Origin: a virus
Taxonomy: Duplodnaviria; Caudoviricetes
IMG/VR virus record: IMGVR_UViG_3300033407_000055
Span: 1-39,769 of that record
DNA: 39,769 bases
Reading direction: 5' to 3' (one strand)
The number at the start of each line of letters is the position of its first letter. Position 1 is the stretch's first letter. Positions 1 to 39,769 of the stretch are shown here, in pieces. Made by a program: the position numbers and the translations under genes. A model generated the notes under the pieces. It was given only the letters and a program-made list of their open reading frames with translations. It was not told the origin of the DNA and ran no database searches.

Positions 1-164
1 TTGGCAGAGGTGATGAAGACGTTGTCCGCGTCTGCGGAGTTAACGGGTGCTTCGCCCATAGAGGCCAAGCACGAGTTGATTACGGTCAGTTCAGTGATCA
101 GCACGGCTAATCCTCCATACGCGAAAAGCCCCCGCTGCGCGAGGCAAGCGGGGGCTAGGGTTTA
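1..164. repeat. Terminal overlap with 39605-39769 (circular assembly redundancy)
   Basis: Identical to the contig end except a 4-A vs 5-A run. It lies at the capsid/tail tube A junction, not where phage terminal repeats normally fall. Confidence 0.95.
122..157 (-). terminator. Intrinsic terminator after major capsid gene (T-phi equivalent)
   Basis: Minus strand AGCCCCCGCT-loop-AGCGGGGGCT followed by TTT, just after the capsid stop. Confidence 0.85.
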
Positions 165-1154
165 CGGAAGCAGAATCGCCCCGGCAAACTCGGTACGGTC
201 TGGGGTAGCGGCGAAGCTCAGGTGAGCGTCAACGTACCACGACTTCGACAGCTTGTCGTAGAACACGTCCGAGGTCAGGCTGATAGTCTCACCAGCCAGG
301 ACGGAACGCGGGGCCATGGCCAGAGCCACCAGCTTCGAGAAGTCGCCGGCGTAGTTAGCGCCGAGCAAACGACCAACCGAGTTGCCGCTGTCGTCGTCGG
401 TAGCGATCACGCCGTTAGGCAGGTTCGCGGTGGCCTTGACAGGAACGCCCCAGGCCTTGAAGATGTGGCCGGCTACGCTGGTGCCGTCGCTGGTGAGGTA
501 CTCACCGTTGATGACTTGCTCAGCTTCCAACAGTGCGTAGAACACGGTAGGACGCAGGAAGATAACCAGGCCGTCTTGGATCGGGTCAACGTCCTTCTCT
601 TCCATCTGTGCGAACAGACGGGAGAACGAGGCGTAGAGCTTAGCCGGGTCGGTGGCATCGCCAGCGAGGGCCAGGGTTTCCTGGGTGCCGCCGAAGTGGC
701 CCGGTAGTGCGCCGTACGGGGACTCGGTAGCGAGGGCTGCCTTGGCACCTTGGACGAGGAACGCGGTGTCCTTGAACTTGGCGATCTTCTTGCCGTGTTC
801 CATGCCGATTTCCTCACGGACATCGTACTTGGTCTGGAACGAATCCAGCAACGGCAGGGTGGAGCGGGCATAGCACAGGGTGTCGATAGTCACCGAGGAC
901 TTGCTGAACTGGTGGATGGTGCCATCCGGGGTAACGCCGGGAACTACCTTACCCAAGGTGGATTCGCCGATGGCGTCCTTGGAGAGAGTAGCGGTGCCGG
1001 TGACCTTCTTAACGGGCAGCCAGCCCTCGGTCACGGAGCGGCGCTGGATGGTGCCTTCTACGATACCAGCGAATTCTTCGATTATGAGGGCGAGCGGGTC
1101 GCCCGCACCGAGCTGCTGGTTAGGACGAGTAACAACGAAAGCGTCGAGGGACAT
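162..1154 (-). CDS. Major capsid protein
   Basis: 330 aa; T7 gp10/phiKMV-type sequence (IEEFAGIVEG, C-terminal PDRTEFAGAI); AGGAG RBS; phage promoter upstream and terminator downstream. Confidence 0.95.
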   Translation of the reverse strand: MSLDAFVVTRPNQQLGAGDPLALIIEEFAGIVEGTIQRRSVTEGWLPVKKVTGTATLSKDAIGESTLGKVVPGVTPDGTIHQFSKSSVTIDTLCYARSTLPLLDSFQTKYDVREEIGMEHGKKIAKFKDTAFLVQGAKAALATESPYGALPGHFGGTQETLALAGDATDPAKLYASFSRLFAQMEEKDVDPIQDGLVIFLRPTVFYALLEAEQVINGEYLTSDGTSVAGHIFKAWGVPVKATANLPNGVIATDDDSGNSVGRLLGANYAGDFSKLVALAMAPRSVLAGETISLTSDVFYDKLSKSWYVDAHLSFAATPDRTEFAGAILLP

Positions 1155-1179
1155 GTATTGCTCCTAGGAGGAAAGTTCT

Positions 1180-1200
1180 TATTCCTGTAGATGGGTCAAT
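1180..1200 (-). promoter_or_regulatory. Phage RNAP promoter upstream of capsid
   Basis: ATTGACCCATCTACAGGAATA, one of five near-identical copies at gene boundaries. Confidence 0.88.
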
Positions 1201-1203
1201 TAA

Positions 1204-1947
1204 TCAGCGGGCAAGCCGATTAGCCAGAGCGCGGTATTCCGGGGTCTGGTTGTAGGTGTCGCCGTACTTCTTGTGCAACTTACCGGCCTCTCGGGAGAAC
1301 TCCACGCGGTCGATAGTGCCTCCGCTCGCGGCTGGTGGCTGCGGGACGGCTGCGTCGGACACTGCCTTCTGGCGTGGGGCCACGTCTACGCCTTGCTGGT
1401 TGGAGTAGTTGTGGGCGATCCAGAGGGCTGCCATCTTGGCCGTAGCCGGTGACTGCAACATCTCGTTGACCGTCGCGGCTTCCTCTTTCGAGGCGGCACC
1501 GCGTGCCCACTTGACGGCCTCCTCCCAGTCCACACCCATGGCCTCGGCCACCTGGGTGACTGCCTCGCCTACGGACTTTGCGTCCGCCTCGGCGCTGGCC
1601 TTGAACTTGCCATACGCTTGCTCTCCAAGGGCTACCGCCTGTTCCCAGCCGGCTGCTCCCTTCTCGGCCAGAAGCGCCTTGAGCAAACCGAAGTCGCCCT
1701 GGTACGCCGCCTGCATAGCGGGGTGGTCGTCTTGGATGCCGGCCTTGTAGATAAAGCCGAGGGCGTAGTCCAGTCCGGGATCACCGGTCGGTTCTACTGC
1801 GGGTGCCTTGCCTTCCGGTTTTGGTTCAACCGGGGCAGGGATTACCGGGGCTACGGCGGGTGGGCCGATGGCCACGGTCGGTGCTACTGCTGGAACTACC
1901 GGCGCTTCTACTGGAGCCACTGCTGGTACTGCTGCTGCTTCTGACAT
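1204..1947 (-). CDS. Capsid scaffolding protein
   Basis: Between portal and capsid; Pro/Ala-rich N-terminus; TGDPGLDYAL motif; helical. Confidence 0.88.
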   Translation of the reverse strand: MSEAAAVPAVAPVEAPVVPAVAPTVAIGPPAVAPVIPAPVEPKPEGKAPAVEPTGDPGLDYALGFIYKAGIQDDHPAMQAAYQGDFGLLKALLAEKGAAGWEQAVALGEQAYGKFKASAEADAKSVGEAVTQVAEAMGVDWEEAVKWARGAASKEEAATVNEMLQSPATAKMAALWIAHNYSNQQGVDVAPRQKAVSDAAVPQPPAASGGTIDRVEFSREAGKLHKKYGDTYNQTPEYRALANRLAR

Positions 1948-1949
1948 GC

Positions 1950-3485
1950 TTACTCCTGAATGGCGTCTTCTGCTGACACTGCGATTGCAGCTTGGCTGGC
2001 TTGTTCATTTACTTGCTGCTGGCGAATCTGCTCCTGCGCTGCGGCGACTTCCTCGTCCGAGGCGATGTACCGTACACGATCCACACCGGCACCTGCCGCC
2101 ATGTCTGCGATGATGTTACCTTCGCGGAGACGTAGACGGGTGTTAGGTTGGATGCTGTCCAACGTAGTCACGTCTTGCAGGAAGATCATCATGCGCTCAC
2201 GGTCAGCGTTGCGGCTCAGTGCGTCCAGGCCGGTGATGATCACGGGCTTGACTTGCGTACCGGCTAGCTTGATCTTGGCCTTGCGTAGGAGCCATAGAGC
2301 CAGCGGCTGCTGTGCGTCTAGGGCGAGTCGAGAGTACGTGCCACCAAGGGACGACTCTAGCTCCATCGCCTGGATACGAATCTCCTCGGCAGTCACCCGC
2401 TCGGCGTCCCGTGTCACTGCGCTATTCATCAGGAAGCCACGGCCCAGGCGCTGCGCAACATCCTGGCGGATGCTGAGCACGGTGGACAGTTGGTTGCCGA
2501 TGCTTGCGAACAGCAGGCTAATGTCGTTCTGCGCGCCGGGGACTACTGCACCGTTGGCTGCTCTGGTCACGTCCTCTGGCCTGGTTATCCCGCTTGGGTT
2601 CGCCAGCCATTTGAAGGTGGTGGCTAGGGCTGAGCCATCGGACAGAGCGTGGGACAGTGACTCGTGTTCGGCCAGATCGTTAGCGTACTCCTCGGCTCGG
2701 CCTACACCGTAGTGCTGGCGAGCTGGGAGGCGCCAAGTCAACGGACGCCACGGCAGGCTAGCCGGGGAATACTTGCCGTTGAAGCCGTCGCTCAGCTTGA
2801 GGTCGTCGACCCACACGGTACTCCGGTAGTCGCCACGTACAAGCTTGACCCAGGTGAACAGCTCGACCTTGGTGTCCCACTTGCAGCCGGGATACCGGGC
2901 CTTGTACTCCGCTGCTGCCTCTGGCTCAAGCTCGTCCAGGGTGTAGCACTCTCGGATCATGATGCAAGCGATCTTGCCCTTGGCGTTACGCCGTACAACG
3001 TAGTCTCGGATGCCTACGATGTTCAGATCATCGCCGCTTAGGTCTAGCAGGCAGTTGCCCACGCAGACCAAGTGCAGCATAAGCTCGAACAGTTGCTGCC
3101 GCTGGCCCGCCTGCTCCAGTTCCTGAATAGCCCGGCGTTCCCCTTGCACCAGTGCGGTGGTAAGGTCTTCCTCGGCTACGCCCAGTTGGTCGATCAGCTT
3201 GGCCTTGGCCGCGTCGTCGAACTCTAACCGCATGAATGGCCGGCTCGGTGCGAACATAGCCAGCATCAGCTTGTTGACCAAGTGAGTAGCGCCCTGCCCC
3301 CCAAGGCTGGTGAAGCCGTTGGTAAGCTGGTCGGTGTCGGTGTTGTAGAACGTGGTCGTCATCACTGACGGGATGGTGAGCTGTGCCAGCCGCTCCAGGC
3401 GATTCAACATCGCTTGTCGCAGGCCGTCCAGCTTACCCCACTCTGCCTTTGCAGACACTGTGTCTGGCTGGTTGTCGTAGCTCAC
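1950..3485 (-). CDS. Portal (head-tail connector)
   Basis: 511 aa with LVNKLMLAMFAPSRPF, YGVGRAEEY and RDAERVTAEEIR motifs of the T7 gp8 family. Confidence 0.96.
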   Translation of the reverse strand: MSYDNQPDTVSAKAEWGKLDGLRQAMLNRLERLAQLTIPSVMTTTFYNTDTDQLTNGFTSLGGQGATHLVNKLMLAMFAPSRPFMRLEFDDAAKAKLIDQLGVAEEDLTTALVQGERRAIQELEQAGQRQQLFELMLHLVCVGNCLLDLSGDDLNIVGIRDYVVRRNAKGKIACIMIRECYTLDELEPEAAAEYKARYPGCKWDTKVELFTWVKLVRGDYRSTVWVDDLKLSDGFNGKYSPASLPWRPLTWRLPARQHYGVGRAEEYANDLAEHESLSHALSDGSALATTFKWLANPSGITRPEDVTRAANGAVVPGAQNDISLLFASIGNQLSTVLSIRQDVAQRLGRGFLMNSAVTRDAERVTAEEIRIQAMELESSLGGTYSRLALDAQQPLALWLLRKAKIKLAGTQVKPVIITGLDALSRNADRERMMIFLQDVTTLDSIQPNTRLRLREGNIIADMAAGAGVDRVRYIASDEEVAAAQEQIRQQQVNEQASQAAIAVSAEDAIQE

Positions 3486-3892
3486 AGGCGGATACTCGGG
3501 CCACCCGCTGCACCACCTACGCTAGTGGTCTGGAAGCGCTTGCGGCGTTTGGCTGCCTCGGCTGTAGCGGGGGCTAGCTCTACCTCCGGCTCGCCCACCT
3601 CTACCTGCTCCATGTCCTTAGCTGCACCAAGGACTCGCTGCCGCTCTTGCTCAGCTTGTTGGGCAAGGGCACCACCACGGGCTGCCTCTGCTGCCCGTGC
3701 AGCTTCCCCCATAGCCTGCGATTCTGCTTGCTGGGCTTGAGCCTTAGCTGCTTTCTGTGCCTGCTCAGCCGGAGATAATGCTTTGGCCGAGCCATACAGC
3801 GCGTCGCCGGATGGCTCCGGGAGGCCGAACGACTTAGCCGCTTGGTGCCCGAGGTCGAACTTGGCCAGCGTCTTCTTGATCTTTTTACCCAT
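3482..3892 (-). CDS. Virion assembly protein (T7 gp7.3/phiKMV gp29-like position)
   Basis: MGKKIKK start, Ala/Gln-rich, basic C-terminus, directly upstream of portal. Confidence 0.7.
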   Translation of the reverse strand: MGKKIKKTLAKFDLGHQAAKSFGLPEPSGDALYGSAKALSPAEQAQKAAKAQAQQAESQAMGEAARAAEAARGGALAQQAEQERQRVLGAAKDMEQVEVGEPEVELAPATAEAAKRRKRFQTTSVGGAAGGPSIRL

Positions 3893-4295
3893 TACTGATT
3901 CTCCGATACTTGATTGCGTAGTGCCCTTGGTTTATCCGGTGGGAGTACGCCACATGCTTTAGGCCGCTGGACCGCGCCTTGCGCAGTAGCCACCTCACGA
4001 ACTCCCTTCCTACCGCTCCACGGTACTCGGGTAGTACGTACTGCCATTGCAGGGTAAGGCACAAGCCCACATGCAAGTCCTCGTCGAGGGCAGCACAGGC
4101 GTACCCCACAACCGCCCCGCGCTCAGACACCACCAGCTCGTACCTGTCCAGTGATTCCATGGCTTCCCGCAGCCGGGAGGTTACCTGCTCCAACGTACCA
4201 CCTTCCCTGAACTCTGGGAACTCCGCGTACCCCGCAGGTATTAAGCTGGCCCCAAGGCAGGGTTGGCCGGGTGTGCGCTGCACTACCTCGAACAT
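3885..4295 (-). CDS. GNAT-family acetyltransferase (syntenic with phiKMV/LUZ19 gp28)
   Basis: VVGYACA and YVLPEYRGAVG acetyl-CoA binding motif; lies between RNAP and portal. Confidence 0.72.
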   Translation of the reverse strand: MFEVVQRTPGQPCLGASLIPAGYAEFPEFREGGTLEQVTSRLREAMESLDRYELVVSERGAVVGYACAALDEDLHVGLCLTLQWQYVLPEYRGAVGREFVRWLLRKARSSGLKHVAYSHRINQGHYAIKYRRISNG

Positions 4296-4301
4296 AGGTT
4301 C

Positions 4302-4322
4302 TATTCCTGTAGACGGGTCAAT
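4302..4322 (-). promoter_or_regulatory. Phage RNAP promoter
   Basis: ATTGACCCGTCTACAGGAATA, one mismatch to consensus. Confidence 0.85.
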
Positions 4323-4594
4323 TAGCGATCACTCACCAGCTCTTGCTCGATCTTGTCCAGAACGTACTGCTGCCCCACCAGGGAGGCAGCTTGCAGTTGG
4401 GTGGTCGTACCCGTCACTACCTGCAAAGGCAGGGTGTTCTTGAATCGAAGAAATTCACTACGCATGATACGACCTACTACCACAGGGGGAGGAGTAGCTA
4501 CCTTTACAGATAACTCCTTCTCTTGAGTAGTAATAGTCGAGAGTAATACTGATAACTCTTTTCTAAGTAACCACTTAGCTATAGCTTTAAACAT
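4322..4594 (-). CDS. Conserved small protein following RNAP (phiKMV gp27-like position)
   Basis: Start reassigned to MFKAIAK with AGGAG RBS; 90 aa; C-terminal GQQYVLDKIEQELV. Confidence 0.75.
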   Translation of the reverse strand: MFKAIAKWLLRKELSVLLSTITTQEKELSVKVATPPPVVVGRIMRSEFLRFKNTLPLQVVTGTTTQLQAASLVGQQYVLDKIEQELVSDR

Positions 4595-4628
4595 ATCTAT
4601 ATTACTCCTATAGAGATCGTGGTATATC

Positions 4629-4649
4629 TGTCCCTGTAGATGGGGCAAT
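4629..4649 (-). promoter_or_regulatory. Phage RNAP promoter immediately after RNAP gene
   Basis: ATTGCCCCATCTACAGGGACA, three mismatches to consensus, intergenic. Confidence 0.78.
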
Positions 4650-4657
4650 TGATTTTG

Positions 4658-7060
4658 TTAACAGAAGAAATACTTAGAGTCCTTAACTCCTGCAAGATCA
4701 AGCTCGCCGCTGCTAGGGATTTCCTTCTGTACTCCGTAGTGATTAGCGAACTGCGAGAACGGTTCGTTAGTCTCGTACATCTGTACAAACGTAGATCGGA
4801 TAAGCTCATGAAGCTTAGCAACGTCAGGAGCTAAGGCACCATAATCGTCATGGATGAAAGCTAGGTGTCCTAATCCTGCATCCTCGGCGGCGTTAATCAG
4901 TAGGTGCATGTGGGCTGCGTCACAGCTATGGACAAAGTTAGGTGCAATGCCATTCCTATGTCTGCGCTTGTCGACTTCACCCGACCACGTAGCTACGCTG
5001 GGCCTGATACGCAAGCCACCGATCAGCCGCGTCTCGATCTTGATCACGTCTAGCTTGCTGTACTGCTGGCGGACTAGGAAGCCGCTGGGGCTGCGCCACT
5101 GGACTTCCTGTATGCCGGCCAGGATCAGCTCATCGCTCGCGTCCTGTAGCCACTCCATGGCCTCTCGTGCCTTGATCACCACGTTGCCTATGGCCTTCCA
5201 TACCCGGTAGCTAAGCCAGTTGGCTGCCCGGTTGTACTCGTCCTTGGCGAACTCTGGCGCCTGTCCTTGCTGTAGGTACTCCTTGAGTATGAACTCTGCG
5301 CATGAGAATCTAGTGCTGCCGTAAGGAAGAGTCATTACGCTTCTCTTCACCAGCCCCCGACTCAGGGCGTGCTGTCGCCAGCGGTGCCCGATGAACGACT
5401 CGTCGTCGGTCTGGTCGGCAGCGATGATCCTGGACGTCTCAGAGGCCACCAGAGCGTAGATGTCCTGTTGGGTAGGCGATGGTACTAGGTTGGTCGCAGC
5501 TCCTCCCACAGCGTCTCTTAGCATGGCTGAGAAGTGTTGCAGGCCGTTGCACGAGCCGTCCTGGCCAAGTGGCAGGCGGGTACGGAAGCCCTCTCCATCC
5601 TCTACCCAGTCCCGGTACTCGAAACACCAAGCGATAAACTGGAACGGGGAGTCAGCTTCTGTCCACTCCCGGTGGTTGATCGGGTCGTTGGCCATGGCCA
5701 AGATCATGTCGTGCCGGTCCTCGGTCCACTTCACCCGCTCGTCCAGGGTAGCCTTGTCGAACCCGAAGCGGTTGGCACCGGCGATCTTGAACCAGCGGCC
5801 GGCATCCCAGGTGTCCACAGCGGCTCCTGTACCGGCCATTAGAAGGGCTTTCTGTAGGTCGCTGCCCTGCGGGCTGACCCCGCGAGTCATCGCGTAGAAA
5901 CGGCCCCTGTAGTCCACCTGATACACGAAGTACAATGACGACTCTCGGAACATCCGGGCCACTCGCAGTGCCTCGTAGTACCGGCCCCACTTGACCCCAC
6001 GGATGCGGCGCATCGTGTGCCACTCCCGGACCTCCGCGCGCCAGCTAGCGAACTCCTGTAGCTGCTGCGGCCCCATCGTCTCCTTGGTCATGTCCTCGGA
6101 CAACCAGCCTGGCTTGTCCGGCTTGGGATACTCGGCCTGGGCCAGCACCTCACCAACATCGAAGTGTTGCCCGACTTCATCCACGAGGTCTAGTACCCTG
6201 CCGTTGATGGCCCAGGCGTCTCCCTGGAGCCTGTTTACGGCCCGTAAAACGAGAGGTGGTACGTCTGCCTCGTATTCCACGTAAGGCCTCCCTCTGACCA
6301 CGCATGGAGCGGTACGCCGCATTGCGTCTGTGTGGTATCCGCCTTGGTTGGGCGTCGTCCACGGCACCGGAGGTATCACGCAGGGTAGGGTCTGCGGCAT
6401 AGCGCCAGCGATGAACCCCGATACCTGCTCCACTATGCCTGCTACCTCCGGCGCTAGCGTCACAAGCAACAGCTTCTTGCGGCGCTCTACAATCTGTTCG
6501 ATCTGTACCACACCAAGCTCGCGGGCTAGGCTTACCAGCAGCGTACCGATCCCCATGCACTCGGCGTTGGACCAGACCGGAAGTGCTACCCCGGCTTTCT
6601 CTGCCTGCATCTTGAACACACGGAGCCGGTGCCGCTCACTCTTGGTCATCCGGCGCTCGAAGTCGTGTACCAACGTGTAGTACAGCTCCGGGTTGATCGA
6701 CTCGAACTTAGCCAGCAGCGACTCGCCGTATACTGTCTTGCCGATGGCCTCAGCCAGCTTGGCTAGGGTCACTCGCTCGTCGGTGCTGACCACTCCCAGG
6801 ATGTGGCGGATGGTGATGAAGGCCAGGACCAAGGGATCATGCTCTCGTAGCAGCCCCTTAGCGCTAGCCTGTACACCCCGCTTCACCTCTGCCAGATACG
6901 ACCCGAGCATTGCCGCCATCGGCTGAACATAGCGACGGTAGACTGCCTGGGCGTAAGGGTTATCGTATGCCCGTCCGTTGTCCTCGTTGCGTTGAAGATG
7001 GGCGATTGCTTTGTCTCGCCCTCCCGTTACCATGTCCTGCTCAAGGTCGTGCTGGTTCAT
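4658..7060 (-). CDS. Single-subunit DNA-dependent RNA polymerase
   Basis: 800 aa; DYRGRFY, QDGSCNGLQH (motif A), KRSVMTLPYG (motif B), PNFVHSCDA, IHDD (motif C). Confidence 0.98.
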   Translation of the reverse strand: MNQHDLEQDMVTGGRDKAIAHLQRNEDNGRAYDNPYAQAVYRRYVQPMAAMLGSYLAEVKRGVQASAKGLLREHDPLVLAFITIRHILGVVSTDERVTLAKLAEAIGKTVYGESLLAKFESINPELYYTLVHDFERRMTKSERHRLRVFKMQAEKAGVALPVWSNAECMGIGTLLVSLARELGVVQIEQIVERRKKLLLVTLAPEVAGIVEQVSGFIAGAMPQTLPCVIPPVPWTTPNQGGYHTDAMRRTAPCVVRGRPYVEYEADVPPLVLRAVNRLQGDAWAINGRVLDLVDEVGQHFDVGEVLAQAEYPKPDKPGWLSEDMTKETMGPQQLQEFASWRAEVREWHTMRRIRGVKWGRYYEALRVARMFRESSLYFVYQVDYRGRFYAMTRGVSPQGSDLQKALLMAGTGAAVDTWDAGRWFKIAGANRFGFDKATLDERVKWTEDRHDMILAMANDPINHREWTEADSPFQFIAWCFEYRDWVEDGEGFRTRLPLGQDGSCNGLQHFSAMLRDAVGGAATNLVPSPTQQDIYALVASETSRIIAADQTDDESFIGHRWRQHALSRGLVKRSVMTLPYGSTRFSCAEFILKEYLQQGQAPEFAKDEYNRAANWLSYRVWKAIGNVVIKAREAMEWLQDASDELILAGIQEVQWRSPSGFLVRQQYSKLDVIKIETRLIGGLRIRPSVATWSGEVDKRRHRNGIAPNFVHSCDAAHMHLLINAAEDAGLGHLAFIHDDYGALAPDVAKLHELIRSTFVQMYETNEPFSQFANHYGVQKEIPSSGELDLAGVKDSKYFFC

Positions 7061-7063
7061 TCG

Positions 7064-7957
7064 TTACTCTTTGTCAGGGCGCATACGATGGAAGCGAGGC
7101 TCGCGGAGTACGCCGTGTTCGCTGCCGGCCAGGGCGTGGACTTCTACTACCGGGCTGACGTCGTCAGGGTTATTCCAGTAGCGCTGTCGCTCCTCGGTTG
7201 TTAGCGTTCCACCACCAACGTCGATGATTTCCCCGTTGTACTCACAGCGCAACGAGCCGACCATGCCAGCAAATTTTCCCTTTCCCTCAGTGACTCCGAC
7301 GCAGCGGAGGTCTAGGGACAGGTGATCCTTTACCTTGATCTGCTCGCCGCCCTTGCCCGCACCGGCTACCCACCAGCCGTCGAGCTGCTTGGCCACGTAG
7401 CCGTCCAGGCTCCAGACGCCCCCCAACCGCAGAACCTTGAGCAGCTTGTCCGCCGTAGGCAACTCGCTCGGGCGGAACATGTGCGGCAGGCAGGAGTAAA
7501 TGAACTCCTTGGTACGGACGAGCGCAGTGATGAAGTCCATCCGGGTCTTGTACCGGCACTCGCACTTACCGGCCTCGAAGTCAGCCAGCGGCACCCCGTC
7601 GAAGACGAAGTACAGGAGATTGGGTGACGGGCTGTGACGGCGGAAGTCGCCGCTGCCCTTGGCGTGTGTCTTGAACGGATCGTAAGCCTCGCCGAAGAAC
7701 ACGTAGTTCTGGACACCGGACTGCTCCAACTCCTCGACGATGTGCTGGCAGGACTTCACCTCCTTGCCCTCTCGGGAGTACGCCGTACCCTTACCGCCGC
7801 GCAGGACTACGATCATGTGGCAGCCGTCGTACTTGAGCTGCCATGTGTACTCGGTGTCGTCGTGGATGTCTAGCCGTTCGGCCAGGGCTTTACCCAGGTT
7901 GCTCGGCTCAACCGGCTTGTGGACTAAGTGCGTTCGTTTCGGCAGCTCAGAAGTCAT
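7064..7957 (-). CDS. ATP-dependent DNA ligase
   Basis: QLKYDG adenylation motif, FFGEAY, VFD, DGYVAK, EGKGKFAGMVGSL, LREPRF. Confidence 0.94.
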   Translation of the reverse strand: MTSELPKRTHLVHKPVEPSNLGKALAERLDIHDDTEYTWQLKYDGCHMIVVLRGGKGTAYSREGKEVKSCQHIVEELEQSGVQNYVFFGEAYDPFKTHAKGSGDFRRHSPSPNLLYFVFDGVPLADFEAGKCECRYKTRMDFITALVRTKEFIYSCLPHMFRPSELPTADKLLKVLRLGGVWSLDGYVAKQLDGWWVAGAGKGGEQIKVKDHLSLDLRCVGVTEGKGKFAGMVGSLRCEYNGEIIDVGGGTLTTEERQRYWNNPDDVSPVVEVHALAGSEHGVLREPRFHRMRPDKE

Positions 7958-8141
7958 AGCCGGCGATCCTCGCGTCAGTGAACAGGCCGTCTACCTGAGC
8001 GTAGCCGAGCTGCCCGGCCTCCTGGGCCGATGACACCGCGGCCAGAACCTCGGCCACTTCCTCGGCGTTTCCGGTGTCGATAGCAGCCGACAGGCTGTCA
8101 CTCAGGCCGCCGTACACTGACACACTTACTTGCTCGTTCAT
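7947..8141 (-). CDS. Hypothetical protein
   Basis: 64 aa, overlaps both neighbours in an operon-like way. Confidence 0.7.
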   Translation of the reverse strand: MNEQVSVSVYGGLSDSLSAAIDTGNAEEVAEVLAAVSSAQEAGQLGYAQVDGLFTDARIAGYDF

Positions 8142-8638
8142 ACGGACTCCGGGAATTTGTGGTCCAGCTCAGCCAGAAACAGCGCGTTCGTGGCGATATG
8201 TGCTCGGTGCGGCAAGCCGCTCTCAGGATCGTTGACCTCACCACGAGCAATCGCGTTCTCGTGCCGCTGTAGCGCAGCCCGGTAACGTCGCTTAGCCTCC
8301 GGCACCTGCTGCCAGGAGTGCGGGATGTATCCCTTGCCACCTTCCGGCCACGGTGCTTCCTTCTTGGACTGTACCGCCCAGGTCAGAACCTTGACCACAT
8401 CCAGCAGGGCGTTAGGCATACCATCCATAAGCAACTCGAATCGTGGCTTACCGTCGTCGGCCTTGAAGGCTTGGTTGTCTGCGGCCGAGGGCGCTGGTGG
8501 CCTCGGACGAGTGGTGTACGGGCACTCTAACCCGAAGTGGTCGCCGCCGAGCCAGCCGCAGCTGTCACATTCCCAGGCTCGCATTACGTCGTGGACGTAC
8601 ACCTGCACCTGCTTACCGTTTACTTTAAAGTGACCCAT
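8138..8638 (-). CDS. DUF5664-type (dATP/dGTP diphosphohydrolase-like) protein with N-terminal CCHC motif
   Basis: KADDGKPRFELL...W...RYRAALQRH...DPESGLPHRAHIATNALFL pattern. Confidence 0.75.
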   Translation of the reverse strand: MGHFKVNGKQVQVYVHDVMRAWECDSCGWLGGDHFGLECPYTTRPRPPAPSAADNQAFKADDGKPRFELLMDGMPNALLDVVKVLTWAVQSKKEAPWPEGGKGYIPHSWQQVPEAKRRYRAALQRHENAIARGEVNDPESGLPHRAHIATNALFLAELDHKFPESV

Positions 8639-9575
8639 TCCATCGGCCCTCCTTGTTGAGAAGCAGGGGAATTAGCGTAGGCCGACCGTTGAGGATCATG
8701 GTGCAGCCTAGGACAGGTTTGCGCAGGCTGTGCTTGCCGTAGGCAAAGGCGTAGCTGTCTTTGTCGATCAGGCAGCCCCCGAACGCACCCCAGTACAGCC
8801 GGCTGCTGCTAGCCGTGTACTCAACAGAGTAGTTACCGTGGTTGTGGCCGACCATCAGGTTGCAATCGTTGTGCGCGGCGTCAGACAGGATGTTACCAGA
8901 GGCTTGGTGCTTGAACAGCACGTCACCAAGGGCAGTACGTACCCGCCAGCTCTCTGCCCAGTGCCAGCCCTCCCCCCCTCCGTTGGGGAACACGACATCT
9001 CGGTACGACTTGATCAACTGGACCGGCAGGCCATGTGCCTTAGCCCGGCGGAACGCCATACTGCCGTGGTTACTGTCGCAGATCAGCATGTCTGGGAATA
9101 TTTTCTCCAGCTTGTGCAGCCAGGACTTGCCGGCCTCAAGCTCTGCGCCAGCGCTGTCCAGATTCGGGTCGCTATCGTGGAAGCTCATGGCGTGGAAGTC
9201 CAGCTCGTCACCGGCGTTGACCACTAGGTCTGGCAAGTACTCAGCAGCCACGGTAGCCAGGAAGCTAAGGGCATCCTCGTGGTGGTACGGGGCGTGCTGG
9301 TCCGGGATGTGCAGGATACGCTCGTAGACCGGGGAGTCCCGGCGCACGTCAGCCTTACACGGCTCAGGCGCCGCGATCTTACGGCCCTCCTTCAATTCCC
9401 GGTCGGTCTTAGCCATGTTGCCCGTGTTGTCCACGAACAGCTTACGCCAGTAGGTCACGTTCTGCGGGCTGATAACCCGACCACCACCGACTGCGGTGTA
9501 CGCCTGGGCGGCTACCGTGTCGCTAGGGTTGGAGTTCAGGATAGCCTCGTGCTGTCCCGGCGTGAACAAGCGCAT
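8625..9575 (-). CDS. Calcineurin-like metallophosphoesterase with N-terminal extension
   Basis: PDQH, GDELD, SNHG and GHNH metal-binding motifs. Confidence 0.88.
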   Translation of the reverse strand: MRLFTPGQHEAILNSNPSDTVAAQAYTAVGGGRVISPQNVTYWRKLFVDNTGNMAKTDRELKEGRKIAAPEPCKADVRRDSPVYERILHIPDQHAPYHHEDALSFLATVAAEYLPDLVVNAGDELDFHAMSFHDSDPNLDSAGAELEAGKSWLHKLEKIFPDMLICDSNHGSMAFRRAKAHGLPVQLIKSYRDVVFPNGGGEGWHWAESWRVRTALGDVLFKHQASGNILSDAAHNDCNLMVGHNHGNYSVEYTASSSRLYWGAFGGCLIDKDSYAFAYGKHSLRKPVLGCTMILNGRPTLIPLLLNKEGRWNGSL

Positions 9576-9586
9576 CAATTGACCCC

Positions 9587-9955
9587 TCATACTTTCTCCT
9601 TCGCCCGTGTTGCTCGGGCCTTAGCGTTGCGAGCCAGTCGTTTCTGCTCAGGTGATTTGAACGTAGGATGGAGCGTGGTGCCGAACTGGTGCCGGGTCAG
9701 GTACTGGGCCACGTTGTTGCAGAACTTAGAGAATGCTCCTTGATCTGCTAGCCCATACCGGCCCCTGTTGTTCTCCAGCTTGCCGAGCAAGGCGTTACAG
9801 CCCCGGCACAGGACGCCCCGGAGGTGGCCACCGGTGTGGCAGTGGTCCAGGCAGGGCACCTGCGGCTTACGCTCGCAGAGGACGCATAGCCCCTTCTGCT
9901 CTGCCAGTTTCTTAGCTCGCACCGGGGCGATCTGGCTATGCTTGAGTTGTTCCAA
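9587..9955 (-). CDS. Recombination endonuclease VII-type nuclease
   Basis: CVLC...LDHCH...RGVLCRGCN. Confidence 0.92.
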   Translation of the reverse strand: MEQLKHSQIAPVRAKKLAEQKGLCVLCERKPQVPCLDHCHTGGHLRGVLCRGCNALLGKLENNRGRYGLADQGAFSKFCNNVAQYLTRHQFGTTLHPTFKSPEQKRLARNAKARATRAKEKV

Positions 9956-10910
9956 TGGAAGCTACCTCTTGTTTTGCTTGGGCTACGCGGGTTGTAAGGC
10001 ACTGGCCGGCGTAGAACATGCGGCTGTGCAAGCCTAACTCGCGCTCGTAGAAGAACCAGCCAACGAAGTCGTCCACTGCTGCGGCCTGATCGCGGCGCAT
10101 CCACAACAGGGCCATCTGCTCGGCTAGCCGATCCGGCCAATCTTCCCCATAGTAGCTGGCGTACAGTGCCGCGACTACGTGTGCAGCCTGCTCGTCGGTA
10201 TGGCATTCGGACAGGAACTTCTCGGCTGTCTTCTCACCGATCAGCTTGGCCTTGCCGTCTGCCACGTACTTCGGGAGGCCGGGGATGTCGTCCGCAGAGT
10301 CACCTTGCAGCACCTGCAACCAGAACCACTTGTGCCCGTAGACCTTCTCGTTCTCCCCGATTACACAGAACTCACTGTTGAGCCGTGTCATCTGGTAGGT
10401 TCGCCAGTCTAGGTGCCAAGCCGGGACCATGCGTAAGTCCTTGTCAGCCGTGGCGATAACCGCTTTGTCCACGCCAAGCGTGACTGCATGATACGCCATG
10501 CCGTCGTCAGCCTCGCGGGTGCCCCAGGTCTTGGTGGTGAACAGGTCGCCCTTGTAGCTGTCCAACCAGTCGCGGAGGTACTGCCAGTTCTTCGGGTGCC
10601 CGGCGCCTCGCTTACCCTGGTACGGGCGGACGGTGGCTATGATGTAGCGGTCGCCCTTGGTGCTGCCGGGGGAGGTCAGGTGTACTACGATCTTCTCGCA
10701 GCCCGCCATCGTCCGCATGTTGCCGAGCCGTGTAGCCGCACGCTGCCGTGCATCCCCCGGCGTAGTCTCGTCATTGCCGGCGCAGAAGTAGGCGAGGTAA
10801 TCCCCGTCCACTATCAACACCCGGCCCGGAACTACGTCAGGGATTTCAGCAACGGGAGCTACCGGCTGGTCAGCAGCAGCCTTAGCCGCCGCGTCTTCCA
10901 GCCAGCCCAT
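9936..10910 (-). CDS. 5'-3' exonuclease
   Basis: VDGD, PYQGKR, EADD, DKDL, GDSADDIPG motifs of the T7 gp6/FEN family. Confidence 0.93.
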   Translation of the reverse strand: MGWLEDAAAKAAADQPVAPVAEIPDVVPGRVLIVDGDYLAYFCAGNDETTPGDARQRAATRLGNMRTMAGCEKIVVHLTSPGSTKGDRYIIATVRPYQGKRGAGHPKNWQYLRDWLDSYKGDLFTTKTWGTREADDGMAYHAVTLGVDKAVIATADKDLRMVPAWHLDWRTYQMTRLNSEFCVIGENEKVYGHKWFWLQVLQGDSADDIPGLPKYVADGKAKLIGEKTAEKFLSECHTDEQAAHVVAALYASYYGEDWPDRLAEQMALLWMRRDQAAAVDDFVGWFFYERELGLHSRMFYAGQCLTTRVAQAKQEVASIGTTQA

Positions 10911-11776
10911 CAGAGCATACCAGCAAGCGGGTCGTCGTCAGCCGCGCCGCCTGCCGAAGGGACACCGCCGTCGAACGGGGCATCTTCTGCCGCGAAGTCC
11001 AGGCTACCAGCAGACAAAATTTCTGCCATCGGGCTGTCGGCCCAATTGGTAGCGGACATGATGGTTTCTTGGATCACGTTCTTGGACTTAGCCGGGGCAG
11101 TTACCTTGCCAGTCTTCTCGTCCTTGCGCTCCGGGTAGTCACCGTCGATGTACAGGCTGTCCCACATTTCTTTGGACGGGAAGTCCCACAGGAACAGGCG
11201 TAGCTCGCTGATACGCGCCGGCTTGGCGAGCGGCTGCTCCTTGCTATCCGAGTCCATCGGGTCAGCAGGGCGGACAGGCGGCGACACGTTCCACCCCTCG
11301 GTCGCACTGCCGATGCTGGCCGTGGTAATCTCGTCGGTGCTACCGGCAGGCGTCCACTTGTTGTGTACGATCCGCAGTAGCCAGTGCTTCTCAAGCAGCT
11401 GGGCCGGGTGGGTGATCGAGCTGTCACCATTGCTCAGCTTCTGGAACAGCTTGTAGTACCCGGCCTTCTCGTTCCGGCTGATCGGGGTCTTGATGGTGAT
11501 GCGGTGCGGTATCAGCTCGCCGGTTTCTTCGTTCTTGCGCGGGGCGTTCTTGCCCCCGGCCAGCTCGAAAATCCAGTGGGCGTACGGCTTGATCGAAGAC
11601 ACACACTTCACTGTCTTCTCGTGGTTGCCGACTTCGATGTAGCCAACCAGCGTTCCGATACACAGGCCTTCGGCTGGCGGAACGTAGCCGCCACCGCCAC
11701 CCTTCTGGACTTCGTTGACGTTCGGACCTTGCTTGGCTGCCTGTGCAATAGCCGCTTGAATATCGTAACCGCTCAT
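10910..11776 (-). CDS. Conserved replication-region protein, candidate ssDNA-binding protein
   Basis: Between polymerase and exonuclease as in phiKMV-like phages; acidic C-terminal tail; function inferred. Confidence 0.6.
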   Translation of the reverse strand: MSGYDIQAAIAQAAKQGPNVNEVQKGGGGGYVPPAEGLCIGTLVGYIEVGNHEKTVKCVSSIKPYAHWIFELAGGKNAPRKNEETGELIPHRITIKTPISRNEKAGYYKLFQKLSNGDSSITHPAQLLEKHWLLRIVHNKWTPAGSTDEITTASIGSATEGWNVSPPVRPADPMDSDSKEQPLAKPARISELRLFLWDFPSKEMWDSLYIDGDYPERKDEKTGKVTAPAKSKNVIQETIMSATNWADSPMAEILSAGSLDFAAEDAPFDGGVPSAGGAADDDPLAGML

Positions 11777-14091
11777 GCTTTCACCTTTGGTTGGATGTAT
11801 TGATCACGCAGGAATGTACGGTAGTACTCTGCTCTTTCTCGGACGCCGTCGATGGTGTGTTCCTCTCCCATGTTAGCGCCCCACTTGGTATCGCTCGGTA
11901 CGTGGACTGGGATCGGCCAGCCGAAGTACGTCTCCATCAGTTCGCTCGCTGCTTCCATGCTGGCGTGCAGCAGGGCGGCGGCCTCGAAGGCTACCGACTT
12001 GTCGCTGTCTGCATAGCAGGCGTCGTGTACTTGGTTGACAAGCAGCGCCTTGCCGTCGAAGTTATCGTAGTGATAGAAGGCGCGGACCGCCAGCCACATG
12101 GCTGCCTTGGCCCACTCGCCGCCCTCACCCTGGACGATGTAGTTCTTTAGCTCGGTAGGACTGAACCCTGTCCACCTGCCTTCCCGCTCGACCACGAACT
12201 TAGGACTAGGCTGTTCGATGTAAGCGTAGAGCTTGTTGTCTTGGGTACGATAATACCCAGTCCGTAGCTCGACCCGCTTGGCCGGGAAGTTCGGGTGTGG
12301 TACGGTCTTGCGGATGCCCCGCTTGCTAGCTTCAACCTGCTTGCCCAGCCAGGAGTAGAACTCCTCGACTCCTGGGTAGCGTAGGTTCTCGGCCACGATC
12401 AGAGCGTCTACTTCCTCCCGCTCCATACCTGTTGACGCGGCGATCAGTGCAGCACCAGCACCATACGCACGCTGGAAGCTGAACACCTTGGCCTTGGCAC
12501 GGCGTGTTGTCCAGACATGCTCGCCTGGGAATCCCTCGACACCCTCTGCCCTTACCGCCAGCACCACCATGTCGTAGTCCACCTTGTAGGTGGTAGCTAC
12601 TCGGGCGCAGTGCATGTCGAGGCCGGCCTTGAGGTCGGCGATCAGTTGCTTGTCGCCAGTCAGGATGGCCTGGATGTAAATCTCCAGGGCTGTGAAGTCT
12701 GACTGGATGATCTTGCCGTCCTCGAACCGAGAGACGAACACCTGCTTGACCTTGGACTTGCCACCCTTCGGGATGTTCTGTAGGTTAGGCTTGCTGGAAC
12801 TGAATCGTCCGGTAACTGTGCTGGTGTGGTTCAACGAGTGGTGTATCACACCGTCAGGTTGTACCAGGGTCAGCATCCCTACCTCGTCACCCTTCTTGTC
12901 GGTAGTGATGAAGTAAGTCCCGAGGTCTTTGGTCAGCGAAGCGTGCCGCGCCATGTCCTTGAGGAACGGGATGTCCCGCTCGCCAAGCGCTTCGATCACC
13001 GCGGCTGACGTGGAGTACGCACCCTCGGTGGCCAGTGCCCAGCCAGCATACGGCTCGGTCAGTCGTGGGAACTCGTAGTACCGGTCGCACTGTCTGGTCT
13101 TCGGGCCGCGCTCGATGTCAGGGCCAGTAACCTGCTTGGTCTTCGGGCTGCCCGCGTTCTTGCCTGACTGGTAGAACACAATGCCGGGGGCCATCAGGTC
13201 TGGTGTGGTGCTGCCGTCAGCCAGGACGTACTGCGTCTCCTTCTTCTGGTAGTAGGTCTGGTCCCCCTGCTCGTCAAGCACGAACTCGGTGCCGGTGTAC
13301 TTGACCTTGCCCCCGAAGATGAACGCAGACTTCTGCTGCCCGCTGCCCCAGTTGAAAGCCCAAGGTAGATCGGCGGGCAGGTAGCTGTGCAGCTTGGCGT
13401 CGAGCAATACCAGCTCTGCTTCCAGCTCAGCCGCTAGCTTGCGGCCTAGCTCTACGTCCACCTTCATGCCGTTCAGCTCGGCTTCGATGGTGTACAGCAG
13501 GCTGCCCATGTTGAGCAACAGGCTCTTGGTCTGGCCGCACTCACGGGCACGCTGCAACTGGCCGAGGAAAATCTTCTCGGTGTTGTTCACGTCGCCGTGC
13601 AGGTACTCGGTGATCAAGTCTTCGGGTATGTCGGGCGTGTCGATGCCCGCTTCCCACATAGCCTTGACTTCATCCACCTTGGTGTGGCCACCGTAGCGAG
13701 GGGCTACCTCGTCCAGGCTCAGCATCTGTAGCTCTGGCAGCATACCGCCGAGACAATATTCTGCAAGCTGGCAATCGAACACTATCCCACCGGCAGCAAC
13801 CCATTGCTTGTACGCTTTGTAGTTGTCCGCGTCCTTAGCGATAGCATGTAACAGGTCAAATTTTCCATTGTAGGTTACTAGCATACGTGGTCGGCTAGCC
13901 AGTAACTTAACTAGCCAGCCCCGTGTAGCGTCAGGATGTAGGAACCGCTGAGTCCTGCTGTCCTCTGACTGGCTCTTCCATCCTACATACACCACCCAGT
14001 TGTCAGGATCAAACGCGTTAGCTTTGCGTTTGAATGATGTCTTAGTGGTAGTCTCGCAGTCTAGTGTTACGTATCCGCTAAGTGTTTCCAC
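11773..14091 (-). CDS. Family A DNA polymerase
   Basis: LDCET exo I, YNGKFD, TGRFSSSKPNLQN, SDFTALE, KVFSFQRAYG, QVHDA; start reassigned to the GTG behind GGAGG. Confidence 0.97.
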   Translation of the reverse strand: METLSGYVTLDCETTTKTSFKRKANAFDPDNWVVYVGWKSQSEDSRTQRFLHPDATRGWLVKLLASRPRMLVTYNGKFDLLHAIAKDADNYKAYKQWVAAGGIVFDCQLAEYCLGGMLPELQMLSLDEVAPRYGGHTKVDEVKAMWEAGIDTPDIPEDLITEYLHGDVNNTEKIFLGQLQRARECGQTKSLLLNMGSLLYTIEAELNGMKVDVELGRKLAAELEAELVLLDAKLHSYLPADLPWAFNWGSGQQKSAFIFGGKVKYTGTEFVLDEQGDQTYYQKKETQYVLADGSTTPDLMAPGIVFYQSGKNAGSPKTKQVTGPDIERGPKTRQCDRYYEFPRLTEPYAGWALATEGAYSTSAAVIEALGERDIPFLKDMARHASLTKDLGTYFITTDKKGDEVGMLTLVQPDGVIHHSLNHTSTVTGRFSSSKPNLQNIPKGGKSKVKQVFVSRFEDGKIIQSDFTALEIYIQAILTGDKQLIADLKAGLDMHCARVATTYKVDYDMVVLAVRAEGVEGFPGEHVWTTRRAKAKVFSFQRAYGAGAALIAASTGMEREEVDALIVAENLRYPGVEEFYSWLGKQVEASKRGIRKTVPHPNFPAKRVELRTGYYRTQDNKLYAYIEQPSPKFVVEREGRWTGFSPTELKNYIVQGEGGEWAKAAMWLAVRAFYHYDNFDGKALLVNQVHDACYADSDKSVAFEAAALLHASMEAASELMETYFGWPIPVHVPSDTKWGANMGEEHTIDGVRERAEYYRTFLRDQYIQPKVKA

Positions 14092-14113
14092 GTTACCCTC
14101 CGTACTACACAGC

Positions 14114-14347
14114 TTATAGTACCCTGCGATACTCCGTACACTGCTGCCAGCGCAGCACACGGACTGCTCGGCGGTAGCTCCGGCATTTGATAGTGCGGAC
14201 AGGTAGGTACTGCTTGCCGTCCCACTCATGCAGGTTCACAGTCCCATCAGGGTAGGCCCCGGCGTATCGGTTGCCCATTACCTGGGAGCCATAGGTCCAC
14301 CGGGTTGGGCTTGTGTTCCCCGCTGGGTAGTCTTGTACTCTGATCAT
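14114..14347 (-). CDS. Hypothetical protein
   Basis: 77 aa, ATGA overlap with helicase stop. Confidence 0.65.
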   Translation of the reverse strand: MIRVQDYPAGNTSPTRWTYGSQVMGNRYAGAYPDGTVNLHEWDGKQYLPVRTIKCRSYRRAVRVLRWQQCTEYRRVL

Positions 14348-15627
14348 ACGGCCTCCACATATCTGCCAGCGGGACCATCAAGAACTAACTCCACCTTGGG
14401 AGACTTAGGATGGCCTTCGATGTGCAGCTTGTTCTTGGTTAATCCAATGAAGCGCGTGTTCTCGTACGCCGCTTCGTTCTTCGCGCCGATAGTAATGATC
14501 GCGTCGGCTGCACCTTGCTTCCCTGTCTTACTATCTTTGAGCATGGCCAGCGTGGGATAAGCAAGTCCATCGCCGTCTGCGCTGATCTGACTTGTAGCAA
14601 GAATAGGACAGTCGTGGCGAACAGCGAGGTCGCGTCCCCACTGGTACATCGCCTCAAGCATCTGGTCAGTTCGCTGTCCACCATTGATCATCTCCCCGTC
14701 GAACCGGATGTTGTCGATCATGTCGAAGATCACAATGCCGGGTGGCACCTGGCGCAAGATGTCCTCGATCTGCCAGGAGCGGTAGCCGTGGATGTCCATG
14801 ATCTTGATTACAAACTTGTCACCACCCACGGACACAGCGTAGGCTTCCCACAGTTTGCCGTCAGTCTGTAGCTGGACTACATCCTTGAGGCTGACACCCA
14901 GCGCCGACTGGATCACACGCTTCATGATCCGCTTGCCCGGCCCCTCGTTGTTGAACCAGATGATGCTGCGGCCCTGGCCTGGGTACATGCCTTCCATCTG
15001 GTGCGCCATGTACGTCAGGTTATCAGACAGCATGGTGGTCTTACCCTTGTCAGGGCGACCTGCCACTATGATGAAGTCACCGCCACGGAGTGGGCGCATA
15101 GTCAGGTTAAGGCAATCCCACCGCCACTTGAACCCGGCGTTGTTCTTGTCCTCATCGAACAAGGTATCAGTCAGCTCGACGAACGGCAGCTTGACCTTGC
15201 GCACAACCTGGGACTCGTAGTCCTCGACCAGCGCACGGCACAGCTTGGCTACATCCACCTCGTCGCCACGCTGCCACCGCTCCGCTGCATCGCTCATGGC
15301 TACAGCTAGGTCAGCCTCCAACAGCTTGGCCACTAGCATCTGCTTTGCTGTCTCGTTAGGCTCAAGCTCTGCCAGCTCGAACATCTTGCGGTACACACTG
15401 ATGTCCTCTGGCTTGAGGGTACGGTGTGCCACGGTGGTGAACCAACTCAGGAACTCCCGAGTCAGCGGGATAACTTCACAGTCCTCCACTAGTTCAAAGT
15501 ACTTGCCGAAGTCAGCAAGGATCACAGCAGTACGAGTGTCGATGGCCCGCTCGTTGACCGTGCGGTTAAGCCGCTTGTAATCCTTGCGGTGCTTTAAAAT
15601 CTGCAACAAACTTACGTCCAGTGACAC
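14344..15627 (-). CDS. DnaB-like (SF4) replicative helicase
   Basis: GRPDKGKTT Walker A, FNNE, VIFDMID, ATSQ, SKTGKQG. Confidence 0.95.
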   Translation of the reverse strand: MSLDVSLLQILKHRKDYKRLNRTVNERAIDTRTAVILADFGKYFELVEDCEVIPLTREFLSWFTTVAHRTLKPEDISVYRKMFELAELEPNETAKQMLVAKLLEADLAVAMSDAAERWQRGDEVDVAKLCRALVEDYESQVVRKVKLPFVELTDTLFDEDKNNAGFKWRWDCLNLTMRPLRGGDFIIVAGRPDKGKTTMLSDNLTYMAHQMEGMYPGQGRSIIWFNNEGPGKRIMKRVIQSALGVSLKDVVQLQTDGKLWEAYAVSVGGDKFVIKIMDIHGYRSWQIEDILRQVPPGIVIFDMIDNIRFDGEMINGGQRTDQMLEAMYQWGRDLAVRHDCPILATSQISADGDGLAYPTLAMLKDSKTGKQGAADAIITIGAKNEAAYENTRFIGLTKNKLHIEGHPKSPKVELVLDGPAGRYVEAV

Positions 15628-15628
15628 G

Positions 15629-15799
15629 CTACCTCCTGGGTTTCTTCTTGCGGATAGCCACTAGGACTAGGTGCGGGTAGCAATGGTACAGTCGCCGGGC
15701 TTTAATCCAGGCTTCTGTCTTGCTGCGGCACCCGCGAATCTCCCGCTTGAGCCATACATCTGTGATGCCTATACGGATAGTCGCAGTGTACTTCGACAT
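15629..15799 (-). CDS. Small basic hypothetical protein (56 aa, not in ORF track)
   Basis: MSKYTATIRIGITDVWLKREIRGCRSK...IRKKKPRR; AAGGAGGT RBS; fills the primase-helicase gap. Confidence 0.7.
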   Translation of the reverse strand: MSKYTATIRIGITDVWLKREIRGCRSKTEAWIKARRLYHCYPHLVLVAIRKKKPRR

Positions 15800-16608
15800 G
15801 CGGCAAGCACCTCCTTAATCTCTGCCCTGCTCAGTAGCTTAGGGTCTTTGCTGGTTACTATCTTGTGGCAGACTATGCCCACATTGGTTAAGCTTCGCAT
15901 GATCTTGCCGGCTGCTGCTTGTCCGGGGTTTCCGAACTGCCGACCGTGATCGTCGTCGAGCCACACCAGTACAGGCTTGCCCTCCGCTAGAAGCCTAGCC
16001 AATACTGGCGTAGTGATTTTGGTTCCGAGCAACGACCAGCCCTGGCTCACCTGCCCTACCCTGTACGCGGATAGGATATCCTCGGTCAGCACGATCACGT
16101 CATCCTCTCCGTAGCACGCCACAAGGGACGATCGATCCACCCTTGGGTTCAGGTACTTAGGCCCGTCTCCCGTGATGCTACGGGCCTGCCAGTAAACCAC
16201 ACGCCCATCCTCCACCACCGGCAGGATGACCCTGTTCAGTCGCTCGTTGTAGTAGGCACCGAGGTCGGCTATGTCTCGGTCAAACAGGGCTGCCTTGTAC
16301 AGCCAGACACGAGCTGCAAGTGGCCAACCAGCCACGTTGAAGTCGGCAGGGTAGGGTGGCCTAGGGTCGGCCTCTACAGCCCGCTCAGCCGCAGCCTGGG
16401 CCGCACGGCGCTGGGCTTTCTCTGCGAGGGAGGGCAAGGGCTTGGGCACCCAGCCTTTATCGGCGCAGCGGTGGCAGTACGCGGCCCAGCCTGTCGGCTT
16501 GTGGTTGACGATGAGGGTGTCACCGAGGCCACAGTCATGGCCGAGTCGCTGGCTCTTACCTTCGTCAAGCTCTTGCGCTGCTGCCAACCAGCCAGCCGGG
16601 TCAAGCAC
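15769..16608 (-). CDS. DNA primase (Zn-binding + TOPRIM), separate from helicase
   Basis: HDC...CHRC zinc ligands, YWQAR, PKYLN, LTEDILSA, WLDDD. Confidence 0.92.
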   Translation of the reverse strand: MLDPAGWLAAAQELDEGKSQRLGHDCGLGDTLIVNHKPTGWAAYCHRCADKGWVPKPLPSLAEKAQRRAAQAAAERAVEADPRPPYPADFNVAGWPLAARVWLYKAALFDRDIADLGAYYNERLNRVILPVVEDGRVVYWQARSITGDGPKYLNPRVDRSSLVACYGEDDVIVLTEDILSAYRVGQVSQGWSLLGTKITTPVLARLLAEGKPVLVWLDDDHGRQFGNPGQAAAGKIMRSLTNVGIVCHKIVTSKDPKLLSRAEIKEVLAACRSTLRLSV

Positions 16609-16687
16609 CTGACCATGCCCACCACTCCAACCAGCAGAGCAGTAGGGTTCCTGTTACTACCACCACGCACATCGCTTTGTCTGACAT
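16601..16687 (-). CDS. Putative 28-aa membrane peptide (not in ORF track)
   Basis: MSDKAMCVVVVTGTLLLCWLEWWAWSGA; GAGGT RBS; stop overlaps primase start. Confidence 0.5.
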   Translation of the reverse strand: MSDKAMCVVVVTGTLLLCWLEWWAWSGA

Positions 16688-16695
16688 GGTTCACC

Positions 16696-16896
16696 TCAGT
16701 GCAGTACCCCGTAAGCCTTGGCCTTCTCACGAGCAATGCTCTTGAGTACCAGGGATTGCATACCCTCAAGCAGTTTTAATAGCCGGCCAGTTTCTAGGCC
16801 GTGAGGTACAGAGCAACGGAGCATCTGCTCACCCCGCTCGGCGTACACCACAGTCCCGGTGGCCGTTGGTTCCGTGTGCCATTTGGTCAAGCGCAT
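16696..16896 (-). CDS. Hypothetical protein
   Basis: MRLTKW start with GGAGG RBS. Confidence 0.7.
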   Translation of the reverse strand: MRLTKWHTEPTATGTVVYAERGEQMLRCSVPHGLETGRLLKLLEGMQSLVLKSIAREKAKAYGVLH

Positions 16897-16957
16897 ACAG
16901 TCCTCCAATAGAGACAGCCCACCCGGAGGCAGGCTGTCGTGTCACAGACCAGGAGTA

Positions 16958-17341
16958 TTACAGGCCGGCGAGTTCGTCTTCCGGCTCTGCTACTGGTGCG
17001 GTGTTGTCTACCGCAGACAGCAGCTTGCTGACCTCAACCTCGAACAGCTCAGCAGCAGCGCCTTCGCCAGCCAGTACCTTGACCTTGCGCTTGCCGTCCA
17101 CATCGTAAGCAGCGATGACGTTACCCGATACAGTGCGACGAGTCTCGGCACGGCCAGCCTCGAAGGTGACAGTGAAGCCGGAGCCTACGTTTTGCAGTGC
17201 GTCCTCACGGGCCTGCTCTTCACGCAGGTCGTTGGCTTGGGCCAGGAAAGCAGCAGCCTTCTCCTCGAACTGTGCGATCTTCTCGGCACGGGTCAGGACG
17301 ATGCGGACTTTGGCGACGGCTGCGGTTTGTACTTCGGACAT
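16958..17341 (-). CDS. Hypothetical protein (coiled coil plus small beta domain, acidic tail)
   Basis: MSEVQT start with GGAG RBS; flanked by hairpins. Confidence 0.8.
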   Translation of the reverse strand: MSEVQTAAVAKVRIVLTRAEKIAQFEEKAAAFLAQANDLREEQAREDALQNVGSGFTVTFEAGRAETRRTVSGNVIAAYDVDGKRKVKVLAGEGAAAELFEVEVSKLLSAVDNTAPVAEPEDELAGL

Positions 17342-17425
17342 GGTGTATCTCCAATCAAGGGTGGGTATCGCTAGGCTCGGAAGTGAGCCGCACTGCACCC
17401 TGCTACCAAGGTGCAGTACGAACAC

Positions 17426-17740
17426 TTACTCCCAGTCGAACACTGACTCGAAAGGGTAGGCTTCGGGGTAGCCCGGCTCCGGGTAGTTTATGCCGTTAGT
17501 GACCAGCACTACGGCCTTCATGTCAGTGCTGTCGGCGCCCTTGCCGCCGTCGAAGTGAAAGCCTTGAAAGGTTTCATCAGGGCCAAGCCGCTCGTGTAGC
17601 TCACGGTACTCGGTGTGCTGCTCGACGTACTCGAAGGGGCGGCGTAGGTCTAGGCCTACTGCTCGGCCCAGCAGGTCAAGCATTGGTACTGACACACCGT
17701 CACGGAGGTTCAGGTCTTTGCGCTGCTGTGGATTAAGCAT
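17426..17740 (-). CDS. Hypothetical protein
   Basis: MLNPQQ start with GGAG RBS, overlaps upstream stop. Confidence 0.7.
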   Translation of the reverse strand: MLNPQQRKDLNLRDGVSVPMLDLLGRAVGLDLRRPFEYVEQHTEYRELHERLGPDETFQGFHFDGGKGADSTDMKAVVLVTNGINYPEPGYPEAYPFESVFDWE

Positions 17741-17993
17741 TGATGTTCTCCAGATTGCGGGCGAGTTTGCTTGCCTTGCTGTGTACATCCTGTGCTTCAC
17801 GATGCTCAAGCTCCAGCTCGTGATCAGCGAGCAGGCCGGCATGTCGGATACGCTCTACCTGCTGGTGAGTACGGGCACGGACTACCACTTGCTCATCCCG
17901 TACACGCTCTGCCTTGGCTGCTGCCTTGCTGGCTTCACGTCGTAGGAGTACAACACACACACGGATCGCACGGGTCAGGATTTGGTAGATCAT
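17733..17993 (-). CDS. Hypothetical coiled-coil protein
   Basis: 86 aa, TAATG coupling to upstream gene. Confidence 0.7.
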   Translation of the reverse strand: MIYQILTRAIRVCVVLLRREASKAAAKAERVRDEQVVVRARTHQQVERIRHAGLLADHELELEHREAQDVHSKASKLARNLENINA

Positions 17994-18631
17994 TACAGTT
18001 TCTCCACGGTCAGACCGACGTTAGGTTGTGGCTTCGGTGCTACGAACTTGAACTTCTCGACCAGCTTGCATAGATTGAACGACTCATCTGGGCTGCGGCG
18101 TGCCATAATCTCTGCGACCCTCCGGCCTTCGGCCAGGGTGGGGTAGGTAACAGACGGTACGATCTTAGATGCAGGGTTCCACAGGACGTAGGTTCCCTTG
18201 GTTGCGGCAGCTAGCTGCCCCTTGAGCTGTATGTTCTCGGCCTGTGCTGTACGAAGCTCGGCGTAGGCAGCGGCTAGCTTACGCTCGAACAGCCGGCCTT
18301 CTTCTTGTTCCGCCTTAAGCTCCTTCTCTACCTCGGCCAACTTGGCAGCCAGCGCAGAGACTTCCGAGTACGCTACCGCCACGCCGCGCTGAGTGTGCCG
18401 ACGAGCTAGTTCTTGCCGCAGCTTCGGTGTGGTATGCCAGGAGTTGTACGCACTGCCGTCGTTGACCGAGGCGATAAGACCCTGCTCCCTGAGACGCAAC
18501 AGGCTAGCGGGTACGTCTCGGGTGGTGGTGCCTGTTGCCTTAGCCAGCACATCAGTGCGGACACCAACGTCGGCAGGCTGTGTCAGGATCACGGCGAGCA
18601 GTTGATCTTGGTACGCGGAAAAGTTCAGCAT
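17993..18631 (-). CDS. Putative winged-HTH/coiled-coil protein
   Basis: Start at MLNFSAY with GAGGT RBS; TDVLAKATGTTTRDVPASLLRLREQGLI resembles a wHTH; central coiled coil. Confidence 0.65.
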   Translation of the reverse strand: MLNFSAYQDQLLAVILTQPADVGVRTDVLAKATGTTTRDVPASLLRLREQGLIASVNDGSAYNSWHTTPKLRQELARRHTQRGVAVAYSEVSALAAKLAEVEKELKAEQEEGRLFERKLAAAYAELRTAQAENIQLKGQLAAATKGTYVLWNPASKIVPSVTYPTLAEGRRVAEIMARRSPDESFNLCKLVEKFKFVAPKPQPNVGLTVEKL

Positions 18632-18632
18632 C

Positions 18633-18908
18633 TTACACCTCAAAGAAAGAATCGTCGGACATGCCGATGGTTTGAAAGCCTGCCTCGTACATGCAGGAGT
18701 TACGCATAGCGGAGTCAACGTGAGTCTCGCCGCTCATACCAGCACGGTCGAATACGCAAGACACATCCTCTTCCGTGTCCCGCAGTAGCCCACCTCTATC
18801 AGCGTACAGCATAGCGTCTTGGTCAGCCGGGTCTGTGTTGTCAAAGCCGGGGTCGTTCATACCATAGGGTGCCGCTAACAGCGGGGAACTGCGGAGTGAC
18901 CTGCTCAT
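18633..18908 (-). CDS. Acidic hypothetical protein
   Basis: ATGA overlap with upstream gene; start uncertain. Confidence 0.6.
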   Translation of the reverse strand: MSRSLRSSPLLAAPYGMNDPGFDNTDPADQDAMLYADRGGLLRDTEEDVSCVFDRAGMSGETHVDSAMRNSCMYEAGFQTIGMSDDSFFEV

Positions 18909-19105
18909 ACTGCCTCCAGATTACATTGGTCGATGAAGTCCACGGCGCCGCCACCGAAGCTCACCTTGTAGTACACCTCACCCGCTACTGCTGGCATGGG
19001 TAGGGCAACAGTGCCAACCATACCCACGTACCTAGGCTCGGGGTTCATGGTGTCTCGCTTGCCTCGGACAGCTCTCACTGCCTGGCCTACTGAATACTTG
19101 TGCAT
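18905..19105 (-). CDS. Small SH3-like hypothetical protein
   Basis: KYSVGQAVR...GMVGTV...YYKVSF pattern; TAATG coupling to kinase. Confidence 0.65.
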   Translation of the reverse strand: MHKYSVGQAVRAVRGKRDTMNPEPRYVGMVGTVALPMPAVAGEVYYKVSFGGGAVDFIDQCNLEAV

Positions 19106-19809
19106 TAGAATCTCCCGCCGTACCACTGCTGGCCTACTATGAAGGCGTCCCGCAGCCTGGCGTTGAACGCAACCAGTGTCTCGTGTACCTCAAGCTCCAT
19201 GCCTAACTGCTCGGTCATCTGAGGCACGGGCACCCGCCCAGTCACGCGGCCCTCGGCCACACCTTGATCGGTGTACAGTCCAGCGAAGGGATCAGTCAGT
19301 ATGTAGGAGTCACTGGCTCCGTCGTACATGAAGTTCCCGGTGTGCATGTCGGTGCTGGCTAGGTCTTTCATCGCGTCAAGCACGTCCGCTACTACGTGGC
19401 CGAGGTACGCATGCTCTCCTTCCGCCATACGTTGCTGGTCCCGGATGCCGGCGACCTTCTTCTCCGTTGCGTAGTCTGTACGCACGCTTTCGTAGCCCGG
19501 CATAGCACACACAAACAACGAGGGGCTAGCCCTGTGCGCCAGGAATATATCAGGGACACCACGACGAGGGTTAGCCTGTGCCCACAGGGCGTACATAGGG
19601 TAGCCGTCAGTCGGGTCAGTGCATACCTTCAGGACGTCAGTGCATCCAGGGATGCGCAGCACCGCACCGTAGCAGCCGTAGCCTATAACCTCTAAGCCCG
19701 CCTGCTTTAGCCTGTGGTACGCCATGCCACCAGCTCGCTGCTGTTCAAGCGCAGCGATCACCTTATCTGCGAAGTCCGCAGCTCTGATAGTACGTGCATC
19801 AATAGCCAT
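19105..19809 (-). CDS. T7 gp0.7-like Ser/Thr protein kinase
   Basis: IGYGCYGAV glycine loop, VLK lysine, DMHTGNFM catalytic loop, LTDP; early-region position. Confidence 0.88.
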   Translation of the reverse strand: MAIDARTIRAADFADKVIAALEQQRAGGMAYHRLKQAGLEVIGYGCYGAVLRIPGCTDVLKVCTDPTDGYPMYALWAQANPRRGVPDIFLAHRASPSLFVCAMPGYESVRTDYATEKKVAGIRDQQRMAEGEHAYLGHVVADVLDAMKDLASTDMHTGNFMYDGASDSYILTDPFAGLYTDQGVAEGRVTGRVPVPQMTEQLGMELEVHETLVAFNARLRDAFIVGQQWYGGRF

Positions 19810-19898
19810 ATCGTTCCTCACTATAGCCGCAGTCGGCTAGTCTATTGGAGTTAGTGACACCAGCAATGCACCCGGCTAGAGGTGCATTACTTCTGGCA

Positions 19899-20363
19899 CT
19901 AGCGGCCCATCCATACCACGTCAGGCAGTGCCTCGTCCCAGTTAGGTTCGCGGCTCAGCTCACGGAACCCGTGCTTGGCGTAGAACTCAAGGAGGTAGCC
20001 ATCGAAGCAGTCGAGCTGGTCAGCACCCAAGGCTACAGCCTCCCGCACTAGCCAGTCACCATTGCCTGGAGTCTCAGACCACAGGCCAAGCAGTATACCG
20101 TTGAGTACAACGAACCCACCAGTCACGACGTTACCGTCCTTGACTAGTCGGATGTGGCAGTGATGAGAGTAGAACGCAGTGATGGTGTTCGCATGGGTCA
20201 CACCCCTGAACGTACCCGCAGTACGTTGGAACTCAGACGCTACCTTCTCGACCACCTCATCAGCAGGCGAGACGTTAGCATGTACCTTCGGGTTGTACAT
20301 ACGGGCCTTGCCCAGTGCGTTACGGTAGGCGGCAAGCTCTGCCTTCACTATGATACCAGCCAT
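19899..20363 (-). CDS. Putative GNAT-fold acetyltransferase (early)
   Basis: PGNGDWLVREAVALGADQLDCFDGYLLEFYAKHGF...PDVVWM, resembling the GNAT C-terminal FY-x-x-x-GF motif. Confidence 0.65.
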   Translation of the reverse strand: MAGIIVKAELAAYRNALGKARMYNPKVHANVSPADEVVEKVASEFQRTAGTFRGVTHANTITAFYSHHCHIRLVKDGNVVTGGFVVLNGILLGLWSETPGNGDWLVREAVALGADQLDCFDGYLLEFYAKHGFRELSREPNWDEALPDVVWMGR

Positions 20364-20378
20364 ATCATTTACTCCTGA

Positions 20379-20507
20379 TCAAACCATAACCGGCCTGCTA
20401 CCAGTTCGGATAGCAAGGGCCACGATGTTCGGTACATTGCACAGCCACCAGTCTGGACGCTTGGGCTGTGGTTCTTTCTTGCCGTACAACTGGATGATGT
20501 TACTCAT
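20379..20507 (-). CDS. Small hypothetical protein
   Basis: MSNIIQL start overlapping the upstream stop; 42 aa. Confidence 0.5.
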   Translation of the reverse strand: MSNIIQLYGKKEPQPKRPDWWLCNVPNIVALAIRTGSRPVMV

Positions 20508-20637
20508 CCCAGCGTACCGGGCAGAACTGTTCATCATCTTTGCCGTAGCCATACGCCACGACATAGCCCATTGTCAGCAGCTTAGCAGGTAGCCAGCAGC
20601 AGGCGGGATGTAGCGGGTGCCAGACTAATACTTGCAT
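20500..20637 (-). CDS. Small hypothetical protein (45 aa, not in ORF track)
   Basis: MQVLVWHPLHPACCWLPAK...VRWDE; AGGAGG RBS. Confidence 0.6.
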   Translation of the reverse strand: MQVLVWHPLHPACCWLPAKLLTMGYVVAYGYGKDDEQFCPVRWDE

Positions 20638-20649
20638 ACAGATACCCTC

Positions 20650-20871
20650 CTAAAGCAGAGTGCCTTGGTCATACAGGCAGCGATAGTAACCAACCTGTAG
20701 GCTAGGGAAGTCGGCGTAGTCAGTAGCCTTAGCCACCTCCTTAGCAGCAGCACCGCACGCTGCTACCTTCTCATCCACCACCTGTTGCCAGTGGCTGTTG
20801 GTCTGTTGAATCGGTGAACGTGCGCAGCCAGCCAGCACTACAGCCAGGGCGCACAGGATTACCTTGCTCAT
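20650..20871 (-). CDS. Small lipoprotein
   Basis: MSKVILCALAVVLAG-C signal peptide II with LAGC lipobox. Confidence 0.8.
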   Translation of the reverse strand: MSKVILCALAVVLAGCARSPIQQTNSHWQQVVDEKVAACGAAAKEVAKATDYADFPSLQVGYYRCLYDQGTLL

Positions 20872-21009
20872 ACAGATACCCTCATCACGGATAGTCCAGC
20901 GGAGTGCCCACGGTAGTAGGCACTCGACTTGCTTATCCCTTATGGTACGTCGTTATCTTAGTCCGCTTGCTAGGCGGGCAGTAGACAAACAGGAACCACG
21001 CCAGTGCTA

Positions 21010-21144
21010 TCACAATGACCGCGCAAAGTCAGCCACATCAAGGCATACCAATACCACAGTCATAGCCACACCGACAGTCGCCAGCTTGTCGGACCGGACC
21101 AGCGCCGCTGCTACCAGCAGGGCACCGACTGCTATGGCAGCCAT
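21010..21144 (-). CDS. Putative small membrane protein (44 aa, not in ORF track)
   Basis: MAAIAVGALLVAAALVRSDKLATVGVAMTVVLVCLDVADFARSL; TAATG coupling to upstream gene. Confidence 0.45.
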   Translation of the reverse strand: MAAIAVGALLVAAALVRSDKLATVGVAMTVVLVCLDVADFARSL

Positions 21145-21365
21145 TAGTACAGTACCCCAGGCCGGCCGAGTTGAGAGTGTGCCAGCAACCCAGTGTGCGC
21201 CGGAGTCACCCCGTTCAAGGCGCGGTCAACGTCACTCAGACCTACCTTGACGATAGCGGCGTTAGTCATGTGCCGGTAGAACAGGGCGCGCAAAGCACGA
21301 ACCTCTGCTTCCGTAAGGGTTAGAGTGTACGTCGTCTCAGTCACCACCGCCGTAAGCTTGCTCAT
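21144..21365 (-). CDS. Hypothetical early protein
   Basis: 73 aa, ATGA overlap; TYTLTLTEAE motif common in small phage proteins. Confidence 0.75.
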   Translation of the reverse strand: MSKLTAVVTETTYTLTLTEAEVRALRALFYRHMTNAAIVKVGLSDVDRALNGVTPAHTGLLAHSQLGRPGVLY

Positions 21366-21853
21366 GCTGCCACCGCCTTCACCGCAGGCACTGCCGACTG
21401 CAACTCACGGAGCTTACGGAATCCCTCGGCGGGCAGGTTATTCCGGTCGTCCTTCGCCGCCTTCTCAGCCTTGGCAACCAACTTAGCCAGCTCAGTCCCC
21501 AGGTCGAAGGCAGTGAACGGGGCCTCTGGCTTGAAGTCCCAAAAAGGCTTAGCCATACCGCCTTCGATGTCCCCCTCTTTCTTGCAGTGTTCCACACCCT
21601 TGCCATCCTCAGCCGGCTGGCACTCACCGAACTGCACAGCCCATGCAATCAGGGCATTGCGACGAACAGCGCCAGTGATACCCCGAATCAGGGAGTCCAT
21701 CGGCGTAGTGTTATGGTGCTTGATGCTGTGCTGGATGGCCGAACAAGCGACCAGATGCAGGCGCTGTTCGAAGTCCTTACCTTGCTTGATCACATCAGTG
21801 ACCGCAGCAGTCAGGGCTTTGCCAGTCAGCAGGTCTTTAGTAGTAATGCTCAT
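21362..21853 (-). CDS. Conserved first early protein of phiKMV-like phages
   Basis: 163 aa; RRNALIAWAVQFG and PFWDFKPE motifs; GAGGT RBS; first gene after the early leader. Confidence 0.8.
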   Translation of the reverse strand: MSITTKDLLTGKALTAAVTDVIKQGKDFEQRLHLVACSAIQHSIKHHNTTPMDSLIRGITGAVRRNALIAWAVQFGECQPAEDGKGVEHCKKEGDIEGGMAKPFWDFKPEAPFTAFDLGTELAKLVAKAEKAAKDDRNNLPAEGFRKLRELQSAVPAVKAVAA

Positions 21854-21875
21854 TGTGTTACCTCACTCAGTCAGT

Positions 21876-22219
21876 AGGAAGTCTATCGAGCAAGGCATCA
21901 CGAGTTCGTTAGCCTTGCCGGATAGACCTAGGTAGCGTTCGATTGCTAACACACTAGGTCTTTCCTCACCCTTATTGGGACAAGCGTAGGGTGTTACCCT
22001 AAACCTGATGACTGTTGAGCCCAGTCTTTACTAGGTGGCCGAAGCCAGACTAGTCGATGTTTATTCTGGTGTTCTCACACCCCAGCCGGATTAGGCACCG
22101 AGCCGTTACAGACCTACACTTGTCCCGTCAGTATGCTTAGCACCGTAGTAGCTTAGCTGGTCGCGGACTCTGCCCAAGGTAAGGCAGTGTTGCTTGTATC
22201 TAAAGAGCAAGTAACTTAG
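21876..22219 (-). ncRNA. Candidate structured RNA / structured early leader
   Basis: Multiple nested stems, a 14-bp long-range helix, UUCG and GAGA loops; no convincing ORF. Confidence 0.6.
22201..22209 (-). promoter_or_regulatory. boxA-like antitermination element
   Basis: TGCTCTTTA about 10 nt downstream of the predicted start of the last sigma70 promoter. Confidence 0.6.
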
Positions 22220-22225
22220 AGCTAG

Positions 22226-22254
22226 ATGATACGCAAGGCTTTCGATATTGTCAA
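22226..22254 (-). promoter_or_regulatory. Host sigma70 early promoter (third)
   Basis: TTGACA-17 bp-TATCAT. Confidence 0.85.
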
Positions 22255-22353
22255 GCCTGCTATCACACACAAGCCGAAGATAACTAATTCCATGCCCATC
22301 ATACACCTCTATACAGATACTAATTCATTCGGTGTTCGTCTTGCTTGGTTCAC

Positions 22354-22381
22354 ATCATACAGTGTTCGTCTTACTTGTCAA
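22354..22381 (-). promoter_or_regulatory. Host sigma70 early promoter (second)
   Basis: TTGACA-16 bp-TATGAT. Confidence 0.75.
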
Positions 22382-22537
22382 GTCCTATCTGCTATGCCTT
22401 CCGGTCTTACAATCAGTAGTACTTAGTAGGAATCTATTGTGTCAGTCGCTTGTCTAGCTAGGCTAGTCGTTGCTTCCAAGATCGTCGATCCCTACTCCCT
22501 GGCTACCTCGTTTCCGTTGTTGCTTGGGAGTGGTTGT

Positions 22538-22566
22538 AGATTATCTACTGATCATCTGTCTGTCAA
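22538..22566 (-). promoter_or_regulatory. Host sigma70 early promoter (first)
   Basis: TTGACA-17 bp-TAATCT. Confidence 0.72.
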
Positions 22567-22872
22567 CCTCTATTTACTATCTGTCTGTTAGCTAGGTTCT
22601 TGGCTGTTATCTACCGGGGTTCGTCGAGTCTATCTATATAGGTACTAGGTTCCTGTCTTCCTATCCTGGCTGCAAGGGTCTGTCTGATACCTGTCTATCT
22701 TCCTGGGTTCTACTGGGAGTCGAGCATATAGATACAACTGATCAATAAATGATCAGTCTGCCAGGGAGACTAAACAACGTCTGAGCATTGCCCTGGCTTC
22801 TAGTCTACCTATCTACTGCTATGCCCTTGCGGCCAAAGAGAGTCTGTCGGTTCCTAGCACGGAAAATGGTTG

Positions 22873-22893
22873 TATTCCTGTAGATGGGTCAAT
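22873..22893 (-). promoter_or_regulatory. Phage RNAP promoter near left genome end (phiOL-like)
   Basis: Perfect ATTGACCCATCTACAGGAATA copy upstream of the host promoters. Confidence 0.85.
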
Positions 22894-23253
22894 TGATTCA
22901 TCCGGCGGATTGACCAAGAAAGAAGACAGAAGGGCCGAAAGAAGACAGATGCGCCCCGCCTTCGCGGTTCTCCATCCGTCCTATACATCCTGGCCTATCC
23001 TGGCCTCCTCTGTGCCCTTCTCCCGGCCTTTCCCCGGCCTACCCTGGCCAACGTATAGCCTAGGCCGTGCCGCCTTTCCTGCGGCCTTGTAGGAGGCTTC
23101 CCGGAACGGGCGTGCCGCCGCCGACGAACGGTAGTAGACGCGACGACCCTCCCGCGTGCTATGATGATGCTTCCTGGCGAGAAAGGCCGAGGGCGTAGGG
23201 GGAGACCCGCCACATTTTAGTCGGAGGGACCCCCTCGGGTAAGGACATCAAAT
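22894..23253. other. Probable genome end / collapsed direct terminal repeat region
   Basis: Non-coding stretch between the last late gene and the early control region; boundaries cannot be fixed without reads. Confidence 0.55.
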
Positions 23254-23775
23254 TTAGGCCGGTGTCAGTTTATCGTACTCGACCGCCCACATTCCACGGG
23301 TAGTTCCGGTCACAATGATCCGCATGTAGTACGTCCCGGCCGGTAATAGTCTCTTACCTTGGCTGACAGTAGAAGCCACGGCTGCGTTACCACCGGTTCC
23401 CGTAGCAACAAGCAAGACTTCGCGCTCATTACCACCAGTATGAGTACCACCTGAGCCAATTACGAACGTAGTGGCGTTAGGCGTACCTGTAAGCTTCTTG
23501 TTGAAGTGCGTAGTGATCGGGGTAAACGTACCACCGGGAGTACCGCCCGTCATAATCTCTAGCCGCGCCTCTCCTATAACAGTAACCAGGGACTGCGCGT
23601 CGAGTGCGAAGTCAGTATCGGCTACGAACTCGATCACGGTGTCAGCGTTGAACTCACGGTACACTCGAAAGGCTTGGCCAGACCAGAGGCCAGGGGATAC
23701 CATGTCAGCGAACAGCACACCTGCGCGGCTGCGTACAGTAGCGAAGGTGGATAACAGGATGTCAAATACACGCAT
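23254..23775 (-). CDS. Hypothetical beta-rich protein, last late gene
   Basis: 173 aa, GGAG RBS, Gly/Thr-rich, LPAGTYY motif. Confidence 0.75.
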   Translation of the reverse strand: MRVFDILLSTFATVRSRAGVLFADMVSPGLWSGQAFRVYREFNADTVIEFVADTDFALDAQSLVTVIGEARLEIMTGGTPGGTFTPITTHFNKKLTGTPNATTFVIGSGGTHTGGNEREVLLVATGTGGNAAVASTVSQGKRLLPAGTYYMRIIVTGTTRGMWAVEYDKLTPA

Positions 23776-23779
23776 AGCG

Positions 23780-24010
23780 TTACTCCAGTGCGTTTACACC
23801 GTTAAGGGAGTTGCAAAGCTCCAAGGAGCTGTGATAGGCCAGGAGGCCACGATACAGGCCACCCTTGGTGGTGGGGTCGACCAAGGGGTGAACGCACCGC
23901 ATAGGTGCCTCAGGGGCAACGTAGGTGCTTGCACAGGCTGTCAACGACAGCAGGAGGGGTAGGCTGATCAGCGTCAGCAGGGTCGGCCTGGATAACCTGG
24001 TCGAGGGCAT
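23780..24010 (-). CDS. o-spanin (Rz1-like lipoprotein)
   Basis: LTAC lipobox; overlaps the i-spanin 3' end in another frame. Confidence 0.82.
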   Translation of the reverse strand: MPSTRLSRPTLLTLISLPLLLSLTACASTYVAPEAPMRCVHPLVDPTTKGGLYRGLLAYHSSLELCNSLNGVNALE

Positions 24011-24221
24011 GGGAACGCTCCTGGGATGCCTTGGTGGCAGCTGACACTTGGGATTGGATACGCGCTGTGCGGGCCTGGAGAGCCTCTACGCGGCCTTCTA
24101 GGGACTCGACCTGCCCACGGGTAGCGCTCAGGGCTTTGCTCGTCTGCCAGAGGCCCACAGAGAGGCCACTGAGGGCAGCCAGGAGGGCCAGCCCTACGGC
24201 GATACGATACAGAAGGGTCAT
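23910..24221 (-). CDS. i-spanin (Rz-like)
   Basis: N-terminal TM helix, coiled coil, PTPPAVVDSLC C-terminus; follows endolysin. Confidence 0.85.
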   Translation of the reverse strand: MTLLYRIAVGLALLAALSGLSVGLWQTSKALSATRGQVESLEGRVEALQARTARIQSQVSAATKASQERSHALDQVIQADPADADQPTPPAVVDSLCKHLRCP

Positions 24222-24712
24222 GGTAGGTCACTCAGAAAGAGGGCACGGCGGTCTTTGTTACGCGCGGCGACACCGTAGCAGTTGTTCTTGCGGATAGAAC
24301 AGTCTCTACCCTGCGCAAACTTCCACCTAGCGAACTGCTCGGCGGCTAATCTATCTTCTCCTCGGTTGACGAGGCGGAAGAGGGTGCTGGTTCGGCAGGC
24401 TCTTGCTCCGTACTGGAAACAGAAGTCCACGAGCGCATCGAACTGGGACTGGTAAAGCGCAACTGTAACGCCGCGTTGAACCGCGACCACGGCCCAGTGA
24501 GTGTCTTTGGCAAGAAGCTCATTGCATTCCTTGTCTGTGTAGTACCGAGACATGTCCACCCGTCCAGTATGCCCGGTGCATACGGTGGGAATGCCAACAG
24601 AGTCGAGGTACGGGATGTTCTCCGTACTCTCGTTGCTCTTAATGAACAGCAGGCCCGACGCACTTAGCGCCAGGACCGCTGCAAAGGCACGGACTTTAAG
24701 TCCGACAGACAT
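24218..24712 (-). CDS. Endolysin, GH24 lysozyme with probable SAR anchor
   Basis: E-x8-D-x5-T triad (ESTENIPYLDSVGIPT), CTGHT, QFDALVDF; Ala-rich hydrophobic N-terminus. Confidence 0.93.
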   Translation of the reverse strand: MSVGLKVRAFAAVLALSASGLLFIKSNESTENIPYLDSVGIPTVCTGHTGRVDMSRYYTDKECNELLAKDTHWAVVAVQRGVTVALYQSQFDALVDFCFQYGARACRTSTLFRLVNRGEDRLAAEQFARWKFAQGRDCSIRKNNCYGVAARNKDRRALFLSDLP

Positions 24713-25209
24713 TACGACAGTGTGATAGTGTCGGTCAGGACGAAGGACGCGCCCAGCCAATCAACGGTCACGGTCAGGATCACAGTACCCGCGCTGTCGC
24801 CAGACACAGTGACCACGAACTCGCCTGCACCGTCAGTGTAACCAGTCAGCGGGGATACAACCGGGTCAACCGAGGTGCCCGTTACGACCACAGTGATCGG
24901 GATACGGGGCGCTGGGTCGGTGTCCTCGTTCAGCACGGTGAAGGTAACAACGGACTCGGCTACACCATCCGCAGCGATGGCGTCAGGAACGGCCAGGGCA
25001 GAGGAGGCAAGCTCATCAGGAGTGCTGGCGGCGATGGTAGCGGTGCATTGAGCAGCGCAGTCAGCGAAGTACGTGGCCAGGGTAGCCAGGGTGTCGGCGT
25101 TGTTCCGACCGATGTTAATCTCGCCACGGCTGATAGCGTGAGCAGTCTCGTGGCGCAGGGTCTGGCCGTTGCTCAGGACACCGGGGGTCAGAAGGTTAGA
25201 AGCTCGCAT
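24712..25209 (-). CDS. Ig-like (Big_1/invasin-type) domain protein
   Basis: C-terminal AADG...VTFTVLNE...P...TDGAGEFVVTVSG...GTVILTVTV; helical N-terminal ~60 aa; GAGG RBS. Confidence 0.72.
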   Translation of the reverse strand: MRASNLLTPGVLSNGQTLRHETAHAISRGEINIGRNNADTLATLATYFADCAAQCTATIAASTPDELASSALAVPDAIAADGVAESVVTFTVLNEDTDPAPRIPITVVVTGTSVDPVVSPLTGYTDGAGEFVVTVSGDSAGTVILTVTVDWLGASFVLTDTITLS

Positions 25210-25210
25210 G

Positions 25211-26956
25211 TTAAATCCTCTTACGAATGGTTGAAGCGAATCGTTGTACAGCATGTTGGTATCGCTTGTGGTTCAACGGATCAGCAGCCCACTCCGCGAA
25301 CTTGCGGGCGGATAGGTCTGCTTCTTTGCGTTGTGCATCTTGCCCGAGGGCACCGATGAAGTACGCGATAGCTCCTGCCAGGGCGTCGAGCCGGTCGTCT
25401 TTGACCAAGGCCCCCCTGTCGCGGGTTACTTTCGTGAACTGGAACATCAGGGTGAACAGTTGTCGCTTGTCGGTCGGCTGGTGCGAAGTGCTAGCCCAGT
25501 CGTTAGTCAGGACATCCTCGTCGATCACGAGGGAGCCACGGCCCATCACAGGCTCGATAGTCTCGATGATCCGTAGCTCTTTCTGCCCTGTCTCGAAGAC
25601 ATCCTCTACGGCACACAGGCAGCCCTTCGCACGGAGCAATGGCAGCAGTACTTGTGTGTAGGCACCGTGGCCCATGTTCTTCTCGATGATCAGCTTGTCC
25701 GGGTTCCAGCGTACCACGGCATCCACGAGGGCACCTAGGTTATCCTCGCTGTACCCGCCAGGAAGGCCGCTGACAGCGCGTATGAAGATGTTGCCGTTGA
25801 GCTGGTCCACTACTGCGTAGGCAGTCTCATCTCCGTTCTTACCGCCACCAGCAGGGTCCACGCGCATGACACGGGCCGATGGTGGGGCAGTCTCCGGGGA
25901 GACGTACTGAGGAGACGACACGTCGAACTTGGTACTGCCGACTTGGTACTGCCGGCGATGCTCGTGGGACATACCTCGTACGAAGTTTACAGGCAGGCGC
26001 TCACCCAGGCGCATGACGACGAGGTTAACCGGCTTGAGCGGGTAACGCATCTCGTCGGTCAGCTTGGTGCTGAGCATGTGCTGTAGCTGGAAGAACGCCG
26101 CACCCTGCTTACGCTCCTTGTCGCACAGGGCGTCCTCGCCCAGCAGCTCCGGATCAGTCGGCTTGCCCTGCTTGCCGTCCATGCCGCCGTTAAGTGCCAG
26201 CTCGAAGTTAGCCTCTAGGCGTGTGCGGATGAACGGGGCGAGCATGTCGCCGTAGTTGTCCATCTGCTCGGTAGTAGGGTAACGGCCGGGCCAGATGCGC
26301 ACAGTGAAGCCGGCCTGCGGCAGAGTGTTGTAGACCGAGGTGTCGGTCTGCGGCGTGCCCAGGTAAACGATGCGGCCTTTTTGTACGATAGACGCGAAGT
26401 CGCGCATGATACCAAGCAGCATCTCCCGCATCATAGCGGTCCGGCTGTTCTTCATGGACTCCACGTCATCCGCGATAAGCAGGTTAGCCCGCTTACCCTG
26501 GAGGTTGGAGGTGACACCAGCACAGGCTACAGACGGGGACTTGTTGATCCCCTTGAGCGAGTGGTGAATGTCGAACGCCTCGACTGACGTCCGATCACCT
26601 GCGGACTTATCCGGCCGCAAGCAATCTAGAATAGGGAAGTGCAGGATCAGCTTGACGATCAGCGTGCTAATCTCGTTAGCTTGCTTGCCGCCGGCCGACA
26701 GCACTAGGATAGCCCAGGTCGGATGATGGATCAGACACCACACCGCAAAGATCGCAGTGATGGTTGTCTTAGCCTGTGACCTCTGGGCCTGGACCATGAT
26801 GTCCTTGGGGCCGAACTCCAAGAAGGCAGCTATGTCCTTCTGGAGTTCTGTAGCATTGAACCCGAGGAACTTAAGCGTGACGGACAGGAACGGGACGAAC
26901 GCAGGGAACGTCTGTTGCAGCAGCCTGAGCTGATTCTCTCTCGGGTTACTCTTCAT
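25211..26956 (-). CDS. terL: Terminase large subunit
   Basis: QAQRSQAKTT, GKRANLLIADDVE, YLGTPQ, VDPAGGGKNGDET, DDRLDAL. Confidence 0.97.
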   Translation of the reverse strand: MKSNPRENQLRLLQQTFPAFVPFLSVTLKFLGFNATELQKDIAAFLEFGPKDIMVQAQRSQAKTTITAIFAVWCLIHHPTWAILVLSAGGKQANEISTLIVKLILHFPILDCLRPDKSAGDRTSVEAFDIHHSLKGINKSPSVACAGVTSNLQGKRANLLIADDVESMKNSRTAMMREMLLGIMRDFASIVQKGRIVYLGTPQTDTSVYNTLPQAGFTVRIWPGRYPTTEQMDNYGDMLAPFIRTRLEANFELALNGGMDGKQGKPTDPELLGEDALCDKERKQGAAFFQLQHMLSTKLTDEMRYPLKPVNLVVMRLGERLPVNFVRGMSHEHRRQYQVGSTKFDVSSPQYVSPETAPPSARVMRVDPAGGGKNGDETAYAVVDQLNGNIFIRAVSGLPGGYSEDNLGALVDAVVRWNPDKLIIEKNMGHGAYTQVLLPLLRAKGCLCAVEDVFETGQKELRIIETIEPVMGRGSLVIDEDVLTNDWASTSHQPTDKRQLFTLMFQFTKVTRDRGALVKDDRLDALAGAIAYFIGALGQDAQRKEADLSARKFAEWAADPLNHKRYQHAVQRFASTIRKRI

Positions 26957-27255
26957 TGCATGTTACCGTAGCCGGGCATCTGCCGTTGGAAGTCGTTGAT
27001 GATCGAGTCAAGCTCGGTGTCAGTGACCGTGCCCTCAGTCGCCTTACGCAGCTCCTTGGCCAAGTCCCGGACATCTCCGTCTTCCGCTGGGTCCGCCTGG
27101 ACGTTGTTGTCCTTGAGGAACGCCCGGAGTACCGCAGCTTCCGCAGCGGACAACGGGATGATCTTGTCGTTCTCGTCGGTACGCTGCATCTGGTCCATCC
27201 AATACTGGGCGAACAGCTCGTGCAGCGTACCTAGCGTACTAGATTTTGCAGCCAT
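26953..27255 (-). CDS. terS: Terminase small subunit
   Basis: MAAKSSTLGTLH...FLKDNNVQAD (T7 gp18-like); directly upstream of TerL. Confidence 0.88.
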   Translation of the reverse strand: MAAKSSTLGTLHELFAQYWMDQMQRTDENDKIIPLSAAEAAVLRAFLKDNNVQADPAEDGDVRDLAKELRKATEGTVTDTELDSIINDFQRQMPGYGNMQ

Positions 27256-27454
27256 TCTTCTTCTCCTTTCGGGCTTTAACCCGGTCGTAGATGTACCCCG
27301 CTGCTTGCAGCAGCACCCAGGCAATAGTTACCCATTGCAGGATGGTGCTGGCAGGCAGAGCCTGGAACCACTCCATGAAGCTGGCTCCGACTACCGCAGC
27401 AGGCGGGGTGTTCTTAATTACTACAGACACCGCGCTTGCTGCGTCAGTGGACAT
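27239..27454 (-). CDS. Holin (T7 gp17.5 position)
   Basis: 71 aa, hydrophobic helices, basic C-terminus, between tail fibre and TerS. Confidence 0.78.
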   Translation of the reverse strand: MSTDAASAVSVVIKNTPPAAVVGASFMEWFQALPASTILQWVTIAWVLLQAAGYIYDRVKARKEKKNGCKI

Positions 27455-27609
27455 GGGTACTCCTGGTTACTGGTTGGAGATGCAAGAGCCCGAACACATG
27501 TACCTGCGCTCACGAATTGCAGGGACCGGCGCGGTGTTTCTGCGGTGGGTGTGTTGTGGTGCAATGAGTGTTCTGGATGTCAGGTTATTCGGAAGCGGGT
27601 TTAGGCGGG

Positions 27610-29919
27610 TTAGGCCGGCTTAACGTTCCTACTAGTTTCCATCCACCGCTTAGCCCCGACCTCGTTTATTACGAGTTCGAATTCCATGCGTCGTGCGCGG
27701 CCTGCTGCCTCATTGCCCATAACTACCGAAGTGGTGTTATTTAGGAGGAGGTTAGTGGCAGACAATGAAATGAAGTAAGTAGTGTCTGTGGTGTAAAGGA
27801 TCAGAATCTGCCCCTCTTCACAGTTAGTAGTGTCTAGCACCACCCCGGTTCTGTTCGCGCCGTTAGGATTTAGAACGATGCGTCTGGCATCACTACAAGT
27901 TATGCTAGTAGAAACTGCAAGGTCGTGGGTTTTGTTAACCCCATTGTGCCAAAAAGTAGTTCCGGGCTTGCTCGCGATAAGCATACCGGTCTTTTCAGCC
28001 TTAAAGAACACATCGCGAAGTGCTATATGGAATGCTTGCGCGTCTAAACCGCTGTACCCATCGAGGCTGGTATTTAAGTCTGTGACCTTGTTGGTCGGGC
28101 TATCCCACTCTTGTGACCCGACTTCATTATTTTTAGCGCCACTACGGAATATAATCCCGTGTTCAAACCGCTCAATGTAGTTACCCCACATCTGATTAGA
28201 GAAAGCAAACGTGAACCCTAGCGCGCCGTCCCCGTAACCCCAATCAATACCGTTGCCCATGCCGAACGTAGCCGAGCTATGAGCCTGCAAAAGGTTCGCG
28301 AAAATCTGGTTGCCGACAATTGGGGTTGTGCCCGCCTGCACGGCTTCCCGAGAGAACCGCATAGTGCTTAGGCACTTGAGGTGGTTACGGGTAAATACGG
28401 AGGACGTGAGCGGCCCTTTAGACCAGATGCCTACAGTCGTCCCGATTACGCTAACCCCCTCGACATGGTTAGTGTATGCGTTAGCCACGGCCTGCATATC
28501 GAGGATCACGCCAACGCCAGAGTAGAGCTCATCGGTATGCCCGACAACCTCTACATGTATGTTGCTAATTCTAGTGCGCCTAGCTCCTAGCATCCGCAAT
28601 GCTGTTGATACCTCATTCCCCGTTGTGGAGATTTTTAGCGATACCTCGAAATCCCCGTAGTCCGCGTATTCGAGTCCATTGGACGACGAAATAACATTTG
28701 CCGGCGCGTCGGCTGCGTCCTGAACAAACTTTGTTAGTCGCTTGCCTACACCCTTAAAGTGCTTGATATACGATGGGATTACTACCGGGGTAATGATGTT
28801 GAACGAGCCAGAGTGAACGTCCACGCCCTCAATATCGGTGTTAGCCATTAACGAGTTGAGCAGCGAACCGTTATCCGAAAGCGACTCCGACACGCCGAAC
28901 CAGGCCGCGTTAACGACGTGCCTAGCCATGGAGGTGTGCGGATACACTCGCCGCCATCTGCCAGTGACAACCCCAGTGACCGCGATTACTAATCCGCCAT
29001 CATCCACCGCTGTCGATGAAGCGTCCCAATAGAACGTGCCGGCGCCCAGGCCTGGCTCTTCCTCATACCAGCCAGTGAGCGAAATGGTGCGCCCATCTGT
29101 GTCACCAGGAAATCCACGGAGTTCAGAAATACTCGCCACTGATCGGAGGGCGCCACCCACGAGAGTAACGCCCTTCTCCGGATCAACGGCGTCCGCCAAA
29201 TCCTGCCGCAAAACATCATCAGCCGAGAACAGGTTAAACAAATCCTCATCGCCGCCAACCCATGTGCCGGTGGTGGTAAACGGAATCGAGCTCGGGGCTG
29301 GCCGATAGAAAAACCCGTCTCGCGCCATGTACTGATTATATGTTGTGAATTCAAGCCCGCTAGTGTAGTCCCCTAGTGGCACGAAGCCGTTGGCCATGAA
29401 GCGGACGTTGTTGGCTTCGCGGTACGCCTCGAACTGCTCGGCGGACTCCTGTGCAGCAGCAGCAGAATCCTCGGCGGCCTGCGCAGAACCTGCGGCGAGT
29501 GCCAGCGTCTCAGCCGACACATTACCTGCACCTCGCGCAGCGTCCCGAGCTTCTTGTACAATGTACACAGCCTGCCGGTTAGCGAGGTCCAGGTCGCTGG
29601 CCCCCACCGACTGCAAGTCCTGGTAGTTCACCAGAGGGAAGCGGTTCTCCGTCTCCCGGTAGATTCGCAGCACTGTGCCTAGCGGCACTGCCGGCTCCAC
29701 ACGGATAGAGTTCAGGGACTCGAACAGGTAAGGGGTCTGTACGGTTACTTGGGCGTCGCCCTCACCCGTGATAAGTTCGGCGTGTACGTCAGCAGAGTCA
29801 ATGTACGGCTTGGCGGTAGGACCGGCCCCTGGGTCCAAGCCCTCGAAGCTGAACTCCCATACAACAGTGGTACCATCGCCATTAAATGAGTTGCTGGCGA
29901 GGAAAGGTTGATCAGCCAT
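27610..29919 (-). CDS. Tail fibre/tailspike with probable beta-helix depolymerase
   Basis: T7 gp17-type N-terminal anchor (GDGTTVVWEFSF...LRIYRET...DLDLANRQAVY); VNAAWFG beta-helix entry; Asn/Gly-rich repeats. Confidence 0.9.
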   Translation of the reverse strand: MADQPFLASNSFNGDGTTVVWEFSFEGLDPGAGPTAKPYIDSADVHAELITGEGDAQVTVQTPYLFESLNSIRVEPAVPLGTVLRIYRETENRFPLVNYQDLQSVGASDLDLANRQAVYIVQEARDAARGAGNVSAETLALAAGSAQAAEDSAAAAQESAEQFEAYREANNVRFMANGFVPLGDYTSGLEFTTYNQYMARDGFFYRPAPSSIPFTTTGTWVGGDEDLFNLFSADDVLRQDLADAVDPEKGVTLVGGALRSVASISELRGFPGDTDGRTISLTGWYEEEPGLGAGTFYWDASSTAVDDGGLVIAVTGVVTGRWRRVYPHTSMARHVVNAAWFGVSESLSDNGSLLNSLMANTDIEGVDVHSGSFNIITPVVIPSYIKHFKGVGKRLTKFVQDAADAPANVISSSNGLEYADYGDFEVSLKISTTGNEVSTALRMLGARRTRISNIHVEVVGHTDELYSGVGVILDMQAVANAYTNHVEGVSVIGTTVGIWSKGPLTSSVFTRNHLKCLSTMRFSREAVQAGTTPIVGNQIFANLLQAHSSATFGMGNGIDWGYGDGALGFTFAFSNQMWGNYIERFEHGIIFRSGAKNNEVGSQEWDSPTNKVTDLNTSLDGYSGLDAQAFHIALRDVFFKAEKTGMLIASKPGTTFWHNGVNKTHDLAVSTSITCSDARRIVLNPNGANRTGVVLDTTNCEEGQILILYTTDTTYFISLSATNLLLNNTTSVVMGNEAAGRARRMEFELVINEVGAKRWMETSRNVKPA

Positions 29920-29940
29920 GGTGGCTCCTAAATTCGTTTG

Positions 29941-29961
29941 TATTCCTGTAGATGGGTCAAT
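29941..29961 (-). promoter_or_regulatory. Phage RNAP promoter upstream of tailspike
   Basis: Perfect ATTGACCCATCTACAGGAATA copy. Confidence 0.88.
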
Positions 29962-29982
29962 AGGCCTTCCCTGGCCCATCGG

Positions 29983-32900
29983 TTATTCCGCGAAGGTATT
30001 GGCCACGGGGACCACGTATGGCAGGTTGCCCCCCGGCAGTGCCCGCGCCAAATCCCTCACGTCCTTCTCTTGTGCTGCCTTGACCGTCTGGTTGACGTAG
30101 CCGAGGGCAGGCACGTTATCCAGCACACCCTTACCGCCACCACGTACCCCTGTCATCTCGAAGCCGGCCAGTGCTGCGCCTGCGTCGAGGATGTCTGGAG
30201 CGAGGCCCGCCAGGGCCGTGTAGTTCAAGGTAGCCCGGCCCAGCATCTGAGGGCTGAGCTGCTTCTCCCTGTATTCCGCTGCGTCCTCCCGGCCCAAAGA
30301 GTTGGCGTAGACTCTAGCGGCGTGTACCGGCAGAGCTACCGCCATGCTGCCGATCAGTAGCCCCATTGCTTGAGCTGTGCCGTGCGTAACCGCCTGCCGC
30401 TTCCACTGCTTCTCCATAGCAACGATAGAGAACGACCGGAACTGGGTCAACAGCCGCAACAGGTCATCGTGCGCCCACTTGCCGGACTCCCCGATAAAGG
30501 TGCCCTGGATCATCTGGCGGCTGCCTCGGTGGATAGACTGCACAAGCTCGTTGACCGCACTGTCGTCGGTGGTCTTGAGCAGGTCCAGCCGCGTCAGGTT
30601 GCCGGCCTCGTCGAACTCCGCGATGTTAGGGAGTTGCGCACGCAGCCGCTCGATCAGCTCAGGATTAAGCCCGATGTCCAGCAGCGCCTTGTCGTCACCA
30701 CCCTCACGGATGTAGCGCATGGATTTGTGTACGAGCTGGTCTGCCACACCCCGAACCTGGGCAGCGTGCATGTAGTGCCAGCCGCTGAGCCACGGCACGG
30801 CGTTAGCCCCGCCACGTACGATACGCTCGACCGCGTTAACGCTATCCCGACCGTAGATTCGGATGTCGTCTACCTCTTGGTGCGGGAACACAACACGATA
30901 GTCCTTGCCGATAGGCCCGCCTACTAGCTCCAGGGAGTCGATCATCGGATTGCTCTTGCCAGCTATAACGTCTGCGATGTGGGTCGGCATGTCCCGCACG
31001 TTCTTCATAGCACCTTGCACGCCAAGCACGCTGACCAAGTTAGAGGACTCGACGAACTGCGTGAAGGCCATGCCGCCCAGGCGGGACGCCCCGGTCACTA
31101 GCCGCAGCGCACCGAGGTAGCGATTGCCGGTGTTCGGCAGAGGCTTGCCCATGAACTCGGCAGCCACTTGGTCGAAGGCATCCATTTCCGCCCGTGTCGC
31201 ACGCTGCCCATCCGGACCGTACTGCAAGGTCTTGCGAAGCATAGCCAAGCCCTGGCTTCCCATGATGTTGAACTTCGCCAGGGCAACCTCGCCTGCCGTG
31301 GTCTGAGCGTAGCGCAGGTACAGGCTCCGCTGGTCCTTGTCGAAGGCGTCATCCAGCTTGAACACTGAACCGTCCGGCAGGGTCACCTCCTCGGTCATGT
31401 CAAGGTCGAGCCGCTTCTTGGTACGAGAGGAACCACCACGGCTAAACCGCCCGAGCAGCAGCTCGATGTCAGCTTCCGGCACGTTCTTAGCCCGTAGGAT
31501 GTCCTTGAGGATGTCAGCAGCTTGTGGGCTGGCTATGTTTGCGGGGACCGGAGTGCCGCCGTACGCCACCGTCCTGGCGCGCTCTAGGTAGCGGGCAGAG
31601 ACTTCGCGGGCCAACACCTTGTCGTCCCACTGGTTCTCCAACTGCCGGTAGATTGCGTTGCTCAGTGCCTCCTTCTGCGCGTTCGGCGCACGGTACAGCC
31701 ACGACGGACTGATCCGCCGTTCCACGTAGCCGGCACTTTGCAGCTCCTTGAGGCGATCCGAGCCAATGGTGCCGGCTCGTATGTGATCCCGTCGCATCAG
31801 GTCGTAGCCCTCATCGAGCGCGTCGGCTGCTCCCTTGACGTTGGCGTCCTGTGTGATGCTGCGCCCGTCAAGCCTAGCCTTACGCTCAGCGTCAACCAGT
31901 AGGTCAAAGCGCTCCTCGTGCTTGCGGCTCAGCATGTCACCTACCTTTCCGCCACCCTGCTGGTTACGCCAAGCCGAGTAGTGGTCTTGGAACTTGGCCA
32001 GTGGCTCCTTGTAGGTCCGCAGACGCAGCTCTCGGGTGATGGCCGCCGTGGCGCGCCGGGCACCTGCACCCCCTGTGGTGGACTCAAGCAGGGTGCCGGC
32101 AATAGCGCGGGCTAGCGGGTTAGCTGAGCGTGCCAGTTGCAGGCCACTCGATGCCAGCCAGGAAGCCTTGGCCATGATGCTGTCCAGGCGCTCAAGGTTC
32201 TGAGGGTTACGAACCCCCCAGTCCTCGGCCCAGGAAGCCAGCTCGCCCATCAGCTTGCGGTCGGCGGCGTTCTCTACCTGGGAGGCGTCCATGCCCCAGC
32301 GGCGTTCCGCGTCCATACGAACGTCAGCCGGCCGCAGGATGTCATCGATCGGTGCTACCTTTGGTGCGCCTTCCACACCCTCGGCACCTACCAAGTCCTT
32401 CTCCTCGAAGCGCGGCAGCGGGCGGTCACCGGTCGGCACATCAGCCAGGGCAATCTCGTGTGCCCGGTTGATCCGCTCACGCTGGATGTCGTCGGTGGCG
32501 GTACGGATTTGCTCCGGTGTGGCACCCTCTCCTGCACGGGCCTGTGCTTGCGCATACAGGTCGTGGTTCTGGCGCATGGCCTCTGCCATAACCTCGTCCG
32601 CATCGGCCTTGGTGGCGGCTGCTGCGACCTCCGGCGGGGTCTTTGGACCGCCTGCCCCGATCAGGTTAAGCTGCCCGAAGGCTACCCCGAAGGCAGCGGC
32701 GTACACGTAGTCGGCCTGGGTCACATGCCCGCCAGCGGCGTCCAGGGTAGCCTCGTACAGCACGTTGCCAACGGCACCCTCTGCCCCGGCCAGCACCGCA
32801 GCACGCCCTAGCTGGCCCTGTTGGGCCGCCACACGGGCACCCACACCGCCGAGCTGGGCTACCTTACCCACGCCCAGGCCCATGGCCCAGCCTACCGGGT

Positions 32901-33594
32901 CAAGGATGCCCCCAGTCAGGCCAGCGGCAACCGCCATGCCAGTGCCGTGCGCCCCAAGCTCTTTGAGCCGGTCCCGCTTCTCGTTCACGATACCTGTGCG
33001 CCACGTCAGGTCTTCCTCGCTGACGGCCTCGCGCAGATACTGGCGGTCTTCCTCCACCAGCCCCGCCTCAGCCCGGTCCCGTACCTCCATGTAGTCGAAT
33101 GCGGGGTCGGTCGCGAACTCCTCCTTGTCGAAGGTGCGGATCAGGTGAGGGACAGCGGTCAGCTCCGAGAACGCAGAGCCTACTTGGTCGAGAAAGCTGG
33201 TGCTGTCCGCGAATGCCTTGGCTTCCTGCTGCCGGTCCTCGTATCCCGCGAGACTGGCACCCAGGTCGAAGATACCGCCAGCCGGGGCCACGGATTCGAT
33301 GTATTCGTCCGTAGCTTCTGGCAGATTGCCGATCACAGCCTGATGTGCCTTGTGACCACGGGACAACACTGTGTTATCGTCTTCACCCAGGTCGATGGAC
33401 GCTGACATCACGCTAGCCGTAGCCGTAGCCAGGGCGCGGTTCTCCATCGGGGTCAGCTTGGCGCTCTTTCCGCCGGATTTGCCAGCTGCTTTCGGGATCA
33501 GTGTAGAAAGCTTGCCGTAGTCGGTGGGCCGGGTCTGGTCTGTAGCGGAATCATGGGTGCTGGGTACTACTGGTCCTACTATTACGTCTGCCAT
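29983..33594 (-). CDS. Internal virion (ejection) protein, gp16-like
   Basis: 1203 aa, helical, LLTQFRSFSIVAMEKQ motif, position before tail fibre. Confidence 0.88.
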   Translation of the reverse strand: MADVIVGPVVPSTHDSATDQTRPTDYGKLSTLIPKAAGKSGGKSAKLTPMENRALATATASVMSASIDLGEDDNTVLSRGHKAHQAVIGNLPEATDEYIESVAPAGGIFDLGASLAGYEDRQQEAKAFADSTSFLDQVGSAFSELTAVPHLIRTFDKEEFATDPAFDYMEVRDRAEAGLVEEDRQYLREAVSEEDLTWRTGIVNEKRDRLKELGAHGTGMAVAAGLTGGILDPVGWAMGLGVGKVAQLGGVGARVAAQQGQLGRAAVLAGAEGAVGNVLYEATLDAAGGHVTQADYVYAAAFGVAFGQLNLIGAGGPKTPPEVAAAATKADADEVMAEAMRQNHDLYAQAQARAGEGATPEQIRTATDDIQRERINRAHEIALADVPTGDRPLPRFEEKDLVGAEGVEGAPKVAPIDDILRPADVRMDAERRWGMDASQVENAADRKLMGELASWAEDWGVRNPQNLERLDSIMAKASWLASSGLQLARSANPLARAIAGTLLESTTGGAGARRATAAITRELRLRTYKEPLAKFQDHYSAWRNQQGGGKVGDMLSRKHEERFDLLVDAERKARLDGRSITQDANVKGAADALDEGYDLMRRDHIRAGTIGSDRLKELQSAGYVERRISPSWLYRAPNAQKEALSNAIYRQLENQWDDKVLAREVSARYLERARTVAYGGTPVPANIASPQAADILKDILRAKNVPEADIELLLGRFSRGGSSRTKKRLDLDMTEEVTLPDGSVFKLDDAFDKDQRSLYLRYAQTTAGEVALAKFNIMGSQGLAMLRKTLQYGPDGQRATRAEMDAFDQVAAEFMGKPLPNTGNRYLGALRLVTGASRLGGMAFTQFVESSNLVSVLGVQGAMKNVRDMPTHIADVIAGKSNPMIDSLELVGGPIGKDYRVVFPHQEVDDIRIYGRDSVNAVERIVRGGANAVPWLSGWHYMHAAQVRGVADQLVHKSMRYIREGGDDKALLDIGLNPELIERLRAQLPNIAEFDEAGNLTRLDLLKTTDDSAVNELVQSIHRGSRQMIQGTFIGESGKWAHDDLLRLLTQFRSFSIVAMEKQWKRQAVTHGTAQAMGLLIGSMAVALPVHAARVYANSLGREDAAEYREKQLSPQMLGRATLNYTALAGLAPDILDAGAALAGFEMTGVRGGGKGVLDNVPALGYVNQTVKAAQEKDVRDLARALPGGNLPYVVPVANTFAE

Positions 33595-33653
33595 CAGGTG
33601 TCTCCGTTGTAATGGGCACTACGCTAGCCCCGTTACCAGGGCTAGAATGCTGC

Positions 33654-35876
33654 TCACTCCTTGAATTTAGGGGATTGCTCGTACTTCTTGCGCAGATCGC
33701 GGCTGTCCATGCGGAACATCGTGGACTTGCCGTCTGGTGACACCACGGTTACAGCCAGCGTGCCATAGGTCTTGCCAGTTTCCGGGTCGACCTGGTCAGG
33801 TAGCCGGATAATGGTAGGGTCCGGGGCGTCCGCCCATGCCCTGTCCCATGCCCGCTTGCCGGCCAGCATCGGCCCGAGGGTCGCGATGTCTGCGGCCAGT
33901 CGCAGGTCACCGTCGATACCCGGCACGTCAATCGTAACGCCGTTCTTACCAGCTTCCTCGACCAGCGCCTCTGTGAAGAACACGCCCGTGGCCGTGGGAT
34001 CGGCCCCGATCAGGGCGGCGATAGGCTGGCGGTCTGGCGACTTCGGGTAAGCGTAGCTACCGAGTACGTCAACTTCCTGCTTGGTCACGTCCATAGCGAT
34101 GGCGATAGTGGCCTCGTCGCCTAGCGTCAGGTTGTTGCCCAGCAGGTCGTAGTTACGGCCAATGCGGTCAGTGATCAGCCGTTGCGCGGAGGGCGACAGG
34201 GGCTTATCGCCCAGCAACTCCCCGATCCAGCCCGCTCCCTGGCCCTGTACTACCTTGTCGATCTTGCTGGTCACGTCATCGTCAGTTGACTTGCGGCCTT
34301 TCTGCAAAGGCTGCCCGAATGCCACCTGAAACGCAATCTCCTCCGGCATATCCGTCTGCAATAGGCTGTCGTACTTGATCATACGGATGCCGTCGTCTTC
34401 CCCCAGGTAGGCCAGCGCTGCTGCCTTGCCTCCCGGCTTGTCCATGATAGCCTTGGTGAGCTGGTACGTGTTACGGAGGGCACCGCCTGGGTGGCCTTCC
34501 AGCTTGGCTACCCGCATACCGGCCTGGACATCGTTCTGCAACATCCGATTAACGAACCCTGCGCCAGTGTTGTAGTTCTCCACTACCCCAGTAGCCCAGT
34601 CAGCACCGCTAGCCATGTCAGTACGGATGGCGCTGTAGCTGGCGACGTTGAAGTCCTCCAGTTTATGCCCTGCCCATACCGCGTTGCTGCCTGCGCCAGC
34701 ACGCCACAGCTCCAGAGCCTCCTGCTGCAAGCCCAGTTTGGCCTGCACCTTTGAGGAGTCTTCCTGCCGCTTCTCCTGCTTCTTGTACAGGGCGGCGTAG
34801 TTGCCTGCCAGGGCCGACGAGAACTCCTTACGTGTGAACAGGTCGCCTTCGATCCCGGTGCTAGCTCGGAAAATCTCGTTCATCCTGCCGACTTCCTGGG
34901 CCACCTGCGCGGGACTCATTACCCCGGCACGAGCGCGGCCCTTCAACTCCCCGATAGCTGCGCCGAACTCAAGGAACCCTTCCCGCTCGCGAGTCCGTGC
35001 CTCGTACTTCACTCGTGCGTCTAGCAGCTTGGTCTTGACTTCAACCGGGGCTGAGTCGAGCAAGCCCGAGCTGAACACAACTCCGGCGTAGTGGTGGTTG
35101 CCATCTGCCATTGCAGCAGTCGTGGCCTCCTCTACCGCCGCCCAGTAGGACTCCGGCGACTGGCCGGCCAGCGGGATCAGGCTCTGTGCGGCGCGGGTCT
35201 GTAGCGTGGCGAAGTCCTTCTCGCTCAGCGTCCCCTCTCGCCGCTGCCGGCTAGCTGCCTGAAATGCGCCAGCCGAACTGGTCATCATCCCTGCAACCTG
35301 CTGCTGCATGGTGGTCTGAGTCCACTTGTAGTGGGCCTTGGTGTGGGCCTTATAGAAGTCCCCACTAGACTCGACCATCTTCTGCTGGATCACAGCGTCC
35401 GTGGCCGCGTCACCCGTCAGGAAGTTCAGCATCTTGCCGTTTACTTCCCTGCCGATGTCCTCCTGACTCATGGTCTGTAGGCGGGGCATGTCCGCGTACA
35501 GATTCTGCGTGTACTTGTCTACCTGACTGATCTGCGCAATCGTCTGAGCACCGCGGACTTCGGCGGACGGTCCGAAGATGTTGGTGTACCAGGGCTGCTC
35601 GTCGATGATGTCCTTGAGTGCGTCACCTTGGGCTACCCGCTGGGCACCCACTAGGAACTGCTCGGTCTGCCGCTTCTCAACCGCCTTGTTCAACACGGCC
35701 CCGCCCAGGCTCATCACTAGGTCCATCGTAGAAGTGTCTACCTCTACGTTCTGCTGGGCCTGCGGGTTAAACACCTGTACCTGGGCGCTCGGCGCAAGCC
35801 GCCCGAGCTGCGGGGCGATGGTAGATAGCTGTACCGGCGCCGCAGGCTGTACGGCGTAACTAGGTGACTCTGCCAT
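33654..35876 (-). CDS. Internal virion (ejection) protein, gp15-like
   Basis: 740 aa, helical, QPWYTNIFG motif, synteny. Confidence 0.82.
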   Translation of the reverse strand: MAESPSYAVQPAAPVQLSTIAPQLGRLAPSAQVQVFNPQAQQNVEVDTSTMDLVMSLGGAVLNKAVEKRQTEQFLVGAQRVAQGDALKDIIDEQPWYTNIFGPSAEVRGAQTIAQISQVDKYTQNLYADMPRLQTMSQEDIGREVNGKMLNFLTGDAATDAVIQQKMVESSGDFYKAHTKAHYKWTQTTMQQQVAGMMTSSAGAFQAASRQRREGTLSEKDFATLQTRAAQSLIPLAGQSPESYWAAVEEATTAAMADGNHHYAGVVFSSGLLDSAPVEVKTKLLDARVKYEARTREREGFLEFGAAIGELKGRARAGVMSPAQVAQEVGRMNEIFRASTGIEGDLFTRKEFSSALAGNYAALYKKQEKRQEDSSKVQAKLGLQQEALELWRAGAGSNAVWAGHKLEDFNVASYSAIRTDMASGADWATGVVENYNTGAGFVNRMLQNDVQAGMRVAKLEGHPGGALRNTYQLTKAIMDKPGGKAAALAYLGEDDGIRMIKYDSLLQTDMPEEIAFQVAFGQPLQKGRKSTDDDVTSKIDKVVQGQGAGWIGELLGDKPLSPSAQRLITDRIGRNYDLLGNNLTLGDEATIAIAMDVTKQEVDVLGSYAYPKSPDRQPIAALIGADPTATGVFFTEALVEEAGKNGVTIDVPGIDGDLRLAADIATLGPMLAGKRAWDRAWADAPDPTIIRLPDQVDPETGKTYGTLAVTVVSPDGKSTMFRMDSRDLRKKYEQSPKFKE

Positions 35877-36580
35877 TACATATTCCTCACGAATGCCGGG
35901 TTATTGGTAAGCGGTGCGGCCTGCCCTTGCAGGTTGACCTCTCCGCGAGTCGAGCCTAAGCCCCCGTAGGCGGCGTAAGCCTGGGCGAACTGCATCGCCG
36001 CCTGCCCTACTACCTGCCCCGTGCTAGGCACGTTGATCTTCTGGGCCTGGACCTCGAACTGGTTGATGTTGTCGATAACCGGCGACAGGTCTAGGCCGAG
36101 GATCATAGCGTCCACCTGTTGCTCTCGCTGCTGGCGTAGGCCAAAGTCCTGTTGCTCCTCTTGCCGTGTGATCTGCTGCTCGATCTGCGCTCGGCGAAGC
36201 TCAGAGGTCGCCCGTAGTACGTCCGCCGTGTTGCCACGAACGCCTATGGCGGACTGCCGGGCAAACAGCGCCCCTGCGTCCTCCGCTGCCTGGATACGGC
36301 GGCTCACGCCACCCAGTACCGTGGACTCTTGGAATCGCAGGATGTTGCCAGTGGTCGCATCGATAGCGTCTCCGGCGTTCTCAAGCATGACTTGGTTCTG
36401 GCGTGACTGCATGTAGCGGCTGAGCGAGGTCTGCGCACCCTCGACTTGGTTACGAGCCTCGCGCAGAATGTTCTGGACCTTGGCGTTGCTTTTGGCTGTA
36501 GTTTCGGCAGCCTTGGCTTCGCCCTTCTTGCCCATCGCACCGCCTAGCGCCATCGCCCCCATGATAATGAGAGGGATCAT
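35876..36580 (-). CDS. Internal virion (ejection) protein, gp14-like
   Basis: Start at MIPLIIMGAMALGG with AAGGAG RBS; hydrophobic N-terminus, Ala/Gln-rich. Confidence 0.82.
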   Translation of the reverse strand: MIPLIIMGAMALGGAMGKKGEAKAAETTAKSNAKVQNILREARNQVEGAQTSLSRYMQSRQNQVMLENAGDAIDATTGNILRFQESTVLGGVSRRIQAAEDAGALFARQSAIGVRGNTADVLRATSELRRAQIEQQITRQEEQQDFGLRQQREQQVDAMILGLDLSPVIDNINQFEVQAQKINVPSTGQVVGQAAMQFAQAYAAYGGLGSTRGEVNLQGQAAPLTNNPAFVRNM

Positions 36581-36582
36581 AG

Positions 36583-39111
36583 TTACTCCTTGCGTGAAGT
36601 GAAGAACTGGCCTGACCACTCCACGCTGGAAATAGTCATAGGGAGCCAGTTGCGCGAGAAAAGCCGCAGGCGGAAGTCTCGGACTTCCCGCATGATTGGT
36701 ATAGTTAGTGAGTACGTCTCTGCGATTGCCTGTGTATTGAGCGCCCATTCACCGAGGGCGCGGGCTACCCAGTCAGTGCCTACTACCTCTAGCTCCTGGG
36801 CTTCGGTACGTCCACGAGTGCCGGCCCGAAGGGCGGACGAGTCGGCCATGGTCACTACGTACTTGGTCATGACTAGCCGGCCGGCCAGAACGGCCTTGTC
36901 CTTCCGGTCACGGATGTACGGCGCGGTCGGCTCTACACTGGAGTCGTACAACGTACCGGCTAGTGCGATGCTTTCCAAAGCTGGAAGGCTGGTAAACAAC
37001 ACCTCGGCAGTCTCCAGCTCCCTACCGATCAGCCGGTACACCCCGGCATCCTCGCCGACTGCTACAACACTGTTGGCCTCCCCCACCCACCCTTGCTCAA
37101 TCGTACCGCCCGCAGTCCATAGCCGCTGGCTGTCAATGTACGGAGCGTCTGCAAGCTGCGGCTCCCGCGAGAACTGGTCCAGCACCAGGGCTACACCATT
37201 GGCGCCGTCCCGAAGCGTAAGGGAGTACACGGTACTCTCGTGAGTAGTGATGCCAACCATTACCCCTAGCGACGCATCCCACTCCCACCGGCTCCACGAG
37301 TCGAACAGGCGCTGCTGCTCTGCTGCTGTATCGAGGTAGCTGTAAACGAACAGGCCGTTCGGTTGCTCCTTGGTCCGAATGAACAGCATTGATGGGGAGG
37401 TCAGTGCCGCAATCTGGCGTGGAGTCCCGCGCAGGTAGCCGTCAAGCTGGGTACTAACGTCGAAGGCATCGAAGCTATCCGCGTAGGCACCAGTCTGCAT
37501 CTGCTGGATGGTCAGGCGGTTGGTCCGCTGCTGTGCGAAGAACACCAGGTTCCCCGATGCAGTGGGCGGTGCCACCGTGGCGTCCTCGTGTGCGGACTGC
37601 ACCGCGATGAAGGCGTTATGTGGAGTGATCACCTCGCGACCGGGAAGGGCGTACTGCTGCCGCATCCCAAACAGCAGGAGGCTCCGGTCGATCTGAACGC
37701 CTGCTGACACCACGTCTCCGTCGCTGCCCTCAGCGAACATCTCGATAGGGTCGTCATCGGCCACCGTCAGTGCAGACGCATTGAAGAAGTTGAAGTAGTC
37801 ACCCGACTTGGACAGGAACACGATGGCCCCGGTAACGATCATCAGGCGGTCTTGAAACGGGCGCAGGTACGTGATCGGCGCGCCTAGGAACTCCGGCTTA
37901 GGGTGCGAGTCAAGGTCGCCGGCACCAGAGGACTCGAAGCGGGGCACGTCTACCAACCCGCTGACTGTCTCCAGTAGCGCCGCTGTTGACGCAATGTACA
38001 GCGTGTTACCGACGATGGCTCCGAGCAGGAACACCACGTTCGGGGTGATCTTGACGCCTGCGGTTTCCTTCCACACTACCTCTCGGAAGCCTGTGAGGCC
38101 TGGTGTCTTCGACTCGGCCACGACGTAGTAGCTAGGGCTAGTTGCCTGCCCTGTCTGGCGTGGAGTCACTCGGACCACCTTACCAACAGTGTGCAGGTCG
38201 CTGAGGTCGGCCACAGTCTCAATCTCTTGAGCGATGGCTTTGATCAAATTGCCGTCTCCAGAGTCGTCTACCGTGACGTTGATGTAGCCCGTAAGCCGCA
38301 GGTGCGCGGCGGTTCGAACTACCGACACCCCGGCGGCAGCAAGGAGTAGCCGTAGTTGCTCGGCTACGTTCTCCGGCTGGATGGCCGAGGCTGCCGATGC
38401 AATGTGCTGGTTAACCGCAGTCTGGTACGCGTACACACGGTCATTGACTTTCTTCTGGTAGTCCGGGTCGCTAGTCAGCAGGTCGGAGGTATCAAGTACG
38501 CCTTCATAGTAGCTAGCCGGAGTGGTGTATTCCACTGTGACTACCGAGCCAACGGCAGGGTATGCATTGACTGTGAACTTACGGCTGTACGCACCGCCTT
38601 TTACCCATACAACCGACTGCTCGGCAGTGGCTGCGAGCTGGTCGACAGAGGTATAGGTAGTGTCACGGCCAGTAACGGCTAGGGCCAAGAACTTACCAAC
38701 CGGCGAAACAGCAGAGAGGCCCAGTTCCAGTCCGGTAAGGGCTACAGTGTCAGCCTCCCCCACCGCCACGTCCATGATAGTGGCCTCGTCTTTGTTAATA
38801 CATACTACGCTTGGCAGTGTGGAGCCTAGAGGCTTAGCCCCAGTGCGGTACATCAGCGAGTACGTTAATCCCCCGATTGAGAAGCTGCTCTCAGCGAAGT
38901 CGCTCGCGTCCTCGATACTTGCAGCGGAGTACGCAGTGTCTGGCACCAGCTTCTCGTCGCGCATTACTGATCCTGGGCGACGAGCAAGCCCCCGCACTGG
39001 GTCAGATATGATGTTCACCTGCTCCCAGTGCTGTCCTGGGAGTCGGTCGTGTGCTACTTGTTCGGACACGCCACGAATTAAGGACTCGAAAGAGCCTGAT
39101 CGTTTTCCCAT
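36583..39111 (-). CDS. Tail tubular protein B (nozzle, gp12-like)
   Basis: SLIRGVSEQ, SDPVRGLARRPG, FQDRL, DDDPIE, DSWSRW. Confidence 0.95.
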   Translation of the reverse strand: MGKRSGSFESLIRGVSEQVAHDRLPGQHWEQVNIISDPVRGLARRPGSVMRDEKLVPDTAYSAASIEDASDFAESSFSIGGLTYSLMYRTGAKPLGSTLPSVVCINKDEATIMDVAVGEADTVALTGLELGLSAVSPVGKFLALAVTGRDTTYTSVDQLAATAEQSVVWVKGGAYSRKFTVNAYPAVGSVVTVEYTTPASYYEGVLDTSDLLTSDPDYQKKVNDRVYAYQTAVNQHIASAASAIQPENVAEQLRLLLAAAGVSVVRTAAHLRLTGYINVTVDDSGDGNLIKAIAQEIETVADLSDLHTVGKVVRVTPRQTGQATSPSYYVVAESKTPGLTGFREVVWKETAGVKITPNVVFLLGAIVGNTLYIASTAALLETVSGLVDVPRFESSGAGDLDSHPKPEFLGAPITYLRPFQDRLMIVTGAIVFLSKSGDYFNFFNASALTVADDDPIEMFAEGSDGDVVSAGVQIDRSLLLFGMRQQYALPGREVITPHNAFIAVQSAHEDATVAPPTASGNLVFFAQQRTNRLTIQQMQTGAYADSFDAFDVSTQLDGYLRGTPRQIAALTSPSMLFIRTKEQPNGLFVYSYLDTAAEQQRLFDSWSRWEWDASLGVMVGITTHESTVYSLTLRDGANGVALVLDQFSREPQLADAPYIDSQRLWTAGGTIEQGWVGEANSVVAVGEDAGVYRLIGRELETAEVLFTSLPALESIALAGTLYDSSVEPTAPYIRDRKDKAVLAGRLVMTKYVVTMADSSALRAGTRGRTEAQELEVVGTDWVARALGEWALNTQAIAETYSLTIPIMREVRDFRLRLFSRNWLPMTISSVEWSGQFFTSRKE

Positions 39112-39114
39112 GGG

Positions 39115-39708
39115 TTAGCTCCAGCGGCCATCCACACCAGTGTGGAAGCGGTTCTGTTGAAGGGTGACGCCAGTGTCGCCGTCTTGCAGCATGTTGGCGC
39201 GTACAGACCGGATATGCTCGGCCATCAGCAGGGCGCGGGCCTCGTTGTATTCCATGTGCGCTTGTTCGATCTTAGCCTTGTCGCCGTCGTAGGACTGTTG
39301 GAAGTATTTGACGGTGCTGGCTTTGATCATACGGGCTGCATGGTACGGGCAGTCTTCCAGCGGTAGGAGGCGGATGAGCGCTACTGTTACTACACGAGTG
39401 CCGGTAAGGTAAACCCCGTTACGGTTGTCGTACAGCCGGCGACCACGGAGACTAACCCAGGGCGGGTTAACGTCAGTGGCCAAGCCTAGCGTGTCTGCGG
39501 GGAGGTAATACTCACCGTCCGTGTTGGGGTTAATCTTGACGACTTCGGAGTTGAAGTACCACCCGAAGGATTGCTCTGCCGGTAGCTGATTACTCAGGGC
39601 TTCCTTGGCAGAGGTGATGAAGACGTTGTCCGCGTCTGCGGAGTTAACGGGTGCTTCGCCCATAGAGGCCAAGCACGAGTTGATTACGGTCAGTTCAGTG
39701 ATCAGCAC
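39115..39708 (-). CDS. Tail tubular protein A (adaptor, gp11-like)
   Basis: TELTVINSCLASMGEAPV, GWYFNSE, RGRRLYD; GGAGG RBS. Confidence 0.95.
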   Translation of the reverse strand: MLITELTVINSCLASMGEAPVNSADADNVFITSAKEALSNQLPAEQSFGWYFNSEVVKINPNTDGEYYLPADTLGLATDVNPPWVSLRGRRLYDNRNGVYLTGTRVVTVALIRLLPLEDCPYHAARMIKASTVKYFQQSYDGDKAKIEQAHMEYNEARALLMAEHIRSVRANMLQDGDTGVTLQQNRFHTGVDGRWS

Positions 39709-39769
39709 GGCTAATCCTCCATACGCGAAAAAGCCCCCGCTGCGCGAGGCAAGCGGGGGCTAGGGTTTA
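39605..39769. repeat. Terminal overlap with 1-164
   Basis: Second copy of the contig start. Confidence 0.95.

What the first reader, a model, noticed from the sequence alone, without database searches (positions are those of the whole stretch)
21977..22126. 150-nt multibranch RNA in the untranslated early leader
Seen on the minus (transcribed) strand: GGGACAAGUGUAGG (22126-22113) pairs with CCUACGCUUGUCCC (21990-21977). This gives 14 bp with one U-G pair that would be a C-A mismatch on the other strand. The helix continues through UGUAAC/GUAACA and CCUAAUCC/GGUUUAGG into a junction with three hairpins: GGUGU-GAGA-ACACC (22068-22081, GNRA loop), ACUAG..UGGC-UUCG-GCCA..CUAGU (22030-22054) and GACUG-GGCUCAA-CAGUC (22010-22026). 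This is more elaborate than a T7-type RNase III hairpin, and I do not recognise it as a known family. Inference: it is among the first RNA made in infection, so it could be a put-like cis antiterminator or a processed small RNA acting as a decoy against host defence. A local hairpin UAGGGU-AAC-ACCCUA competes with the outer helix, hinting at a switch.
Basis: partly seen in the sequence, partly recalled or inferred. Interest (0 to 1): 0.75.

Follow-up and report, generated by a model that had tools for sequence, protein, structure and literature searches.

The report
Conserved boxA-led phage leader RNA
The first non-coding stretch that this T7-related phage transcribes is a conserved string of RNA hairpins with no match in the Rfam library; it follows a near copy of the signal bacteria use when making ribosomal RNA, so the phage likely borrows that host machinery to read through its early genes, and the RNA is predicted to be cut free.

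Summary
21977-22126 is the 3' part of a ~300-nt non-coding leader in a phiKMV-like phage. It lies between a boxA-like motif (22201-22209) behind the last sigma70 promoter and a long stem before the first gene. I found it at 13 loci, including cultured Pseudomonas putida phages. Covariation supports a row of local hairpins: 82% of cells paired and 20 of 26 pairs compensated, above all shuffles and a tree-based null. The 14-bp outer helix exists here but in none of 12 relatives, and the inner extensions fail. There is no Rfam match. Best reading (0.45): an rRNA-leader-like cassette, in which boxA loads Nus factors and the folded RNA helps host polymerase run about 17.5 kb to the phage polymerase gene, after which RNase III releases it. 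Main rival (0.3): the released RNA acts in trans as a decoy. Against the best reading: the motif misses the full boxA consensus, and other phages put a different RNA behind the same motif. No function was tested.

The parts
22354..22381 (-). upstream sigma70-type early promoter (11 of 12 consensus)
   Evidence: region similar to phiKMV-like promoter regions
22226..22254 (-). last sigma70-type early promoter (11 of 12); start predicted near 22219
   Evidence: a TTGACA hexamer 46-55 nt before boxA in 13 of 13 loci
22201..22209 (-). boxA-like motif (U)GCUCUUUA followed by G
   Evidence: single copy in the window; 9 invariant columns in 12 of 12 aligned leaders; 13 of 13 loci
22170..22187 (-). 5' hairpin after boxA
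   Evidence: z only -1.6; compensatory C-G to U-A at 22184/22173 in contig X2
   Evidence: not family-wide
22106..22110 (-). UGUAA linker, the counterpart of the conserved ACGCAA of relatives
22083..22105 (-). hairpin A (missed by reader); loop diverged here, invariant CGUAUAG in 7 aligned relatives
   Evidence: homologous helix 93.9% paired in 7 relatives, window not in that alignment
22068..22081 (-). hairpin B, GAGA loop
   Evidence: stem changed on both sides in PSTNGR1/L008 and L009, by eye
22030..22054 (-). hairpin C with a 2x1 internal loop and UUCG loop
   Evidence: 68% paired on plain alignment, 93.6% after model fitting; compensated in X2
22010..22026 (-). hairpin D, 7-nt loop, behind a conserved AAA linker
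   Evidence: 55 of 55 cells paired, all 5 pairs with changes on both sides
   Evidence: lower stem 44 of 44 cells paired; 10 of 10 pairs kept in each of 5 close phages
21969..21979 (-). hairpin F
   Evidence: 76-78% paired, changes on both sides in 4 of 4 pairs
21879..21929 (-). long imperfect stem before the first ribosome-binding site, predicted RNase III site
   Evidence: z -6.4; a like stem in the best fold of 12 of 13 loci; cleavage untested
21362..21853 (-). first early gene, phrog_1448, function unknown
   Evidence: no Pfam, no clear fold match
19105..19821 (-). gene matching phrog_15752 (T7 gp0.7-like kinase, annotated as stimulating RNase III)
   Evidence: E 1.3e-12 over part of the protein
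4658..7060 (-). phage single-subunit RNA polymerase gene, ending 17.56 kb from the leader start

Best explanation
The stretch is the 3' part of a conserved, non-coding ~300-nt leader RNA folded as a row of local hairpins between a boxA-like motif and a long stem, and it likely works as an rRNA-leader-like cassette: boxA would load the host Nus factors on RNA polymerase, the compact fold would keep Rho off the untranslated leader, and RNase III is predicted to cut the RNA from the first message. Shown: position, conservation, covariation, lack of a conserved reading frame, the motif in 13 of 13 loci and the stem in 12 of 13. Inferred: Nus loading, protection from Rho, processive transcription over the ~17.5 kb to the phage polymerase gene, chaperoned folding, cleavage, and a protein partner for the invariant loops (AAA linker, hairpin D loop, G.U pair, GUAA loop).
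For: Motif 46-55 nt after a TTGACA hexamer in 13 of 13 loci, invariant amid diverged flanks. The same promoter-plus-motif pattern gave 32 viral stretches, and 8 of them have a phrog_1448 gene downstream (a ninth, L255, is cut off but carries the RNA). Three further autographiviruses carry the full consensus GYTCTTTAANA near their genome start (phiR8-01, phiAp1, PM1). Covariation: 82.0% of 284 cells paired, 20 of 26 pairs changed on both sides, 0 of 500 shuffles, slid controls 32-44%; tree-based null 0.59 +/- 0.04, 0 of 1000. No conserved SD-led frame in the 13 leaders. The phage polymerase gene lies far downstream, and phiKMV-like phages use host polymerase early (PMC7552054, abstract start only). 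The rrn complex forms mainly on boxA and chaperones folding and RNase III stem formation (PMC8632103, passages). rRNA is described as intrinsically Rho-resistant (PMC5725501, passage).
Against: 0 of 13 motifs match the full gammaproteobacterial consensus GYTCTTTAANA (PMC5725501): all have G at the ninth letter. boxA alone suffices at rrn, and other phages place a different RNA behind the same motif, so antitermination does not by itself explain the invariant loops. The scan found no strong intrinsic terminator on the transcribed strand to be read through (2 weak minus-strand sites among 14; 11.7 expected). The phiKMV-type phage QDWS has the same layout and no boxA in its leader. In LUZ19, reads from the early promoters reached at most position 3586 (PMC10914365 supplement rows). 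One 8-mer per genome is expected by chance; only its position and conservation count.
Confidence: 0.45

Rival explanations
1. The cassette exists to make the RNA itself. boxA speeds and chaperones its folding, RNase III releases a stable ~300-nt species within the first minutes, and that RNA acts in trans as a decoy or ligand for a host protein (defence, RNA decay or transcription factor).
For: Invariant loop and linker bases suggest a binding surface. Interchangeable, unrelated RNAs sit behind the same motif in sister clades. In the more distant LUZ19, gene-free leader transcripts of 143-754 nt end at 1704, with no terminator type assigned (PMC10914365 supplement rows), behind a hairpin that is also inserted into the PSTNGR1 RNA.
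Against: No target was identified and no known decoy family matched. The phiKMV-type leader tested (QDWS) does not match model R1, so the LUZ19 data are only an analogy. Modules are gained and lost: the window lacks a recognisable 5' domain and the CGUAUAG loop.
Confidence: 0.3
2. A put-like element: the nascent hairpins contact host RNA polymerase directly and suppress pausing and termination without Nus factors.
For: Promoter-proximal, untranslated, covarying hairpins with a conserved internal loop.
Against: The core lies 110-250 nt from the start, tolerates insertions of about 90 nt (PSTNGR1), and always comes with a boxA-like motif. The put anatomy is recalled, not tested.
Confidence: 0.1
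3. A two-state switch: hairpin E forms first and is later replaced by the 14-bp outer helix, which times processing or inactivates the RNA.
For: Folds at -122.4 and -123.7 kcal/mol; outer-helix probability 0.88 at 37 C and 0.17 at 25 C; the upper E stem forms first in prefix folding. The outer 6 pairs are kept in 3 of 4 close relatives.
Against: None of 12 relatives has a helix above chance (p 0.29-0.97). The one change in the arms in contig X2 breaks a pair. In SVOphi44 the shared base keeps the local pair and loses the outer one. The helix was picked because it is long.
Confidence: 0.1
4. A ribozyme or a group II intron domain-V relic.
For: Hairpin E has a near-invariant G.U pair and a GNRA-like loop.
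Against: The neighbouring pair takes five types, so there is no fixed triad. No Rfam match at E up to 10.
Confidence: 0.03

Closest known systems
rrn operon leader (boxB-boxA-boxC; NusA/B/E/G, SuhB, S4)
   Same: Strong sigma70 promoter, boxA core shortly after the start, long untranslated structured RNA, downstream RNase III-type stem (PMC8632103 passages).
   Different: G at the ninth letter of the consensus; no rRNA follows; no boxC tested; the RNA has its own fold.
Lambda N leader (nutL, RNase III site before N) (recalled)
   Same: Order promoter - boxA - hairpins - RNase III stem - first gene.
   Different: No conserved boxB-like loop right after boxA. The first gene product is a folded helical protein with no family match, not N-like.
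HK022 put RNA (recalled; named in PMC12315714 passage)
   Same: Cis, promoter-proximal, structured, non-coding phage RNA.
   Different: About four times longer, modular, linked to boxA; no sequence comparison was made.
T7 early leader and RNase III-released initiator RNAs (recalled); LUZ19 leader transcripts (PMC10914365)
   Same: Host-polymerase promoters, a non-coding leader and discrete leader RNA ends ahead of the first gene.
   Different: A covarying multi-hairpin family with boxA was not found described for them in my searches; the phiKMV-type leader tested lacks both.

Membership tests
rrn-type nut-like site | boxA core GYTCTTTA close behind the promoter in untranslated RNA | tested here: met
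   13 of 13 loci; leader non-coding
rrn-type nut-like site | full consensus GYTCTTTAANA (PMC5725501) | tested here: not met
   0 of 13; G at the ninth letter
rrn-type nut-like site | boxC and upstream boxB | not tested
   A GU-rich UGUAAG motif about 50 nt after boxA is invariant in 7 aligned relatives; its likeness to boxC is recalled only
rrn-type nut-like site | NusB-NusE binding, SuhB recruitment, read-through | not testable with these tools
   needs ChIP or reporter assays
lambdoid nut/N system | boxB hairpin with a conserved loop just after boxA | tested here: not met
   the hairpin after boxA varies in loop and length
lambdoid nut/N system | N-like antiterminator protein | tested here: inconclusive
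   first gene has no Pfam or fold match; other early ORFs were scanned only against PHROGs
HK022 put | factor-independent action through direct contact with RNA polymerase | not testable with these tools
   needs in vitro transcription
T7-type RNase III site | long imperfect stem upstream of the first ribosome-binding site | tested here: met
   z -6.4; 12 of 13 loci
T7-type RNase III site | cleavage by RNase III | not testable with these tools
   no RNA data available
any Rfam 15 family (riboswitches, ribozymes, sRNAs) | match at the family's gathering score | tested here: not met
   0 in the window; only chance-level hits at E up to 10 in the leader and in relatives' leaders
group II intron domain V | fixed catalytic triad and bulge spacing (recalled) | tested here: not met
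   the pair after the G.U takes five types
RNA anti-CRISPR (repeat mimic) | short hairpin with a repeat-like loop directly on a 5-bp stem (recalled) | tested here: not met
   the relatives' CGUAUAG lies in a 7-8 nt loop and is absent from the window

The most novel reading that the evidence does not exclude
phiKMV-like phages run a miniature rRNA-style production line (strong promoter, boxA, Nus-chaperoned folding, RNase III release) to make a swappable non-coding RNA payload in the first minutes of infection. This RNA and at least one unrelated ~400-nt RNA in sister clades are alternative trans-acting effectors against host proteins.
Probability: 0.25. Interest if true: 0.85.

Novelty: new variant of a known kind. 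Interest (0 to 1): 0.62.

Why it matters
phiKMV-like phages must get host polymerase through about 17 kb before their own polymerase is made, and their non-coding leaders are treated as empty. This one holds a selected RNA fold with no Rfam family, behind a variant boxA. Thirty cultured phage records hold the leader: 25 of the BotAed type, four more P. putida KT2440 phages and PSTNGR1. The cis-versus-trans question can therefore be tested directly in a laboratory strain. It would also show whether boxA with G at the ninth letter is functional.

Tried and rejected
Rfam: no family. Motif scans of viral contigs found no new members: 0 hits; 120 and 37 loci yielded only duplicates of L008 and L009. 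A P0004 scan gave none. The GTDB pattern scan gave 6 loci without a credible match. Plasmids: no match. Model R1 found nothing below E 0.26 in 17 loci of other phages. The 5'-domain model R2 did not find the window's 5' part. boxA pairing with the first ribosome-binding site ranked 1 to 30 of 33 control sites, so it is not family-wide. No RNA holder was listed; this says nothing on expression. The first gene has no clear fold: Foldseek none at E 0.001, best VIA Z 5.0; repeated weak rows with a ribosomal three-helix protein (Z 4.2-4.8) are a common arrangement. The GGCAAG..CTTG stem pattern occurs at chance level elsewhere in the window. Recalled likenesses (hammerhead words in the P. putida group, pistol, twister-sister, a 23S rRNA loop, a CRISPR repeat loop) were dropped because the words are not conserved in order across the family; no reference sequence was compared. 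PMC13753749 gave no passage for my terms.

Full report
Context. The window is a 39.8-kb phiKMV-like autographivirus, all main genes on the minus strand. The terminase, endolysin and spanins lie at 23780-26956 and the single-subunit RNA polymerase at 4658-7060, after the replication genes. Its closest cultured relatives by polymerase are Providencia phage PSTNGR1 (74%) and P. putida phages (62-64%). Between the last late gene (ends 23254) and the first early gene (starts 21853, phrog_1448) lies a gene-poor region with two 11-of-12 sigma70 promoters at 22381 and 22254. The finding sits about 90-240 nt downstream of the predicted last start.

The observation. The 14-bp complement and the three named hairpins are there. 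The fold is z -3.96 on the minus strand and -3.19 on the plus strand. A rough scan of 529 windows found 25 below -3, so energy alone proves little.

Relatives. Through the first gene and blastn I collected leaders. The RNA is at 13 loci: the window, L001, L002, L003, L005, L006, L007, L008, L009, L023, L024, L026 and L072. L003 and L008 are 96% alike. Duplicate records (L018, L020-22, L108, L109, L206, L241, L242, L255, L259) were not counted. A model of the 3' core was built from 11 of them. Searched over 62 sources (the window and 61 of the loci L001-L078; duplicates, short loci and the pattern-scan loci left out), it gave exactly these 13 matches at E up to 1, with L024 (E 1.8e-5) and L008 held out. 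It found nothing credible in 17 loci of other autographiviruses. Twenty-five cultured P. putida phage records hold the BotAed version at 90% identity or more.

The conserved fold. On a plain MAFFT alignment (11 sequences; L024 left out for its long insertion, L008 as a duplicate), hairpins C, D, E and F pair in 82.0% of 284 cells. Twenty of 26 pairs change on both sides; 0 of 500 shuffles reach this and slid controls give 32-44%. Hairpin D pairs in 55 of 55 cells and the lower stem of E in 44 of 44. Hairpin C (68%), F (76%) and the top pair of E (6 of 11) are weaker; C rises to 93.6% after fitting to the model, which leans towards the structure. RNAalifold finds D, E and F unaided. My own null, substitutions placed independently along the tree, gave 0.59 +/- 0.04 against 0.82, 0 of 1000. 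The structure was first read by eye from these sequences, so these tests are not blind. An independent check is contig X2 (one contig, depth about 6). Inside 21977-22126 it has 12 substitutions and 4 indels. Hairpin D swaps A-U for U-A, loses a pair on both sides and gains one. Hairpin C keeps four outer pairs, three of them changed. Upstream, seven relatives share a further covarying domain plus hairpin A (86.3% of 161 cells, 16 of 23 pairs). The window keeps hairpin A, but its 5' domain is not recognised by that model.

The outer helix. It is real in this genome (14 pairs against 6.2 in shuffles). It is absent as a long helix from 12 of 12 relatives; the closest four keep 8, 5, 8 and 8 of 14 pairs while keeping 10 of 10 pairs of hairpin E. 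The outer six pairs survive in three of the four, so a weak alternative pairing in this subgroup is not excluded. A looser duplex test gave p below 0.05 for L006 and L026 as well. In the whole leader the two folds are within 1.3 kcal/mol and swap with temperature. I read it as a lineage-specific alternative fold, possibly a switch, not as the family's architecture.

Flanks. All 13 leaders begin TTGACA, then 46-55 nt, then GCTCTTTAG; those nine bases are invariant while the flanks diverge. This is the core of the gammaproteobacterial boxA consensus GYTCTTTAANA (PMC5725501, passages; a supplement search was not informative), but with G at the ninth letter, so 0 of 13 match in full. The leaders end in a long imperfect stem just before the first ribosome-binding site (z -6.4; 12 of 13 best folds), and the phage carries a gene matching the T7 kinase family annotated as stimulating RNase III. 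Leaders are 322-422 nt from boxA to the start codon, with no shared SD-led frame.

A wider pattern. The promoter-plus-motif pattern matched 32 viral stretches; 8 have a phrog_1448 gene downstream and a ninth carries the RNA. Five of them, together with VSW-3, lack this RNA. L245, L246, L254, L257 (phiNV3) and VSW-3 share a different conserved RNA of about 400 nt, part of which occurs in 15 Pseudomonas phage records, with no Rfam match. L266 differs again. So the motif is more widely kept than any one RNA behind it.

Mechanism. Shown: position, conservation, fold, non-coding nature. From the literature: the rrn complex assembles mainly on boxA, chaperones folding and helps form the RNase III stem (PMC8632103, passages); Nus factors can block Rho and rRNA is itself Rho-resistant (PMC5725501); phiKMV-like phages rely on host polymerase early (PMC7552054, abstract start). 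Inferred: the cassette keeps host polymerase processive over the untranslated leader and the 17.56 kb to the end of the phage polymerase gene, with the hairpin row denying Rho a loading site and its invariant loops binding a protein, and RNase III then frees the RNA (0.45). Against this: the non-consensus ninth letter, no strong terminators to pass, no boxA in the phiKMV-type QDWS leader, and the fact that boxA needs no particular RNA. The last point feeds the main rival, that the RNA is the product and acts in trans (0.3). In LUZ19, gene-free leader transcripts with ends at 1704 and no assigned terminator type are recorded (PMC10914365: main-text passages and supplement rows; I read part 15 of the supplement but not the LUZ19 rows of its ncRNA table). 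They end behind a hairpin that is also inserted in the PSTNGR1 RNA, but this is an analogy only.

Novelty. Ten literature searches listed no paper on this RNA or on boxA in these leaders. The library lacks most subscription journals, and supplements of large candidate-RNA catalogues and of preprints were not seen. Earlier notes of this scan had no look-alike sequence but report boxA-led structured leaders in many unrelated phages (unchecked by me), so the theme recurs and this is one new family within it. I do not file it as an rrn nut site, since the full consensus is not met; it likely works like one. Verdict: new variant of a known kind, interest 0.62.

Noticed in passing
L275:3071-3500, L278:1164-1600, L245, L246, L254, part in L076:1150-1320: A second, unrelated ~400-nt conserved structured RNA behind the same promoter-boxA motif in VSW-3, phiNV3 and uncultured phages. 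Its 3' part is near-invariant, occurs in 15 phage records and has no Rfam match.
   Followed up: partly
L266:1554-1960 and L277:2050-2460: L266 and Bf7 share further leader motifs that match neither RNA; possibly a third family (by eye).
   Followed up: no
window 22222-22302 (-): A 26-aa hydrophobic ORF with a Shine-Dalgarno-like site overlaps the last promoter; contig X2's one change in it is synonymous.
   Followed up: partly
L003:2097-2125; L008:1785-1815: PSTNGR1 and L008 carry inside their RNA a 29-nt hairpin found in the leaders of phiKMV-type phages; LUZ19 leader transcripts end right behind it.
   Followed up: partly
L012-L017, L046, L064 upstream of the phrog_1448 gene: Distant relatives (L012-L017, L046, L064) share their own conserved leader motifs, one ending in GUAAG(U/G)CC like the 5' domain here; model R2 did not score the three tested.
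   Followed up: partly
   Followed up: partly
window 10970-11119, 39620-39769, 27245-27394, 20-169, 13895-14044 (-): Windows with lower folding z than the finding in the rough scan; not examined.
   Followed up: no
L074:954, L075:747, L078:1314: Full-consensus boxA sites near the genome start of phiR8-01, phiAp1 and PM1.
   Followed up: no
window 22325-22377: Two 23-nt direct repeats (87% alike, 30 nt apart) overlap the upstream promoter.
   Followed up: no
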